Position numbers and translations under genes: made by a program
Shown: one piece after another, positions 1 through 52,418 of the stretch
Layout: the number at the start of each line of letters is the position of its first letter
How positions within the stretch are numbered: position 1 is the first letter of the stretch
The notes under the pieces: generated by a model
The model's database searches: none
What the model saw: the letters and a program-made list of their open reading frames with translations, nothing else
What the model was told of the DNA's origin: nothing
IMG/VR virus record: IMGVR_UViG_3300032579_000006
DNA length: 52,418 nt
Strand: one strand, 5' to 3'
DNA from: a virus
Lineage: Duplodnaviria; Heunggongvirae; Uroviricota; Caudoviricetes

Positions 1-216
1 GACAACTTTCCTGAGTTATGGGACAAGCACAAGAATAATCCGCATCATTACGCAGAAGTTATCGGAGAAGAACTTCAAGACAAGTTGGATTTGCCAATCT
101 GTACGCTAAGTGCAGACCAAAGTAAGTTCTTCAAGAGACATTATAATGCAGATAAGTATAATTTAGGTCCTTTAGTTAAAGAGATGGACGTGATTCGTAA
201 AATTGAAGGATGGTAA
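1..216 (+). CDS. 3' end of a hypothetical protein (5'-truncated by window)
   Basis: Frame 1 is open from base 1 (DNFPELWDK...IRKIEGW) to TAA at 214-216, just upstream of the radical SAM ATG. Confidence 0.7.
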   Translation, partial: DNFPELWDKHKNNPHHYAEVIGEELQDKLDLPICTLSADQSKFFKRHYNADKYNLGPLVKEMDVIRKIEGW

Positions 217-219
217 AAT

Positions 220-1617
220 ATGTCAAATAATGGTTATCAACAACATTTAGAAAATGTTAAAAATGAACTAGATTCTGTTAGCAAAACATTCTGTGCTGCT
301 AAGTGGAAACAAGTAACTATGCATCTACAAAATGGACACACGCATAGTTGCCACCATCCTAAAACGCATCATGTTCCTGTACAAGAAATTCAAATAAATC
401 CTACTGCACTGCACAATAGTAATTATAAAAAATTACAAAGGAAGATGATGCTTGAAGGTGAGCGTCCAGCAGAATGTGATTATTGCTGGCGAGTAGAGGA
501 TCAAGGTGATAGCCATAGTGACAGAATATACAAGAGTGCAGATAAATGGGCTAATCCTTTTATACAGGATATCGCCAATAAGCCATGGGATGATGATGTT
601 GATCCAAGCTATGTAGAAGTAAGCTTTGGTAATGTATGCAATTTCAAATGCAGTTATTGTGCACCTCATATCAGTAGTCAATGGATGGAAGAGATCGAAC
701 GGTTCGGACCTTATCCTACCACAGATAGGTTCAATAATCTAGATTGGTTGAAAAGCCAAAATATGATGCCTATTCTCAATAGAGAAGAAAATCCATATGT
801 AGAGGCTTTCTGGAAGTGGTGGCCAAAGATGTATAATAGTCTACAGCACTTCAGAATTACCGGAGGCGAGCCGCTACTAAACAAGAACACCTTCAAGGTG
901 CTGGATTATATCATCGATAACCCTAATCCAAATCTAGAAGTTGCCATCAATACGAACATGAATGTTCCTGATGATATTTTCAATAGGTTCTTAGAAAAGA
1001 TCAAGATAATATCTGAAGAAAAAAAACTGAAAAACATCAAGATATTCACAAGTGCTGAAGCACACGGTAAACAGAGTGAGTATATCAGGTTTGGCATGAA
1101 CTATGAGCGTTGGCTAACTAATATTCATAAGACTTATAGAGAAGTTCCGGGTATACAGTTTACTATCATGAGTACCTATAACTTTCTAAGTATAACTTCA
1201 TATATTCCATTCCTCAAGGATATCTTAGATATCAAGAAAGAATATCATCGTTGGGATGATGTAAGAACTCCTATGCTATTAGATATTCCTTATCTTAGAT
1301 TTCCAACTCATCAGGCAGTATTCATCATAGAGCCTGAACAACTTCAGATGATCTACGATCAGGTGACATTCATTTATCAAAACATAGAAAACAAAAACTG
1401 GTACGGTACTGCAAATCGCGGCTTTTTTGAACATGAGGCTGACAAGTTAAAACGAATCTATAACCTCACTAAAGATGATGTGGTTAATGAATGGACAAAC
1501 ACGAATCGCAAGAACTTCATCACTTTCGTTGATGAGCATGACACGCGCCGTGGTACGAATTTCTTAGAAACATTCCCTGAATATGAGAATGTTTATTATA
1601 AGTGGAAGAATATGTGA
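220..1617 (+). CDS. Radical SAM protein with N-terminal Cys-rich (twitch/SPASM-like) region
   Basis: CxxxCxxC motif CNFKCSYC; ITGGEPLL; N-terminal FC..KW...SCHH...CDYCW cluster. Confidence 0.88.
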   Translation: MSNNGYQQHLENVKNELDSVSKTFCAAKWKQVTMHLQNGHTHSCHHPKTHHVPVQEIQINPTALHNSNYKKLQRKMMLEGERPAECDYCWRVEDQGDSHSDRIYKSADKWANPFIQDIANKPWDDDVDPSYVEVSFGNVCNFKCSYCAPHISSQWMEEIERFGPYPTTDRFNNLDWLKSQNMMPILNREENPYVEAFWKWWPKMYNSLQHFRITGGEPLLNKNTFKVLDYIIDNPNPNLEVAINTNMNVPDDIFNRFLEKIKIISEEKKLKNIKIFTSAEAHGKQSEYIRFGMNYERWLTNIHKTYREVPGIQFTIMSTYNFLSITSYIPFLKDILDIKKEYHRWDDVRTPMLLDIPYLRFPTHQAVFIIEPEQLQMIYDQVTFIYQNIENKNWYGTANRGFFEHEADKLKRIYNLTKDDVVNEWTNTNRKNFITFVDEHDTRRGTNFLETFPEYENVYYKWKNM

Positions 1618-2402
1618 TGCGTGTAGCACTATGCATAAGTGGTCAGCCGAGGACATGGAAAAAGACATATTCAAATTGGATAGAACATTTGTTACCTAAT
1701 GTAGAGAAAGATATTTTCTTTCATCTATGGGATTATAATACTTTACCTACGATAGTATTACAGTCTGGTGTCCGTTCCCTCAAAGACGTACATATCACTG
1801 AAGAAGAAAAACAAGATATCATAGATACATATCAGCCAAAGAAATACAAGTTTGATAATAGAAATGTCAATCCAACACTGTTCGACAAAGATCCTAGTAT
1901 ACTAACTGAGTATGTGAATAATCCGATAGGATGGTGGTGTAGAAGCCAGTATTATAGTATATATTATGCTGCTAATCTAAAACGACAATATGAGATCGAA
2001 CACAACTTCGAATATGATGTTGTGTTTAGGATGCGGACTGATCTATACTTCATGGAAAATCTAAACATGCCCCGTGAAGTTCGTCCCAACTGTTTATATT
2101 CTAAGAGCAACGGATACGTGGATAATGTAGAATCATTTATGATCGGTGACACGTTTCATTTTGCTGATAGCTATACGTATGACCAAGCAGCAGAATTTAT
2201 TCATTCATTGCAGTTTATCGATAGTAATCATGTGGTGCCCCCGCACATACAATGTCCCCCGCCGGCGCCGGAAGTTGCACTATATCCTTTTTTATGTGCT
2301 AGTGGAATAAAAAACGTCAGTTGTCCTCAGAGTATAAAGATATTGAGAAGCCAAGAATATCTTGATATCAAGAAAGAGTTAGCATCATATGAAGTCATAT
2401 AA
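1617..2402 (+). CDS. Putative glycosyltransferase-like protein, paralog 1 of 3
   Basis: MRVALCISGQPR start (ATG overlaps upstream TGA), FHLWD, KRQYEIE..F.YDVVFRMRTD shared with the next two genes. Confidence 0.6.
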   Translation: MRVALCISGQPRTWKKTYSNWIEHLLPNVEKDIFFHLWDYNTLPTIVLQSGVRSLKDVHITEEEKQDIIDTYQPKKYKFDNRNVNPTLFDKDPSILTEYVNNPIGWWCRSQYYSIYYAANLKRQYEIEHNFEYDVVFRMRTDLYFMENLNMPREVRPNCLYSKSNGYVDNVESFMIGDTFHFADSYTYDQAAEFIHSLQFIDSNHVVPPHIQCPPPAPEVALYPFLCASGIKNVSCPQSIKILRSQEYLDIKKELASYEVI

Positions 2403-3255
2403 AATAGCAGTGTGTCTGAGCGGAGAGCCTCGCACATGGAACCATTGTAGCGAGAATATACTTGAATTTTTCAAGAGTGATATCCATGACATAAAGTTTT
2501 TTGGACACACGTGGACAGACAGTGAATACACGAAAGAACATAGATTTTATGGTATAGAGAAATGTGAATCTTATCCTAAGGACGAGCTATACCAGAATAT
2601 GATATCAGCTATAAACTACGAAAAATTATTGATCGAAGATAAAACTGTAATCGATGTCACTCCGATACCAAGCGTATTAAGTTTTGATGAATGTACTTTT
2701 GGTATGAAAGTAGCAGCTAACCTAGCTAAACCTACAGTATACGTTCACATGAGCTACAGTATCATGCAGGCTAACTGGCTCAAAACTATGTATGAAATAG
2801 AAAATGACATGCGTTTTGATCTAGTTGTCAGAGCAAGGCATGATAGTTATTATACACCGGGTACAAAGTTTGAGGATTACTTACCAGGTAGAATAGAACC
2901 AACTGCAATATATGGTTCGACAAATACATTCCCGATGGAATATTGGCAGAATCATTTTACTGATGTGTTATTCTTCGGTTCAAGTAGGGTGATGAATACT
3001 GTTTGTGATTTTTATAGATACTATAGTACAGGTAAATTCTGGGAATTATTAGATGCTAACTGGAATGATCCTTATATAAAAATATGCGGATATAATGTCT
3101 GCTTATATAAATGGCTTATGCTAAAGAATATAAGAGTACAAGAAACAAACCTAATATTTAACACTTATATATTTAGGAAAAAGGCAGCAGAATTGTATAG
3201 TTTACCGCAAGACGCAGATGCAATACTACAAGTAGAAAGAAATCTATTCAGATGA
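2389..3255 (+). CDS. Putative glycosyltransferase-like protein, paralog 2
   Basis: KIAVCLSGEPR, GHTW, YEIENDMRFDLVVRARHD, DVLFFGSS motifs. Confidence 0.6.
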   Translation: MKSYKIAVCLSGEPRTWNHCSENILEFFKSDIHDIKFFGHTWTDSEYTKEHRFYGIEKCESYPKDELYQNMISAINYEKLLIEDKTVIDVTPIPSVLSFDECTFGMKVAANLAKPTVYVHMSYSIMQANWLKTMYEIENDMRFDLVVRARHDSYYTPGTKFEDYLPGRIEPTAIYGSTNTFPMEYWQNHFTDVLFFGSSRVMNTVCDFYRYYSTGKFWELLDANWNDPYIKICGYNVCLYKWLMLKNIRVQETNLIFNTYIFRKKAAELYSLPQDADAILQVERNLFR

Positions 3256-4076
3256 AGATTGCTGTGTGTTTCAGTGGATTGATCAGAACAGGGATAAACT
3301 GTTATGTTAACATCACCCGTTACTTAGGAGATATGCTGCCGGATTGTGATTTTTTCCTGCACACCTGGGATTATGAAACTAATAAACCGTTTGCTAGAAC
3401 ACATTGGAATAATATTCGATTTATTCAACGCCCGGATGAAGCCTTATCTCAAGAAAAATTACAGAAATTTATCGAATTATATAATCCGATAAGATACAAA
3501 GTAGATAGTTATTCAGAGTTCATGAATAGTCATATGACTAATAACCAATTTCCTATAGTATGGCATACTCTTTGTAGAAGCTTTGAGCTTTAAAGGCAGT
3601 ACGAGATAGAGAACAATTTTAAATATGATGTAGTCATAAAGATCCGTCCTGATGTTATATTTCCTACAGCTAAAAACTTTGGAAGTGAGCTATCTAACAT
3701 AGACTTATCCAAATCGACGATTTATAGTGACCCGCACTGTGATAATATATTAGCTGATGTTTTTTGGGTTACAAACAGCAATGTTGCTGATATTATGATT
3801 GATCTGGTCAAAGAGCCTGGACACTCAGTGCATGATTCATCTGCTGCATTAAACAGATTTTTACAAAATAGGGGAATTATAAATCAACCATTGAGCAAAA
3901 CTAATTTAGTTTGTTACACGATATATCGTTATGAGTCTTATATGTTTGATCCTATGACAAATTTTCGTGAGTGTTTTATGAATGATTTAATACATTATAG
4001 TTCTATATCAGAAGAAGAAATATATAAGGTTTTTCGGGATAACAATGAGAATAAATTATACGGAACAATAAGATGA
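3252..4076 (+). pseudogene. GT-like paralog 3 interrupted by one in-frame TAA (3591-3593)
   Basis: ORFs 3252-3593 and 3795-4076 are in the same frame, and 3594-3794 is open and reads RQYEIENNFKYDVVIKIRPD, matching the paralogs. The TAA sits where the paralogs have Lys. Confidence 0.8.
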
Positions 4077-4867
4077 TTGATTTTTTATATGCTAACGGAT
4101 GTAGCTGGACAGCAGGAAACGGTATCGATGATGATCCGAGCTTATCAAACATACCATTAATAGAAAGATGGAACTATTTTTTGAAATGTGCCTGGCCGTC
4201 GGTAGTCGCAGAAAAGTTTGGAGTTGATCATATAAATGAAGCTCTTGGTGCAGGAAGCAATGCACGTATGGTTAGAACTACATGTGACTTTCTACGAAAG
4301 TATCCTAAAGAAAAATATAGTTCATTAGTAGTTATGTTAGGCTGGACAACTGTAGATAGGAGTGAAGTCTATTTACACGAAGGACAGAAAGAGGGGTGGT
4401 GTATGTTTAATGCTACGCAGCCGGTAAGTTCGCATGATGTACTCTTTAGACCTGACTTTAGTAATGATTATTTAAAACTTATTGATGACTGGCAGAAAGA
4501 CTATATTTTGAATGTATATTCACTTCGTGCCAATTACATCAGATTTTTTCAAGAAATGTATATTATGAAAAATCTATTAGAAAACTTAGGTGTAAAGTAC
4601 TTGTTTTTTAGTAGTCTGCCGTGGCGAACAGTATGGTTACCGGAATATAAAAAAATTAATATATCAAAACAATTTGAACAAGAAATTTCAGTATTGCAGA
4701 AACCATGCATTCTGAATACACGTTCATGTGATGAATCATTAAATGTGATGAGTCTTTTTTGCGTAGCTAATCAAATTCCAATGGCTGCTGATCATCATAC
4801 TATGATAGAAGGTCACAGAAGATGGGCAGAGCATTTATATCAGGAGTTTAATAACATCTATGAATAA
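4073..4867 (+). CDS. SGNH/GDSL-type hydrolase or acyltransferase
   Basis: LYANGCSWTAG block I, GAGSN block II, VMLGWT, C-terminal DHHT..GH. Confidence 0.7.
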   Translation: MIDFLYANGCSWTAGNGIDDDPSLSNIPLIERWNYFLKCAWPSVVAEKFGVDHINEALGAGSNARMVRTTCDFLRKYPKEKYSSLVVMLGWTTVDRSEVYLHEGQKEGWCMFNATQPVSSHDVLFRPDFSNDYLKLIDDWQKDYILNVYSLRANYIRFFQEMYIMKNLLENLGVKYLFFSSLPWRTVWLPEYKKINISKQFEQEISVLQKPCILNTRSCDESLNVMSLFCVANQIPMAADHHTMIEGHRRWAEHLYQEFNNIYE

Positions 4868-5663
4868 AGAAAAGATCGTGGTGTGCGGTGATAGTTTCAA
4901 TGTCGGCATTGGACTAGTTGATATGGAAAAACAACGGTATGGTCAACTTGTCGCAGATAAGTTAGAATATGATTTGGTCGTATTAGCTAGGGGCAGTGCG
5001 TCTAATTATGCAGTATTCCTCCAAGGTGTATATGCTAGTAAGATGCTGTCCAAACCAAAGTGCGTTATTTTATGTGTAACTAGTTATGATAGGATCGAAT
5101 GGTTAGAAGACGAATTTCAAAAGCATATAACATTAGACCTATCACATTTGAACTACCATCAGTATCCGCCGCATCATCATGCACAACCGCATCATGATCG
5201 ACCGTTAGATTTTTATCTAAAAGATGATGCAAGCTATAATCCAAAGTTGCTCACTGAGCAGGTCGGGGCGATACCTGATTATCTACAGACATTAGAAAAA
5301 CAAAAGAAAATGCCTAGCGATTATTACCAACGTCTACATTCACAATCACCTGAAAAACTAAAAATGTTATTAGAACATTATCTAACTGTTTGGTCTAACA
5401 ATAATATCAAATCTGATTATGATAGAGGGTTGATACTGTCTGCATACACTAGAATAACAAACAGTGATATACATTGCTTAGTGCTTGCAAGTGACGATAA
5501 GTTCGATGATCTGATACCTAAAAAAGATTTGATACATCATAATTGGGGAGAGCTGACTCTACAATATCCTGATACTATAGGAAGTCAGCATGCAGATTAT
5601 CCAGCACATGAATATACTGCACAGTTGATAATTGAAAGGTTATTAGAGAATGGCTACACCTGA
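4860..5663 (+). CDS. SGNH/GDSL-type hydrolase
   Basis: VVCGDSF, LARGSASN, C-terminal SQHADYPAH. Confidence 0.7.
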   Translation: MNKEKIVVCGDSFNVGIGLVDMEKQRYGQLVADKLEYDLVVLARGSASNYAVFLQGVYASKMLSKPKCVILCVTSYDRIEWLEDEFQKHITLDLSHLNYHQYPPHHHAQPHHDRPLDFYLKDDASYNPKLLTEQVGAIPDYLQTLEKQKKMPSDYYQRLHSQSPEKLKMLLEHYLTVWSNNNIKSDYDRGLILSAYTRITNSDIHCLVLASDDKFDDLIPKKDLIHHNWGELTLQYPDTIGSQHADYPAHEYTAQLIIERLLENGYT

Positions 5664-6531
5664 TGAATTGATTTTGATAACGAACGGTGATAGCTGGACG
5701 TTCGGGTGTGAGATAGTAGATCCTGCTTTAGTACAAAAACATCCAGGTAATCATCTGACTACTATCGACTATCTTCCTAAGAATGATAGTTATAGATTAC
5801 CGCGGATATGGCCAACTAAGCTAGCAGAACTATTGAGATGTCGTGTGATAAACCTAGCTGAACCCGGAGATGATAATGCTAGTATCTTAGCTAGGACGCA
5901 AGAATATGTTTTGCACCTACTAAACCAAGGTATAAACCCGGATCGTCTGTTTATCATAGTAGGTTGGACTACGCCGGAACGCAGAGATTTTTGGTACAAG
6001 AGTGATGATGACAAAGAAAGCTACAAGTTTAGGCTCAATCCGCACATGACTGATCATAAACAAAAACCATTAGCCAATCTTACTAAAACATATGTATTGA
6101 ATTTTTGGAATCCTGAAGAATACATTACTAGGTATATTACTACAATATTGAACTTCCAGAATTTTTGCCTAACGAATAAAATCAGATTCTTAAACTTCAA
6201 TGCTTTTTATAGATTGAATCAGATTAATATCGATCAGTGGCAAGACATCAATGTTGAAGAACAGATAAACTCTTTAGGTTTAGGTAATATCAGTATATCA
6301 GATGATGATGTCCGTATCATTCATAAAATAAACTATAACACTATATGGAAAACGATAGATAGTATTAGGTACTATAACAAAGACATCACTAATAATTCAT
6401 TCAAGACATATGTAGATGAAAACTGCGGAGAAGCTGGATATACTGGCTGGCATCCAAATGAACTAGGTCATACTGTTTGGGCTGATGAATTATTAAAATA
6501 CATACAAGATCATGAGTTACTAAATATTTGA
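5650..6531 (+). CDS. SGNH/GDSL-type hydrolase
   Basis: ITNGDSWTFG, NLAEPGDDN, IVGWT, GWHPNELGH. Confidence 0.72.
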   Translation: MATPDELILITNGDSWTFGCEIVDPALVQKHPGNHLTTIDYLPKNDSYRLPRIWPTKLAELLRCRVINLAEPGDDNASILARTQEYVLHLLNQGINPDRLFIIVGWTTPERRDFWYKSDDDKESYKFRLNPHMTDHKQKPLANLTKTYVLNFWNPEEYITRYITTILNFQNFCLTNKIRFLNFNAFYRLNQINIDQWQDINVEEQINSLGLGNISISDDDVRIIHKINYNTIWKTIDSIRYYNKDITNNSFKTYVDENCGEAGYTGWHPNELGHTVWADELLKYIQDHELLNI

Positions 6532-6532
6532 C

Positions 6533-6982
6533 ATGAGTATAAATGAAATCAAAACTGTAGTCAAGCACTGGGGTCATGAAGTCTGGATAGCAGATGGTGT
6601 CAGGACACCATATGCACTAAAGCGTATATTCTTCAAGGCTGGCAATAGAACAAGCTTGCAAGTACATCAACAAAAATTCGAAACCAACTATGTTTTTTCC
6701 GGTACAGGAACATTGTACATAAGCAAAGAAAAATTTGATGTAGAACATTTTCTATCTAACCCGATGACCGCAGAAGAAGTTTCTGAATACGAATCAACGT
6801 TTGATATCATTCGACTTGAACCTGGAGTATCATTCGACGTTCATCCGGGCTATGTTCACCGTGTCGTTGCTATTACAGACCTTGAATTCTTTGAAGCAAG
6901 TACAACAGAACTTGATGATGTGATAAGGCTTCAGGATGATCAAAATAGAACGCACGGTAGAATACAGCATGAGCACCGTTAA
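6533..6982 (+). CDS. Cupin-fold sugar isomerase (mannose-6-P isomerase-like)
   Basis: KHWGHE, RTSLQVHQQKFET, PGYVHR, EAST..LDDVIRLQDD. Confidence 0.8.
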   Translation: MSINEIKTVVKHWGHEVWIADGVRTPYALKRIFFKAGNRTSLQVHQQKFETNYVFSGTGTLYISKEKFDVEHFLSNPMTAEEVSEYESTFDIIRLEPGVSFDVHPGYVHRVVAITDLEFFEASTTELDDVIRLQDDQNRTHGRIQHEHR

Positions 6983-8528
6983 CACAGTAGTTATACCTAC
7001 AGCCGGTATAGGCTCTAGGATGGGCAATCTGACTAAGAATCTAAACAAAGCACTGTTGCCCTACAAGAATAAACCGTTTCTATCACACATAATAGATCAG
7101 TTTCCCAAAGACACGCACTTCATCATTCCTGTTGGTTATCTGAGCCAGCAGGTTAAAGACTATTGCACAGTAGCACATGATGATGTAAATATCACATTTG
7201 TTGATATCGATGACTATACCTCTAGTCGGAGTGGTACTGCCTACACACTGAAAAAATGTACTAACCTATTAGATAAACCATTCTGGTACATACCGTGTGA
7301 CACTTATTTCGATACAGACTTGATATCAGAGATCAAAGATACAAGTAAAAACTACTATTTCACTAAACAGGTAAGTGAAGATTTATCTGACCTATACACT
7401 ATGTTCAAATTAGACAACTTGACGATCACTGATATGGTGTTTAAAGAACACTGCCCTGCTGATTATGTTGCTTTTACTGGCGTGATGTATCTAGGTGATC
7501 ATGTAGATTTCATCACCCGGTTAACCGAACTAAACAATAATGAGTTTATCTTTGTTATAGAAAAAGGTGAGTCTATTGTTAACCTAGACAGTTGGATCGA
7601 TTTTGGCAATATAGAGAGTTATGCGAATGCAGTTAATAGCAGCCAAAAATTTGACTTTAGTAAAGAAGATGAGATCACCTACATAACCGATTCTAAAGTT
7701 ATCAAATGGTGGGCGAATAAAACTATCACTGAGAACAAATATAAACGAACGCTAGATCATGATGGAATATATCCCGACAATTGCAAGATTGTTGGCAACT
7801 ATCTAGCATACGATTGGTATTCAGGAAAAACATTATACCAACACAATGATGTTGAGCATTTCAATAGTCTATTGAATTGGTTAGACAATAATGTCTGGCA
7901 CCGGGCTGATGTTGACATCAAAGATGAATGCATAGAATTTTATAAAAATAAGACATTAGGTAGGATCGAAAAATACTTGACCAAGTATAACACACAAGAA
8001 AAGGTTAGCAGTATTAACGGTGTTGACGTAAAGGACTATGCATATTACCTAAACAACATCGACTATTCTTATCTTACTGAGACAGTGCAAGCATCTTATA
8101 TACACGGTGATTTGCAGTTTGATAATATCGTAATAGGTAAAGACTTCAAGCTCATCGATTGGCGCCCTGATTTTGCAGGTAATACCAACACCGGCGACAT
8201 ATATTATGACTTAGCAAAACTCGCCGGCGGATTCATCATAAATTATAGTAAGATCAAAGAGAACAACTTCAAGGTTGATATTAAAAACAATCATGTTACT
8301 TTAGAGATTCCTTATATAGATAACCACGAACAGTATTTCACCCTATTAAAAAAGTTTGTGAATGAAAAACAGTTAGAGTGGAAGAAAGTGGAATTATTGA
8401 TTCCTATTATATTTTGGAATATGTCTCCATTACATACTAGTCCCTTCGACAAATTTCTCTGGTACTTAGGTATAAAATTGTTCCAAGAGTATGAAACTAA
8501 ATACTCTAGCAATGAAGCAGTTTTATAG
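6969..8528 (+). CDS. Fused NTP-transferase + choline/aminoglycoside-kinase-like phosphotransferase
   Basis: N-terminal IPTAGIGSRM...NKALLP, WIDFG; C-terminal IHGDLQFDNI, LIDWR, GDIYYDLAKL. Confidence 0.85.
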   Translation: MSTVNTVVIPTAGIGSRMGNLTKNLNKALLPYKNKPFLSHIIDQFPKDTHFIIPVGYLSQQVKDYCTVAHDDVNITFVDIDDYTSSRSGTAYTLKKCTNLLDKPFWYIPCDTYFDTDLISEIKDTSKNYYFTKQVSEDLSDLYTMFKLDNLTITDMVFKEHCPADYVAFTGVMYLGDHVDFITRLTELNNNEFIFVIEKGESIVNLDSWIDFGNIESYANAVNSSQKFDFSKEDEITYITDSKVIKWWANKTITENKYKRTLDHDGIYPDNCKIVGNYLAYDWYSGKTLYQHNDVEHFNSLLNWLDNNVWHRADVDIKDECIEFYKNKTLGRIEKYLTKYNTQEKVSSINGVDVKDYAYYLNNIDYSYLTETVQASYIHGDLQFDNIVIGKDFKLIDWRPDFAGNTNTGDIYYDLAKLAGGFIINYSKIKENNFKVDIKNNHVTLEIPYIDNHEQYFTLLKKFVNEKQLEWKKVELLIPIIFWNMSPLHTSPFDKFLWYLGIKLFQEYETKYSSNEAVL

Positions 8529-9249
8529 TCTAAGTCAATATCCTGGCAAAACCGGAACTTATTACTACAATTTGTTTTTTGATAAGTTTGGCATTGACGC
8601 AACCTATACGGCTTTAGCTTGTAATCCAAACGAGTTCGAAGATACTTTCAAGCACTTAACAAGCGATCATACTACATATGGTATTAGCGTGAGTATGCCA
8701 TATAAGAACACTGTAACTTATCTGTGTGATAATCTAGATAGTCTAGCACATAAGTATGGTATTTGCAATACCATAGCTGTGAATAATGGACATACCGTTG
8801 GCTACAATTGTGACATATACGGATTGATGGGTATCATATCTGAGATTTCAATCGATGATAAGATTTTGATACTAGGTGACGGATCGATAGGACAGATGTT
8901 CTATCATTATCTCATCGAAAACGATTATATGAATGTCAATATGTATAGCAGAAAAAACAACAACTGGCATGACAGACATGAACCGGCTGACATTATAATC
9001 AATTGTACTAGTTTAGGGACGAGTGAAGAGGCATCACCATTGCTATCAGTTCCTGATAAAACAAGATGCGTAATTGATCTAGCACTACGTAAAACTATTT
9101 TATATGAACAAAGTTTGCAGAGTCAAGTAAAGTATATAAGTGGTCTGAGTTTTTATGCCCATCAATTTCTAAAGCAGTTTGAGATATATACTGGTATGCA
9201 TATCACGATTGATCAATTTAACGAGGCTACAGGAAATGATTATAGATAA
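8512..9249 (+). CDS. Shikimate-dehydrogenase (AroE)-like NAD(P) oxidoreductase
   Basis: GISVSMPYK, CNTI, GYNCDIYG, ILGDG, INCTSLG, VIDL. The canonical N-terminal HSxSP substrate motif is absent. Confidence 0.8.
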   Translation: MKQFYSLSQYPGKTGTYYYNLFFDKFGIDATYTALACNPNEFEDTFKHLTSDHTTYGISVSMPYKNTVTYLCDNLDSLAHKYGICNTIAVNNGHTVGYNCDIYGLMGIISEISIDDKILILGDGSIGQMFYHYLIENDYMNVNMYSRKNNNWHDRHEPADIIINCTSLGTSEEASPLLSVPDKTRCVIDLALRKTILYEQSLQSQVKYISGLSFYAHQFLKQFEIYTGMHITIDQFNEATGNDYR

Positions 9250-9727
9250 ACTCATTATCGATGTTGATGGTGTATTAACATCCGGACACATGCTGTACAA
9301 CAATTTAGGCAAAACTTTTAAAGTTTTCGGACCGCATGACAGAGATGGTCTCAAGCTGATCAGTAAGTATATAAATGATATCACTTTTATTACTGCGGAT
9401 AAGACTGGATTTGACATCACTTACGCAAGAATTGTCACTGATTGGAAGTATCGGGATGATCAGTTAGTCTTAGTTCCGGAAGAATCTAGACTAGAATGGT
9501 TTATAGAAAATTGTAATTTCAACACAACCGCATATATCGCAGATGGATATCATGATGCTGTTATATTAAAAAAAGTAGCTCTAGGCATCGCACCTAAGAG
9601 TGCTAGAATTGAAGCGAGAACTAGTGCTAAGTATGTGACACCGAGTGATGCTGCTAGCGGCGCAGTTCTTGATGCATGTTTATATATTGAAAAGATGATC
9701 AAAGGTTGGTGGTGGCGCCAACTATAA
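9236..9727 (+). CDS. HAD phosphatase, KdsC/YrbI-like
   Basis: IIDVDGVLT, FGPHDRDG, FITAD, YIADGYHD. Confidence 0.82.
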   Translation: MIIDKLIIDVDGVLTSGHMLYNNLGKTFKVFGPHDRDGLKLISKYINDITFITADKTGFDITYARIVTDWKYRDDQLVLVPEESRLEWFIENCNFNTTAYIADGYHDAVILKKVALGIAPKSARIEARTSAKYVTPSDAASGAVLDACLYIEKMIKGWWWRQL

Positions 9728-9747
9728 TCTATATGAAAGAATGATCG

Positions 9748-10752
9748 ATGGACTTGAAACGATTTAATTTAGGTATAGGTCCGATGAGCAAAGAAATAGT
9801 TGAGCTATGTCTCAGCTATAGTCATCAGAACGACTATCCACTAATGATTATTGCTAGTCGCAATCAAGTAGACTATGATAGTGGCTATGCTATGAACACT
9901 AAAGAACTATCTGACCTAGTATTCAATAGTGAGTATTATGACCGAGATAGAATATTGCTGTGTAGAGACCACTGCGGACCTTACTTTAGTGATGCAGACA
10001 AAAATCTAGACCTCGAAACGGTAATAGAACGATGCATGAATACGATCAAAGCTGATGTCGATGCAAAATTCTACCTAATTCATATTGACGTGAGCAGAGT
10101 CGAGACTGACAAACAACGTGCTGTTGCAGAAAAGTTGTTTTCTTATGCTATGGCATTGAATCCGAAAATTATGTTTGAATTCGGTACCGAAGACAACACT
10201 GGTAATACGACAGAAACCTTGAACATGTTGAATATGCAACTAGAGTATGTCAAGCCTTGGCAAAATAATATATGTTATATTGTTTCCCAGACTGGAAGCT
10301 TGACTAAACAAACTCAAGTAGGTACGTTCAATGTAGAACAAACACAAAAACTGATAAATGTAATACATCAGAATGGTTACATGTTCAAAGAACACAACGC
10401 TGACTACCTTACAGTTGACCAAGTAAAGTTACGTAAAAATACAGGAGTGGATGCATTAAATATTGCTCCGCAACTCGGTACTGTAGCTAGTAGTGTGTTA
10501 TATACATTGGGTTTGGGTACAAAAGAATTAACTAAGTTCATTGATGTTGTGATAGAATCAGGATATTATAAAAAATGGTGTACGGTTGATGTAGATAATG
10601 ACAAAGACCGCTTTATCAGTTCAGCACACTATCTATTCGAACATCCATGTTGTAAAGAATTAAAACAAGTAATAGATATGCGAGAATATAAAGCACTATT
10701 ACAAGACCGATTGTTTTCTATTTTAGATGAATATAGATTAGGATACCATTAA
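9748..10752 (+). CDS. GatZ/KbaZ-family protein (tagatose/fructose-6-P epimerase or aldolase-like)
   Basis: ASRNQVD..SGY, RDHCGP, LIHID, FGTE, FKEHNADYL, LNIAPQLG parallel the GatZ motifs (NQV..GGY, GDHLGP, KIHxD, GTE, EAHSTDY, KVGPAL). Confidence 0.78.
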   Translation: MDLKRFNLGIGPMSKEIVELCLSYSHQNDYPLMIIASRNQVDYDSGYAMNTKELSDLVFNSEYYDRDRILLCRDHCGPYFSDADKNLDLETVIERCMNTIKADVDAKFYLIHIDVSRVETDKQRAVAEKLFSYAMALNPKIMFEFGTEDNTGNTTETLNMLNMQLEYVKPWQNNICYIVSQTGSLTKQTQVGTFNVEQTQKLINVIHQNGYMFKEHNADYLTVDQVKLRKNTGVDALNIAPQLGTVASSVLYTLGLGTKELTKFIDVVIESGYYKKWCTVDVDNDKDRFISSAHYLFEHPCCKELKQVIDMREYKALLQDRLFSILDEYRLGYH

Positions 10753-10777
10753 TAGATTTAATGATAAGGGAATAACA

Positions 10778-10879
10778 ATGCATTTTATAAGAACATTAAT
10801 CAATAAGATTAAACGTGAGATTCTATATAGAAAAAGGATTAAAGAACTAAGAAAAAGAGATCCCTTTATATACAAATAA
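10778..10879 (+). CDS. 33-aa basic small protein (below the ORF-track cutoff)
   Basis: MHFIRTLINKIKREILYRKRIKELRKRDPFIYK with AAGGG SD upstream; fills the gap between two genes. Confidence 0.65.
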   Translation: MHFIRTLINKIKREILYRKRIKELRKRDPFIYK

Positions 10880-10883
10880 TAGC

Positions 10884-12365
10884 ATGAATTATGTAGGTGT
10901 CAGTTGCGGGTTTCACGACGCTGGATTGAGTGTCATTGATGATGCTGGCAATATCCTATACGCCGGCCACAGTGAACGATACAGTAAGAAGAAGCATGAC
11001 GCTGATCTTTGTTTAGGCTTATTAAAAGATGCCCACAAATATATAGATGGGCATTATGAGCTTCATTATTATGAGAAGCCTTGGTTAAAGGTAATCCGCC
11101 AGCTCAGAGCTGGACAGAAGTTAGGACCTTTCTCTGCAAAGGATGTCATCGGTAAAAACATGATGGTTCGTTTTAGCCATGACGGAGAAGTGAAAACACA
11201 CAATCATCACTTATCTCATGCTGCTGCTGGTTTTCAAACTAGTCCATTTGACCATGCTACTGTAGTCATTATTGATGCTATCGGCGAGTTAGATACGATT
11301 ACTATCTGGGATGCGTATTATGATGATAACGGTAGAGCCGTATATAAGAGGCTTTGGGGAAAGCAATATCCAGATTCTATCGGTTTATTCTATTCTGCTA
11401 TGACTGCGAAAGTAGGACTGAAGCCATTAGATGAAGAATATATTCTTATGGGAATGGCTGCTTACGGTAAACCTATTCATGTTAATACGATTCAAAAAGC
11501 GTTGATTCATAATAGTGGTACATTATCTTTCAAAGAAAATCTACATACCGGGGTGAGAGATGATTTCCTCAAAGATGCTGATAATATGGATATAGCTTCA
11601 TCTACTCAAGAACTTACTGAAAGTTTGATACACCATGTCATAGCAAAAGCTATTAATATCGGTAAAAGTCATAATCTTGTTTTTGGTGGAGGAGTCGCAC
11701 TCAACTGTGCAGCAAATCGTAATCTAGGCGGATACTTCGATAACATCTGGATCATGCCTAATCCGGGTGATGCAGGAAACTCATTGGGTGCTGCTGCATT
11801 AGGTTATGGAAAACGAGTAAATTGGGTCGATGCCTTTTTAGGATATAATATAAAAGGCAAATATCCTATTAACAATGTAATTAACCAATTGTATACTAAG
11901 AAGATGGTTGGTGTTGCTAGCGGACGAGCCGAATTCGGTCCTAGAGCATTAGGCAATCGTTCACTATTAGCAGATCCACGCGGCCCTGATATAAAGGATA
12001 CAGTAAATGAAATCAAGCGAAGACAGCAGTTCAGACCCTTTGCGCCGGTCATTCTGGAGGAACTATGTGGCGATTATTTTAATATGCCTTGCGGTTGGAA
12101 CAACAGTAGGTATATGCAAGTCATCGCTCCTTGTAGGGCTCCTGACTTATTTCCTGCTATCGTTCACGCTGACGGGACTTCTCGTGTACAGACAGTACCG
12201 AAAGACGGTTCGGGAATCAGAAGACTCTTAGAACGTTGGTATAATGAGACACGCTGTCCAATGCTACTTAATACATCCCTAAATATTAGAGGTGAGCCTA
12301 TGGTAAATGACCGGGCAGATGCTGATCGGTTCCAGCTACTATATGGGGTAAAAGTCTGCTCTTAA
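10884..12365 (+). CDS. Carbamoyltransferase, NodU/CmcH family
   Basis: GFHDA, ERYSKKKHD, HHLSHAA, GGVALNC, PGDAG, EFGPRALGNRS, FRPFAP, DGTSRVQTV, LNTSLNIRGEP. Confidence 0.95.
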   Translation: MNYVGVSCGFHDAGLSVIDDAGNILYAGHSERYSKKKHDADLCLGLLKDAHKYIDGHYELHYYEKPWLKVIRQLRAGQKLGPFSAKDVIGKNMMVRFSHDGEVKTHNHHLSHAAAGFQTSPFDHATVVIIDAIGELDTITIWDAYYDDNGRAVYKRLWGKQYPDSIGLFYSAMTAKVGLKPLDEEYILMGMAAYGKPIHVNTIQKALIHNSGTLSFKENLHTGVRDDFLKDADNMDIASSTQELTESLIHHVIAKAINIGKSHNLVFGGGVALNCAANRNLGGYFDNIWIMPNPGDAGNSLGAAALGYGKRVNWVDAFLGYNIKGKYPINNVINQLYTKKMVGVASGRAEFGPRALGNRSLLADPRGPDIKDTVNEIKRRQQFRPFAPVILEELCGDYFNMPCGWNNSRYMQVIAPCRAPDLFPAIVHADGTSRVQTVPKDGSGIRRLLERWYNETRCPMLLNTSLNIRGEPMVNDRADADRFQLLYGVKVCS

Positions 12366-12368
12366 AGC

Positions 12369-12445
12369 ATAAATAGATGTGAGTCGCGGGACTGCAATCC
12401 CCACTCACTCTAATGCTAGAAGGAGCTATCAGCATGTCTATTTAT
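12369..12445 (+). ncRNA. Conserved structured leader (late promoter + multi-stem RNA) of HNH gene 1
   Basis: ATAAATAGA(12369-77) pairs with TCTATTTAT(12437-45); GTGAGT/ACTCAC stem; GGGA-CTGCAA-TCCC tip; GCT/AGC stem around AAGG. Near-copy at 23181-23260 on the minus strand. Confidence 0.7.
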
Positions 12446-13096
12446 CGTAAAATTTACGAACAGAATTTTGGTCCCATACCCAAAGACGGTGACGGAAGAA
12501 GTTGCGATGTTCATCATATAGATGGTAACCGCAATAATAATGTACCGGAAAATTTAATCGCATTGTCTATACAAGATCATTACGATATTCATTATCAGCA
12601 AGGAGATTATGGTGCATGTTGGCTCATTTCAAGAAAGCTACGGTTGACGCCAGAGGAACTATCAGACCTCGCCAAATTAACCGGCGCCAACCGCATCGCA
12701 AACGGCACACATCACTTTTTAAAAAGGCCAGATGGGTCATCGTTAGGAAAAGACAGTGTACTCAGACAAACTGAAAACGGGACGAATGCTTTCTCTGGAG
12801 GAGAAGTTCAAAGAAAATCTAACGCTAAGCGAGTGAGGGAAGGAACTCACCATTTTCTTAGTGGTGATATACAAAGAAGAACTCAACAAAGGTTGGTGGA
12901 GAACGGGACTCATCATTTAATGGGGAACGGAGAATTTCAACGAAATGTTCAGAAAACATTGTTAGAGAATGGAACTCACCACTTTCTTACGAATCATCCA
13001 AATAAAATTCAGGTAACTTGTCCGCATTGCAACAAAACTGGCGGAAAAACTAACATGCATCGATACCATTTCGATAAGTGTAGGGTCTTAAAATAA
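12434..13096 (+). mobile_element. HNH homing endonuclease with GTHHF repeats and C-terminal Zn finger
   Basis: DVHHIDGNRNNNVPENL...H..IH; five NGTHHF-type repeats; CPHC...HFDKC. AAGGAG SD before ATG 12434. Confidence 0.85.
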
Positions 13097-13128
13097 TATG
13101 ACATACTGTAATTAGTGTAAATATTGTT

Positions 13129-15669
13129 ATGGCAATTAGAGAAGTATTCTACTCCGGTTCCAAACCCAATGTCCATCCAAGAGAAAAATTTGCTGAATCA
13201 CTAGAAGATGCTAGGAATCAGTGTACGACTGAGCATTTTTGGATTATCAACGAGTTTTGTGACTACCGTAAATTTGATTGGGACTTTGATTTCGAGCTAT
13301 TACCTGACGAAGATATTTGGGCAGAGGCACACGACAATGTATGGCCTAGCCAACATCAAAAAGATAGTGGTACATGGCTGTGTCCTAAGGTAGCCGGTGA
13401 TTATACTATCTATCGAACCGATGTTCCCCCAATTCAACGCAAGAATGAAATCAATGATTTTTGGATTATAGATCCGGCCCTGGATAAATCTAGGTTTGAC
13501 TTTTCTTGGCACCCAGATCCTACGTCTCCTCCATACATATATCAATTCGGTACTCTGCTCGATGAAAACGACGGACCCAGATACGTCACTCCCTATAATG
13601 ACGGAACCATAGTACATCTAGAACGCAAGGAGGTCATACTAGAAGACCTAGAGTTTTCGAAGTACTACATCACTACTACATTGGAAGATTTAATCAACGA
13701 CCACACTAATGAAATCTTTTGGGCATTGAATCCTGAAATTGATTATTCTGGGTTTGACTTTAAATGGGTCCCTGACAGTAAGAACGTATATCACATAAAT
13801 GCATTTGGTACGAAAGACAATATAAACTCCCAGACTTACTTTGTTAATGGTAAGATGTGGGCACGTGGTTATCGGGACATTAACTACATTGAGGATAAGG
13901 TACTAGATGTACGAACCAAGATCGATATTTTCTTTGTCGATAAAGGAAATCCTCAGGCACAAGAACGCTTTCAGCAATTATCTGAGCGTATGGGCAACGT
14001 AACTAAAACTAGATATCTGAACAGCTGGGTTGACACGATCAATCGTTGTGTGACTAAATCAACTACCAATCTATGTTGGATTCTCAATAGTGAATTAGAC
14101 TATTCGTCATTTGAGTTTGATTTCTATCCTAGCCCATGGCAGATGAACTTAGTTCATGTGTTTGGAACTCAGTGGTCACACTGGGGAACAACCTTTATGG
14201 TTAACAAAAATACATTTGCTGATGATACCAAATATATAAAAGTCATTGAGCATTTGCCTAATATAAATTTTGTAAAACGATCACCTGCTAAGGCAGTTGA
14301 TTGTCTTTATGCTATAGTAATCATCGACCATGGTAACGGTGTTGATACAGTAAAAGATGATCTACTCAGTAAAAATCTGAGCGAAAGAAACATCATTGCT
14401 GTGAAATATGATACCAATTATCTAAAAACATTCAAGGAGGTACTCAGTAAATTAGATGTCAATCGTGAACATTATGTATGGATTTGTAGTAGCGTGTGTG
14501 ATTATAGCAGATTTGATTTTAGCTATATCTGCGATCCGTACACCAAAGAACAACTCCACGTCTTCCCGAGCGGTAATCAAAAATTAGGAGACACGTTTCT
14601 AGTAAACGTCAACAAGCTGCGCAAATTGATAGCAGATATGCATCGTCTAGAAGACTATGAAAAGATTAATTATAATCAACATCAAGTTGTCTCAAGATTG
14701 ATGACACCCACAACTATCGAAGGTGCATATTTTCCAAATGAAACACATATGGATTATGCTAGAAATTATGAATGGGATTTTCCTTATGTAACTCTAGTAA
14801 CTGAAGAAAACTGGGATATGGATCCTGAAATTGATCCCGAACCTATGTGTCTTTGGTCACCCGAACAGAAAGCAATCATTATTTCTAGTACAGGTGCAAC
14901 TAGAGTTACGATTCCTCGCGAGGCTAAAAACTATGTCAAAAGTGAACTGTATGATTACCCGTATATAAAGCGAGCAAAAAAACTAACCAAATCTAAACCG
15001 ATGGACATAGTGTATCTCAGTAACGGTGAAGCCGGGGCCGAAAAAAACTGGGAGCATCTACTTCAAATTACTAAAAACATACCAAATAGGGTAGTCAGAG
15101 TGGATGGAGTTAATGGTCGAGTTGCTGCATATCATGCTGCTGCCGAAGCCAGCGAGACACCATGGTTATTTACGGTATTCGCTAAGTTACACATCAATTC
15201 TAATTTTGATTGGTCATGGCAACCAGATCGAATGCAAGCACCTAAGCATTATATCTTTCATGCGAAGAATCCGGTCAATGGATTGATCTACGGTCACCAA
15301 GCGATGATCGCGTATAATAAGCAATTAGTGCTAGAGAATGACGGTTATGGACTAGACTTTACGTTGGATGACCTGCACGAAGTTGTTCCACTCATGTCCG
15401 GTACTGCAAACTATAACACTGATCCGTTCTCTACTTGGCGTACCGCATTCCGTGAAGTGGTCAAATTGAAGGCCGAAGATACCGACATTGCCCGAGAGCG
15501 ATTAGAAGCTTGGCTTACTAAAGCTGAAGGTGATTTTGCAGAATATAGCATCAAGGGTGCAAAAGACGCAGAAGCCTATTACGATGAAGTTGATGGCGAT
15601 TTTGATGCACTGCGATTGAGCTACGAGTGGGAATGGTTAAAATCACGCTTCGTGCAAAAATACGGTTGA
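13129..15669 (+). CDS. 846-aa protein of tandem glycosyltransferase-like domains
   Basis: Motif W(I/A)(I/L)x4-5D(Y/K)xxF(D/E)(F/W) recurs about 6 times. Last domain has DIVYLSNGE..AEKN, RVDGVNG..AYHAAA, FSTWRTAFREVVKL. Confidence 0.65.
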   Translation: MAIREVFYSGSKPNVHPREKFAESLEDARNQCTTEHFWIINEFCDYRKFDWDFDFELLPDEDIWAEAHDNVWPSQHQKDSGTWLCPKVAGDYTIYRTDVPPIQRKNEINDFWIIDPALDKSRFDFSWHPDPTSPPYIYQFGTLLDENDGPRYVTPYNDGTIVHLERKEVILEDLEFSKYYITTTLEDLINDHTNEIFWALNPEIDYSGFDFKWVPDSKNVYHINAFGTKDNINSQTYFVNGKMWARGYRDINYIEDKVLDVRTKIDIFFVDKGNPQAQERFQQLSERMGNVTKTRYLNSWVDTINRCVTKSTTNLCWILNSELDYSSFEFDFYPSPWQMNLVHVFGTQWSHWGTTFMVNKNTFADDTKYIKVIEHLPNINFVKRSPAKAVDCLYAIVIIDHGNGVDTVKDDLLSKNLSERNIIAVKYDTNYLKTFKEVLSKLDVNREHYVWICSSVCDYSRFDFSYICDPYTKEQLHVFPSGNQKLGDTFLVNVNKLRKLIADMHRLEDYEKINYNQHQVVSRLMTPTTIEGAYFPNETHMDYARNYEWDFPYVTLVTEENWDMDPEIDPEPMCLWSPEQKAIIISSTGATRVTIPREAKNYVKSELYDYPYIKRAKKLTKSKPMDIVYLSNGEAGAEKNWEHLLQITKNIPNRVVRVDGVNGRVAAYHAAAEASETPWLFTVFAKLHINSNFDWSWQPDRMQAPKHYIFHAKNPVNGLIYGHQAMIAYNKQLVLENDGYGLDFTLDDLHEVVPLMSGTANYNTDPFSTWRTAFREVVKLKAEDTDIARERLEAWLTKAEGDFAEYSIKGAKDAEAYYDEVDGDFDALRLSYEWEWLKSRFVQKYG

Positions 15670-15695
15670 CATGCAATGTCATATATGATTAAATA
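15666..15695 (+). promoter_or_regulatory. Overlapping sigma70-like and TAAATA late promoters for tmRNA
   Basis: TTGACA(15666-71)-17 nt-TTAAAT with TG extended -10; TAAATA at 15690-95. Confidence 0.65.
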
Positions 15696-15699
15696 GTAT

Positions 15700-16030
15700 T
15701 TGTTCGTTGATACGGACTTAAAACCGGGGAAGACAGGGGTGCGATTCCCCTCGCCTCCACCAGTAAACACACGATAACAGGACGCTGGCTCTGTGAAGCG
15801 GGATATCGGGGTAGCTGCCGAGAAGACGGGGAGAGCATCGTGTGTTTTCTTATGGGGGCGTATAGTATCGATTCACGGCTAGTAGGAAAGTGGAGAACAC
15901 GGTAAGAAACGACCGTCAATCAGTTCAAATTACTAAATGCAAACGAAAATGATGCATATGAAGGCCTTGCGTTAGCCGCATAAGTCTTTTGGGCTTTGCT
16001 AGTTGAGCCTCGAAACAGAATCAACTAGCA
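15700..16030 (+). ncRNA. ssrA: Circularly permuted (two-piece) tmRNA
   Basis: Acceptor piece first: GAC-AGGGG/TGCGATT/CCCCT T-arm, CGCCTCC-A-CCA ending 15762. Coding piece starts GGGGGCG at 15854 and pairs with it (G3:U70). Resume context TAAAT-GCA; tag ANENDAYEGLALAA* at 15939-15983; 3' hairpin TGCTAGTTGA/TCAACTAGCA. Ends are approximate. Confidence 0.93.
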
Positions 16031-16103
16031 CCTATAAAACCTTTAAATATGATATATCGTCCTATAGGTCATAAATAATTTTGACATGTTAGGAGAACAA
16101 ATC

Positions 16104-16475
16104 ATGAAAAACAAGTCAATTATTGCAATCGCTGCATTGGTAGCACTAAGTTTGGCTGCACCTGCATCCGCACACCACTCGTTCGCAATGTTCGACAACC
16201 AAAAGTCGGTGACATTGGAAGGAACAGTAAAAGAATTTCAATGGACTAATCCGCATTCTTGGATTCAACTAATTGTGACTGATTCCTCTGGTAAGCCAGT
16301 TGAATGGTCAATCGAAGGCGGTAGCCCAAATGGTCTATCACGTTCCGGTTGGAAGCGCACTTCATTGAAGTCCGGCGATAAGGCTGTCGTAGTTGTACAT
16401 CCTCTTAAGGATGGCACGAACGGTGGCTCGCTCGTATCTGTTGCGGTTAATGGACAACCAATCGGCAGTCGTTAA
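16104..16475 (+). CDS. Secreted DUF6152-like protein
   Basis: Signal peptide ending APASA, then HHSFAMFD, VTLEGTV..FQWTNPHS, W.IEGGSP; AGGAG SD; TAAATA at 16072-77. Confidence 0.75.
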   Translation: MKNKSIIAIAALVALSLAAPASAHHSFAMFDNQKSVTLEGTVKEFQWTNPHSWIQLIVTDSSGKPVEWSIEGGSPNGLSRSGWKRTSLKSGDKAVVVVHPLKDGTNGGSLVSVAVNGQPIGSR

Positions 16476-16521
16476 TTCTTTATATAAGTGAAGTTAGTTG
16501 ATGTTCATTACTAAATACAGT

Positions 16522-18531
16522 ATGGACATCAACGAACTTCATTCTTTTAAATTATCAGATGCGGTCAAATTCCACACCAAACTAAACCCAAAGCTTTGGA
16601 AGAATGACCAGCTTGATCCATTGGTCAGAGACCAATTATTAGTCATAGCAAAAGATTTTGTGAGCCAATTGGGCGTAGGTGATCTTGATGTGGTTGACGT
16701 AACTATATCTGGATCTAACGCAGCTTTCTCATATACTCCTCATTCTGACTTAGACCTTCACGTTGTTGTGAATATGAGCAAGCTACACGACGATGAAGTC
16801 TATCAGGAATTGTTCAGAGCAAAGAAAACTCTATATAACGATTCGCACGATATCACAGTGCATGGCATTCCAGTCGAACTATATGCGCAGAATGCCGCAG
16901 AGCCGGTCGTATCATTAGGTGAATACAGCCTGCTTCATGACAAGTGGATCAAGATTCCTAAAAGAAAAACAGCCAATCTAGATCAAAATGCTACCAAAGC
17001 AAAGTACGATCAATTAACCGACCTAATCAGTCTAGCAGTAAAGACTAAAGATGAAGATCGTGTCAACAAAGCTATTAAGCTAATTAAGAGATATCGCCAG
17101 GCAGGTCTTGACACAGGTGGCGAATTTAGTCCAGAAAATCTTGCATATAAAGCAATTCGTGCGCAAGGCGGAATCGATGACCTATATGCAGTGCGTGATT
17201 CTCTACACAGTAAAAAGCTAAGCATCGAAGAAGATGACCAGCTACTAGATAAACCAACCCTCACCGTAGATGAACTGGCTAGAAAACACGGTGTAGACCG
17301 AATGTCCATAGCAAAGCAACTGGACAAAGGTATAAAGGTCGAACTAGAACATACTAGTCATAAAGACATTGCGCGAGAGATTGCATTGGATCATATCAGC
17401 GAGGATCCGAAGTATTATGACAAGTTAGCTAAGGCTTCTTTGGAGGAACAGACTTTAACTGAACTAGCAGATGCTCCTTATCCGTATACTCTAACTTCTA
17501 GCGGACCTCACATGCTAGAGTACCAATTTACAGCAGCAAATAATATAAAATATATAGTTGAACTTAAAGTTATGTACGGTGGAGTTAGTTTGCGATTTCA
17601 TGCTGCGGGACAGTCTAGCAATGATGATAGATTTCGCATCACTAAAACCGGCGACTCTATTAAGGTAATGTCTACTATCGCTACAATTCTTCGTTCATAC
17701 ATAAAAGAAAATTCACCGTCTTCAATCTCATTTGGATGTTATGCAGACGAACCCACAAAGGTTAAGCTGTACACTAGTATGGCAAAACGTCTGTCAAAAG
17801 AGTTTCCATATGAAGTTGGTGGACCATATTCGTATAGAGATCCTACATACGGTAATTCTGTGGGATTCAGATTGACCAAAAAAAAACAACAATCAGGTAA
17901 CGTAAACAAAGACTCAGGATACATTCCAAACAGTGCCCAAAAGAATGATCCTGTATTATCTCTTGTCGATAAAGCAAGAGAAAGAATGGGCGAAGATGCA
18001 TTATACGGTGGAAACTGTGGAATGTTCTCGTTGGCTTTAGCAAAAAAATTGAAAGAGGATGGAATCCCGGTCACGCTGGGTTTGCTGTTTAATGATGCTA
18101 ATAATTTAGGAACCCCTTCTGATATTGTAGCCAACGAAGCTGACTTGTATCATGTTGTAGTTGAATATAACGGCAAATATTATGATGGCACAGGGGTCGT
18201 GACACCTAACACGCTGTTAGATATCGCCAAAGACCAGTACGGTGATGACAACCCGGGATGGTTTACTGATGCTGATCCGTTTGATCCGAGCGTACAGCGA
18301 GTAATTCGTAGTGAAACAAACTGGAACAAGCCTGCGTCTACTTTCTATCAAGCGCTAACCGAAGCCTCAGGGTACATTCCAAGCAATTCCCAAAAGAACG
18401 ATCCTCGTTTTAAAACCGCGCTTACGGTAGACGTGAAACCGAACGCAATAAAGAAAAATGCTAAGGCATTCGGATGGCTAACATCACGGGCAGGTATACC
18501 TCCACAAGCCAATCCTAACGGAAAGATTTAA
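16522..18531 (+). CDS. Multidomain protein: Pol-beta-type nucleotidyltransferase + DUF5661-like + unknown domain + papain-like Cys-His-Asp domain
   Basis: ISGSN...SDLDLH NTase signature; KGIKVELEH...IALDHISEDPKYY; GNCGMF...YHVVVEYNGKYYDGTG. Confidence 0.7.
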   Translation: MDINELHSFKLSDAVKFHTKLNPKLWKNDQLDPLVRDQLLVIAKDFVSQLGVGDLDVVDVTISGSNAAFSYTPHSDLDLHVVVNMSKLHDDEVYQELFRAKKTLYNDSHDITVHGIPVELYAQNAAEPVVSLGEYSLLHDKWIKIPKRKTANLDQNATKAKYDQLTDLISLAVKTKDEDRVNKAIKLIKRYRQAGLDTGGEFSPENLAYKAIRAQGGIDDLYAVRDSLHSKKLSIEEDDQLLDKPTLTVDELARKHGVDRMSIAKQLDKGIKVELEHTSHKDIAREIALDHISEDPKYYDKLAKASLEEQTLTELADAPYPYTLTSSGPHMLEYQFTAANNIKYIVELKVMYGGVSLRFHAAGQSSNDDRFRITKTGDSIKVMSTIATILRSYIKENSPSSISFGCYADEPTKVKLYTSMAKRLSKEFPYEVGGPYSYRDPTYGNSVGFRLTKKKQQSGNVNKDSGYIPNSAQKNDPVLSLVDKARERMGEDALYGGNCGMFSLALAKKLKEDGIPVTLGLLFNDANNLGTPSDIVANEADLYHVVVEYNGKYYDGTGVVTPNTLLDIAKDQYGDDNPGWFTDADPFDPSVQRVIRSETNWNKPASTFYQALTEASGYIPSNSQKNDPRFKTALTVDVKPNAIKKNAKAFGWLTSRAGIPPQANPNGKI

Positions 18532-18532
18532 C

Positions 18533-19111
18533 ATGAAAATCAAAGATGTACTGAACGAAGGAATGACGTTTAATCCTGTAGTAGAAAAATCTTTTACTAA
18601 AGGGGAACATGCCGGCGAAACGTATTGGACTGGTTCTGATTGGGAACGCAAAGAGAAACACGAATGTCCTGACTGCAAAGGTACAGGCAAGGGAACATAT
18701 TCAAACGGCGAATTTCCTTGCGTATTCTGCGGCGGCAAAGGGTACGAAGAGGAAACTTTTTCAGATGCGCCGGAGCTTTCGGTCAGTAACGCCAATGGTA
18801 AAATTATTCAAGAAATGTTAGGTTTGGATCCGGATTATTCAGGTGTCATTCATAATAAAGACTTATCTAACATAATGCGTCGATTGATACTGCTTAAAAA
18901 CAAAGGTGCTCAGCAGTACACCAGAGAGCCTAAACAAGAACGTGGCCCGACACATCAATGGACAGATGACCATGGAATCACACATATAGGTCGCGGCCCA
19001 ACGATGCACGACTATGGCCTCAGTCAAGATCAGATTAATAAGTACGTGGACAGACTCATTCAGATTATTCAATTCGCACAAAAAAACAATGCGAGTTTGG
19101 GCTGGGGTTGA
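18533..19111 (+). CDS. Zn-finger (CxxCxGxG x2) protein, probable internal head protein
   Basis: CPDCKGTG and CVFCGGKG; N-terminus MKIKDVLNE. Confidence 0.6.
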   Translation: MKIKDVLNEGMTFNPVVEKSFTKGEHAGETYWTGSDWERKEKHECPDCKGTGKGTYSNGEFPCVFCGGKGYEEETFSDAPELSVSNANGKIIQEMLGLDPDYSGVIHNKDLSNIMRRLILLKNKGAQQYTREPKQERGPTHQWTDDHGITHIGRGPTMHDYGLSQDQINKYVDRLIQIIQFAQKNNASLGWG

Positions 19112-19136
19112 CATTTACCCAAATGCTTATTAATGT
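19108..19136 (+). promoter_or_regulatory. sigma70-like early promoter
   Basis: TTGACA-17-TAATGT, with ATG 19143 six nt after the -10. Confidence 0.55.
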
Positions 19137-19142
19137 GCGGAC

Positions 19143-19412
19143 ATGATTACATTTCTAGACTCCATCGAAGCGCAGACTGTCCTAGTCGATCTAACTAAAC
19201 AACTCAACCGACTTCCTTATAATTCCGACTTGCACAGGTTACATATTAATCTGTATGGTCTGATTTCAGAACTAAGCAAACTTGAGGTGTATGCAAGGAG
19301 AACCGGCCCCCGCTCTCGTTGGACTATCGCACGTAATAAGAAGAAGGCGGAGATCCAAACTGCCATGTCCTACTTAGCTCAATTGCTACTCATTGCGCAG
19401 TTGATGGCTTGA
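19143..19412 (+). CDS. Hypothetical protein
   Basis: 89-aa ORF directly behind a promoter. Confidence 0.65.
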   Translation: MITFLDSIEAQTVLVDLTKQLNRLPYNSDLHRLHINLYGLISELSKLEVYARRTGPRSRWTIARNKKKAEIQTAMSYLAQLLLIAQLMA

Positions 19413-19535
19413 AACATTCAGAAACAAAAAAGCGGTTGACTTAGCTTTCTAGCTGCGTTATTTTTAATCATAGATTGACCAACAGGAAACAAATCTCAAT
19501 CTCGTTTTTTAACAAACTTAAGGAGCTATATAAAC

Positions 19536-20636
19536 ATGTCTCGTGATATTGACACTCACACGATTACTTCTACTCAGGCCCGAAAGGCCATCCTCACTGC
19601 TTTCAAGGCAAAGCGTCCTGTCTTCCTCTGGGGTCCTCCGGGCATCGGCAAGTCGGAAGTCGTTCAGGAAATCACTGACGAACTCGGTGGTATCATGTTT
19701 GATCTGCGTATGGCGCAGATGGAACCTACTGACATTCGCGGTATTCCCTTCTACAATAAGTACATCGGCAAGATGGATTGGGCTGAGCCCGTCGATCTGC
19801 CCAGTCAAGAAGTCGCCGATCAATATCCGATCGTCGTTCTGTTCCTCGATGAAATGAACTCTGCTCCCCCTTCGGTGCAAGCTGCTGGCTATCAGCTGGT
19901 TCTGAACCGTCGAGTCGGTAAGTACGTCCTCCCCGATAACGTCGTCATCGTTGCTGCTGGCAACCGTGACAGTGACAAGGGTGTCACGTATCGTATGCCC
20001 ATGCCCCTTGCTAATCGCTTCGTTCACCTCGAAATGAAGTATGATTTCGCTTCTTGGCAGATTTGGGCGGTCAACAAGAACATTCACAAGGACGTTGTCG
20101 GCTATCTGTCTTTCTCTAAGCAAGACGGTTATGACTTCGACGCTAAGAGCTCCAGTCGAGCCTTCGCTACTCCTCGTTCTTGGACTTTCGTGAGCGATCT
20201 GCTCGTTGACGAACAAAACGTGGATAACGATACTCTGTTCAATCTCGTTGCCGGCGCGATCGGTGATGGTCTCGCAACGAAGTTCATGGCTCACCGTCGA
20301 GTTGCTGGTCAGATGCCTGACCCGGCTGACATTCTTGAAGGTAGGGTCAAGGATCTTAAGGTCAAGGAAATCTCGGCTATGTACTCGTTGACGATCTCCA
20401 TGTGCTATGAACTGAAGGACGCTCTCGAAAACAAGCGTGTGGACAACAAGAAGTTCCATGAAATGGGCAGCAACTTCATCGAATACATCATGAATAATTT
20501 CGAGACGGAACTGGTGGTCATGGGCGCTAAGATCGCCCTCAAGACTTACAAGCTGCCGCTTGAGCCCTCGCAACTGCGTAACTTTGATGAATTCTACAAG
20601 AAGTACGGCAAGTACATTGTAGAAGCTGGCAACTAA
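19536..20636 (+). CDS. MoxR-like AAA+ ATPase
   Basis: GPPGIGKS Walker A, LFLDEMN Walker B, AAGNR, LANRFVH, TPRSW; AAGGAG SD; own sigma70-like promoter near 19436-19464. Confidence 0.9.
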   Translation: MSRDIDTHTITSTQARKAILTAFKAKRPVFLWGPPGIGKSEVVQEITDELGGIMFDLRMAQMEPTDIRGIPFYNKYIGKMDWAEPVDLPSQEVADQYPIVVLFLDEMNSAPPSVQAAGYQLVLNRRVGKYVLPDNVVIVAAGNRDSDKGVTYRMPMPLANRFVHLEMKYDFASWQIWAVNKNIHKDVVGYLSFSKQDGYDFDAKSSSRAFATPRSWTFVSDLLVDEQNVDNDTLFNLVAGAIGDGLATKFMAHRRVAGQMPDPADILEGRVKDLKVKEISAMYSLTISMCYELKDALENKRVDNKKFHEMGSNFIEYIMNNFETELVVMGAKIALKTYKLPLEPSQLRNFDEFYKKYGKYIVEAGN

Positions 20637-20649
20637 GTCAGCGGCTCCT

Positions 20650-20683
20650 GGGGAGGGATTAGAGACAGTCCCTCCCCTTTTTT
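20650..20683 (+). terminator. Rho-independent terminator
   Basis: GGGAGGGA/TCCCTCCC stem followed by a T run. Confidence 0.8.
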
Positions 20684-20751
20684 CTATTATCTATTGCATA
20701 TCATGCCGCATTCTGTTATATTGTCTTATAACTTAATCAAAGGACACATTC

Positions 20752-22041
20752 ATGAGCGCCGTAATTACCCCTACTAAAAAGAGCAAGCGTACTCGCAGCA
20801 AGAAGTACGAAAATCTTATCGGTCCTATGGATCCTAAGATTGATGCTCAAGCCCGCGAACGTCTTGTTACGGCACGCATCGGTCTCCTTCTGCGTCATGC
20901 GTTTTTCGGCAACCTTGCTACTCGTCTTGCTCTTACTAATGCGGACGAATGGTGTCCGACTGCTGCGACCGACGGTCTGAGATTTTACTATAACTCTCGC
21001 TTCATCATGATGCTCAAGACGAAGGAAGTTGAATTCCTCGTTGGTCACGAAGTTCTGCACGTGGTCTACGATCACATGGGTCGTCGTGACAATCGTGATC
21101 CGGAAATCTGGAACATCGCTGATGACTATGCAGTCAACGCAGACTTGAAGCGTCACCGCGTGGGCGAATTTATTACTACTGTGCCTTGCTTGTATGAGTC
21201 TAAGTACGAAAACTGGGCCGCAGAAGCCATCTACGATGACCTCATGAAGAATGTCAAGTACATCAATATTGAGGATCTCCTCGACAAGATGTTGGACGAT
21301 CACGTTGACGGTGACGACGACGGCGACGGCCGCGCAGGCGGCGACAAACCTGGCAAGGGCCGCCCCAAGCTTTCTCAGGAAGAAAAGGACCGCATTCGTC
21401 AAGAGGTCCGTCAAGCGGTAATCAACGCTGCTTCTACGGCTGAGGCTGGCACTGTTCCGAAGGGCGTTGAACGCATGATCAAGCAACTGACTAGCCCGAT
21501 CATGCCCTGGCGCGAATTGATCCAAACTAATCTGACCTCTGCTATCAAGTCTGATTATACTTGGATGCGTCCTTCTCGTCGCAGCTGGCACATGGACGCT
21601 GTCATGCCCGGCATGAATCCTGGCGAAGAAATTGACGTTGACATTTATATCGACATGTCAGGTTCTATCTCGCAGAAGCAAGGTATGCAGTTTCTTTCGG
21701 AAGTTGCCGGCATGATGGATGCGTTCGATGGCTACAGCCTTCGGGTCTCGACATTCGACACTAAGGTCTATAACACTCAAGAATTTTCTTCTGAAAACAT
21801 GGAAAACATTGAGGAGTATCAACTGTTCGGTGGCGGTGGCACTGACTTTGACTGCGTATTCGATGACCTTAAGGAAGCAGGACGAGTTCCGGCTCGTCTG
21901 ATCGTCTTCACGGACGGGTATCCTTGCGGCAGCTGGGGCGATCAAAATTACTGTGATACGACTTGGATCATTCACGGTGACCCCGATCCTCACCCGCCCT
22001 TCGGTCAATGGGCCATTTATGATGACCATCGCAAGTCCTAA
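20752..22041 (+). CDS. Metallopeptidase-like (HEXXH) + vWA domain protein (DUF2201-like)
   Basis: TAATDG, GHEVLH, WNIADDYAVN; C-terminal IDMSGS MIDAS, GGGGTDF, VFTDG. Promoter TTGCAT-17-TATATT upstream. Confidence 0.88.
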   Translation: MSAVITPTKKSKRTRSKKYENLIGPMDPKIDAQARERLVTARIGLLLRHAFFGNLATRLALTNADEWCPTAATDGLRFYYNSRFIMMLKTKEVEFLVGHEVLHVVYDHMGRRDNRDPEIWNIADDYAVNADLKRHRVGEFITTVPCLYESKYENWAAEAIYDDLMKNVKYINIEDLLDKMLDDHVDGDDDGDGRAGGDKPGKGRPKLSQEEKDRIRQEVRQAVINAASTAEAGTVPKGVERMIKQLTSPIMPWRELIQTNLTSAIKSDYTWMRPSRRSWHMDAVMPGMNPGEEIDVDIYIDMSGSISQKQGMQFLSEVAGMMDAFDGYSLRVSTFDTKVYNTQEFSSENMENIEEYQLFGGGGTDFDCVFDDLKEAGRVPARLIVFTDGYPCGSWGDQNYCDTTWIIHGDPDPHPPFGQWAIYDDHRKS

Positions 22042-22323
22042 CTTCAAGGGCATACTAAGCATCGGGGAAGTAATCTATGAATCCCCAGATAGCGGAAAGA
22101 CGATCTACGCCAGAAAGCGTGGGTCGTCTGATCGCATTCTAGTACAAGATTTAAAATCTGAATTAGGACAGCAGAATCCGATTATAGAGCGCGTAAAAAA
22201 CGTTGCGATATCATGTATGACATAGTAAGGCTAGCAGAAAACAACGTTGCACTAAACGACCAACTTGAAAAGCTGGAAATGTTATACGCACTTGTTAAGG
22301 CAGAAAACCGTGAAAACAATTGA
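22019..22323 (+). CDS. Small conserved-type phage protein split across two frames (-1 discontinuity near 22195-22201)
   Basis: IYESPDSGKTIYARK in one frame (stop 22225); the -1 frame continues MYDIVRLAENNVALNDQLEKLEMLY to 22323. Confidence 0.5.
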
Positions 22324-22561
22324 CGACATTAACATAAATCAGTGGTTCATGGACCGAGAATTAAGTCATACCCCTGAACATTTTATAAGATCAAGCACTC
22401 CTTTTACTATCGAGTCGCGCATGTGGATTTTGGAAAGCCTTCAAGGCAGATTTTCTACACATTACCCCAACACATCGACCTATATTATGAATAGAATAGC
22501 ACTTTGTCCATCGTTTGAAGATCCACAAGAAGCAGTGTTTTACGAACTCAAGTGGGGCTAG
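22310..22561 (+). CDS. Small protein, 'FxxExDxxxFxLxW' family
   Basis: GTG start; ends SFEDPQEAVFYELKWG. Confidence 0.6.
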   Translation: MKTIDDININQWFMDRELSHTPEHFIRSSTPFTIESRMWILESLQGRFSTHYPNTSTYIMNRIALCPSFEDPQEAVFYELKWG

Positions 22562-23192
22562 GTCTTACTAGTTCCCACCCTCCAGTAGCGTTAAGTCCTT
22601 TGTTATTTACAATACGACTAATTGCACCGGACTTGAGATTATAACATGTCCTTAATTGATAATTCGTCATTGATACTACCTCCCCGGTCATACGATTTTT
22701 CCAAGTTCTAACAGTATGGTCATACTGCGGATGTTTTTCTTTTTTCTTGGGGTCATTAACAAAATGATGAGTCCCGGCAGCAAGTCTGTTTAATTGTCGT
22801 TTACTGGCAGCTTCCCTGTCCAACCAATTATGTGTTCCATTAAGAATGCGGTCTCTGTTTAGTTGCGCTTGGTGCTTGTTGGGCCCAACCCAAGGATGCT
22901 TGCCCGTTTTAACTAGCTTGTTAGCATTTTTTGTTGCGAGGGCTACTAGCTCATCGGGAAGTAAGTTGATCCTACTTGACATTTTTACACAAGCTGCCCA
23001 ATCACCCTGTGAATAATGAATGTTGTAATGTTCTTGTATAGATACACATTTCAAGTTAGCAGGATTATTATTGGAATGATTTCCGTCTATATGATGTATT
23101 TCATATGACCGACCCGACTCTTCCTTAGGAATTGGACCGTAGTGATGTTCATAGATATTACGGTACTTGTTTGTACCACAATAAATACACAT
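22548..23192 (-). mobile_element. HNH homing endonuclease, paralog of 12434-13096
   Basis: YRNIYEHHYGPIPK, EIHHIDGNHSNNNPANL, GTH(N/H)(W/F) repeats. It is the only clear minus-strand gene in the window. Confidence 0.85.
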
Positions 23193-23260
23193 GCTGATTG
23201 CTACTTATAAGCTGTTAGAGTGAGTGGGTACTAGTAATACTGCGACTCACACTTATTTAT
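23181..23260 (-). ncRNA. Conserved structured leader of HNH gene 2
   Basis: Reverse complement reads ATAAATA-AG-TGTGAGTCGC-AGTATTACTAGTAC-CCACTCACTCTAA-CAGCTTATAAGT-AGCAATCAGCATG-TGTATTTAT, aligning with 12369-12445. Confidence 0.7.
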
Positions 23261-23317
23261 CTTTTTTATACCAACACACCCTACTCACTAAATACTTTTA
23301 GCAAAGGAGAATTAATA

Positions 23318-24022
23318 ATGTCATTTATCCGCCATGTAGGGAAGCACGGAGACCGTAAGGTAGCAATTGTATTTCGGGAAGTGCCCGGTGAACCCCATAT
23401 GTGTCTAGTAGTGTATACGGAACTACTCAATCAGAATATTCACGATCCGATGATTCAATGCATCGAAAGCGATATTGGTCAAAGCAGTGAAGACCTAGCT
23501 AACGCACTTAACCGGTCTTACACCAAAGATGGACAACTTATTCTACAGAAGTTACATGCTGAAGGTATGTTGAAGAAGGTTCAGACTGAACATATCGTTA
23601 TGACACCTGCACCAAACACAAGAATCAAGCTCAATGAGCTTAATAAGATTCTAGACGAAATGAAGCAAGGTGAGCAAGCAGTAAAGAAGCTAGCTGAAAT
23701 GGACAAGCAGATGGGTATGCAAGACCCAATGCAAGTCGCTAAGAGAATGCGCGGCGATAGTGAACCAAAGCCCACAGCACCAGTGGGGCTTCAAGCAAGC
23801 GGTGATGCTTTAGGTGATTCGGTATTAGCTAACAATCTTCGTCAACAAGCAGAACGCATGAGTGCAGAAGCTAAGGGGCTACTAACCGAAGCAGATCGGT
23901 TACTCAATGAAGCCCGGTCGTTAGATCCAACTGTAGTGCCACAAGCAACTACGGTTTCGGTAAAAACATCCGAAGATAAGAAGACACGAGGTAGACCAAA
24001 GAAGGTCACCATTACCGCATAA
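23318..24022 (+). CDS. Hypothetical late protein
   Basis: TAAATA at 23289-94, AAGGAG SD, 234-aa ORF with coiled-coil C-terminus. Confidence 0.8.
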   Translation: MSFIRHVGKHGDRKVAIVFREVPGEPHMCLVVYTELLNQNIHDPMIQCIESDIGQSSEDLANALNRSYTKDGQLILQKLHAEGMLKKVQTEHIVMTPAPNTRIKLNELNKILDEMKQGEQAVKKLAEMDKQMGMQDPMQVAKRMRGDSEPKPTAPVGLQASGDALGDSVLANNLRQQAERMSAEAKGLLTEADRLLNEARSLDPTVVPQATTVSVKTSEDKKTRGRPKKVTITA

Positions 24023-24036
24023 AGGCTAGTAAATAA

Positions 24037-24333
24037 ATGTCCCCTGAATTTATTCAAAAATGGGAGCGGTTAATTGAAGGTGTTGACAAGCAGACCTTTC
24101 CGTTACAGTTTGTCAAGAAGCTAATATTACGTTTACGCGGTAAAAAGCAACAGACAATTAATATTGCTAAGCTATTGGGTCAAGGAGTTGCTCCTGAGGA
24201 AATCGAAGAAGTGATAAGCAGAAAACTTATCGAACTTGGCGATGATGTGCTTAGTATTGAGTTTATGTTAGATATACAAAGCATAGCAGAAACTGTTCAG
24301 CCTGAAACAGATAAACTATTGAATGGATTATGA
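24037..24333 (+). CDS. Hypothetical protein
   Basis: 98-aa ORF coupled to neighbours. Confidence 0.7.
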   Translation: MSPEFIQKWERLIEGVDKQTFPLQFVKKLILRLRGKKQQTINIAKLLGQGVAPEEIEEVISRKLIELGDDVLSIEFMLDIQSIAETVQPETDKLLNGL

Positions 24334-24794
24334 AACTCAGTATTGCAGCGGACCCCAACGGTGGAATAGGATATAAAAACAGATTGCCCTGGATTAAACT
24401 TCAGGGCGATTTGCCAAGATTTAAGTATTTAACCGATAACCAAACCGTAATTATGGGAAGAAACACCTGGGATAGTCTTCCTATAAAACCGTTGTACAAT
24501 AGGCACAATATAGTAGTTTCAAGTCAAACGTTTACCATGCCTGAAAAATCGGAATGCATTACATACGCTGCCCTAATAAAAAACATGTCATCATTTGATG
24601 ACGCATGGCTCATCGGAGGTGCTCAGCTTGTAAATGCATGTTGGGATTACGTAACCGAAGTTTATTTGTCTAAGACCTTTGCCCAATACGATTGTGATAA
24701 ATTCATTGATTTGTTATACTTAACAGATCATTATTATATATTAGACAGCGATGTATTTCCTGACCATGAGTATCAAATTTGGAAGCGTAAATGA
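24330..24794 (+). CDS. folA: Dihydrofolate reductase
   Basis: IGYKNRLPW, DLPRFK, VIMGRNTW, PLYNRHNIVVS, IGGAQL, CDKF. Confidence 0.95.
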   Translation: MKLSIAADPNGGIGYKNRLPWIKLQGDLPRFKYLTDNQTVIMGRNTWDSLPIKPLYNRHNIVVSSQTFTMPEKSECITYAALIKNMSSFDDAWLIGGAQLVNACWDYVTEVYLSKTFAQYDCDKFIDLLYLTDHYYILDSDVFPDHEYQIWKRK

Positions 24795-25684
24795 AAGAAT
24801 ACTTAAACCTATTACAGGACATTTTAGATAATGGTGAATTACGAAATGACCGCACTGGTGTAGGCACGATCAGTGTTTTCGGGCGCCAACTTCGCTTTGA
24901 CTTGTCAAAAGGATTTCCGGCAGTAACGACAAAGAAACTTGCGTGGAACGCATGTAAGTCTGAATTACTTTGGTTTTTAGAAGGAAGTAATGATGAACGA
25001 AGGTTATGTGAGATTCTACACGATACCAGAGAGTCAGGGTATAACACGATCTGGACAGGAAATGCTCAAGCAACTTACTGGGCAGATAAAAAGAGACACG
25101 TCGGAGACCTTGGACGAGTATACGGAGTCCAGTGGCGGCACTGGAGAACACCGCCGGATTACATCTACGAACACGGAGACTTGCATGTCTCAAGTGGTCC
25201 AATTGCAGAAGTTGACCAAATAAAGAATCTAATCGAAGGCATCAAGAAAGACCCCAATGGTCGTCGCCACATCCTATCGGCGTGGAACGTAGGTGAATTA
25301 GATCAAATGGCACTTCCTCCGTGTCACGTTATGAGCCAGTACTATGTCAGTACGGGCAGAAAGCTAAGCTGTCATATGTACCAAAGGAGTGTGGATGTCT
25401 TTTTAGGCCTTCCCTTTAACATCGCAAGTTACGCTCTACTAACTAGCATGATTGCGCATGTATGTGATCTGGAAGTAGGAGAGTTGATAATCTCTACTGG
25501 TGATACTCATATCTATCAAAATCATGTGGAACAAGTTAAGGAGCAGTTGTTAAGAGAACCGTATGCTTCTCCCATTCTTTATCTGAATCCAGATGTAAAA
25601 GATATTGACAAATTTACAATGGATGATATAGTGTTAGATGACTACATCAGCCACAGTACCATAAAGGCCGTTATGGCTGTATGA
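24791..25684 (+). CDS. thyA: Thymidylate synthase (ThyA)
   Basis: DRTGVGT, FPAVTTKK, LGRVYGVQWR, MALPPCH, YQRSVDVFLGLPFNIASY, GDTHIYQNH. Confidence 0.97.
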   Translation: MKEYLNLLQDILDNGELRNDRTGVGTISVFGRQLRFDLSKGFPAVTTKKLAWNACKSELLWFLEGSNDERRLCEILHDTRESGYNTIWTGNAQATYWADKKRHVGDLGRVYGVQWRHWRTPPDYIYEHGDLHVSSGPIAEVDQIKNLIEGIKKDPNGRRHILSAWNVGELDQMALPPCHVMSQYYVSTGRKLSCHMYQRSVDVFLGLPFNIASYALLTSMIAHVCDLEVGELIISTGDTHIYQNHVEQVKEQLLREPYASPILYLNPDVKDIDKFTMDDIVLDDYISHSTIKAVMAV

Positions 25685-25911
25685 AAACGAATTATAAGTA
25701 TCTCATATATGAGTATTATTCTACTGCCTATGAACTTCCGGCGTCGTTGCAGTGGTGTTTGCCGCAAGATAAATCAGATTTCTTAGACCGTAATAGAATT
25801 GCGATAAATCATGAGCAATTACGGGACGCGCAGCGAGACCTAACAATACATAGAATATATGGAATTTTTACCCCTGAACTTTTAACTTTTTGGAAGCTTA
25901 AATTCGAATGA
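25681..25911 (+). CDS. Hypothetical, weak member of the '...FxLxW/F' family
   Basis: Ends FTPELLTFWKLKFE. Confidence 0.6.
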   Translation: MKTNYKYLIYEYYSTAYELPASLQWCLPQDKSDFLDRNRIAINHEQLRDAQRDLTIHRIYGIFTPELLTFWKLKFE

Positions 25912-26234
25912 TTAACTTGACATTTAGCATCACTAATCCATTTTGGAATTCAGACTACTTTGCTTCTGTCTACGAGAAGCACGGCAAAATCTCCGAACAT
26001 AAATGTTGGGAGATTCAAGGTATGAGAGACGATAGTATCCTAGCGGTTGATTTTAGAATCACATCTAGAGAAGATCATGCTGGTATTACTTTAGAATTGG
26101 GACTTGTGGGCCACCGTATTGCCTTCCAAATCTACGATAATCGGCATTGGAATTACGATGAACAACGTTGGTACAATTACGGGGAAGAATTAGATGCCTG
26201 CGGAGTCGAAGATAATGAAGACGAGAAAACTTAA
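25908..26234 (+). CDS. Hypothetical protein
   Basis: DHAG...IYDNRHW motif; overlapping start and stop codons with neighbours. Confidence 0.7.
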   Translation: MINLTFSITNPFWNSDYFASVYEKHGKISEHKCWEIQGMRDDSILAVDFRITSREDHAGITLELGLVGHRIAFQIYDNRHWNYDEQRWYNYGEELDACGVEDNEDEKT

Positions 26235-26391
26235 AGACGGCAGTGAAGTGCCAGAATTGGACAAGCCAGTCACTTTGCACGTAAAGACAAAGTGTCCAGA
26301 GAAGTGGTTGCTAATAGACATGGAAACTGATGAAGTTTACGTCGGTAGCGCAATTGGCCCGCTTCATTGGGATAAGGTTGAGGAAGAATAG
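26215..26391 (+). CDS. Small hypothetical protein
   Basis: TKCPEKWLLIDMETDEVYVG; GGAG upstream. Confidence 0.6.
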   Translation: MKTRKLKDGSEVPELDKPVTLHVKTKCPEKWLLIDMETDEVYVGSAIGPLHWDKVEEE

Positions 26392-27366
26392 TTGAAAGTC
26401 TTAGTAACTGGCGGATATGGTTTTATAGGCCATAACGTTGTTCAACAGTTAGAACATCTGGGTCATTCAGTTGTCATAGTTGATAACTGTACAAATTATG
26501 ATAGCATTCCATGGAAAGAACTGTTCTCACTTCAGAAAGAACGCAGTCAGTTTATAAAAACTAATGCAAACTATCGTTTAGATATAGAATCTAAAGTACT
26601 TAATAAGGTTTTTCAAACACATTGTCCCACCATAGTAATTCACTTAGCCAGCTTTCCTAGACAAAAGACGGTAAGCGCTGATCCTATTATGGGTGCAAGA
26701 ACGATGATAGAAGGATTAGTGAATCTGTGCGAACTTAGTCGAGAGCATAAAGTAACCCGATTCGTAAACGTCAGCAGCAGTATGGTATATGGAGATTTTG
26801 TTGAAAATGTACCAGAAACAGCGCTATGTAACCCGCAAGGTCAATACGGTATTCTAAAACACGCAGGGGAAAAAATAGTACAAGATTGCACTGCACACGG
26901 GTACTTTGATCACACGATTGTTCGCCCTAGTGCAGTATATGGCCCTCGTGACGTTGAAGATAGAGTGGTTGCTAAGTTCATGTTAGCTGCCATCAGGGGT
27001 GAGACTTTAAATGTTAACGGCTCAAAAGAACATTTGGATTTTACTTATGTAGAAGATGCTGCCGCCGGCATAGTGGGAGCAGCATTAAGTGAAAACACTG
27101 CTAATAAAACTTACAATATAACACGAAGCCAAAGCCGTAGTCTACTGGAAGCTGCTGAGTTAGCTATAAAAATTGCAGGTAAAGGCAATATTGTCATCAA
27201 TCCCAAAAATCAAAATTATCCTAGTAGAGGGTCTCTCAACACCTTTGCGGCGCAAAGAGATTTTGGTTTTAATCCAAAAATAGATATCGAAGAAGGATTC
27301 CAACGATACTATGAGTATCTTACAAGTTCCCTTTACTGGTCTAGCAAGACAGTACAACAATCTTAA
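26392..27366 (+). CDS. NAD-dependent nucleotide-sugar epimerase/dehydratase (extended SDR)
   Basis: TTG start; VTGGYGFIG, VSSSMVYG, YGILK, RPSAVYGP, DFTYVEDAA. Confidence 0.93.
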   Translation: MKVLVTGGYGFIGHNVVQQLEHLGHSVVIVDNCTNYDSIPWKELFSLQKERSQFIKTNANYRLDIESKVLNKVFQTHCPTIVIHLASFPRQKTVSADPIMGARTMIEGLVNLCELSREHKVTRFVNVSSSMVYGDFVENVPETALCNPQGQYGILKHAGEKIVQDCTAHGYFDHTIVRPSAVYGPRDVEDRVVAKFMLAAIRGETLNVNGSKEHLDFTYVEDAAAGIVGAALSENTANKTYNITRSQSRSLLEAAELAIKIAGKGNIVINPKNQNYPSRGSLNTFAAQRDFGFNPKIDIEEGFQRYYEYLTSSLYWSSKTVQQS

Positions 27367-28387
27367 GGATGAGTTAGCATCAGCAACTCACGATGCCCTT
27401 AAGGAAGGAATCCTTGTTTCCGGGCCGCAAACTGAAATGTTTGAAGCTTGGTTGCGGGACCGATGCTGTGCCGAATTCGCGTTGGTAACTCATTCCGGAA
27501 CACAAGCACTAGAGATTATTGCCCGAGCCGAATTGAATGTAGAAAAAGAATATCACTATCCAGTATCAGATACTATTCGCATTCCTAATCTGACATATCC
27601 TGCAACTCTCAACGCTTTTTTGACTGCAGGATGGAATGTGGAATTAGTCGATGTTGATAAAAACGGATTGATAACAGAATTCCCGCACAACATACATACT
27701 TGTTACGTAGGATTATACGGCGCCGCCGGCAGTAGAAGCTTAGCTAAATTTGAGCAAGTTGCAGATACTCATATAATAGTAGATGGCGCCCAGCATTGGT
27801 TAGCAGATCCTAGTAACATAGGTATCGCTATGGCAATTAGTTTTGATCCTACTAAAAATCTAAATGCCTCTGGTAATGGTGGTGCCATCGTCACTAATGA
27901 CATAGAAATTTATAAGTTTGCTAAAGATTATGTGTCTAATGGCGGAAAGAGACATGAATGCGCAGGTACTAATAGTAAGATGAGCGAAATAGATTGCTCG
28001 CACCTATTAGTCAGATCCAAATATATAGACGGATGGCAAATCCGTCGAAAGAAAATTAGACAATATTACTTGAATGCATTTAAGGATTTGCCCCTGCGCT
28101 GTCTAAGTAGAGACTTCATGTTTCATATGGATCAAAAATTTGTTATTGAAACCGACCGTCGGAATGAATTAGCAGCTTACCTTAATACAAATGGTATAGA
28201 AACGAAAGTTCATTATCCTTATGCTCTAAGTGAACTTCCTATTGCAAAGAACTTAGTCAAGCCAGATTTCATTAGTACCGGCGTGATGCTTACTAGAGGT
28301 GTATTAAGTTTACCTATATATCCCGAGCTTACGGACAATGAAATTGAATATATTGCTAATACGGTAATTACTTTTTACAGTATGTAA
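27311..28387 (+). CDS. DegT/DnrJ/EryC1/StrS PLP-dependent sugar aminotransferase
   Basis: SGTQAL, DGAQH, SFDPTKNL..GNGGAIVT, NSKMSE, VHYPYAL, LSLPIYPEL. Confidence 0.92.
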   Translation: MSILQVPFTGLARQYNNLKDELASATHDALKEGILVSGPQTEMFEAWLRDRCCAEFALVTHSGTQALEIIARAELNVEKEYHYPVSDTIRIPNLTYPATLNAFLTAGWNVELVDVDKNGLITEFPHNIHTCYVGLYGAAGSRSLAKFEQVADTHIIVDGAQHWLADPSNIGIAMAISFDPTKNLNASGNGGAIVTNDIEIYKFAKDYVSNGGKRHECAGTNSKMSEIDCSHLLVRSKYIDGWQIRRKKIRQYYLNAFKDLPLRCLSRDFMFHMDQKFVIETDRRNELAAYLNTNGIETKVHYPYALSELPIAKNLVKPDFISTGVMLTRGVLSLPIYPELTDNEIEYIANTVITFYSM

Positions 28388-28417
28388 TTTATTCAACAAA
28401 GTATAAATAAAGTTGTT

Positions 28418-28885
28418 ATGCTTTGGTTGCTTTCTTTTTTTCCGGGTCTTTTGATTCACCTGCTCTTGTTAGCAGGAGGCCTTGCCCTTTTGGTTTCCTA
28501 TTTTCTCGGACCTATACCTTTTGTAAAGCAATATACTATTCCAATTCGTGTTTTAGGATACGTTCTAGTGTGTTTTGGTTTGTACTACGAAGGTGGACTG
28601 TCATACAAAAAAGACTTAGATTTACGTACAGCAAAAGTAGAAACTAAGATTGCAGTGGCTGCTGAAAAAAGCGCCAGCACAAACACTCAAATTCAAAATA
28701 AAGTGGACGCCGCCGAAAAGATCATTCACGAAAAGGGTGATGATATCATTAAATATATCGACAGAGAAGTTGTGAAGTATGATAATGCATGTGTAATTCC
28801 GCAAGAGGTAATTAAAGCACACAATATAGCAGCAACTATCAATGCTGAGGCGACCGAAGCACCATCTTCTGGAGCACCGCAATGA
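28418..28885 (+). CDS. Inner-membrane spanin (Rz-like)
   Basis: N-terminal TM helices, then coiled coil ending YDNACVIP; TATAAATA at 28402-09. Confidence 0.7.
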   Translation: MLWLLSFFPGLLIHLLLLAGGLALLVSYFLGPIPFVKQYTIPIRVLGYVLVCFGLYYEGGLSYKKDLDLRTAKVETKIAVAAEKSASTNTQIQNKVDAAEKIIHEKGDDIIKYIDREVVKYDNACVIPQEVIKAHNIAATINAEATEAPSSGAPQ

Positions 28886-29148
28886 AACCACTAATAATAA
28901 CATTGCTCGCAGTAATGTTAACTGGATGTGCAACCGTAGTTGCTGCACCTAAATTTCCAGATAGGCCACCTGCGCTTTCTAAAGATTGCGAAGAACTATC
29001 ATTGTTAGCGGAAAACGCTAAACTTAGTGATCTTTTAAAAGTGGTAACTGAAAATTATGTCAAGTATCATATCTGTAAAAACCAAAACAAGGCTTGGAAT
29101 AGCTGGTATGACGAACAAAAAAAGATATATCAATCTGCTATCAAGTAA
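28882..29148 (+). CDS. Outer-membrane lipoprotein spanin (Rz1-like)
   Basis: Lipobox MLTGC, Pro-rich stretch, second Cys pair; overlaps the i-spanin stop. Confidence 0.75.
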   Translation: MKPLIITLLAVMLTGCATVVAAPKFPDRPPALSKDCEELSLLAENAKLSDLLKVVTENYVKYHICKNQNKAWNSWYDEQKKIYQSAIK

Positions 29149-29200
29149 GTAGAATTGTAACTTCCGTTAGATAAATACTTAATAACAACGGAAGGTCTCT

Positions 29201-29758
29201 ATGAGTACGACACCTCAATACAGTCAAGAAATTATTAATATTGGCGCAGCACCTAATGACCAACAAGGTGATCCGTTACGTGTTGCATTCAGTAAGATCA
29301 ACAATAATTTCTCAACTCTGTTTCAGACCTTTGTAAATTCAACTATATCATATACATCCGGTAATGTTCCAGGACAAGTAATATTTGAGACACCGGTCTC
29401 TACGTTTACTGAGGGACAATTCTACATCAAGTCATACAATGACGGAACACCAGACAGCCAGACAATTCAGCTATATGCACAAGTTAACGATGGCGGTAAT
29501 GCAGTAAAATTTACTGGATATGGATCGACCTTTTTTGGAAACAGCGTATCACTCTATGACATGATTGTTGATTCGGGTAGCGGAAATGTACAAATACTGT
29601 CCAATCCTCTACTGTCAGCGGACTTAACACACTTCATTTCTTCTCAAATTATGTGGGTTGGTCCAAATGTTCCGGGTGCATATATCTCCACAGAAAACTC
29701 CTTAAATTCGTCTCTGGCTACTGAAACAGTAGTAGACATCACCACAGAGCAACCGTAA
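29201..29758 (+). CDS. Virion baseplate/tail-associated protein
   Basis: INIGAAPNDQQGDPLRVAFSKINNNF resembles the T4 gp9/gp10-type N-terminal motif; TAAATA at 29172-77. Confidence 0.65.
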   Translation: MSTTPQYSQEIINIGAAPNDQQGDPLRVAFSKINNNFSTLFQTFVNSTISYTSGNVPGQVIFETPVSTFTEGQFYIKSYNDGTPDSQTIQLYAQVNDGGNAVKFTGYGSTFFGNSVSLYDMIVDSGSGNVQILSNPLLSADLTHFISSQIMWVGPNVPGAYISTENSLNSSLATETVVDITTEQP

Positions 29759-30183
29759 TGAGAGCTTGGGAGTTTATAGTAGAAAGCGCACAGCCGTTAC
29801 TTCCGGAACAACCAGGCTCTCCTACACCACCGGAAACTAAACTTTTACCAGACCAATTTGATGCTTTACCTGCAACGTATACTATACCAGGATTACCTAA
29901 TCAGGATCCCTATCTACAGTATAGATTTGGTGTAGCTATTGCTGGAGCCAAAGGTGCTTCTGCCCGCAGGGATGACGGAGTAAGCAGCATGACTCGTGAA
30001 AGTCCTTTCGGCGAGGGTGAGATAGTAGTTAGTTATGGTCATGATGCTGGACCATACATTGATGACGCACTAAAACAAATGGGACTGCGAGGCAAAAAGA
30101 TGATTAGCAGCCCTACTAGTATTGAAACTAAGGATGTTGATAAAAGCAGTCCATTGAAGGCATTTAAAGGATACAAGAGATGA
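29758..30183 (+). CDS. Probable internal head protein, paralog A
   Basis: MRAWEFIVE start; PYLQYRFGVAIAGA; ends SPLKAFKGYKR. Confidence 0.6.
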   Translation: MRAWEFIVESAQPLLPEQPGSPTPPETKLLPDQFDALPATYTIPGLPNQDPYLQYRFGVAIAGAKGASARRDDGVSSMTRESPFGEGEIVVSYGHDAGPYIDDALKQMGLRGKKMISSPTSIETKDVDKSSPLKAFKGYKR

Positions 30184-30563
30184 GAGCGCACGAATTTATT
30201 ACTGAATCTGACACACCTGCAAACCCTAAGGCATTTGCTGATGGTCAAATGGATGCTATCAAGGGCGCGATCAGCATGCCGGATATAAGCATCAATAAGT
30301 CAAACGGTAATCCTTATCTGGCTTGGCGTTTTGGTATTGCGATGGCCGGAGCTCCGGATTATCCAACTCCGCCGGTTGGTCCGATGGCAGGCGACCCTCT
30401 ACTTTCTACCTACACTGATGTTGAACTAGAAATAATCAATGTTGCTGCTAAAACAGTTGGTGCGGGCAGAGTAAAGAAACTGAGTGATAATCGTAGTACA
30501 GAGCTATCTAACACTCAAAAGAATAGCCCAATTAAAGCATTTAAGGGCTATAAGAAAAAATAA
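30180..30563 (+). CDS. Probable internal head protein, paralog B
   Basis: MRAHEFITE start; PYLAWRFGIAMAGA; ends SPIKAFKGYKKK. Confidence 0.6.
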   Translation: MRAHEFITESDTPANPKAFADGQMDAIKGAISMPDISINKSNGNPYLAWRFGIAMAGAPDYPTPPVGPMAGDPLLSTYTDVELEIINVAAKTVGAGRVKKLSDNRSTELSNTQKNSPIKAFKGYKKK

Positions 30564-30592
30564 CTGAGTTGTTTTCATGAATAAGTAATTTC

Positions 30593-31297
30593 ATGACAAC
30601 ATCAGCAGACATCAATCAAACTCTAGACCTAGTTAAGCTACGTTTTTATAACGATTGGCTATACCATGCTCATATCTATGATGAAGGTGAAAGCCAATTT
30701 CACGCTCAACTTACTAAACAAGTTGTGGAAACGTACATCGATCCGCTTAACCTGCCTAAGGATGCACACATCTTAGATTTGGGATGCGGCACCGGATATT
30801 TTCTAGATGAAATGAAGGAACGCAACTATACTAATCTGGTCGGAGTGACACTAAGTCCTGGAGATATCCAAGTTTGTGAAAATAAGGGTCATACGATCAA
30901 GAAGTATGATTTATCATTTCTGCCTCAAACTGACGGTTACTATGATGAATCAGTAGACTTTATTTTCTTGCGCCATGCATTGGAACATTCACCCTATCCT
31001 ATTTTCTCTCTTATGGAGTACAATAGAGTTTTGAAGCAAGGATCAAAGATTTATATCGAAGTTCCTGCACCTGACTGCGAGCGTCAGCATGAGTTTAATC
31101 TCAATCACTATAGCATTTTAGGTTCTAACCAATTGGGTGCCCTTCTGATTAGATGTGGATTCAACATTGATCAGTTTAATAATCTAGAGTTTGACTTGAA
31201 TGTACCAGATGCGGAAGATCCTACTAAAACTAAAACTGTTAAAGAAAAGTACTTCTGCATAGTAGCTACTAAAGCTAGACCTCTGGATATCAAGTAA
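30593..31297 (+). CDS. Class I SAM-dependent methyltransferase
   Basis: ILDLGCGTG, VDFIFLRHALEH, RVLKQG. Confidence 0.9.
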   Translation: MTTSADINQTLDLVKLRFYNDWLYHAHIYDEGESQFHAQLTKQVVETYIDPLNLPKDAHILDLGCGTGYFLDEMKERNYTNLVGVTLSPGDIQVCENKGHTIKKYDLSFLPQTDGYYDESVDFIFLRHALEHSPYPIFSLMEYNRVLKQGSKIYIEVPAPDCERQHEFNLNHYSILGSNQLGALLIRCGFNIDQFNNLEFDLNVPDAEDPTKTKTVKEKYFCIVATKARPLDIK

Positions 31298-31353
31298 TGT
31301 AGGAAATGAATTTTCTACAAGCCATGATAAATACATTAAAGGGTTAGATATCA

Positions 31354-31641
31354 ATGGCATCATATATTCAAACACCGTCGGGTTCAACCGCAAGAGTTGG
31401 TCCCATATTAACAGACAAAGTGAGAATTGCTACTACTTCATCGGCAATTGCGGTGAACGTAGGTAATTCTAGTGTCACCGCAAATGTTACTGCATGTGAA
31501 GTAATTCCTGCAAATACAGTAGAGCGCAGCTTCCTGGTAGGACAAGGCAATTATATTGCCTATATTAATGTTAATGGCACCGCTGCACCGTTCTCGATAA
31601 CGGAATTGGGAGCCCCTCATGTAAACACAGGATCTGAATAA
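31354..31641 (+). CDS. Small beta-rich late (virion?) protein
   Basis: TAAATA at 31328-33; Thr/Ser/Val-rich 95-aa ORF. Confidence 0.7.
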   Translation: MASYIQTPSGSTARVGPILTDKVRIATTSSAIAVNVGNSSVTANVTACEVIPANTVERSFLVGQGNYIAYINVNGTAAPFSITELGAPHVNTGSE

Positions 31642-31915
31642 TGGACGCACCGGCCAAATTACAACCGCAAACACTACTATAAACAAGGGCACGACAGCAG
31701 CTTTTACTGTTAATAATTCATATATTACTAGTGCAAAAGATATGGTCATTGTAAACATCGCTAGCGGTGCATCTGTAAATTATTCAGTCAGTGTCAATTC
31801 TGTAAATGCCGCAGGTAGTTTTGTAATAGTAATTGATAACTGTGATGGTACAGGCTCGGGCTCTAATGCCGCAGATACATTGGTAATCAATTTTGCTGTT
31901 ATAAAGGTAAGTTAA
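31625..31915 (+). pseudogene. Start-less open frame encoding a phage tail-type beta domain (+1 frame relative to 31354-31641)
   Basis: 96 open codons NNGRTGQITT...FTVNNSYI...VIVNIASGA...LVINFAVIKVS; first ATG only at 31742. Confidence 0.5.
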
Positions 31916-31916
31916 C

Positions 31917-32195
31917 ATGTTTGATGCATTTAAACAAGCAAAACTACAAAATGCATATCAGACTATGCGCAACTATCAATTGCCGCCGGAAAAAGAAACG
32001 ACGATTGAAGAACTAAAACGTCTCAGTGGAAACGGCAGGGTAAATGGTGAAGTAGAACCAGTAGACCCTGCCCTAAACACCAAAAAGCATCAATATATCC
32101 GGGACAACAATATTAGGCCCGGAGCTCCGGAATGGTTTAAAGTAATGTTTGCTAAACCACATCTTACTGGTGAGGATCCCTTCTCAAAAAAGTAG
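31917..32195 (+). CDS. Hypothetical protein upstream of terminase
   Basis: 92-aa ORF with IRPGAPEWFK motif. Confidence 0.65.
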   Translation: MFDAFKQAKLQNAYQTMRNYQLPPEKETTIEELKRLSGNGRVNGEVEPVDPALNTKKHQYIRDNNIRPGAPEWFKVMFAKPHLTGEDPFSKK

Positions 32196-32216
32196 TATAT
32201 TATACTAAATAATATC

Positions 32217-33764
32217 ATGAGCAATCAACCAACACTAATAAAAGATCCATATAAGAAGACGGTCTTCAAGAATAAAAAAGAACTTGAGGACTTCATGAAG
32301 TGTTGTGATCCTGAAACCGGATATCTATACTTTATGGATAACTTTTTCTACATTCAACATCCTACTAAAGGTAGTATGTTATATCACCCGTGGCCTTATC
32401 AAGAAAGATTGATAGAAACATACCACAAGTATAGATTCTCTATATCGCTAATGCCTAGACAGTCAGGTAAGTCAACATCCGCTGCTGGTTACCTACTTTG
32501 GTATGCAATGTTCGTTCCTGACTCTACGATTCTTATTGCAGCACACAAATATACTGGTGCACAAGAAATCATGCAGAGAATAAGGTATGCGTATGAAAAC
32601 TGTCCAGATCACATAAAGGCAGGAGTCACTACATACAATAAGGGCTCTTTAGATTTTGAAAACGGTTCTCGTATTGTATCCGCCACTACTACTGAAAACA
32701 CCGGTCGTGGTATGTCTATCACGCTGCTATATCTTGACGAATTTGCGTTCGTTAGACCTAGCATTGCTAAAGAATTTTGGACATCCATTACTCCTACGCT
32801 AGCAACTGGTGGTAAGGCAATCATCACGTCAACGCCAAACTCAGACGAAGACCAATTCGCGTTGATTTGGAAGGGTGCAAATAAAACGGAAGATGAGTTC
32901 GGTAATACGACTGAGTTAGGTGTAAACGGATTCAGAGCATATCGAGCTTATTGGAAAGAGCAGCCAGGAAGAGATGAGAAATGGGCAAACGAGATCCGCG
33001 CCCAGTTAGGTGATGATCGTTTTGGTCGAGAAATAGATTGTAACTTCATCATTGCGGATGAAACCTTAATAAATCCAAATACACTGTTGATGTTAGATGG
33101 CATAGAACCTATAACTAGAATGGGACAAGTTCGCTGGTATAAGACACCAGAAAAGGGAAAGTTGTATGTAGTTGCATTGGACCCCTCATTGGGTACTGGT
33201 GGAGATCCGGCTGCTATGCAAATATTTGAAGCCAGTACGACTACTCAAATAGGTGAGTGGAAGCATAACAAAACTGATATTCCCAGTCAGATTAAGCTAA
33301 TGGCACAGATCACCAAATACATAGCTGAATGCACTGGTGAGCCCAACAACATTTATTATTCTGTGGAAAATAACTCTATTGGTGAAGCGTCATTGATCTC
33401 ACTGGCAGAATACGGAGAAGCCAACATTCAGGGTACGTTTATCAGTGAACCAGGTAAGAAACGTAAAGGATTCAACACTAGCCAAAAGCCCAAATTAGCA
33501 GCGTGTGCAAAATTCAAGACACTGTTAGAATCAAAAAAGATGACAATATATAGCCGATCGCTGATCAGCGAACTTAAGGCTTTTGTCGCAAACGGGGGCA
33601 GTTATGCTGCTAAGATCGGCGATACCGATGATTTAGTTATGTCATCCCTGTTAGCAGTTAGAATGATGCAACAACTAGCGGATTTTCATGGTGATCTGGA
33701 ATCTCAAATTCGTGACCATGACGAGTTTGTTGCTCCGCTTCCATTCTTTGCAATCTTTGGCTAA
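32217..33764 (+). CDS. terL: Terminase large subunit (T4 gp17-like)
   Basis: MPRQSGKS Walker A, LYLDEFAF Walker B, ITSTPN, VALDPSLG nuclease, DDLVMS. Confidence 0.95.
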   Translation: MSNQPTLIKDPYKKTVFKNKKELEDFMKCCDPETGYLYFMDNFFYIQHPTKGSMLYHPWPYQERLIETYHKYRFSISLMPRQSGKSTSAAGYLLWYAMFVPDSTILIAAHKYTGAQEIMQRIRYAYENCPDHIKAGVTTYNKGSLDFENGSRIVSATTTENTGRGMSITLLYLDEFAFVRPSIAKEFWTSITPTLATGGKAIITSTPNSDEDQFALIWKGANKTEDEFGNTTELGVNGFRAYRAYWKEQPGRDEKWANEIRAQLGDDRFGREIDCNFIIADETLINPNTLLMLDGIEPITRMGQVRWYKTPEKGKLYVVALDPSLGTGGDPAAMQIFEASTTTQIGEWKHNKTDIPSQIKLMAQITKYIAECTGEPNNIYYSVENNSIGEASLISLAEYGEANIQGTFISEPGKKRKGFNTSQKPKLAACAKFKTLLESKKMTIYSRSLISELKAFVANGGSYAAKIGDTDDLVMSSLLAVRMMQQLADFHGDLESQIRDHDEFVAPLPFFAIFG

Positions 33765-33782
33765 GTTGGCATAAATATCATT

Positions 33783-35642
33783 ATGGCCACAGATTCAGAA
33801 TCCTTTAACCGCGATTTGTACGACTTACTTAAAGTGAGAGGGTATAAACCTGTACCGCTCGATTCAAAAAACCAACGTGTTCCTGCATCGCAAAGTGCAG
33901 ATGTTATGGAATTTACGTTTGTCAAGGATGACAAAGAGTATGGTAAAGCTTGGGTAAGTATCGATGATGTACAAAATGTCATTGTGTATTATGATAGTGA
34001 ACAACAAGATAGTCCCAATAATATAACACCGGGAGTCGAATACGATGATACCTGGACAGGGTTCTTAAAGAACCTTAAGACATGGGCACAACGTAGACAG
34101 CTTAGCTTCGAATTATCAAACAAAGATCGCTTGGGCGACGACATGAGACAACGGGAATATTACAAGATGAAAGAAAAAGTTTCAGAAGGCTACTACCCGA
34201 TGGGTAAGAAGGCCAGCTACAATGACGCAGTACCAAACGTAAAGATCATCCTACAGCACAATCGCAATATCGAAGAAGGTGAACAGCGCTATCGCAACGT
34301 CGCTCGCATCTATCTAGAAAACGTCGATGGCGAAAGATTCTTAGCACCTACAAACAAGCCAGGTGTCGCACGAGTGTATGCACGTCATATTGCTGAAGGT
34401 GGTCTGCCTAATGATGAGCGCTGGAACCACATCAAGGGACTATGCGAAGAATACAACAAGATGGCAGGCTTTGTGAGAGCTACCCGTAATAAGCAATTTA
34501 ACGAATCAGCACAAGCTTTAGTTAATGAGGGCTTAAATCATTATAATAAGTTGCGCGAAAACCTAAACAAAATGACTGGTCATCGCGGATACACTGCATA
34601 TTTCGAATCATGGACTCCTACTCTTATGGAAAACGAAAACGATTCGTCTTCTATAAATGAACTTTTCGTACAAGAAACTACTGACCCTCGCATCGAATCA
34701 GTAATGCCTATCCTTGCTCGCCTTCAGAAGAAGGTAAATGAAATGAGCGAAGTCAACGAACTAGCAGAGTGGGCTGATGGAATCGCTAACGAGCATCTGG
34801 AAGAAGTTTCTGATCCGTACAAGAAAGACGAAATGAAAGATTTCAAGACCCAACAGCGTCAAGGATTAAAATCAACCAATCCGGATCTCAAAAATGTAGA
34901 GGATTTGGATGATATTGAAGAAGCTACTGGTACTGAAAAGATGTTAAGAAAGATACCAGGATTCAAGAGATATCAAGCTGGTGAAAAGTCTAAAGACAAT
35001 AAAACTCTTGCTAATTTAATGTTACACGGAGAAATAGAAGGTGATTCTGCGACTGATCCTAAGGACATTAATTTAGGTAAGTCTGCGGCCCGTGCGGCAC
35101 AAAGATTTGACAAAATCGCTAAAGGTAAAAAGCCATTCAGTAATGAAGAAGTAGAAGAAGCTTTAGAACCTTGGATGGGTAAGGACCTTGATACGCCTGC
35201 TTACCTTCGTAAGAAGAAGTATGACGATGCAAAGAAGGACGCAGAATTGGGCGGACCAAAACTTCGTAGAGTTAAGGACAATCCAGAAGAAGTAAAAGAA
35301 ACTGCTTACGAAAAGGATCTAGCAGATCACGAACCTAGAAAGGTTTCTGGAGTTTATGGTGCAAAGTCTAAGTCCTTTAACAAGAAGTTTAAAAATCAAG
35401 CGGCACAAGACAAGTTTTTTGATCATCCAGATAACGAGGGCAACTACGAAATCCACTACGTGTCCAAAGTAGATGAAACGGTTGAAGAAGACTTAGATGC
35501 AAATCAAAAGCGCGCCGGACAACTTGGACCTACAGAAAAGGTCAAGAATAATAATATTGGCAAACTAGTAGGCGCAAATGAATCGACTGAATTCCCAGAA
35601 GAATTACAGCGTATTATGGACATTGCCCGTTTTAGACTATAA
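33783..35642 (+). CDS. Late, acidic, probably head-core/scaffold-like protein
   Basis: TAAATA at 33772-77; charged C-half segmented by LEE/IEE/VEE motifs. Confidence 0.55.
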   Translation: MATDSESFNRDLYDLLKVRGYKPVPLDSKNQRVPASQSADVMEFTFVKDDKEYGKAWVSIDDVQNVIVYYDSEQQDSPNNITPGVEYDDTWTGFLKNLKTWAQRRQLSFELSNKDRLGDDMRQREYYKMKEKVSEGYYPMGKKASYNDAVPNVKIILQHNRNIEEGEQRYRNVARIYLENVDGERFLAPTNKPGVARVYARHIAEGGLPNDERWNHIKGLCEEYNKMAGFVRATRNKQFNESAQALVNEGLNHYNKLRENLNKMTGHRGYTAYFESWTPTLMENENDSSSINELFVQETTDPRIESVMPILARLQKKVNEMSEVNELAEWADGIANEHLEEVSDPYKKDEMKDFKTQQRQGLKSTNPDLKNVEDLDDIEEATGTEKMLRKIPGFKRYQAGEKSKDNKTLANLMLHGEIEGDSATDPKDINLGKSAARAAQRFDKIAKGKKPFSNEEVEEALEPWMGKDLDTPAYLRKKKYDDAKKDAELGGPKLRRVKDNPEEVKETAYEKDLADHEPRKVSGVYGAKSKSFNKKFKNQAAQDKFFDHPDNEGNYEIHYVSKVDETVEEDLDANQKRAGQLGPTEKVKNNNIGKLVGANESTEFPEELQRIMDIARFRL

Positions 35643-35679
35643 CGCAATAAACTATTATATTACTTACCCATTACTGGGG

Positions 35680-35716
35680 TAAATACATTGACATCTGATG
35701 AAGTATACGTTATATT
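35680..35716 (+). promoter_or_regulatory. Tandem late (TAAATA) and sigma70 (TTGACA-17-TATATT) promoters of the SSB gene
   Basis: TAAATA at 35680-85, TTGACA at 35688-93, TATATT at 35711-16. Confidence 0.7.
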
Positions 35717-35800
35717 TCATCATATGTTAGTTGTCTCCAAACAACGACATTAAAACATACTCAGGCTCAACTTAGGCACATTTAAAAGGAGAAAATAAAA

Positions 35801-36781
35801 ATGGCTAGTCTAGCAGAAATCCGTGCGCGGTTAACGGCACAAGAAAATCGCAGTCAGACCAAGGCTTCTGGCACTCAATCAGATAACGCAATCTATCCTT
35901 TCTGGAATATTGACGAAGGAGCAACTGCTTCTATTCGTCTGTTGCCAGACGGCAATCCTACTAACGAATTCTTTTGGGTAGAACGTCAAGTTATCAAGCT
36001 TCCGTTCAATGGCGTTAAGGGTGATTCCAACATGAAGCAAGTTACTGTACAAGTTCCTTGCGTCGAGATGTATGGCGATAATTGCCCGGTTCTCGCAGAA
36101 GTTCGTCCGTGGTACAAAGACGACACTCTTAAGGACCTTGCTAACAAGTATTGGAAGAAGCGTTCATATCTTTATCAAGGCTTTGTTCGCCAAAATCCAC
36201 TAGGTGATGATCAAACTCCAGCGAACCCAATTCGTCGCTTCATCATCTCCCCGCAAATTCAGACTATTATCAAGGCATCTTTGATGGATCCGGAACTTGA
36301 TGAATTGCCAACCGACTACGTTCACGGTCTTGACTTCAACATCAAGAAGACTTCTAAGGGCGGTTATGCAGACTATTCAACTTCCACTTGGTCTCGTAAG
36401 GAGTCACCGCTTACGGAAGCCGAGCAAGCAGCGATTGATTCGTTTGGGTTGTACAATCTCGCTGACTTCTTGCCAAAGAAGCCAAGCGAAGCCGAACTTC
36501 GGGTCATTAAGGAGATGTTTGAAGCATCAGTTGATGGACGCCCGTATGACACTGATAAGTGGGGCGCATATTATCGTCCGTATGGCATTGAAGCTCCGTC
36601 CAGCACCGCACAAGCACAAACTGCTTCTGCTGCACCTAGTGCACCGACTACGGTAGCATCTGCGCCAATCGATGAGCCTCCTTTCGAAGTAGATCAACCA
36701 ATCGTTGTTCCTACTGCACCAACGAGCGATAAGGCACAGGACATTCTAAAGATGATCCGCGAAAGACAGAATAAGGCCTAA
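35801..36781 (+). CDS. Single-stranded DNA-binding protein, T4 gp32-like
   Basis: IRLLPDG, VPCVEMYGDNCPV, YWKKRSY, FNIKKTSKGGYADYSTS, acidic/Pro-rich tail. Confidence 0.9.
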   Translation: MASLAEIRARLTAQENRSQTKASGTQSDNAIYPFWNIDEGATASIRLLPDGNPTNEFFWVERQVIKLPFNGVKGDSNMKQVTVQVPCVEMYGDNCPVLAEVRPWYKDDTLKDLANKYWKKRSYLYQGFVRQNPLGDDQTPANPIRRFIISPQIQTIIKASLMDPELDELPTDYVHGLDFNIKKTSKGGYADYSTSTWSRKESPLTEAEQAAIDSFGLYNLADFLPKKPSEAELRVIKEMFEASVDGRPYDTDKWGAYYRPYGIEAPSSTAQAQTASAAPSAPTTVASAPIDEPPFEVDQPIVVPTAPTSDKAQDILKMIRERQNKA

Positions 36782-36786
36782 TTAGG

Positions 36787-36813
36787 TTTGGGGAGGAGAA
36801 ATCCTCCCCAAAA
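36787..36813. terminator. Rho-independent (possibly bidirectional) terminator
   Basis: TTTGGGGAGGA-GAAA-TCCTCCCCAAAA perfect hairpin. Confidence 0.8.
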
Positions 36814-36833
36814 TTCTGGCTAAGGAGAATACC

Positions 36834-37064
36834 ATGACCAATTCAGATGATAGATACCGTGCAATAAAGCAAGGTAAAAAACTGTTGGAGGAACTGTGTG
36901 ATCCAGGCAAAACTCCAAGAGTTCCGAGTATAGTAAGAGACCGGGCGCGGAGCGTACTAAGACATTTTCCGAATGACTATGAATTAGACCAAATCGCAGT
37001 GAATAGTCCCGAATTACTCGAAAAATTATCAGTTAATGATAAGATGAAACAGATTGTAAGATAG
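36834..37064 (+). CDS. Small conserved-type phage protein
   Basis: DDRYRAI...KTPRVP..VRDRARSVLRHFP; AAGGAG SD. Confidence 0.75.
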   Translation: MTNSDDRYRAIKQGKKLLEELCDPGKTPRVPSIVRDRARSVLRHFPNDYELDQIAVNSPELLEKLSVNDKMKQIVR

Positions 37065-37073
37065 GATATATAC

Positions 37074-38147
37074 TTGACAACTAAACCTTTCGACCTCAGC
37101 AAGTTCCGTAAAGACATTACTAAGGCCATCGATGGTCTCAGCATTGGATTTAATGATCCCACTGATTGGATCAGCACAGGAAACTATGCACTTAACTACC
37201 GCATCAGCAGCGAATTTGACAAGGGAATTCCTCTTGGAAAAGTAACCGTATTTGCTGGTGAATCAGGAGCCGGCAAATCATATATTTGTTCCGGAAATAT
37301 TGTACGACATGCCCAAGAACAGGGCATTTACGTAGTTCTAATTGATAGCGAAAACGCACTAGACGAATCATGGCTACAGGCACTTGGTGTAGACACTAGT
37401 GCAGAAAAGCTACTAAAGCTTAATATGGCAATGATTGATGATGTTGCAAAGACGATCAGCGAGTTCATGAAGGGCTATAAGGGAATGAGCGAAACGGATC
37501 GCCCTAAGGTTCTTTTCGTTATCGACTCACTTGGTATGTTGCTTACTCCTACTGATGTAAATCAGTTTGAGGCAGGCGATATGAAGGGTGATATGGGTCG
37601 TAAGCCTAAGGCTCTTACATCTTTGGTACGTAATTGTGTTAACATGTTCGGTTCATGTAATGTAGGATTAGTGGCCACAAATCACACATATGCATCACAA
37701 GATATGTTTGATCCTGATGACAAGATTTCAGGTGGACAAGGCTTTATCTATGCGTCTTCTATCGTAGTTGCGATGAAGAAGCTAAAGCTTAAAGAGGACG
37801 AGGACGGAAACAAGATTTCACAAGTGCGTGGCATTCGTGCAGCTTGTAAGGTCATGAAAACTCGTTATGCAAAGCCTTTTGAAAACGTACAAGTTAAGAT
37901 TCCGTATGACACAGGAATGAGTCCGTATTCGGGATTAACTGAGATGTTTGAAGGTATGGAGATTTTCAAGAAAGAAGGAAACTCTCTCGTCTACACTAAG
38001 CTTGACGGGTCTATCATTAAGAAGTTCCGAAAGGGATGGGAACGAAATGATGACGGTTGCCTAGATACTGTTATGGAAGAATTCCACAAAAGGGCAGATA
38101 CTGCACTAAGTACTGTCGCTAGCGAGGAAGAGGAAGTAGCAGAATGA
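37074..38147 (+). CDS. uvsX: RecA-like recombinase UvsX
   Basis: ISTGNYALN, GESGAGKS, IDSENAL, VIDSLGML, GDMGRK, NHTY, SGGQGFIYASS. Confidence 0.93.
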   Translation: MTTKPFDLSKFRKDITKAIDGLSIGFNDPTDWISTGNYALNYRISSEFDKGIPLGKVTVFAGESGAGKSYICSGNIVRHAQEQGIYVVLIDSENALDESWLQALGVDTSAEKLLKLNMAMIDDVAKTISEFMKGYKGMSETDRPKVLFVIDSLGMLLTPTDVNQFEAGDMKGDMGRKPKALTSLVRNCVNMFGSCNVGLVATNHTYASQDMFDPDDKISGGQGFIYASSIVVAMKKLKLKEDEDGNKISQVRGIRAACKVMKTRYAKPFENVQVKIPYDTGMSPYSGLTEMFEGMEIFKKEGNSLVYTKLDGSIIKKFRKGWERNDDGCLDTVMEEFHKRADTALSTVASEEEEVAE

Positions 38148-38425
38148 GCAACTTAAGTTTGGTTAATGAAATTTGGAAGGTACTTAGACCTAATATTGAA
38201 GCAGGTGACATTAGTACTGCCGCAGAAGTGTTGGTCAATTATCTAGTTGATGAAGACTACTCTCCTAATGAAATTAAGCAAGCATTTCGAGGAGACTCGG
38301 ACATTAAGGATGCACTGTCTTTCTATCTAGAAACCCCAGAAGATGGCTTATATCATCAAGTTAAAGAAGAATTATTTTACGATGAGTACTATGACGATGA
38401 AGATGGGTATGACGAGGACTACTGA
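38144..38425 (+). CDS. Hypothetical acidic protein
   Basis: 93-aa ORF between uvsX and uvsY. Confidence 0.75.
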   Translation: MSNLSLVNEIWKVLRPNIEAGDISTAAEVLVNYLVDEDYSPNEIKQAFRGDSDIKDALSFYLETPEDGLYHQVKEELFYDEYYDDEDGYDEDY

Positions 38426-38883
38426 TGTCCTGGTATAGCCGAATTACCGGCGATCTATCCGTTCTCCCTGACTTCATCTCTCATTACGAGAATGAGCTAG
38501 TCTCTGCCAAACAAGATGTTAAGGTGTATGGCAATGTAGAGAAAAACATTGCCGCACTTCCTGGAATAACTGAGTACCGTTTCAACCAACTCCAAGAAAT
38601 CGAAGCGGTACTCAATTTTCTAAACATCCAGCTTCGCAAGATTCGTAGAAAACACTTTCAAAAATATCTTGAAGGTTATGCTCGTGCGTTAACGTCACGG
38701 GACGCAGAGAAGTATGTTGACGGTGAACAAGAAGTCATCGATTTTGAAGTTCTCATAAATGAAGTTGCACTACTTCGCAACAAATGGTTGGGCGTGCTTA
38801 AAGCAATCGAATCTAAAAACTTCATGCTGGGTCATGTGGTGCGTCTACGTACCGCAGGCATGGAAGACATTAGCATTGGGTAA
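38425..38883 (+). CDS. uvsY: Recombination mediator UvsY
   Basis: Helical ORF with YLEGYARALTSRDAEKYVDGE and KAIESKNFMLGHVVRLR; located beside uvsX. Confidence 0.8.
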   Translation: MSWYSRITGDLSVLPDFISHYENELVSAKQDVKVYGNVEKNIAALPGITEYRFNQLQEIEAVLNFLNIQLRKIRRKHFQKYLEGYARALTSRDAEKYVDGEQEVIDFEVLINEVALLRNKWLGVLKAIESKNFMLGHVVRLRTAGMEDISIG

Positions 38884-38944
38884 CAAGTTTATTGTATTAA
38901 TGTAACAAGTATTCTATTATAAGAATAATAAGGAAATCAAAAAG

Positions 38945-39700
38945 ATGCACCCAGCATTCACTTCTCTAGATGATACTAACGAAGATGATGACTTCTTCGC
39001 TTCGTTAACCGCAACTACACAAGCAAAGCAATCTGCGGAAATGTTTACTACAAAAGAAGACGTTTTGGTTCTTAGTTGTGTATTGTATAGATTAAAAACA
39101 ACCGCTACCACTGAAGAAGACAAAAATTATTGGAACGCATTTGGTCTACTTTCTGTACCCACAGACAAAATTACACAAGACGATAGAATACTAGCAGACC
39201 ACGTTCGTTCTTATTTTAATAGTAAGTTAGTATTGGCTAGAATACGAGGTGAATCTCTATCTAAGTACAGAACTGATCTATCTAAATTTTTAAATACAGC
39301 TTATTCTATCGCTGACGGATACATGTATCCTATTAACTTTGCCGGATTGATATACAAGCTTCCTTACTTTCATGAATATGATCAGGGTTTGTATGAAGTA
39401 TTTGGCGGCGACTATTACAATCTTCGTGGACCTGGTAATCGATTAAGTGGCAACAAAACTCTGACATTTATCAAGCGATTGGATCCTCATCGTAGACTGC
39501 TTGCGGTTGAAGATTTTTGGTTTTCGGACGAACACGGTAACCGAATATTGCTAACGATTGACAAGAAGAATCCACTCACTCCATTGTTCGAAACTGTTCT
39601 TAATCATAAGGTCAAGATTGAGGCAAATTATGATCCTCGTCATAAGGACACCCTCAATTTTTATCAAGCTAACTCTTGGAAATTCGTTTCGGTCGATTAA
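38945..39700 (+). CDS. Hypothetical protein
   Basis: 251-aa ORF with AAGGA SD and a sigma70-like promoter upstream. Confidence 0.75.
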   Translation: MHPAFTSLDDTNEDDDFFASLTATTQAKQSAEMFTTKEDVLVLSCVLYRLKTTATTEEDKNYWNAFGLLSVPTDKITQDDRILADHVRSYFNSKLVLARIRGESLSKYRTDLSKFLNTAYSIADGYMYPINFAGLIYKLPYFHEYDQGLYEVFGGDYYNLRGPGNRLSGNKTLTFIKRLDPHRRLLAVEDFWFSDEHGNRILLTIDKKNPLTPLFETVLNHKVKIEANYDPRHKDTLNFYQANSWKFVSVD

Positions 39701-39760
39701 TTTTGGTTGACACCGCATAACTCTGTTGCTATGATTTAAAGATAGCAAAGGAGCTACGAC

Positions 39761-39967
39761 ATGGGCTACAAGAATCTTCCTGAACGTGATGCTAAATGGC
39801 AACCGCGTAAGGGCCTTGAAGGTCCGTTCGTGTATCCTAATGGTCGGGTGATCTACTACGATCCTAAGGAAGGTGCTTATTGGGATCCGACGACTGATTT
39901 TTATCTGTCATATGAGGAATCGTCCTCGCTACAAAATTCTGTCTTTGACATTATTCGTGGAAAATAA
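39761..39967 (+). CDS. Small early protein
   Basis: Promoter TTGACA-17-TATGAT near 39707-39735; AAGGAG SD; YYDPKEGAYWDPTTD motif. Confidence 0.75.
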   Translation: MGYKNLPERDAKWQPRKGLEGPFVYPNGRVIYYDPKEGAYWDPTTDFYLSYEESSSLQNSVFDIIRGK

Positions 39968-39968
39968 A

Positions 39969-40124
39969 ATGACGTTCGAAGAATGGTGGCAACAGGTACA
40001 CCTGCCGAGTTATGCGTATTCAAACATTACCGATGAAGAATTAGATGCTGCGCAATCGGCAGCACGATCTGCATGGGAAGCCGCATATGATTTTGGTTAT
40101 GATCAAGGCCGAATAAATAATTGA
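39969..40124 (+). CDS. 51-aa hypothetical protein
   Basis: MTFEEWW...ARSAWEAA; the track ORF extends spuriously upstream. Confidence 0.6.
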   Translation: MTFEEWWQQVHLPSYAYSNITDEELDAAQSAARSAWEAAYDFGYDQGRINN

Positions 40125-40159
40125 GCACGATCAATGGTGCATGAAAGGGTTGATTTAAA

Positions 40160-41365
40160 GTGAATTACGAATTCCCTGTAATTAAGAATATCTCAGAGGT
40201 GCTTCCTGCGATTAAGGATGCTCCTGAGTTCGTTGTGGCTGAGCGTGACGGCTATACCGTCATCAACTACAACGTAATGATGTCAGATACCTTTCCCACC
40301 ATTAACGTCGCTGGCGGTTCTGCTAAGATGCGTGCAGAACGCTCTTTGCACAATATGCTGCGGCGTGAGTGTCGCGGTATCATCTTCTGTTCGAAGACCG
40401 GAGACCTTCTGCGGCGTCCCCTGCATAAATTTTTCAATGTCAACGAAAGAGAAGAAACCCAAGACCATGTTTTGGATCTGTCTCGTCCGCACGTTATTCT
40501 TGAAAAGCTTGACGGCTCTATGCTAGTTCCTTTCATGCTCAACGACGAAGTTCGTTGGGGTACTAAGATGGGTCTGACTGACGTTGCTGCTCCTGTTGAG
40601 GAATTCGTTAAAAATAATCCTAAGTACGAGGAATTCGCTCGCGTTTATCTAACTCAATCTTTCATCACCCCTATCTTTGAATGGTGTTCGCGTAAGCAAC
40701 GCATCGTCATCGATTACGGGAGCAAAGATCACTTAGTCCTTATCGCTCTCCGTTTTAATGACACAGGTGAGTATGTTAAGTATGATAAAATGACCTTTAT
40801 TGCTAAGAACTGGAATCTCCCAGTCGTAAAGGCTTTCGAGCCTGCTACGGATATGAATGAATTTATGGCTTATGTTGCTGGTCTGAAAGATATGGAAGGC
40901 TTTGTGATTCGTTTCGATGACGGTCACATGGTTAAGGCTAAGTGTGACTGGTACGTTCAAATTCATAAGGCTAAGGAAGCCATTCTGCAAGATCGTAATA
41001 TCGTGGAAATGATCCTGAGCAACACCCTCGATGATGTTAAGGCTCATCTTCTTACTGAAGATCGAGTTCGCCTGGAAGAATTTGAGGATAAGGTTGTCAC
41101 TCGCATCAAGTATCTGGCTCGTGAACTGCATGACAATGTGGCTCATATTCGTGCCCGAAACGTTGATCGTAAGAACTTTGCGCTGAACGAATCTCAAAAT
41201 TTTGATTCGCTCATGAAAGCAGCGATCTTCTCGCTGTTTGACTGTTGTACTATTGAGTCTGCCCAGGAACATATTACTAAAACTGTGGCTATCAAACTGT
41301 CGAGCAACAAGAGCTATGACCTGATTAAGGACGTTTGGTTTAAAGGAATTAAACATAATGACTAA
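40160..41365 (+). CDS. rnlA: RNA ligase 1 (T4 Rnl1-like)
   Basis: RECRGIIF, LHKFFNVNE, EKLDGS (motif I), FEW, MEGFV (IV), MVKAK (V). Confidence 0.92.
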   Translation: MNYEFPVIKNISEVLPAIKDAPEFVVAERDGYTVINYNVMMSDTFPTINVAGGSAKMRAERSLHNMLRRECRGIIFCSKTGDLLRRPLHKFFNVNEREETQDHVLDLSRPHVILEKLDGSMLVPFMLNDEVRWGTKMGLTDVAAPVEEFVKNNPKYEEFARVYLTQSFITPIFEWCSRKQRIVIDYGSKDHLVLIALRFNDTGEYVKYDKMTFIAKNWNLPVVKAFEPATDMNEFMAYVAGLKDMEGFVIRFDDGHMVKAKCDWYVQIHKAKEAILQDRNIVEMILSNTLDDVKAHLLTEDRVRLEEFEDKVVTRIKYLARELHDNVAHIRARNVDRKNFALNESQNFDSLMKAAIFSLFDCCTIESAQEHITKTVAIKLSSNKSYDLIKDVWFKGIKHND

Positions 41366-41640
41366 GCAATATCGACTAAGAGAAATATTCAATTACAATA
41401 CCACTGGACCTACATACTTTGTTGTAGAAGAAAAGAAGCTTTTTGTCTGGAAGAATGTATATGGTGACGCTTGTTCTTTATCTGTATTGTGGCCGCGATT
41501 CCTTTCCGTATGATGAAGCCAAACAAAGGCTAGAAAATTGTATCGAACAAGCAGCACTAGACGAAGAAGCCAGTAACCGGTATAAGGCATTTAAGCCTCG
41601 TATTCTGACTCCGCCTCTACCGGACAAGGAACCGGAATAA
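41358..41640 (+). CDS. Small protein apparently split over two frames (+1)
   Basis: 41358-41513 MTKQYRLRE...KKLFVWKNVY; the +1 frame continues DSFPYDEAKQRLE...PRILTPP to 41640. Confidence 0.4.
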
Positions 41641-41700
41641 TTTTGGTTGATACCTTGCGTCATTCAGTGCATAATGCACTTTGTAATGAAGGATAAATAC

Positions 41701-42168
41701 ATGCCTAAGTGTAACATTCTCGTCGGTCTTCCCGCTAGTGGCAAGAGCACCTTTTTGGAAAAGGTGCAGGCTCGTAATGTCGCGTCTTCGGACAATATCA
41801 TCGACCAAATTGCTAAGGAACGAGGTTCCACGTACAACGAGGTCTTTGCTGACGCTATGAGCATCGCTGATGCCCAGTTTTGGAAGCAAATCAAAGCGTA
41901 CTGCGAAGCCGGTGAGGACTTTGATGTTGATCGTACTAACATGTCGGTCAAGAGCCGTAAGCGCATCATTGACATTCTCAAGCCCTATGGCTACACTATC
42001 GACGCTATCGTGTTTGAGAAGCCCGACGACGCTGAATGGAATCGCCGCCTGAATTCTCGTATCGGTAAGACTATTCCGAAACACGTTCTGACTCTTATGG
42101 AACAGAATTTTGTCATGCCCACTGAGGCCGAAGGATTTTCTGAGATTCGAGTGTACGCTGCGAGTTGA
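41701..42168 (+). CDS. Stand-alone polynucleotide kinase (AAA_33 / PseT kinase domain)
   Basis: LVGLPASGKST, SSDNI, DRTN, RRLNSR lid; own sigma70 and TAAATA promoters. Confidence 0.85.
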   Translation: MPKCNILVGLPASGKSTFLEKVQARNVASSDNIIDQIAKERGSTYNEVFADAMSIADAQFWKQIKAYCEAGEDFDVDRTNMSVKSRKRIIDILKPYGYTIDAIVFEKPDDAEWNRRLNSRIGKTIPKHVLTLMEQNFVMPTEAEGFSEIRVYAAS

Positions 42169-42224
42169 CAGCAGCAAAATGTTCTGTTATATTGAAATAT
42201 AAAACAATCGACAAAGGATAACGC

Positions 42225-43235
42225 ATGTCTCGAATTTTGATCAAGAGAGGTGAATACCGTAACCAGCCGGTCGTCAACACTCATTTCACTTTGGTGAAGG
42301 GTTTTCAAATCGGAAAAAAGGGCAGCTACGTCACCGTAAAGAATGACGGGCACTTCTCTGTTGCTATCGACACCATCAAAATTAAGGTAAATTATATCTC
42401 TGACATTGAGTTTGTTGATGGTGAACCAGTAGAAGCCGCTCCGGCGGAAATCGAGACCGACGAACAGGCGATGGATCGCATTGCTGCTCGATTTAAGATC
42501 CTTGACGAAATGTCTGCTGCGTGTATTAACGGTGACATTCGTGCGATGATCGTGTCTGGTCCACCTGGCGTAGGCAAGTCACACGGTGTTGAAATGCAAC
42601 TTGAGCGGGCTTCTATGTTCGACAAGATCGCTGGAAATCGCATTAAGCATACTGTGGTTAAGGGTGCTATGACTGCGCTGGGTCTTTACGCCCAGCTATA
42701 CAAGTACAGTGACAAGAAAAATGTGCTAGTATTTGATGACTGCGACAGCGTGTTCGGTGATGAATTGTCACTGAACATTCTGAAGGCGGCGCTGGATTCT
42801 GGACGTCATCGAAAGATTTGTTGGAATTCGGATTCTCGTCTGCTTCGTGATGAAGGCATTCCGAATTCCTTTAACTTCAACGGGTCTGCTATCTTTATCA
42901 CTAACCTTAAGTTTGACAGCGTGAAGTCTAAGCGTATGCAAGATCACCTTGAAGCGCTGGAATCTCGTTGTCACTTCTTGGATCTGACTATCGATTCTCA
43001 GCGTGACAAAATGTTGCGCATTCGGCAAGTGGATCGTGATGTTGAAAATGGTCTGTTTGGTAGCTACAACTTTGCTGATGATCAAGGCGCCGAGATTTTC
43101 AAGTTTATGGAAGATAACGAGTTGAAGCTAAGAGAACTGTCCATTCGAATGGCGCTCAAAATCGCTGATCTAGTTAAGATTTCTCCCAACAACTGGAAAT
43201 CTCTTGCGCTGAGCACTTGTACTAAGCGTAATTAA
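42225..43235 (+). CDS. AAA+ ATPase
   Basis: SGPPGVGKS, VFDDCD, ILKAALD, IFITN, ALESRC; promoter TTGACA-17-TATATT near 42165-42193. Confidence 0.85.
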   Translation: MSRILIKRGEYRNQPVVNTHFTLVKGFQIGKKGSYVTVKNDGHFSVAIDTIKIKVNYISDIEFVDGEPVEAAPAEIETDEQAMDRIAARFKILDEMSAACINGDIRAMIVSGPPGVGKSHGVEMQLERASMFDKIAGNRIKHTVVKGAMTALGLYAQLYKYSDKKNVLVFDDCDSVFGDELSLNILKAALDSGRHRKICWNSDSRLLRDEGIPNSFNFNGSAIFITNLKFDSVKSKRMQDHLEALESRCHFLDLTIDSQRDKMLRIRQVDRDVENGLFGSYNFADDQGAEIFKFMEDNELKLRELSIRMALKIADLVKISPNNWKSLALSTCTKRN

Positions 43236-43258
43236 CAAAAACTGAATTTTAGTGAATT

Positions 43259-43305
43259 AAAATCCCTTTGCCTTACATTATTTATGCATGACAAAGGGAT
43301 TTTTT
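43259..43305. terminator. 12-bp hairpin (terminator-like) with an antisense CATAAATA in its loop
   Basis: AAAATCCCTTTG(43259-70)/CAAAGGGATTTT(43292-303), 21-nt loop, T run after. Confidence 0.6.
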
Positions 43306-43307
43306 AA

Positions 43308-43604
43308 ATGGCTATACCTCCTCCGCCATACAGCGGTATTAATGGCTTATATGTACAGATTGATAAGCACGTTGATGACACTAAAGCAAACTACGACGGA
43401 AATGCGCGTCCAGGCCAACTAGTAGTCGATACTAGTGATTATTCTTTGTACATAGGTAATTCAAACGGTGTTCTAAATTTAGTAACCGGCGGCGGAGGTG
43501 GCGGATCCTTCGGTAACCTAACGGCCAGCAATGTCACTATTAATACGATAACTTCAGGTAACCCGACAATTGTACGCAACGGGAATGTTCCAGCTATACT
43601 ATGA
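43308..43604 (+). CDS. Small virion-type protein; C-terminal motif lies in the +1 frame (to 43641)
   Basis: RPGQLVVDT...LYIGNSNG, poly-Gly; the +1 frame gives GMFQLYYDPTTGEIVYYQT*. Confidence 0.6.
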   Translation: MAIPPPPYSGINGLYVQIDKHVDDTKANYDGNARPGQLVVDTSDYSLYIGNSNGVLNLVTGGGGGGSFGNLTASNVTINTITSGNPTIVRNGNVPAIL

Positions 43605-43691
43605 TCCGACTACTGGCGAAATTGTCTATTATCAAACATAATAGGTAACCTTAACTATTGCTTTTTATCGCAAGTATGTCATAATGCTAAG

Positions 43692-44684
43692 ATGAACTAT
43701 AAAGAACACCTCCTGCATTTTTTCCTTCAAGGTAAAATAAGCTTAAGTCAATACGACTATAAGTTCATGTCGAATCTTCAACAGATGATTCACGCGAACC
43801 ATAGGATTACGACTAATCAGGTTGAACTGTTCGATAAACTGGTCAGTAAATATCGTAAACAGTTGATTAAGACCGAATTTAATGTAGATACACTGAAGTC
43901 GTTGCCATGGAAAACTTCAGTTGTACAAAGCACCGAAGAGTATACCAGCGCCAAAGTCAGTTTGGTAGGCAATGAATTAACTATTAAGCTACCCTTCAAC
44001 AAAACGTTCATTTCAGAATTCAGAGATATAAAGTACAACACATTCGAATGGAACAAAGATCGAAAAGTGTACACTGCACCATTCAGCACGACTGCATTGC
44101 ATGTTGCTGCTACTAAGTTACAGAAATATTTTTCTGTAGTTAGGTTTTGTGATACCTTACAAGCCATACTAGATCAACTTAAGCAGTATGAGGCCGCCAC
44201 AGTTTGGGACCCGACTTTGGTAAAAGTGGGGAATTCATATTTTATTGCAGCGTGCAATCCGATCATAGCTGATGTACTCTCTGATGTGGAATTAAATACT
44301 GAACCTAAAACTCTGTATACGCTATCTAATGCGGGTGTTAAGGTTGATCCTGCCTTGCTTACAGAACCAAAATTGAAGTTTGCACATGAATATTCTACGC
44401 AAGTGGACTTATGTGATCTTACGTCGCTCATATCTTGGTTACAAGAGTTAGATTGTAAAAATGTAATTTTGGGTAGAGGAATCACATTAAATAAGCAGGT
44501 ATATAATGAGTTGACACTCAAGTTAAATGAGGCAAACATCTACTATAGGTCCTTGCAAGGTGCAACCTTAACCAAAGCAGACGTGCTAATTCAACCAACC
44601 TCAACATTAACGATAGATCGCGGCTTTAGAGATTTAGGTAAAATAGTAACCCTATCAAATTCAAATCCAGTAGTAGTTAAATAA
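43692..44684 (+). CDS. Hypothetical protein (330 aa)
   Basis: Long ORF behind TTGCTT-16-CATAAT. Confidence 0.8.
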   Translation: MNYKEHLLHFFLQGKISLSQYDYKFMSNLQQMIHANHRITTNQVELFDKLVSKYRKQLIKTEFNVDTLKSLPWKTSVVQSTEEYTSAKVSLVGNELTIKLPFNKTFISEFRDIKYNTFEWNKDRKVYTAPFSTTALHVAATKLQKYFSVVRFCDTLQAILDQLKQYEAATVWDPTLVKVGNSYFIAACNPIIADVLSDVELNTEPKTLYTLSNAGVKVDPALLTEPKLKFAHEYSTQVDLCDLTSLISWLQELDCKNVILGRGITLNKQVYNELTLKLNEANIYYRSLQGATLTKADVLIQPTSTLTIDRGFRDLGKIVTLSNSNPVVVK

Positions 44685-44737
44685 CGAAATCTCATTATCA
44701 ACAGGCTATGGAGAAGGAAAGACCCAAGGAATAAACA

Positions 44738-45763
44738 TTGAAAACAGCAACAATAGAAATTAAGGACGAAGTAAACGTTAAAATTTTAGGACTTGAGTTA
44801 GATGTAAGGCGCGCTCTCATGAAAAAATTTGAGTACGAGAAGCCCGGTGCCAGATATCAACCAGCAGTTCGATTGGGTAGATGGAATGGTAAGATCAGCT
44901 ATTTTTCTTTAGCAGGGAGTACCTATCTAAATCTACTGGATGAAATCATTCCGATACTAATCGATTACGGCTATGACATAGTACTAGACGACAAGAGAAA
45001 AAATCACTTAGACCTAAAGTTTGACCTGATAAACGAGAATACTTTTGCTAACATATGCTGGCCCGCCGGACATGAACGTGAAGGTCAACCTATAATTCTG
45101 CGTGATTATCAAGTGGAAATCGTCAATAACTTTTTAGCCAATCCACAGTCACTTCAAGAAATAGCAACAGGCGCTGGCAAGACATTAATGACAGCCGCAT
45201 TGTCTAAAAGTATTGAGCCATATGGTCGATCTATCGTAGTTGTTCCCAACAAGTCGTTGGTAGTACAAACCGAAGCAGATTACAAAAATCTTCAACTTGA
45301 GGTAGGCGTGTACTTTGGTGATCGAAAGGATTACGGTAAAACACATACCATCTGTACATGGCAATCACTGAACAATTTGCTCAAGGTTAAAGCTGAACAA
45401 GATCCTAACAAGGATCCTGATATGGAAGACTTTTTCTTTGATGATGTTGTTTGTGTCATGGTTGATGAATGTTTTCACGGAGAATCAGTGGTGCTAACCC
45501 CGGTTGGATATGTACCCATCAAGGACATTAAAGCCGGAGATAAAGTAATCAATTATTGTGAACAGTCCGGAACCTTCAAGGAAGATACAGTGGTAAAACA
45601 ACAGCACAATCTTACTGTGTCGTCCACTGAAAAAATGTATGAGATGGAATTTGATAACGGACGTGTAATTAGGGTTACTGGAAATCATCAATTTCTAACA
45701 AATCTAGGCTGGTGCCGGGCTGACGAACTTACTGAAAATCACGAAATAGTAAATAAAACATAA
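44738..45763 (+). CDS. uvsW: UvsW-like SF2 helicase N-terminal half fused to split-intein N fragment
   Basis: TTG start; LRDYQ, ATGAGKT, VVVPNKSL, TWQSL, VMVDE; then intein CFHGES...VTGNHQF...RADEL. Confidence 0.92.
   Translation: MKTATIEIKDEVNVKILGLELDVRRALMKKFEYEKPGARYQPAVRLGRWNGKISYFSLAGSTYLNLLDEIIPILIDYGYDIVLDDKRKNHLDLKFDLINENTFANICWPAGHEREGQPIILRDYQVEIVNNFLANPQSLQEIATGAGKTLMTAALSKSIEPYGRSIVVVPNKSLVVQTEADYKNLQLEVGVYFGDRKDYGKTHTICTWQSLNNLLKVKAEQDPNKDPDMEDFFFDDVVCVMVDECFHGESVVLTPVGYVPIKDIKAGDKVINYCEQSGTFKEDTVVKQQHNLTVSSTEKMYEMEFDNGRVIRVTGNHQFLTNLGWCRADELTENHEIVNKT
45470..45760 (+). mobile_element. Split intein N-fragment (97 aa)
   Basis: Cys1 codon at 45470 directly after DE; block A CFHGESVVLTP.GYVPIKDI..GD.V; block B TGNH; stop at 45761-63. 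Confidence 0.92.
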
Positions 45764-45790
45764 ATACATATGGCTAAGGCAGGAGTATTC

Positions 45791-46711
45791 ATGAAAATTA
45801 CATATGAACAATGGAAAGATCGGTTAAACAAGCGACTAGCAGAACATAACCAACAGGTAAGGGTCGTTACTTTTGGAAAATCAACACTAGAATTATCAAC
45901 CGGCGAGATATTAATACAGCCCGAGTTTAATAATTTTAAAAAGAGGGTAATGAATTCCAAGACTGATCTTTGGGTGAAGAATATGGATTTGCTTCTATCC
46001 GGATTAATATCTGATCGGGAAGTCAAGGCTAAGCTTGCTGCAATTGGTGGCGAAGCCGTTCATAAATTACATCCTGAACTTAGTAGTCGCAATTTAAATA
46101 CAGGTGTGCCGTGGAATAAAGGGAAAACAGGACTACAAACTTCTTGGGCGAAGGGTTTGACTAAACAAACCGACAGTCGGGTTGCTGCTAGAGTAAATAG
46201 CGGGGAAGCAAACGGTATGTATGGTGTAAAAATGTCTGACCAGGATAAAAAATTCCGATCGGATATAATGAAGGATAAAATTTTATATGGAGACTTTACC
46301 CCAAATTCCAACAATAGAAACACGCACTGGGAAGCAACGTTTAACAGAAAGAAATATAGATCGAGTTGGGAAGCGTTGTTTCAGTATATGTATCAGGATG
46401 CAGCGTATGAAACATTGAGATTAGAATACATTATCAACGGTAATCGAAAAATATACATAGTTGATTTTGTTGATTATAAAACCAAACAGGTAGTAGAAGT
46501 GAAGCCGACGGAGTTATGCCGAGGTAAGATATTTGACGCAAAAATGGTTGCCCTTAAAGAGTGGGCAGATCAAAATGGGTTTAGTGTCATTGTCGCAACA
46601 CGGGAATGGCTATTGAATAATAGCTGCCCTTCCGACCTCTCTGGATTTGATGAAAAAACCGCAACAAAGATAAGGAAGTTATATGAAGCTAATAAGAAAA
46701 ACCGAAATTGA
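45791..46711 (+). mobile_element. Free-standing endonuclease (NUMOD3-like repeats + TnsA-N-like PD-(D/E)xK domain) inside the fractured uvsW
   Basis: PWNKGKTG, SGEANGMYG; YRSSWE...YIVDF...VEVKP; AGGAG SD before ATG 45791; TAAATA at 45761-66. Confidence 0.8.
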
Positions 46712-46787
46712 TAAACCTGACGAAGTGTTCAATCTCCACATTGAAAATGATCATAATTACATAGTTGACGGTGCAGTAGTATCCAAC
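46683..46787 (+). mobile_element. Split intein C-fragment (35 aa)
   Basis: Block F VFNLHIENDHNY, block G VVSN, +1 Cys codon at 46788-90. Confidence 0.92.
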
Positions 46788-47519
46788 TGTCACATGGCAA
46801 AAGCTGATGTTCTCAAGCAAATGCTTACTGGGGTATTCGCTGATGTTCCTATTCGCTGGGGATTAACCGGTACCATACCTAAAGCCGAAATGGATCGCGC
46901 TTCGATTCTAGTATCTCTTGGGCCAGTCATCGGGAAGTTAGCAGCAAGTGAGCTACAAGATCGAGGTGTTCTTGCAAGTTGTCACGTTAACATAGTGCAG
47001 CTTAAAGATACTTCGGAGTTTACAAACTATCAAAGCGAGTTAAAGTTTCTACTAGAGGACGGCCATCGTTTAGACAAAATCGCTGATCTTGTACGAGCCG
47101 TCAATAAAACAGGCAACACATTGGTTTTGGTTGATAGAGTAAATGCAGGTAAAGAACTAGTCAGCAGACTACAAAATTCAGTGTTTGTTAATGGTGGAAC
47201 AAAACTAACAGAACGCAAAGAAGAATACGATGAGGTTGCGATCAGTGATGATAAGATAATTGTAGCTACATATGGTGTTGCGGCTGTGGGCATCAACATT
47301 CCTCGAATCTTTAATTTGGTTCTCATCGAACCAGGCAAATCATTTGTACGAGTTATACAGAGCATTGGTCGTGGCATAAGAAAAGCAGAAGACAAAGACC
47401 ACGTGCAGATTTGGGACGTTACTAGTACGTGTAAGTTTGCAAAGAGGCATTTAACCCAGCGTAAGGCTTTTTATAAAGAGGCTAAATATCCCTTTACTAT
47501 AGAGAAACTGGATTACTAA
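46683..47519 (+). CDS. uvsW: Split-intein C fragment fused to the UvsW helicase C-terminal half
   Basis: MKLIRK...VFNLHIENDHNYIVDGAVVSN, then CHMAKA, GLTGT, TYGVAAVGINIP, QSIGRGIR, QIWDV. Confidence 0.92.
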   Translation: MKLIRKTEIDKPDEVFNLHIENDHNYIVDGAVVSNCHMAKADVLKQMLTGVFADVPIRWGLTGTIPKAEMDRASILVSLGPVIGKLAASELQDRGVLASCHVNIVQLKDTSEFTNYQSELKFLLEDGHRLDKIADLVRAVNKTGNTLVLVDRVNAGKELVSRLQNSVFVNGGTKLTERKEEYDEVAISDDKIIVATYGVAAVGINIPRIFNLVLIEPGKSFVRVIQSIGRGIRKAEDKDHVQIWDVTSTCKFAKRHLTQRKAFYKEAKYPFTIEKLDY

Positions 47520-47558
47520 AATGTTGACTTTTACACACATTGTTGCTAGAATAACACT

Positions 47559-48062
47559 ATGAGAATTTTATCACTGGACACCAACGAGGCATATAATCTA
47601 GAACATCTACCGGAAGAAATTGATGATTTGCGATTTGCAATATTAGACAACTCTACTCCCACAAACGTAGACTATCATTTTATTCCTCTTATTTTTCTAG
47701 AATCATTTAATTCACCGGCACTGGTTTTAAAAATTGGTGAGAGAACAATCAAGATGCCGGTCGACTGGCAAGTCTTGATAGGTGAACAAGAACACGGTGA
47801 CCTAGAGACTCTACCCTTATCAAGCTTGAATGATCGTGGATTTCATGCATTTCAATTTAATCCGTTGACTTCTCATTCCCCGACATTTTTACCAATTGAA
47901 ATTGTTGATATCTATACAGACGTGACATGGTATGCACCGAGATTACGTAATGGACAATTTTTAGCAGTACCAATCGATGATGGACCTAAACCAAGGTGTG
48001 TTTACTTTGTCAAGGAAATCAGCAGGAACTGTGAGACTGTAGACTATAGCCAAGCATTTTAA
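47559..48062 (+). CDS. Conserved-type phage protein, possibly degenerate Hint fold
   Basis: Own promoter TTGACT-17-TAGAAT; FIPLIFLESF, MPVDWQVLIG, WYAPRL motifs. Confidence 0.75.
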   Translation: MRILSLDTNEAYNLEHLPEEIDDLRFAILDNSTPTNVDYHFIPLIFLESFNSPALVLKIGERTIKMPVDWQVLIGEQEHGDLETLPLSSLNDRGFHAFQFNPLTSHSPTFLPIEIVDIYTDVTWYAPRLRNGQFLAVPIDDGPKPRCVYFVKEISRNCETVDYSQAF

Positions 48063-48071
48063 GGAGAGAAA

Positions 48072-48218
48072 ATGATTAAGACAGACGAACTTGAAAAGTT
48101 TCAGGACAACAACAAGGATTTCGATATCGTAGGTGTTATTAGAACACTTTATCCGAAGATAGAAATAAAGGTCTTGCTAGACTTAACTGCAAAGGATGAT
48201 ACGTATGAAGTGGTTTGA
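48072..48218 (+). CDS. 48-aa hypothetical protein
   Basis: AAGGAG SD; MIKTDELEKF...DDTYEVV*. Confidence 0.55.
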   Translation: MIKTDELEKFQDNNKDFDIVGVIRTLYPKIEIKVLLDLTAKDDTYEVV

Positions 48219-48522
48219 TCGATGGTTTGCTAAAATGTGTCGCCGGGTCTGGGACGAGCCACAAGATGAATTTATATCTTCTCCCAAAGCACGGTTAGTT
48301 TCTAACAGTAGACGTACTCCGGGACGTACTCCGGAAGGAAATTGCATCAATTTCACTGTCTTTAAGGCTGACGGAGGATTCATTGTACAATACATGTCAG
48401 ACGCATCATACGCTAATGTCACGTCTGCAAATCATATGCCCAAACTAACTATAGTCCCGCATGGAACAGATTTGGGTCAGACTGTTGCACATATCATAAC
48501 TCTGGAAGCGCTAAAGAACTAA
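48196..48522 (+). CDS. Hypothetical protein
   Basis: INFTVFKADGGFIVQY...DLGQTVAHIITLE. Confidence 0.7.
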   Translation: MIRMKWFDRWFAKMCRRVWDEPQDEFISSPKARLVSNSRRTPGRTPEGNCINFTVFKADGGFIVQYMSDASYANVTSANHMPKLTIVPHGTDLGQTVAHIITLEALKN

Positions 48523-49109
48523 TGGCAAAGGAGCAGGTTCCCGTAGACGAAACGTTGCCCGATCAGGACCTAGTTCTATTTGACGTTTTGGCTGCTATAG
48601 ACAGAAAAGACTATGGGTACTATGATAGATTAACAGCCGCACAACAAAAGAAAATTGTTCCATTTGTTTTAATGCATTGGGTCAGTGCAGTAAAAGCTAA
48701 CAGAGATATCCAGCGCTATTACGTTCAAAGTACCGACTATCATGCCAATAAACATTTCTTTAACGAGAATGTACAAGAGCATCCTAAATTGCTTTGGATG
48801 ATGCTGTGTGCATCTAGTCCGGGTATAGGCAAACAATTCCATCAGTGGGTACCCCAAATCAAAGAACGTGTAGTTAAATTACGCGAAAACGCAAAGCCTA
48901 AAGAAATTAAGGAATATTTCAAGAAGATTTATCCTAAATCAAGTGATGCAGACGTTGCCCTAATCACTGAGGTTTACATTGAAAATCACAAGAAAAAGAT
49001 GTATCTTGCTGATAAGTTCCCTACATTAAAGTACGACGAGATTGAGTTGTTAAGTGACCTTATTACAGACGACGACATTGAACACTACGAAAAAGCCTGG
49101 GGAAACTAA
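48522..49109 (+). CDS. Possible clamp-loader small subunit (T4 gp62-like)
   Basis: PFVLMHWVS...ANKHFF...HPKLLWMML...KQFHQW pattern. Confidence 0.5.
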   Translation: MAKEQVPVDETLPDQDLVLFDVLAAIDRKDYGYYDRLTAAQQKKIVPFVLMHWVSAVKANRDIQRYYVQSTDYHANKHFFNENVQEHPKLLWMMLCASSPGIGKQFHQWVPQIKERVVKLRENAKPKEIKEYFKKIYPKSSDADVALITEVYIENHKKKMYLADKFPTLKYDEIELLSDLITDDDIEHYEKAWGN

Positions 49110-49785
49110 ACCAGAATTTAGTTGTGAGTTTTGCAATCGTGGGTTTCAGAAAGAAACGACCATGATGAATCACCTATGCGAAAATAAACGCAGATGGCAA
49201 GATAAGGACTTAGCTGGAAACAGAATTGGCTTTCATTCTTGGTTACGCTTCTACAAAAAGAACACGGCTTCCAAAAAGACAAAAACATATTTGGACTTTA
49301 CAAAAAGTGCATATTACCTTGCTTTCGTTAAGTTCGGTCACTATTGCGTGAACGTTAACGTACTTAATGTCAACGCTTATGCGGATTGGTTGCTAAAGAA
49401 CGATGTTAAGATTGACAGTTGGTGCAGCGATACGAATTATACTAAATTCATCATTGATTATCTAAAAACCGAAGACCCCCTAGACGCGATTGCTCGCAGC
49501 ATAGAAACCTGTATTGCTAAGGCCAACGAAGAAGGTATTCAAAGCAAAGACTATCTTCGCTACGGCAATCGTAACAAGCTATGTCACATTATAACTACGG
49601 GTAAAATCAGTCCATGGATGTTATATCAATGCCCTAGTGGCATCGATTTACTAGAAAGTTTTGACGAACTACAACAGAAGATGGTTCTAGATTACATTAA
49701 TCCAGAACAATGGGCAATTAAATTTAGACGAAGCGCTGATAGAGTACCTCAAGTAAAATCTCTGTTAACTTCGGCCGGATTTTAA
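49054..49785 (+). CDS. C2H2-zinc-finger-containing hypothetical protein
   Basis: FSCEFCNRGF......NHLCE; exact start uncertain. Confidence 0.7.
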   Translation: MTLLQTTTLNTTKKPGETKPEFSCEFCNRGFQKETTMMNHLCENKRRWQDKDLAGNRIGFHSWLRFYKKNTASKKTKTYLDFTKSAYYLAFVKFGHYCVNVNVLNVNAYADWLLKNDVKIDSWCSDTNYTKFIIDYLKTEDPLDAIARSIETCIAKANEEGIQSKDYLRYGNRNKLCHIITTGKISPWMLYQCPSGIDLLESFDELQQKMVLDYINPEQWAIKFRRSADRVPQVKSLLTSAGF

Positions 49786-50063
49786 TGATGTACTATCAAC
49801 AGGATATAAATCCGTTCAGTGAACCACCAAGTTTTGCGTATATATACGGTAAGACATATTACATAGTATATACATTTAATATTGCAGAATGTAAAGAATG
49901 GTGTACGCGAATGTTTGGAGAATCAGGTAATGATCAAACCATTTCAGCTAGATGGTATGATCCAGAATTAGTAAGTGGCACTGGTGCTCGGTACAAGATA
50001 CCCAATGCGTTCTACCTAAGAGATGAAAAAGACCTGTTATGGTTTAACATGAGATGGTCATGA
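49785..50063 (+). CDS. Small 'FxxExDxxxFxLRW' family protein
   Basis: Ends FYLRDEKDLLWFNMRWS. Confidence 0.7.
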   Translation: MMYYQQDINPFSEPPSFAYIYGKTYYIVYTFNIAECKEWCTRMFGESGNDQTISARWYDPELVSGTGARYKIPNAFYLRDEKDLLWFNMRWS

Positions 50064-50254
50064 CGGAGATAACTGTTGTAAAGTTAAATACCGAAAATAC
50101 CGATAATCTGCGAGAAGTAGAAAATTGGGCAATTAGCAATTGTCCTACATTTTTAGGATTGGAACTGGATTGCGGGTTATATGGTTTTACCTACACTGAG
50201 TTTTATTTTGAAACCGACAAAGATGCGGTTATGTTTTCATTGAGGTGGTTATGA
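50054..50254 (+). CDS. Small 'FxxExDxxxFxLRW' family protein
   Basis: Ends FYFETDKDAVMFSLRWL. Confidence 0.7.
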   Translation: MVMTEITVVKLNTENTDNLREVENWAISNCPTFLGLELDCGLYGFTYTEFYFETDKDAVMFSLRWL

Positions 50255-50466
50255 ACACTGCTGATCTTGAGCGCCGCCTATTTGATATGTACGCCTTTGC
50301 TGAATATACTCCTGCTTTGATAGAACAAATAAAAGATGAGATAATGCAAATTTATCCGGAACTAGATGATGTTATCATAACAGTTGACTCAGATTACAAT
50401 ATGAGTGTCCGACTGGTAATACACGATGAAGCTATTTTAGCTTGGTTTATGCTTAAGTATCAATGA
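50245..50466 (+). CDS. Small family protein
   Basis: Ends IHDEAILAWFMLKYQ. Confidence 0.65.
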   Translation: MVMNTADLERRLFDMYAFAEYTPALIEQIKDEIMQIYPELDDVIITVDSDYNMSVRLVIHDEAILAWFMLKYQ

Positions 50467-50765
50467 TTTATAGAGAACATTATAATCAGCAGGTTAGAGT
50501 AGTAGATTATGATTCATCTATTAAAGAACAAATGAATTGGCAAGAAACCAAACCGGGTTGGTATGAGGCAGTAGTCATACATAACGGAACAACCTATCAA
50601 GCACAGCATCGAAAGCACGACGAAGTAGTACAATGGTTATATGATAACATAGACATGTGCGAGCGGCATTGCAGATGGGCTGTGGATCCTAGTAACAATC
50701 CTAATGCTACTAGAGTTAAGTTTAGATATGAGAAAGATTATATGTGGTTTAAGTTGCGATGGTAG
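50463..50765 (+). CDS. Small 'FxxExDxxxFxLRW' family protein
   Basis: Ends KFRYEKDYMWFKLRW. Confidence 0.7.
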   Translation: MIYREHYNQQVRVVDYDSSIKEQMNWQETKPGWYEAVVIHNGTTYQAQHRKHDEVVQWLYDNIDMCERHCRWAVDPSNNPNATRVKFRYEKDYMWFKLRW

Positions 50766-50971
50766 AACAACGAAAAATACGGAAAAAGATATGGTTATAC
50801 GGTGAATGGCATGATATGACATTCATTCTGTTGCCACAAACTAAGGAATTAGAAGACTGGTGCAACCAGTATTATCGAACCAAACGAGAATACTTAGGTG
50901 CATGGTTTAAAACACATTCACATATTGTCATGGACGAGAAAACTTATGTCCATTGGAAGCTATGTGAATAG
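50759..50971 (+). CDS. Small family protein
   Basis: Ends IVMDEKTYVHWKLCE. Confidence 0.65.
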   Translation: MVEQRKIRKKIWLYGEWHDMTFILLPQTKELEDWCNQYYRTKREYLGAWFKTHSHIVMDEKTYVHWKLCE

Positions 50972-51034
50972 TTATCCGAATTACTTGAATCACACCATAA
51001 TGTAAAGTATGTTTAAATTTGAAAGGTACTAACT

Positions 51035-51583
51035 ATGGCACATATTATGCTTGACATGGAGACGCTGGACACAGCGCCAACCACTGTCATTCTAACTATC
51101 GGACTCGTTAAGTTTGATCCGCGCGGGTCAGGCGTAATCGAGAAACTAGAACTTCGTCCAACCATTGACGAACAAACAGATACTTTTGGTCGAAGCATCA
51201 GTGACGACACCCTTCGTTGGTGGAGTACTCAGAGCGCAGAAGCGATCAACGAATCTATGGGAGACCAGGACAGAATCTCTTACAAAGAATGTATGGAAAA
51301 GCTGTACAAGTTTTGTTGGAATCAACAGGCTATCTGGTCCAACGGCGCAGGGTTCGATGTGGTGGTAGCAGAGAATGCATTCCGTGAATTAGACATGCGT
51401 ATTCCCTGGCCCTTTTGGACTATTCGTGACTGTCGTACAATCTACGATCTTGCAGGTGTGTCGTTGAAAGATGACGGGCACGTCACTACTCACAAAGCAG
51501 TAGAAGATGCCGAACGCCAGGCTATCGTGGTTCAACGTGCTTACCAAAAGTTAATTAAGGCTGGCTTTACTCATATCAAATGA
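51035..51583 (+). CDS. DEDD 3'-5' exonuclease (DexA-like)
   Basis: MLDMETL, WSNGAGFD, RDCRT, HKAVEDA. Confidence 0.88.
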   Translation: MAHIMLDMETLDTAPTTVILTIGLVKFDPRGSGVIEKLELRPTIDEQTDTFGRSISDDTLRWWSTQSAEAINESMGDQDRISYKECMEKLYKFCWNQQAIWSNGAGFDVVVAENAFRELDMRIPWPFWTIRDCRTIYDLAGVSLKDDGHVTTHKAVEDAERQAIVVQRAYQKLIKAGFTHIK

Positions 51584-52161
51584 GAATAGATTCAGACATT
51601 GACATTGATTTGGGAAATCGTGACGCAGTGTTGTCACTGATTAAGCATGTCCATGCTGCAATGCGAAAAGTCAATCCTATCAGAAAGCACCCGTCTGGTA
51701 TATATCCCACAGATATTCCTTATGATCCCGTGTATGACATGGCTGCAATCGATTATGCAGAAGCAGAAGCCCGTGGCTATTTTAAGATTGATTTACTGAA
51801 TGTTTACGTATATAATATGGTCAAAGATGAAGAACATCTAATTAGGTTAATGCAAGAACCGGATTGGTCAATGCTCAATGATAAAAATATCGTTGAGCAA
51901 CTGATTCACTTGAATAGCCAATTTGAAGCAGTTAGACGAATGCCGGAGCCTATAAACTCTATTCCTAGGCTGGCCATGTTTCTTGCAGCAATTAGACCTG
52001 CGAAGCGACACTTGCTTAATAAGACCTGGAAAGAAATAAACGAGACTGTTTGGGAAAAGGATCAGACTGGTTATGCTTATAAACGTAGCCACGCGATTAG
52101 TTACAGTCACTTAGTGGTGGTACACATGAATTTACTAAAAGAAAACAGTGAGAAAGTTTAA
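51580..52161 (+). CDS. Minimal DNA polymerase III alpha (DnaE)-like protein
   Basis: DIDID, KHPSGIY, YFKIDLLN, AIRP, YAYKRSHAISY match DnaE motifs within only 193 aa. Confidence 0.78.
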   Translation: MRIDSDIDIDLGNRDAVLSLIKHVHAAMRKVNPIRKHPSGIYPTDIPYDPVYDMAAIDYAEAEARGYFKIDLLNVYVYNMVKDEEHLIRLMQEPDWSMLNDKNIVEQLIHLNSQFEAVRRMPEPINSIPRLAMFLAAIRPAKRHLLNKTWKEINETVWEKDQTGYAYKRSHAISYSHLVVVHMNLLKENSEKV

Positions 52162-52190
52162 ATAAATACTACATACAATGGAGTATTTAT

Positions 52191-52418
52191 ATGGGAAGAC
52201 CAAAAGGTTCAAAGAACAAGATTCAATCAGGTATTGCTTATCCTCGAAAATGCAATCATTGCGATTATGTATCTAATAATCCACAGATGTGGCATTATCA
52301 CGACAAGACACACCAAATGATACCTGATGGAACTAGGTGTCAGTTTGGCTGTGGGAATACCGCAAGATTTAGGAATACCAAAGGAACTTATTCCTGCTCT
52401 AAAATATCACAACACTGT
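52191..52418 (+). CDS. 5' part of a probable homing-endonuclease-type protein (AT-hook + Zn fingers), truncated by window
   Basis: MGRPKGSKNK...CNHCDY...WHYHDKTH...CQFGCG...CSK; GGAG SD inside a hairpin with a TAAATA promoter. Confidence 0.55.
   Translation, partial: MGRPKGSKNKIQSGIAYPRKCNHCDYVSNNPQMWHYHDKTHQMIPDGTRCQFGCGNTARFRNTKGTYSCSKISQHC

Follow-up and report, generated by a model that had tools for sequence, protein, structure and literature searches.

A compact cassette of ~85 bp stands ahead of homing endonuclease genes in an uncultured freshwater phage, and it appears to be a cis-antisense control tied to these genes that is undescribed as an RNA family. The conserved fold of the cassette very probably lies on the antisense strand, i.e., opposite the endonuclease gene. 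In the reading that we favour and hold to be reasonably probable, the cassette consists of two face-to-face late promoters, the inner of which makes an antisense RNA of ~65–70 nt that would hold nuclease output low.

Among the selfish genes of large phages, homing endonucleases are the commonest. To our knowledge, the tolerance of phages for many endonuclease copies is understood for a few T-even genes only, each of which has its own mRNA hairpin. If the proposed control is true, one antisense-RNA cassette common to HNH and GIY-YIG genes would amount to a general form of control dedicated to such elements. Rfam would gain a large new RNA family, strand-specific folding encoded by G·U pairs would have a clear example in nature, and the cassette could serve in metagenomic phages as a ready marker for annotating late promoters and free-standing endonuclease genes. 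A natural misreading is corrected as well, as the element looks like an mRNA leader when its sequence is read and was apparently taken so in 2009.

The window (the whole stretch of DNA that was analysed, 52,418 nucleotides) belongs to an IMG/VR virus record of 258,859 bp (IMGVR_UViG_3300032579_000006), which has a GC content of 40.6% and a CheckV completeness estimate of 73%. The sequencing runs that match the window DNA are lake-metagenome DNA runs. The phage genome encodes a T4-like terminase, UvsX, RnlA, portal protein, and prohead protease. An initial annotation of the window had described structured leaders before two HNH genes, one on each strand, and both copies were confirmed. Their parts are as follows.

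12369–12375, plus strand: sense late-promoter box ATAAATA of copy 1; the opposite strand contributes to the U-rich tail predicted for the antisense RNA
12379–12408, minus strand: P2 hairpin of copy 1, 11 bp with two bulged invariant residues, antisense-selected; together with the U-run, the predicted terminator
12410–12432, minus strand: 5′ hairpin of the predicted antisense RNA of copy 1, CUGAU:AUUAG (one G·U) followed by GCU/AGC
12439–12445, minus strand: putative antisense late-promoter box of copy 1, TATTTAT on the plus strand (HNH codons 2–4) and ATAAATA on the minus strand
12366–12433, minus strand: predicted antisense RNA of copy 1, ~68 nt, with its presumed start at the G opposite C12433 and its presumed end in the U-run
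12434–13096, plus strand: HNH_3 free-standing homing endonuclease gene of copy 1, 220 aa, I-TevIII-like
23254–23260, minus strand: sense late-promoter box ATAAATA of copy 2
23220–23250, plus strand: P2 hairpin of copy 2, in which an A·C cell on the gene strand is a G·U on the antisense strand
23194–23218, plus strand: 5′ hairpin of the predicted antisense RNA of copy 2, whose loop ACUUAUA faces the degenerate Shine-Dalgarno sequence AAGTAG
23181–23187, plus strand: putative antisense late-promoter box of copy 2, within gene codons 2–4
23193–23262, plus strand: predicted antisense RNA of copy 2, ~70 nt, both ends presumed
22548–23192, minus strand: HNH_3 free-standing homing endonuclease gene of copy 2, 214 aa, opposite to both flanking genes

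The leaders of both HNH_3 genes follow the same order, namely ATAAATA, an outer stem with a variable tip, CTCTAA, a GCT/AGC stem, ATCAGC, ATG, and TATTTAT. A composite pattern matched twice in the window and not once in 100 shuffles. In copy 1, the outer stem GTGAGT/ACTCAC pairs 12379–12384 with 12403–12408 and carries the tip GGGA/TCCC. The GCT/AGC stem pairs 12415–12417 with 12424–12426 and encloses AGAAGG, after which CAGC occupies 12430–12433 and the ATG begins at 12434. On the antisense strand, the loop of the 5′ hairpin reads CCUUCU, which complements the Shine-Dalgarno sequence of the HNH gene. In copy 2, the outer stem pairs 23250–23245 with 23225–23220, the ATG lies at 23192–23190, and TATTTAT lies at 23187–23181. 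The leaders of the two copies are ~77% identical and the proteins 39%, which bears out the earlier remark that the non-coding part is conserved while the proteins have diverged. The HNH protein of copy 1 is 37% identical to I-TevIII of T-even phages at 98% coverage and matches phrog_12324 (E = 4.5e-48). The Shine-Dalgarno sequence of copy 2 is degenerate (AAGTAG for AAGGAG; window 23200–23212, minus strand), although its cassette and reading frame are intact. The gene at 23318–24022 of the window, which diverges from copy 2, has its own CTAAATA box (23288–23294).

No known RNA family accounted for the leader. Searches of both strands against Rfam 15, which includes RNA-OUT and HEARO, gave a tmRNA as the sole match in the window at gathering thresholds and nothing in the region 12300–12500 at E ≤ 10. 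Four further candidates were discarded by eye: a hammerhead, twister or pistol core; a tRNA T-arm; an extended Shine-Dalgarno complementarity to 16S rRNA; and a pairing of AUCAGC with the 5′ strand of P3, which had no covariation.

A covariance model found 8 copies of the cassette in the 259-kb genome, where relaxed matching had earlier given 5, and 122 cassettes in the first 100 IMG/VR loci. A pattern made of the unpaired motifs only found at least 115 IMG/VR loci, ~110 of them true members, and three further pattern scans listed 112, 119, and 102 loci, two of these counts being lower bounds. In total, IMG/VR holds at least several hundred copies, in uncultured lake, compost, and soil phages, which agrees with the original view of a portable, structured, covarying regulatory cassette tied to endonuclease genes. 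Several cassettes lie on one jumbo-phage contig in IMGVR_UViG_3300032675_000001 (360,683 bp; loci L040 and L055) and likewise in IMGVR_UViG_3300032242_000723 (333,115 bp; loci L065 and L140), suggesting that multi-copy carriage is common. In GenBank, Variovorax phage V45v66, which infects Variovorax sp. SCN45, has one cassette (85986–86077), ahead of a GIY-YIG gene, and none ahead of the gene for its best HNH relative. No cassette lies upstream of I-TevIII in phage Bp7. A blastn search of two leaders against 50,697 phage records gave chance matches only, and a megablast search of the locus gave no match.

The cassette is found nearly always ahead of free-standing homing endonuclease genes, which belong to unrelated families (HNH and GIY-YIG). 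The 8 genomic cassettes precede putative homing endonuclease genes of the HNH_3 type (3), the 'IYLYKKTHN' type (4), and the 'YIYAYVR' GIY-YIG type (1). Among 89 complete downstream ORFs, the commonest PHROGs were homing-endonuclease/HNH families, namely phrog_314 (43), phrog_655 (21), and phrog_12324 (11), and the Pfam domains were NUMOD3, HNH_3, HNH, HNH_5, and GIY-YIG. The initial annotation had also considered an RNA cofactor or an autoregulatory site of one HNH family; as the cassette serves unrelated nuclease families, such a role for one HNH protein is unlikely. Intact cassettes at genome positions 132502–132596 (plus strand) and 97173–97266 (minus strand) precede truncated endonuclease frames of 35 and 75 aa, respectively, and ~10% of the IMG/VR cassettes precede frames of 9–60 aa. 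The cassette may outlive its gene, or these short frames may be frameshifts or sequencing errors.

RNAalifold recovered the long hairpin P2 from 106 unique leaders. Seven of its 11 pairs change on both sides, and 97.9% of the cells are paired. The GTGAGT/ACTCAC stem with its varying but pairing tip stands as first described. The GCT/AGC stem around the ribosome-binding site is also present, and the corresponding short helix P3 around the Shine-Dalgarno sequence covaries in the same 106 leaders. P2 has two bulged C residues, G when read antisense, that were invariant in 122 of 122 aligned copies and lie at 12385 and 12387 and at 23244 and 23242 of the window. Left unexplained by every model considered, they may be a protein-recognition site.

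The pairs that depart from Watson–Crick geometry indicate which strand folds. In 347 unique cores, the P2 cells read on the gene strand comprised 3336 Watson–Crick, 126 A·C, and only 3 G·U combinations, and the P3 cells comprised 1028, 12, and 0, respectively. The A·C cells of P2 represented 90 distinct pair-and-stem contexts, compared with 3 for G·U. A first listing of non-Watson–Crick cells, the loop-closing pair excepted, had likewise contained A·C or C·A on the gene strand and never G·U. An A·C on the gene strand is a G·U on its complement, and therefore the helices have been selected in the nucleic acid that is read opposite the endonuclease gene. Sense T-to-C and G-to-A changes both contribute, so a single mutation bias does not explain the A·C excess. 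When 102 copies were aligned in antisense orientation, 99.4% of 1628 cells paired and 12 of 16 pairs changed on both sides, whereas shuffles reached 80.3 ± 0.6% and slid partners 31–54%. Position G50 was fixed by the scan pattern, and its partner was C in 83 copies and T in 1.

The antisense strand also explains two invariant motifs that had seemed unpaired. CUAA(Y) and (R)UCAG, the core of ATCAGC, pair mutually on the antisense strand only, where C53–G93 and U54–A92 are Watson–Crick and A55·C91 becomes an invariant G·U. Where free to vary, pair 56–90 was AT in 114 copies, AC in 46, and TA in 3, with T56 always accompanied by A90, and pair 57–89 was CA in 69, TA in 51, and CG in 35, with G89 always accompanied by C57. 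Together with P3, these pairs form an 8-bp antisense hairpin with a 7-nt loop that complements the Shine-Dalgarno sequence. With identical bases, the antisense strand was predicted to fold more stably than the sense strand in 325 of 347 cores (mean −17.2 vs. −12.7 kcal/mol, p = 4e-56), an average advantage of 4.5 kcal/mol. The extended 5′ hairpin was present in 340 of 347 antisense minimum free energy structures and in 62 of 347 sense structures, and the predicted folds left the translation initiation region mostly open on the sense strand. The two-hairpin fold of copy 1 was predicted at −19.2 kcal/mol antisense and −15.5 kcal/mol sense, and that of copy 2 at −13.9 and −9.8 kcal/mol, respectively.

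This strand preference bears directly on the mRNA-strand translational switch that the initial annotation had proposed. In its fullest form, this would be a sense leader of the kind known from T4 I-TevI and Aeh1 mobE: in read-through transcripts, AUAAAUA would pair with UAUUUAU, close a three-way junction and mask the start, and transcripts from the late promoter, which lack the 5′ arm, would be translated. The mechanism is established for T-even endonuclease genes, where late promoters lie within masking hairpins of I-TevI, I-TevII, I-TevIII, segB, and Aeh1 mobE (PMC2988022). The cassette shares with them a T4-type late promoter directly upstream of a homing endonuclease gene and a complement of it near the start codon. 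The complementarity of ATAAATA and ATTTAT is real and is retained in nearly all copies, and the full-length fold of copy 1 contains the junction (−26 kcal/mol, z = −3.0). However, predictions give the long-range helix that it should form a low probability (mean 0.23, median 0.04), the predicted accessibility of the ribosome-binding region shifts merely from 0.50 to 0.57, and the full-length fold of copy 2 is no better than shuffles (z = +0.6). The T-even hairpins are gene-specific, stable, and on the mRNA, whereas the cassette folds on the other strand, and it has neither a predicted stable mRNA helix, confined to read-through transcripts, that buries the Shine-Dalgarno sequence or AUG nor signs of selection on the mRNA strand. 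In the copies inspected, the positions flanking the boxes had no consistent compensatory change. Seventeen of 347 copies lack the sense box and yet retain TATTTA; next to the stem they also keep an A-run, which reads as a U-run in antisense.

For most of the genomic cassettes, gene orientation also speaks against a sense leader. Five of the 8 genomic cassettes, including copy 2, are opposite to both neighbours and thus diverge from the upstream one, so a sense read-through mRNA is not expected there; the other 3, including copy 1, are co-directional. A T4-type mask could operate on such co-directional cassettes and could coexist with an antisense RNA. As the main explanation of the cassette, a sense leader is unlikely.

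Similar metagenomic hairpins have nevertheless been interpreted in the sense direction. Dassa et al. (2009; PMC2677866) found hairpins in 15 of 16 5′ UTRs of free-standing endonucleases of metagenomic fractured genes. Ten of these hairpins included TATAAATA, two conserved motifs were mutually complementary, and several loci were from Lake Gatun. Judged by this text description, these hairpins are probably the same element as the cassette. They were regarded as mobE-like translational hairpins of the mRNA, and the account of them there contains no strand analysis, family definition, or antisense RNA.

The boxes on either side of the fold have the form of late promoters. A NATAAATA box, the sequence accepted as the late promoter in T4-like cyanophages (PMC2984593), lies 3–5 nt before P2, directly upstream of the endonuclease gene. 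In the genome, 69 of 91 ATAAATA sites are intergenic, although intergenic DNA makes up only ~12%, and many of them sit a short way ahead of genes; this sequence is the form that the T4-type late promoter takes here. The phage also has a late sigma factor (phrog_12791, E = 6e-75; phrog_234, E = 4e-22), which weakly resembles T4 gp55. Its gene lies outside the window at genome positions 145893–146786 on the minus strand (locus L424, 694–1587) and encodes 298 aa, compared with the 185 aa of T4 gp55; the phrog_234 match is confined to the C-terminal third. A query with T4 gp45 gave no match in the genome, a result that is uninformative as the record is ~73% complete.

The inner box is conserved at the nucleotide level. 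TATTTA lies 3, 4 or 5 nt after the ATG and is thus read in all three frames (12, 11, and 70 of 109 cases), which argues against conservation at the protein level. It is the reverse complement of the late box of this genome, its flank likewise avoids T at position −1, and TACTTA occurs as a natural variant of it. In the subsets unconstrained at these positions, a spacing of exactly 5 nt is the commonest for both boxes: it separates the inner box from the first base of the antisense 5′ hairpin in 124 of 158 copies and the outer box from the base of P2 in 117 of 176. Frames, flanks, and spacing thus place an antisense promoter, at the level of sequence only, inside the 5′ end of the gene and facing the sense promoter. 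A palindromic pair of late boxes, CACTAAATA ... TATTTAGTG, is situated between two divergent genes outside the window (genome 139730–139752) and shows that this phage uses late boxes back-to-back and face-to-face at other places too. Several late boxes of non-endonuclease genes (genome 39567, 40085, 51702, 98251, and 250955; window 23288–23294) appear, by eye, to have a hairpin-forming inverted repeat within a few nucleotides after them. Hairpins at the 5′ terminus may be common on the late mRNAs of this phage.

In the favoured antisense model, each ~85-bp cassette would contain two face-to-face T4-type late boxes ~65 bp apart. The outer box, ATAAATA, would start the endonuclease mRNA at the base of P2. 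The inner box, on the opposite strand in codons 2–4 (TATTTAT), would start the antisense RNA at the G whose partner on the gene strand is the C just ahead of the AUG; the box-to-start distance used here is assumed to be that of T4 late promoters. The antisense RNA would comprise, in order, the 8-bp 5′ hairpin with its 7-nt anti-Shine-Dalgarno loop, one linker nucleotide, P2′, and ACUUUUAUUUAU. P2′ and this U-run would form an intrinsic terminator that overlaps the sense promoter. Against this, the U-run begins 2 nt past the stem and is interrupted by A, and a simple terminator scan of copy 1 did not call the hairpin, probably because the stem is bulged. The antisense RNA, ~65–70 nt long, would show full complementarity to the endonuclease 5′ UTR. 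Its predicted extent, from the sense promoter up to the nucleotide ahead of the AUG, covers the translation initiation region.

The invariant or frequent G·U pairs allow the helices only in the antisense RNA, so the ribosome-binding region of the mRNA would stay open. A folded regulator facing an open target is the arrangement that a first contact of the loop-to-linear kind requires. The loop of the antisense RNA would base-pair with the exposed Shine-Dalgarno sequence, and the duplex would then spread across the whole 5′ UTR and block ribosome binding, possibly with recruitment of RNase III to the mRNA:antisense duplex. Antisense transcription, termination as described, and the repressive effect are all three deduced from sequence, and we consider it rather probable that a regulatory antisense RNA is made from the cassette. 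Both boxes are of the late type, so that the mRNA and the antisense RNA would be made simultaneously, and the regulatory logic may be a threshold, damping or protection. Since an antisense RNA can stabilise an mRNA instead, as the title of one paper has it (PMC3113571), repression is the presumed direction of the effect here.

The closest working model for the cassette, by analogy, would be the action of IS10 RNA-OUT on RNA-IN. RNA-OUT of IS10/Tn10 is an antisense RNA of ~69 nt whose promoter lies within the gene; it overlaps the sense promoter and blocks ribosome binding, and it acts in trans, with repression that rises with copy number (PMC5006887). As modelled, the cassette shares with it convergent promoters, the antisense one lying within the 5′ end of a mobile-element gene, and a stem-loop antisense RNA directed against the initiation region, with its 3′ part overlapping the sense promoter. 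In contrast to IS10, the cassette has phage late-type boxes, a predicted RNA with two hairpins, and an overlap with the whole 5′ UTR (~65 nt vs. 35 in IS10); its target is a homing endonuclease rather than a transposase, and no sequence or Rfam relation connects the two. In IS200, the art200 RNA is similarly a structured sRNA that is encoded in cis, on the strand facing the 5′ UTR of the gene of the element, with pairing probably initiated at loops and 30S binding blocked (PMC4513863). However, the IS200 mRNA hides its own Shine-Dalgarno sequence in a stem-loop, whereas the cassette folds the antisense RNA only and leaves the mRNA open. A T4-like phage offers a further parallel, as described in PMC2984593: CfrI of cyanophage S-PM2 (Millard et al. 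2010) is an antisense RNA opposite a homing endonuclease gene. By that description, it differs from the compact, portable 5′-end cassette in being ~225 nt long and in spanning the endonuclease gene and psbA.

An antisense RNA of this kind could act beyond its own gene. Non-cognate cassettes in the genome have exact common runs of 7–31 nt, and the nucleation segments are nearly identical between cassettes, so the antisense RNAs could act in trans on other copies. It is therefore conceivable, though we put this forward tentatively and with some doubt, that the cassette is a portable governor whose antisense RNA acts in trans throughout the cell, on all cassettes present and thus also on any that a co-infecting phage brings, so that the nuclease load would limit itself with copy number.

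P2′ and its U-run resemble a terminator on the antisense strand only, and they might therefore act as an insulator and nothing more. In such a case, a one-way terminator would halt transcription that runs backward, from neighbours or a chance promoter, through the endonuclease gene before it reaches the upstream gene, and no regulatory RNA would be involved. The 5 of 8 cassettes that oppose their neighbours, and are consequently crossed by flanking transcription in the antisense direction, are consistent with this. However, a terminator leaves unexplained the second covarying hairpin, the anti-Shine-Dalgarno loop, and the invariant G·U. It equally leaves unexplained the frame-independent promoter-like box 5 nt from the hairpin and the near-invariance of the paired CUA and CAG segments. 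Insulation alone is accordingly an improbable account of the cassette.

Some bulges and segments are invariant beyond what cis-pairing needs, and intact cassettes stand ahead of decayed frames of 9–75 aa. Such features would suit a small RNA that is itself the main product, either a trans-acting sRNA or a protein-binding RNA such as a sponge for a host or phage factor, and the overlap of its promoter would make the endonuclease genes hard to delete. T4 endonuclease genes are known to embed promoters needed by their neighbours (PMC2988022). Nevertheless, the cassette is almost confined to endonuclease genes, as judged by the PHROG matches of the 89 downstream ORFs, it has no Rfam match, and no other target or partner is known, which makes this explanation decidedly less credible than antisense control. 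Least probable, and hardly to be expected, is a fold of the antisense strand as single-stranded DNA, such as might arise when the DNA is replicated, recombined or repaired after homing. G·T is the best-tolerated mismatch in DNA, so strand asymmetry alone cannot separate RNA from DNA, but the promoter box, hairpin, and U-run are ordered as a transcription unit, the loop complements the Shine-Dalgarno sequence, and no DNA-level role is known for such a site.

Two other features of the window and genome were recorded. The tmRNA at 15662–16029 of the window (plus strand) is permuted and was matched by the Rfam models tmRNA_permuted (113.8 bits) and alpha_tmRNA (78.2 bits), which hints, at the level of model similarity, at an alphaproteobacterial host. 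The gene for the T4-like portal protein (gp20) lies outside the window at genome positions 133415–136474 on the minus strand (locus L425, 4916–6949) and contains an intein splicing domain with an embedded HNH_3 motif. The genome around ~131–133 kb is the portal/protease module, and two cassettes (131477 and 132502, both plus strand) adjoin the intein-bearing portal gene in the opposite orientation.

Follow-up and report, generated by a model that had tools for sequence, protein, structure and literature searches.

The window (the whole 52,418-nt stretch of DNA that was analyzed) contains a gene in the genome of a T4-like jumbo phage that, judged from its sequence, is very probably a functional, circularly permuted ssrA of the alphaproteobacterial type. 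The product of ssrA, tmRNA, releases stalled ribosomes and marks the incomplete protein for degradation. ARAGORN called a permuted tmRNA at 15669-16074 (+) with the tag ANENDAYEGLALAA. The Rfam model RF04321 (tmRNA_permuted) matched 15701-15983 with 113.8 bits (E 1.6e-21; curated family threshold 47 bits) and RF01849 (alpha_tmRNA) matched 15662-16029 with 78.2 bits (E 1.3e-19; curated family threshold 50 bits). The first-pass annotation had described a phage-encoded, circularly permuted two-piece tmRNA here and had named an ARAGORN and alpha_tmRNA scan as the means to check it; both searches recover the gene, RF01849 is the top scorer within clan CL00001, and RF04321 agrees with the other two. 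The call is far beyond chance. From ARAGORN and the two Rfam models we set the limits of the tmRNA gene in the window at 15701-16029 (+). The permuted order can be read directly from the sequence, with the encoded CCA of the acceptor piece at 15760-15762 preceding GGGGGCG at 15854-15860 and the tag at 15939-15983, just as had been claimed. The 7-bp acceptor stem with G3:U70 (G15856 pairs with U15756) and the gene's own tag with an ALAA end (frame ANENDAYEGLALAA, stop TAA) were likewise found as described. The features of the locus are as follows:

15666..15694 (+), sigma70-like promoter: TTGACA 15666-15671, 17-nt spacer, TTAAAT 15689-15694
15690-15695 (+), late-type core TAAATA, overlapping the -10 element
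15701..15762 (+), acceptor piece, 62 nt (Rfam alignment, ARAGORN 3' tRNA domain)
15701-15705, 15724-15726 and 15729-15731 (+), parts of the P2 5' strand: UGUUC, CCG and GAA (Rfam alignment)
15735-15751 (+), T arm AGGGG/UGCGAUU/CCCCU (direct reading)
15752-15758 (+), acceptor 3' strand CGCCUCC, followed by the discriminator A and the encoded CCA
15763..15853 (+), intervening segment (spacer), 91 nt, a long hairpin predicted to be cut out
15854..16029 (+), coding piece, about 176 nt (RF04321, RF01849, ARAGORN, covariation counts), its 3' end 16029 taken from the end of the RF01849 match
15854-15860 (+), acceptor 5' strand GGGGGCG with G3 at 15856
15872-15874, 15876-15878 and 15895-15899 (+), P2 3' strands UUC, CGG and GAACA (Rfam alignments)
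15899-15916 (+), PK1-region hairpin ACGGU/ACCGU, one stem (Rfam alignments)
15939..15983 (+), tag frame: resume codon GCA at 15939, 14 codons, TAA 15981-15983 (ARAGORN)
15998..16029 (+), 3' terminal hairpin GCUAGUUGA / UCAACUAGC, loop with GAAACAGAA (Rfam alignment, folding)
16071..16475 (+), next gene, outside the tmRNA: secreted DUF6152 protein; downstream limit of the tmRNA unit

The loop motif of the 3' hairpin also occurs in the alpha_tmRNA consensus. A terminator scan reported nothing at 15998-16029, and since no U-run follows the hairpin it is not a canonical intrinsic terminator. In the predicted fold of the spacer, the basal stem AACACACGAU/AUCGUGUGUU places the CCA end beside the 5' end of the coding piece; the spacer hairpin has an MFE of -29.1 kcal/mol (z = -2.4). 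No Rfam family matched 15763-15853 even at E<=10 and the 91 nt hold no ATG-initiated frame; a known RNA and a coding sequence were both rejected for the spacer, which is also too short to be a gene. Between 15500 and 16200 Rfam found no riboswitch, even at E<=10. According to the Rfam alignment the middle P2 segment of the general permuted model is non-canonical in the window sequence. The outer P2 (UGUUC/GAACA) competes with a local hairpin, and because both are invariant, covariation cannot choose between them.

To describe the conservation of the gene we used 12 related sequences, all of which are viral or metagenome contigs. The acceptor stem and the G3:U70 pair are invariant in 12 of 12 sequences, and the outer P2 is likewise paired in all 12. 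At other sites the letters change and the pairing is kept: compensatory changes were observed in all five pairs of the T stem (e.g. CG/AU/GC, GC/CG), in the inner P2 (GAA/UUC to UGU/GCA; C:G to U:A), in the 3' hairpin, whose stem letters vary among the relatives, and in the basal stem of the spacer, the whole spacer measuring 43 to 91 nt in the relatives. An 18-nt stretch with the PK1-region hairpin is identical across 18 viral contigs. The relatives have open tag frames of 13–18 codons with LAA or MAA at the end; with one exception they start with AN(D/E)N, and the middle is variable. The lineage comprises at least ten different tags, every one of them open to LAA or MAA. Compared to the three closest tmRNA relatives the scaffold is 92–100% identical and the tag 67–72% (Fisher p = 1e-7 for the divergence of the tag versus the rest of the RNA), while the flanking DNA shows zero similarity. 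As the scaffold is conserved between dissimilar flanks, the RNA is conserved for itself; both the scaffold and the tag ends are under purifying selection. The lineage is present in many phage contigs that are otherwise unrelated, and a 314-kb contig is a second carrier of the window tmRNA gene. An antisense open reading frame at 15689-15919 (76 aa) was considered and rejected as a gene, its conservation being that of the RNA on the opposite strand.

The first-pass annotation had proposed that the gene is read from both sigma70 and late promoters. We searched for the pattern TTGAC[AT]-N16-18-T[AT]NN[AT]T with a shuffle control and observed that the TTGACA-N17-TTAAAT class is enriched (68 sites in the genome versus 27.6 in shuffles), with 27 of the 68 sites being intergenic, the tmRNA site included. 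A stricter promoter scan omits the tmRNA site, whose -10 element has T at position 2 where that scan demands A. From its membership in an enriched class, the predicted sigma70-like promoter upstream of the tmRNA is well supported. The late part of the proposal fared less well: the overlapping late box, TTAAATAG, departs on both flanks, at -1 (T) and +6 (G), from the phage late consensus (G)A-TAAATA-(C), which was derived from 54 upstream sites. Relatives have a canonical late box at the same spot.

The carrier, an uncultured freshwater jumbo phage, belongs to the Rak2/Atu_ph07/PA5oct-like group. The record of this T4-like phage, which comes from lake water, comprises 258,859 bp with 40.6% G+C at an estimated completeness of only 73%, and encodes a gp23-type capsid protein, TerL, UvsX, gp32 and an Rnl1-like ligase. 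Its nearest cultured relative is the Sinorhizobium phage Phosso (capsid protein 72.9%, TerL 50.2%). The window stretch was found in 20 DNA sequencing runs, all from freshwater or lake water, and this search found no RNA run with it. The earlier statement that the window contains no smpB is correct, and smpB is equally absent from the rest of the 258,859-bp record (about 73% complete). No smpB was found in the complete Phosso genome either, though a tmRNA is present there; reliance on host SmpB therefore appears normal for this phage group.

From this arrangement we infer how the RNA would be processed, charged and used for tagging, when it would be expressed and how the phage might benefit. 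A single transcript would start at roughly 15700, about 6–8 nt past the TTAAAT/TAAATA box, and the spacer hairpin would keep the two acceptor-stem strands in contact. Host tRNA-processing enzymes would cut after the CCA (15762) and before G15854 (RNase P), after which the 91-nt spacer would be discarded. The expected products are a 62-nt acceptor RNA and a coding RNA of roughly 176 nt, held together by the acceptor stem and helix P2. Host AlaRS would add alanine via G3:U70, and host SmpB, presumably borrowed because the phage record is without smpB, would deliver the tmRNA together with EF-Tu to stalled ribosomes. Translation would resume on GCA and append ANENDAYEGLALAA, whose C-terminal LAA would act as a Clp-protease degron. 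The likely benefit is ribosome recycling during a T4-like infection, with host mRNA degraded and host transcription shut off. As a hypothesis, the first-pass annotation had added that the RNA perhaps counters tRNA- or mRNA-cleaving defences.

The type example of the alphaproteobacterial two-piece tmRNA is the ssrA of Caulobacter crescentus (Keiler, Shapiro and Williams 2000, cited by PMC9004378). The window gene has in common with tmRNAs of this type the order acceptor piece, spacer, coding piece; the 7-bp acceptor stem with G3:U70 and encoded CCA; and the AAAUGCAAACGA resume context together with AACAGAA in the loop of the 3' hairpin. The Caulobacter tag AANDNFAEEFAVAA (PMC1233412) is in the same style as that of the window, ANENDAYEGLALAA, and those of the relatives, ANDNFATEGYALAA and ANENFVSQEFALAA. 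However, the window gene is phage-borne and has no near bacterial copy in the searched collections, its T loop reads UGCGAUU compared to GGCGGUA in the alpha consensus, and its RNA is largely without the extended P2 of the alpha model, which is why the alpha score is only 78 bits.

Two-piece tmRNAs of phages are already in print (PMC9004378, PMC11915505, PMC7162821, PMC11242549), and the novelty implied by the title of the first-pass annotation was overstated: the window gene is a well-supported new example of a described kind, not a new kind. The phage two-piece form is not rare, as it made up 53 of the 133 unique phage tmRNAs counted in 2022 (~40%), with 50 of the 53 coming from aquatic phages (Buchholz et al. 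2022, PMC9004378); the window gene adds one more well-documented case of a large aquatic phage with its own ribosome-rescue RNA. The Methylophilales phage Melnitz and the pelagimyophages resemble the window phage in having an alpha-type permuted ssrA behind a promoter in a T4-like aquatic phage, and for them, too, a phage smpB is unreported (PMC9004378). They are marine myophages of roughly 140 kb, in contrast to the freshwater jumbo phage studied here, and their sequence lineage differs; moreover, the Melnitz-type glutamine riboswitch (glnA-type, 3' domain) is absent from the window gene by Rfam.

A tmRNA has been annotated in the Sinorhizobium jumbo phage AP-J-162 (PMC11242549), and in Phosso (PV764938.1) we found an unannotated one at 349596-350198, which is permuted and alpha-type (113.3 and 108 bits). 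Phosso is like the window phage in combining an alpha-type permuted tmRNA and ClpX with the lack of smpB. Its tmRNA differs in the T loop (GGCGGUA), in the tag (ANDNVSTKVALAA) and in the length of the spacer (410 nt); it shares no extended stretch of similar nucleotides with the window gene, and the three forward frames of its spacer contain no convincing ORF. In the phiCbK-like Caulobacter phages (CcrColossus, CcrBL10, phiCbK and others), whose tmRNA genes match the permuted and alpha models, 33 nt covering AAGAC, the T arm, the acceptor strand and the CCA are identical to the window, within a 36-nt BLAST match of 94–97% identity. Outside this match the RNA, including tag and spacer, shows no sequence relationship to that of the window, and, unlike the window phage, these are siphophages of high G+C content whose host is in culture.

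In E. coli ClpXP, LAA is the ClpX recognition element. The window phage itself encodes ClpP (G000 36458-37003; 307.9 bits versus a cut-off of 249), ClpS (G000 39230-39466), a full-length ClpX (G000 40129-41325; 522.5 bits versus a cut-off of 359) that retains the zinc finger, Walker A, the GYVG pore loop, the RKH loop and the IGF ClpP-docking loop, and a ClpA-like ATPase (G000 101818-104082). With all four proteins encoded in the same genome and a window tag that ends in LAA, the tmRNA and the phage Clp proteins might form a tag-and-destroy pathway, in which the main benefit would be directed proteolysis and not ribosome recycling, serving amino-acid recycling or the clearing of host or aborted proteins, and in which tuning of the tag would be to the ClpX of the phage and not to that of the host. 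The difference in the tag middle among phages with a nearly identical scaffold is consistent with such tuning, but fixed ends with a variable middle are also the rule in bacterial tmRNA tags. Furthermore, Phosso, Atu_ph07 and PA5oct all encode ClpX, whereas only Phosso among these three has a tmRNA, so that the Clp set characterizes the phage group independently of the tmRNA. The Clp genes and the tmRNA also lie about 160 kb apart, and phage Clp genes have been explained in the literature by replication control or virion assembly (PMC6102473; PMC7824862). On this evidence we consider the proteolytic pathway unlikely. A similarly small chance is given to the wider scheme, in which the phage would supply the tmRNA as the writer of LAA and its own ClpXP, ClpS and ClpA-like ATPase as the reader, borrowing only SmpB, while a tmRNA lineage so far known from phages alone would move as a cassette between unrelated freshwater phages with a nearly frozen scaffold and a diversifying tag middle. 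In this scheme the diversification might suit the unfoldase or adaptor of each phage. We raise a functional link between the phage Clp proteins and the tmRNA as a hypothesis only; the Clp set alongside a tmRNA with an LAA tag makes the reading of phage tags by phage proteases directly testable. Phosso, being both cultured and tmRNA-bearing, could be used for experiments.

The tmRNA could also act as a decoy or competitor against host trans-translation, by taking SmpB or EF-Tu or by replacing the host tag. Without a phage SmpB it would compete for that of the host, and the authors of the Lacusarx study suggested that a phage tmRNA counteracts host tagging (PMC5648845). A precedent is the tmRNA-like RNA of mycobacteriophage DS6A, which lacks a CDS and is reported to inhibit trans-translation by the endogenous tmRNA (PMC11915505). 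Both RNAs are phage-borne relatives of tmRNA; unlike in DS6A, however, the resume context of the window gene is complete and a degron closes its conserved tag frame. The ends of this frame are under selection across the lineage, which a pure decoy would not need. A decoy is therefore very improbable. Still less credible is a non-functional passenger, i.e. a decaying copy or fragment of a host ssrA taken along when an element excised imprecisely from an attachment site in ssrA. Prophages frequently use ssrA as their integration site and carry fragments of it (PMC9004378), but the gene is complete (both pieces, promoter and tag), the phage genome is of a T4-like lytic type, and the searched collections yielded no near-identical copy from bacteria. 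Many phage contigs, unrelated in other respects, also keep members of the lineage with compensatory changes, and the absence of an intact integrase and attachment site beside the gene likewise speaks against a passenger.

The first-pass annotation had proposed an alphaproteobacterial host, and this is no more than plausible from sequence comparison: the alpha model tops its clan, the nearest cultured phage, Phosso, also has an alpha-type tmRNA, and Caulobacter phages share the same 33 nt of T arm and acceptor. Against it, Pseudomonas and Vibrio phages are nearly as close to the window phage as Phosso is, and the G+C content of the phage is 40.6%. The tmRNA type can also mislead, because the alpha-type tmRNA of Melnitz occurs with a non-alphaproteobacterial host (PMC9004378). 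A comparison with the closest host ssrA, which had been suggested for host prediction, yielded no close bacterial copy in the searched collections. An exact search with the 27-mer spanning T arm and acceptor gave 0 matches in 185,579 species representatives. A looser pattern, GCGATTCCCNNCGCCTCCACCA, occurs at 118 loci, nearly all of which are standard tmRNAs from many phyla; ARAGORN identified a genuine permuted tmRNA in only two of the 118, both alphaproteobacterial (Siccirubricoccus soli and an uncultured bacterium), and neither shows likeness to the window gene past the T arm. By BLAST, 100 of 401 sampled alphaproteobacterial genomes were matched; all but three matches were short (23–43 nt) and fell in the T-arm/acceptor region, and one match, of 61 nt with 79% identity, fell in the coding part. 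Given that no close bacterial copy was found and that the gene occurs in otherwise unrelated phages, the type of a phage tmRNA alone does not name its host. The DUF6152 protein encoded downstream was rejected as a clue to the host, being 77–87% identical to thousands of bacterial proteins, including those of Verrucomicrobia and Gammaproteobacteria. Its gene has signals of its own, namely a canonical late box ATAAATA at 16071-16077, the RBS GGAG and an ATG at 16104.

We observed that the region at 15700-16030 on the plus strand of the window is a circularly permuted tmRNA gene, as the first-pass annotation had proposed. ARAGORN called a permuted tmRNA at 15669-16074 (+) with the tag ANENDAYEGLALAA, and two Rfam models were positive as well: the general permuted-tmRNA model RF04321 with a full-model match (15701-15983, 113.8 bits vs a cut-off of 47) and the alphaproteobacterial tmRNA model RF01849 (15662-16029, 78.2 bits vs a cut-off of 50), with the beta and cyanobacterial tmRNA models of the same clan scoring lower and being suppressed. 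By reading the sequence directly we found all structural details of the earlier description to be correct:

Elements of the tmRNA gene (window coordinates, strand, element)
15735-15751, +, T arm, AGGGG-UGCGAUU-CCCCU
15752-15758, +, acceptor 3' strand, CGCCUCC, followed by the discriminator A
15760-15762, +, CCA
15763-15853, +, spacer of 91 nt
15854-15860, +, acceptor 5' strand, GGGGGCG
15939 to 15981-15983, +, tag frame, from GCA at 15939 to TAA at 15981-15983

The same reading gave the alanine identity element as the third acceptor pair, G15856:U15756. Two-piece tmRNAs of phages are already known and the present gene is a further example. Of the 18 146 phage genomes in Buchholz et al. 2022, 402 carried a tmRNA gene, and 53 of the 133 unique structures were two-piece, 50 of these from aquatic phages (PMC9004378); a 2025 tmRNA database holds 79 phage sequences (PMC11915505). 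The translation genes listed for huge phages by Al-Shayeb et al. 2020 include tmRNA and SmpB (PMC7162821), and annotated tmRNAs are present in the Sinorhizobium jumbo phage AP-J-162 (PMC11242549) and in the Sphingobium phage Lacusarx (PMC5648845). The tmRNA of the Methylophilales phage Melnitz has a glutamine riboswitch, whereas according to Rfam the window tmRNA is without one.

Relatives of the tmRNA were gathered by scanning viral and metagenome contigs for exact patterns and confirming the matches with Rfam, and 12 full-length members were aligned and analyzed with RNAalifold and with separate pair counts. The acceptor stem and its G:U pair are invariant in 12 of 12 aligned tmRNAs, and the T stem shows compensatory changes at all five of its pairs. 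Among the aligned relatives, the inner part of P2 (the helix joining both pieces) covaries, with GAA/UUC replaced by UGU/GCA and C:G by U:A; in the 3' hairpin, pairing is maintained by differing stem sequences around a conserved GAAACAGAA loop, and compensatory changes preserve the spacer's basal stem despite spacer lengths ranging from 43 to 91 nt. The pairing of the outer P2 is invariant and therefore indistinguishable from a competing local hairpin. The isolated spacer folds as a hairpin (-29.1 kcal/mol, z = -2.4) that sets the CCA end beside the 5' terminus of the coding piece, the arrangement one would expect if tRNA-processing enzymes cut the precursor. The 91-nt spacer contains no small gene.

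Across the lineage there are at least ten distinct tags: ANENDAYEGLALAA of the window tmRNA, ANENFVSQEFALAA, ANDNSAFETRLAA, ANDNFATEGYALAA, ANDNSMMETRLAA, ANDNSVMESYALAA, ANDNESMDYALAA, ANDNESMDTRLAA, ANDNIAYGSYALAA and ANDNEAFVELALAA; an eleventh form, ANFIASNDNEFVAMKMAA in the relative L182, is longer, carries the NDN motif internally and has an MAA end. Every tag frame is open with a C-terminal LAA or MAA, and all tags except the L182 form start with AN(D/E)N. Open frames together with constant tag ends are what one would expect if the tag is translated and both its start and its degron are functional. The tags share the style of the Caulobacter tag AANDNFAEEFAVAA (string in PMC1233412).

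Compared with the contigs behind the relatives L003, L004 and L009, the window tmRNA is 91% identical across 302 nt, while the flanking DNA shows no similarity and the few proteins in common are 28-39% identical. The identity changes along the gene when the window is compared with its three closest relatives:

Segment identities of the window tmRNA to L003, L005 and L007 (L007 coding piece only)
Acceptor piece, 98-100%
Coding piece, 5' part, 92-100%
Tag, 67-72%
3' tail, 52-65%

Substitutions relative to L003 cluster in the tag (14 of 45 positions vs 8 of 241 elsewhere, Fisher p = 1e-7), and two mutually unrelated spacer forms of 91 and 79 nt are mixed among the scaffolds. Over window 15690-15991, comparison with L003, L004, L005, L007, L008 and L009 gave a mosaic of four tags on nearly identical scaffolds, carried by phages with unrelated flanking DNA. 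From the segment identities, the mixed spacers and the dissimilar flanks we infer that the gene behaves as a conserved mosaic cassette moving between unrelated phages.

Upstream of the tmRNA lies a candidate sigma70-like promoter (TTGACA at 15666-15671, a gap of 17 nt and TTAAAT at 15689-15694). A looser pattern, TTGAC[AT]-N16-18-T[AT]NN[AT]T, has 68 sites in the genome vs 27.6 in shuffles; 27 of these 68, including the tmRNA site, are intergenic (intergenic sequence makes up 7.6% of the genome), and the intergenic sites cluster at 2.7-14.4 kb beside tRNA genes. De novo word counts gave (G)A-TAAATA-(C), a T4-late-like box, as the dominant upstream motif of the phage: ATAAATA was found in 36 upstream regions vs 3.2 expected, and TAAATA at 54 sites in 130 upstream regions. 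Examples of sites of either class within the window are 15666-15694, 19436, 35688, 39707 and 47524. The gene had been assigned both sigma70 and late promoters, which is reasonable for the lineage, where relatives carry the canonical TATAAATA at equal distance from the RNA start and some also a -35-like hexamer; however, the late-like box at the window tmRNA, TTAAATAG, is off-consensus, both flanking bases being rare (among the 54 sites, 4 have T at -1 and 3 have G at +6). On these motifs, the sigma70-type reading is plausibly stronger than the late-box reading in the present phage.

The source record (258 859 bp, linear, estimated 73% complete, 40.6% G+C) encodes a gp23-type major capsid protein (327 bits), a large terminase, UvsX, a gp32-type SSB and an Rnl1-like RNA ligase. 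The nearest cultured phage is the Sinorhizobium phage Phosso (capsid protein 72.9%, TerL 50.2%); the Agrobacterium phage Atu_ph07 is also among the nearest (TerL 52.4%), and only slightly more distant are the Pseudomonas phage PA5oct (capsid protein 68.8%, TerL 49.0%) and a Vibrio phage (capsid protein 70.3%, TerL 43.9%). From these marker genes and relatives, the carrier is a T4-like jumbo phage of the Rak2/Atu_ph07/PA5oct-like group. Twenty metagenome runs from freshwater or lake water contain its DNA. The record contains five tRNA genes only (Lys-CTT, two Met-CAT, Gly-TCC and Gly-GCC; G000:C1:4238-7374 in coordinates of the full record), all in the early-promoter region about 195 kb away from the tmRNA, unlike most relatives, in which tRNA-Gly(TCC) lies 2-3 kb from the tmRNA.

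The absence of smpB noted earlier for the window holds across the whole 258 859-bp record at its estimated 73% completeness. Phosso, too, has a permuted tmRNA of the alpha type (113.3 and 108 bits, tag ANDNVSTKVALAA), at L164:1458-2147 (-), corresponding to about 349553-350242 of PV764938.1, and smpB is absent from its complete genome; thus dependence on host SmpB is normal for this phage group. The Phosso gene sits in a gap of the GenBank record without an annotated feature, and its spacer is unusually long (410 nt), with no convincing ORF seen.

An alphaproteobacterial host, as claimed before, is still the somewhat favored assignment. It agrees with the alpha-type architecture, the kinship to Phosso and the 33 nt of T arm and acceptor that are identical in phiCbK-like Caulobacter phages. 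Against a firm call, gammaproteobacterial phages are related to the carrier almost as closely as Phosso is, the G+C content of the phage is low, and the published tmRNA of Melnitz, whose host lies outside the Alphaproteobacteria, is alpha-type (PMC9004378). A 27-mer of the T arm and acceptor had no matches in one genome each for 185 579 species, and BLAST against 401 alphaproteobacterial genomes gave almost only short T-arm/acceptor matches, so that no close bacterial copy was found in either set. A looser pattern recovered two alphaproteobacterial permuted tmRNAs with similarity confined to the T arm.

ClpP, ClpS, ClpX and a ClpA-like ATPase are machinery reading LAA degrons. Genes for all four lie outside the window in the same phage genome (G000:C1:36458-41325 and 101818-104082):

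Clp genes (full-record coordinates, product, score)
36458-37003, ClpP, 307.9 bits vs a cut-off of 249
39230-39466, ClpS, 82.7 bits
40129-41325, full-length ClpX, 522.5 bits vs a cut-off of 359
101818-104082, ClpA-like ATPase, 789.7 bits, below the equivalog cut-off

The phage ClpX keeps the zinc finger, Walker A, GYVG pore loop, RKH loop and IGF loop and matches solved ClpX structures (E 2e-121); a search of the phage genome for degron readers did not find SspB. Phosso, Atu_ph07 and PA5oct all carry ClpX, but a tmRNA occurs in Phosso alone, so the Clp set is not linked to the tmRNA. Clp genes have already been described for this phage group and were explained by replication control, virion assembly or host manipulation (PMC6102473, PMC11242549, PMC7824862). 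A functional link, in which phage ClpXP would read the phage tag, is an improbable hypothesis. The cassette-like and so far phage-only distribution and the co-occurrence with Clp genes are the sole points perhaps worth further work.

Concerning the neighboring genes, an 846-aa ORF (13129-15669) ending just before the tmRNA promoter matched no Pfam or PHROG family, and its only phage match is a stretch of 140 residues in the Ralstonia phage RsoM2USA (30% identity). T4 Rnl1 repairs tRNA cut by anticodon nuclease, and the T4 Rnl1-like RNA ligase at 40160-41365 (PHROG 562, E 1.5e-71) is the only item in the window bearing on the earlier idea that the tmRNA may counter RNA-cleaving defences. The stretch directly downstream of the tmRNA (16071-16475) holds a late box of canonical sequence, ATAAATA, then an RBS and a gene for a DUF6152 secreted protein (true start ATG at 16104). 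Thousands of bacterial proteins from several phyla match the DUF6152 protein at 77-87% identity, and this similarity suggests that the phage captured a periplasmic gene recently.

Follow-up and report, generated by a model that had tools for sequence, protein, structure and literature searches.

A uvsW-like helicase gene of a tailed phage, fractured within motif II by a putative split-intein and endonuclease cassette

Fractured genes, as described by Dassa, London, Stoddard, Schueler-Furman and Pietrokovski in 2009 (PMC2677866), include those carrying the gp41-1, gp41-8, NrdJ-1, IMPDH-1 and NrdA-2 inteins, among others. The two intein halves in these genes are an IntN of 88-105 amino acids and an IntC of 33-54 amino acids. 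The accompanying endonuclease gene carries a conserved upstream element or hairpin, and alleles without the endonuclease gene also exist (PMC2677866). The described endonucleases are of either the GIY-YIG or the Vsr-like (EDxHD) type, the latter having a His-based motif set (PMC3239194); the endonuclease type is a trait of the described examples and not of the fractured arrangement itself.

The locus considered here lies in a window of 52,418 nucleotides, this being the whole stretch of DNA that was analysed, from a virus of the Caudoviricetes (IMG/VR record IMGVR_UViG_3300032579_000006). In its IntN and IntC sizes, its upstream element and its endonuclease-loss alleles, the UvsW-like locus is like the fractured genes described previously. 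It differs in the broken gene, as a UvsW-type SF2 helicase, interrupted at motif II, is absent from the eight enzyme types listed in PMC2677866, and in the intervening gene, which has the canonical PD-(D/E)xK motif (E...D...ExK). The intein itself is only remotely similar to NrdJ-1 (E 0.004) and gp41-1 (E 0.34). Our reading, which we hold with considerable confidence, is that a uvsW-like helicase gene has been fractured by a mobile cassette, composed of IntN, a PD-(D/E)xK gene and IntC, and that the two halves of the helicase are trans-spliced.

The cyanobacterial DnaE split inteins (Npu, Ssp) share with this intein the canonical split site, an IntN of about 100 amino acids, an IntC of about 35 amino acids, Cys1 and Cys+1, and, in an alignment to 4kl6, an IntC end of the form ...DHN(F/Y)...(A/S)N that is devoid of a penultimate His. 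However, their host protein is DnaE and their halves are found in separate loci, whereas here a helicase is the host and the halves lie next to each other, on either side of an endonuclease gene. Membership of the DnaE family was rejected on the basis of these differences in host and locus layout and of the weak sequence similarity (IntN E 0.13 or weaker; IntC, which most resembles the DnaE inteins, E 0.24-0.59). By sequence, the nearest solved relatives of IntN are instead the DnaB mini-inteins (Npu DnaB 4o1r, E 1.8e-6; Ssp DnaB 6frg/1mi8; E 1.8e-6 to 1e-4 across the set), which likewise are class-1 inteins in a P-loop helicase but which are contiguous (engineered mini-inteins) and occupy a different insertion site, in the replicative DnaB helicase. 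The likeness to the DnaE inteins drawn in an earlier note on this DNA thus holds for the layout but not for the sequence.

The closest system is found in Salmonella phage S16, where gp114, gp114.1 and gp115 (NC_020416) contain the same intein allele at the same DE/CH site (the slash marks the insertion point), its halves flanking a homologous endonuclease gene. Phages STP4-a, SEA1, CF-SP2 and Proteus phage PM2 are grouped with S16 as carriers of the same arrangement, and in the GenBank annotation of this group the pieces appear as 'DNA helicase' or 'uvsW_1/uvsW_2' and 'hypothetical protein'. The S16 IntN also has 97 amino acids and is 59% identical to that of the window; the corresponding values are 49% for IntC and 34-37% for the endonuclease. 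The exteins, in contrast, are only 26-29% identical, with S16, a 160-kb T-even phage, having a true T4-type uvsW and the window a jumbo-phage helicase. The S16 IntC retains a penultimate His (AHN) where that of the window has Ser, and S16 is without the CATAAATAC...GTATTTATG element dealt with below.

The helicase exteins and the intein halves

The features of the locus are, in order:

44738..45469, + strand: N-extein of the UvsW-like SF2 helicase, with a UvsW_N-like region, Walker A GAGKT and the DE of motif II at its end
45470..45763, + strand: IntN, 97 amino acids plus stop codon; ORF1 residues 245-341; Cys1 codon TGT at 45470; stop TAA at 45761-45763
45759..45793, + strand: conserved element upstream of the endonuclease gene, consisting of CATAAATAC, about 17 nt with AGGAG, and GTATTCATG
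45770..46711, + strand: free-standing homing-endonuclease-like gene, 313 amino acids from the first ATG; likely start ATG 45791, with AGGAG upstream
46683..46787, + strand: IntC, 35 amino acids; ORF3 residues 1-35; block F DHNY; terminal Asn35; end DHNYIVDGAVVSN
46788..47519, + strand: C-extein of the helicase, 243 amino acids plus stop; Cys+1-His of motif II first, then the Helicase_C domain

The first piece of the helicase is encoded by ORF1 (44738-45763, + strand, 341 amino acids), whose TTG start is consistent with the N-termini of homologues and whose residues 1-244 form the N-extein, ending in VMVDE. The second is encoded by ORF3 (46683-47519, + strand, 278 amino acids), in which IntC, with VVSN as its last residues, is followed by the Cys+1 codon at 46788 and then by HMAK. 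The two ORFs are on the same strand and are separated by 920 nt, and no terminator-like sites were found between the three genes. As in other fractured genes, the pieces keep their original order, orientation and locus, and uninterrupted homologues align collinearly with the exteins once these are joined.

The N-extein matches Pfam ResIII (52.6 bits) and, below the cut-off of 25.3, UvsW_N (20.9 bits), a domain that is on record for close homologues, while the C-extein matches Helicase_C (32.2 bits). T4 UvsW (1rif/2oca) is the top solved match of both exteins (E 3.4e-7 for the N-extein and 2.6e-15 for the C-extein), with residue 1 of the C-extein aligning with residue 234 of 2oca. When the exteins are joined in silico (VVCVMVDE/CHMAKADVLK), they align without a gap at DE/CH to the uninterrupted helicases of Phosso, PA5oct and Atu_ph07, to which they are 50-59% identical over the full length with all helicase motifs kept; the uninterrupted helicase of Atu_ph07 has a native DECH. 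Because identity to the UvsW of S16 is only 26%, 'UvsW-like' is the safe name for the protein. It is the single uvsW-like copy in the 259-kb phage record, which is about 73% complete.

The intein halves are recognized by NCBIfam models above their curated cut-offs. On IntN, TIGR01445 (intein_Nterm) reaches 40.5 bits (cut-off 24.5) with a match that begins exactly at Cys245, and Pfam Hint-family models also match; on ORF3 residues 14-36, TIGR01443 (intein_Cterm) scores 21.6 bits against 15.6. Block B of IntN is T314-G-N-H317 (TGNH), and the intein has the features of class 1, namely an N-terminal Cys nucleophile in block A, a TxxH block B, and a C-terminal Asn followed by Cys+1. Among 36 homologues, no variation is seen at Cys1 or at the Thr, Asn and His of block B, T.NH is present in 130 of 145 representatives, and the terminal Asn and Cys+1 are invariant among 14 sequences. 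The penultimate residue of IntC is Ser and not the more common His, a position at which the family shows S, A, K and H. Efficient DnaE split inteins likewise do without a penultimate His, and its absence is no defining trait of class-1 inteins.

That the halves are encoded by separate genes is seen from the stop codon after IntN and from the start codon and ribosome-binding site of IntC itself, the latter (TAAGGAAG) lying within the 3'-terminal part of the endonuclease gene. Moreover, IntN sits at the extreme C-terminus of the protein in 95 of the best 150 IntN representatives, mostly after xDE. Prediction of the IntN-IntC complex gave 0.70, compared with 0.00 for the best control, with at least 91% of contacts common to the runs and a partner pLDDT of at least 71. 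A mark of 0.70 is attained by 58 of 80 solved complexes and by 2 of 110 mismatched pairs; because complexes of this kind have already been solved, the prediction shows likeness to solved split inteins and not binding. The earlier note had placed a 97-residue IntN with TGNH after VMVDE, and a 35-residue IntC before CHMAK, and both boundaries are confirmed to the residue; its proposal that the joined halves rebuild the DE-CH of motif II is borne out by the register with uninterrupted homologues.

The endonuclease gene and its upstream element

The gene between the halves shares the reading frame of ORF1, from which it is separated by one TAA and two codons, and overlaps ORF3 by 29 nt in a different frame. 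The model of its product has an N-terminal domain predicted with confidence, then a flexible central part and, at the C-terminus, a PD-(D/E)xK nuclease domain, in which the nuclease motif, E201, D232 and E243-V-K245, is invariant in 10 homologues. The protein matches phrog_22417 (6.9e-38) and phrog_15427, annotated as 'endonuclease' (5.9e-24). The sequence gave no usable match in PDB, Pfam or NCBIfam, and a Foldseek search of the model against PDB returned nothing at E<=0.001. Assignment of the fold relied on VIA-align and on the sequence motif: residues 184-289 of the AF2 model align with TnsA (Z 7.5), VRR-NUC (5.9), Vsr (1cw0, 5.7) and I-Bth0305I (3r3p, 5.5). These structural scores are middling (Z 5.5-7.5).

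On the basis of fold, motif and PHROG match, the middle gene is a putative free-standing endonuclease gene, probably of the canonical PD-(D/E)xK homing-endonuclease-like kind, and the intervening endonuclease that the earlier note took as the mark of a fractured gene is in place, as in PMC2677866. The restriction-endonuclease-like fold is shared with I-Bth0305I, an EDxHD enzyme, and presumably with I-Ssp6803I, a PD-(D/E)xK enzyme, as is the modular build, in which the nuclease domain is C-terminal and the presumed DNA-binding part N-terminal. The EDxHD type was nevertheless rejected, as E201...D232...E243-x-K245 has a Lys in place of the His-based motif. The GIY-YIG type was also rejected, there being no GIY-YIG match.

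The conserved element at 45759..45793 overlaps the end of IntN and the beginning of the endonuclease gene. All of the 10 related cassettes contain its first part, CATAAATAC, both where it is translated and where it is not, and 8 of the 10 contain GTATTTATG. The element has the potential to fold into a 9-bp hairpin over the likely start codon at 45791, with 8 of the 9 pairs present in the window. The pairing would be inferred rather than shown, since the arms are invariant and the fold energy is no better than that of shuffled sequences (z -0.6). The motif is not enriched within the window and exact T4 late-promoter matches are rarer than chance, so that a promoter or hairpin role is suggested by conservation alone.

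Relatives of the cassette and alternative explanations

Salmonella phage S16 and its relatives carry the same cassette at the identical position, as do many metagenomic phages; a megablast search of the whole locus against cultured phages gave no match, and the relatives emerged from protein-level searches only. The related loci include 68 empty sites, and the others have a contiguous mini-intein, a split intein with an intact endonuclease gene, or a split intein with a decayed endonuclease gene. The contiguous mini-inteins, of about 130-145 amino acids, are present in L024, P0063, P0089 and others. A search for larger proteins in which this intein encloses an endonuclease domain in frame gave none, which is weak evidence; the sole find of that search was an N-half with a second, LAGLIDADG-bearing intein in Walker A. 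Among close relatives, the empty alleles read DE-V-H in 68 of 68 cases while the intein alleles read DE-C-H in 13 of 13, a pattern that fits a need for the +1 nucleophile solely where splicing occurs.

Compared with L007, the nearest relative, the window is 80-96% identical in nucleotide sequence within the cassette and 60-72% outside it, and at fourfold-degenerate sites the values are 64-76% for the cassette and 30-31% for the exteins. Since the cassette is far more similar than the exteins in this comparison, as is IntN in that with S16, it moves between helicase lineages, which indicates its lateral transfer. Judged by dN/dS against L007 (IntN 0.18, IntC 0, endonuclease gene 0.15), purifying selection acts on all three coding parts of the cassette. 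No frameshifts or stops were seen in the exteins of close relatives, nor a dN/dS near 1 in the intein halves.

It could be argued that IntN and IntC act as a non-covalent clamp, holding the helicase pieces together as a heterodimer with no peptide ligation. The complex prediction supports association of the halves and is silent on chemistry, and functional fractured genes without an intein are known, such as nrdA of Aeh1 (discussed in PMC2677866). Nonetheless, the splicing residues are all strictly conserved, the Cys+1 that occurs in every intein allele and in none of the empty ones is not required by a mere clamp, and an unspliced HINT domain of about 132 amino acids would stay wedged in motif II, separating the His from the catalytic Glu; we therefore give the clamp a slim chance. 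It is less likely still that the helicase gene is decaying after inactivation by a selfish insertion, the phage being without UvsW or using another helicase. Another copy could sit in the unseen part of the incomplete record, and endonuclease genes are visibly decaying in some relatives (L008 and L015), yet in these same loci the split-intein halves and exteins stay intact. The exteins of the window are themselves intact, with complete helicase motifs and clear similarity to uninterrupted homologues, dN/dS is low, and the three-gene layout recurs in no fewer than 95 clusters (50% identity) as well as in cultured phages.

Joining at the level of nucleic acid or translation, by a self-splicing intron, stop-codon read-through or ribosomal bypass, would be scarcely credible. 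The shared frame of ORF1 and the endonuclease ORF, a single TAA and two codons apart, could be taken in its favour, but ORF3 is read in another frame and its start overlaps the end of the endonuclease gene, which speaks against read-through or bypass. The break is flanked by recognizable intein halves, for which an intron would have no use, and Rfam detects no intron family in 44600-47700 even at E<=1, so that a group I intron with a homing endonuclease gene was also rejected. RNA splicing and read-through, named in the earlier note as the other means of joining the halves, thus find no footing here.

Proposed mechanism and significance

From the sequence comparisons, the fractured gene is real and almost certainly functional, and the helicase protein is probably re-joined post-translationally. 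The cassette sits between the Glu and the next residue of motif II (DExH). In the mechanism that we propose, the three genes would most likely be co-transcribed and the two helicase halves translated separately, after which IntN (97 amino acids) and IntC (35 amino acids) would associate into a class-1 HINT fold. Protein trans-splicing, mediated by Cys1, the Thr and His of block B, the terminal Asn and Cys+1, would then yield a 487-residue helicase with DECH as its motif II. The endonuclease would be expected to cut intein-free alleles (...GTNGAYGAA/GTNCAYATGGC...) in co-infecting relatives, leading to the whole cassette being copied in.

A bolder suggestion, to which we grant an outside chance, is that the cassette acts as a timing switch, in which late-phase expression and redox-sensitive Cys-Cys trans-splicing delay UvsW, and, separately, that the endonuclease may found a previously unrecognized lineage of canonical PD-(D/E)xK homing enzymes. 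The switch takes as its basis the resemblance of CATAAATAC...GTATTTATG to a T4 late promoter, the ability of this element to form a hairpin over the endonuclease start, and the separate translation of the C-half. If true, a split intein would delay the helicase that shuts off origin-dependent replication, and the new lineage would serve split inteins at 'DE/C' Walker-B sites of at least two ATPases, these being UvsW and the large terminase of phiR1-RT-type phages.

With respect to novelty, the earlier note had offered the pair as a candidate new split intein. The same allele at the same site is already present in GenBank genomes of the S16 group and in many metagenomic phages, so that the pair is not confined to this phage; no paper describing it was found. 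Literature searches for a split intein or intein with UvsW or phage S16, and for UvsW with a homing endonuclease, gave no description of this intein, and a search on naturally split inteins in metagenomes also gave nothing. Papers containing both 'intein' and 'UvsW' concern unrelated contexts. The note had also left undecided whether the insertion site is catalogued, and in the fractured-gene set a UvsW-type helicase falls outside the enzyme types listed. Although the type of arrangement is known, neither the helicase site nor the type of endonuclease seen here appears to have been described.

The locus adds a widespread family of natural split inteins with the canonical split site (97 + 35 amino acids, Cys1/Cys+1). 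Because its sequence is far from those of Npu DnaE, gp41-1 and NrdJ-1, the intein can reasonably be considered a candidate tool for orthogonal ligation, and it is plausibly orthogonal to the Npu and gp41-1 inteins. The endonuclease suggests the existence of a canonical PD-(D/E)xK homing lineage, of which few enzymes have been characterized. The occurrence of the cassette in the easily grown Salmonella phages of the S16 group makes trans-splicing, homing and the cost of the element testable in the laboratory. Finally, this one insertion site preserves all stages of the 'gene-breaking' model for how split inteins arise, from the empty site through the contiguous mini-intein to the split intein with an intact and then with a decayed endonuclease gene, and a clean Val/Cys switch at the +1 position tracks the presence of the intein.

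A split intein at motif II of the helicase

The UvsW-like helicase of this phage is interrupted inside motif II by a genuine split intein together with a putative homing-endonuclease gene, and the intein is very probably functional. The locus comprises three genes and a conserved element that precedes the second of them:

ORF1, 44738-45763: TTG start, 341 aa, TAA stop; N-extein and IntN
Upstream element, 45759-45793: CATAAATAC ... GTATT(T/C)ATG, ahead of the middle gene start codon
Middle gene, 45770-46711: 313 aa, between ORF1 and ORF3
ORF3, 46683-47519: 278 aa; IntC and C-extein

In translation, the extein part of ORF1 finishes ...VVCVMVDE, and the remaining 97 residues form IntN, which begins with Cys245 (TGT at 45470) and harbors block B as T314-G-N-H317. 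ORF3 starts with 35 residues of IntC up to DHNYIVDGAVVSN, followed by CHMAK. The earlier note's description of these parts proved exact to the residue against the ORF list, sequence, translation and residue counts. The middle gene lies in the frame of ORF1, past its stop codon, and overlaps ORF3 by 29 nt in a different frame; the ribosome-binding site TAAGGAAG belongs to ORF3 itself. Translation of the middle gene most likely begins at its second ATG, at 45791, because this is preceded by AGGAG and agrees with the starts of homologues. Since no terminator-like site is seen between the three genes, they are likely to be co-transcribed.

For both exteins the top solved match is T4 UvsW (2oca, 1rif). 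Fused in silico, they give a protein of 487 aa whose whole length can be aligned with helicases that carry no insertion, those of Sinorhizobium phage Phosso (59% identity), Agrobacterium phage Atu_ph07 (55%) and Pseudomonas phage PA5oct (50%). The junction, between E and C/A of motif II, DE(C/A)H, is gap-free and in register, which bears out the proposal that joining rebuilds DE-CH. In the 258,859-bp IMG/VR record that includes the window, estimated to be 73% complete, the split gene is the only uvsW-like one found. The genes flanking the helicase, 43692-44684 (330 aa) and 47559-48062 (167 aa), have no Pfam family and are syntenic with neighbours of uninterrupted helicases in Phosso, Atu_ph07 and metagenomic relatives.

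Intein halves and competing explanations

The NCBIfam model intein_Nterm matches with 40.5 bits (cut-off 24.5), its first position falling exactly on Cys245, and intein_Cterm matches ORF3 residues 14-36 with 21.6 bits (cut-off 15.6); IntN is also matched by Pfam Hint-family models. Among solved structures, IntN comes closest to DnaB mini-inteins (4o1r, E 1.8e-6) and resembles the NrdJ-1, DnaE and gp41-1 inteins far less, whereas the short IntC alone aligns best with DnaE inteins, below significance. Cys1 and the block B Thr, Asn and His are invariant in 36 homologues. The intein-terminal Asn and Cys+1 do not vary among 14 sequences, in which the penultimate intein residue is S, A, K or H. Complex prediction for IntN (residues 238-341) and IntC (residues 1-44) gave 0.70 against 0.00 for the best control; among solved complexes 58 of 80 attain this mark, and among mismatched pairs 2 of 110. 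At least 91% of contacts were common to the runs, and the partner pLDDT was at least 71. As split inteins have solved structures, the prediction is read as likeness to these and not as proof of binding.

RNA splicing or read-through could instead join the helicase halves, an outcome that the earlier note had named as refuting. Rfam detects no intron in 44600-47700 at E<=1, and simple read-through is ruled out by the reading frames. The intein halves might also form a splicing-dead clamp, but this would leave the conserved catalytic residues and the Cys+1 pattern unexplained, while decay into a pseudogene is at odds with intact, conserved exteins and broad conservation.

The middle gene and its upstream element

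The middle gene finds no match in sequence searches of Pfam, NCBIfam and the PDB. It does match PHROG families phrog_22417 (unknown function, 6.9e-38) and phrog_15427 ('endonuclease', 5.9e-24). In 10 homologues from related cassettes (IntN, middle gene and IntC), E201 (SWEA), D232 (YIVDF) and E243-V-K245 are invariant, and in an AlphaFold2 model (mean pLDDT 77) these acidic residues and K245 sit on an alpha-beta-beta-beta-alpha-beta core, as is typical for PD-(D/E)xK nucleases. With VIA-align, residues 184-289 best match TnsA (Z 7.5, rmsd 6.1, 123 aligned), followed by VRR-NUC (Z 5.9), Vsr (5.7), NGO0050 (5.6), I-Bth0305I (5.5) and Hjc (4.9); the scores are middling, yet every match has the same kind of fold. 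The product is a putative homing endonuclease of an uncharacterised PD-(D/E)xK lineage. Because its motif contains Lys, the His-based EDxHD set that has been reported for the Vsr-like enzymes of fractured genes (PMC3239194; PMC2677866) was rejected.

The upstream sequence CATAAATAC is found about 20 nt before the start in every one of the ten cassettes whose middle gene is full (window, L005, L007, L009, L011, L012, L014, L018, L021, L063), whether it overlaps the end of the IntN coding region or the stop codon. Its exact complement, GTATTTATG, lies over the start codon in eight of them. The element resembles the hairpins noted by Dassa et al. upstream of endonuclease genes in fractured genes (PMC2677866). 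Its fold is no more stable than that of shuffles, its arms show no covariation, the motif is not enriched within the window, and it is absent from Salmonella phage S16. It may act as a promoter and/or as a hairpin hiding the start codon.

Distribution, transfer and significance of the cassette

In S16, gp114 ends with MMNDE/C (the slash marking the intein border) and a 97-aa IntN, gp114.1 is homologous to the middle gene, and gp115 begins with IntC up to ALAHN, then CHLAT. The same arrangement is found in other cultured phages, STP4-a, SEA1, CF-SP2 and Proteus phage PM2, and the pieces are labelled helicase or uvsW_1/uvsW_2 in the records. A word-based search gave at least 50 metagenomic clusters whose N-halves, about 338 aa long, carry an IntN of 65-85% identity. 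An exhaustive HMMER search, run over 1.84 billion representatives, gave 1,459 IntN-related proteins at E<=0.001, of which 170 reach E<=1e-10; in 95 of the best 150 matches IntN is the very C-terminus, mostly after xDE. Contiguous mini-inteins of 135-145 aa occupy the same DE/CH site in more divergent helicases.

States of the insertion site in 82 related loci, classified by tblastn (the best 80 of more than 600 IMG/VR matches and two further; counts are not frequencies)
Uninterrupted: 68/82
Split intein and full middle gene: 11/82
Both intein halves, middle gene a remnant: 2/82 (L008, L015)
Contiguous mini-intein, no stop (...SITG-MKLIKK...), 625-aa ORF: 1/82 (L024)

The motif reads DE-V-H in 68/68 uninterrupted alleles and DE-C-H in 13/13 intein-bearing alleles, so that the splicing nucleophile is present exactly where the intein is.

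Some metagenomic UvsW-like N-halves have, besides the motif II split intein, a cis intein in Walker A (GAGK/C...HN/T), a mini-intein in proteins P0016 and P0021 and LAGLIDADG-bearing in P0054. The large terminase of Yersinia phage phiR1-RT (L090, NC_019909; 1396-4245) is split into g166, ending ...IYIDE/C plus about 36 aa, and g168, whose N-terminal 107 or so residues end ...VESHN, then CAFIP. This atypical split, with short IntN and long IntC, sits in a second ATPase, at its Walker-B 'DE'; g167, between the halves, is a homologue of the window's middle gene, and the two split inteins share the same PD-(D/E)xK endonuclease family. Similar matches occur at terminase genes of many T-even-like coliphages. 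Outside the window, the phage's own T4-like portal protein gene, gp20 (G000:C1 ~133.6-136.8 kb; L089:1-2847, minus strand), is interrupted by a contiguous intein that includes an HNH endonuclease domain (Portal_T4 1.2e-94; Intein_splicing 36.8 bits; HNH_3), and the phage therefore has at least two different inteins.

In comparison with L007, the nearest relative, IntN has a dN/dS of 0.18, the middle gene one of 0.15 and IntC one of 0. Nucleotide identity is 80-96% over 45470-46787 as against 60-72% in the flanking helicase and neighbour genes. At fourfold-degenerate sites of identical residues it is 76% for IntN and 64% for both the middle gene and IntC, compared with 30-31% for the exteins. 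Against S16, IntN is 59% identical and the exteins 26-29%. The cassette has therefore passed from one helicase lineage to another, as homing into the conserved sequence of motif II would lead one to expect.

The locus is organised like the fractured genes reported by Dassa et al. 2009 (PMC2677866) and in its arrangement belongs, as suggested earlier, to a described class. None of the eight host enzyme types reported there is a UvsW-type helicase, and the endonucleases are GIY-YIG or Vsr-like, whereas here the host is a UvsW-like helicase and the endonuclease PD-(D/E)xK. No published description of a split intein in UvsW was found in the literature searched. The value of this family lies in its breadth and its presence in culturable phages, in the full set of evolutionary states that a single insertion site displays, and in an uncharacterised lineage of PD-(D/E)xK endonucleases.
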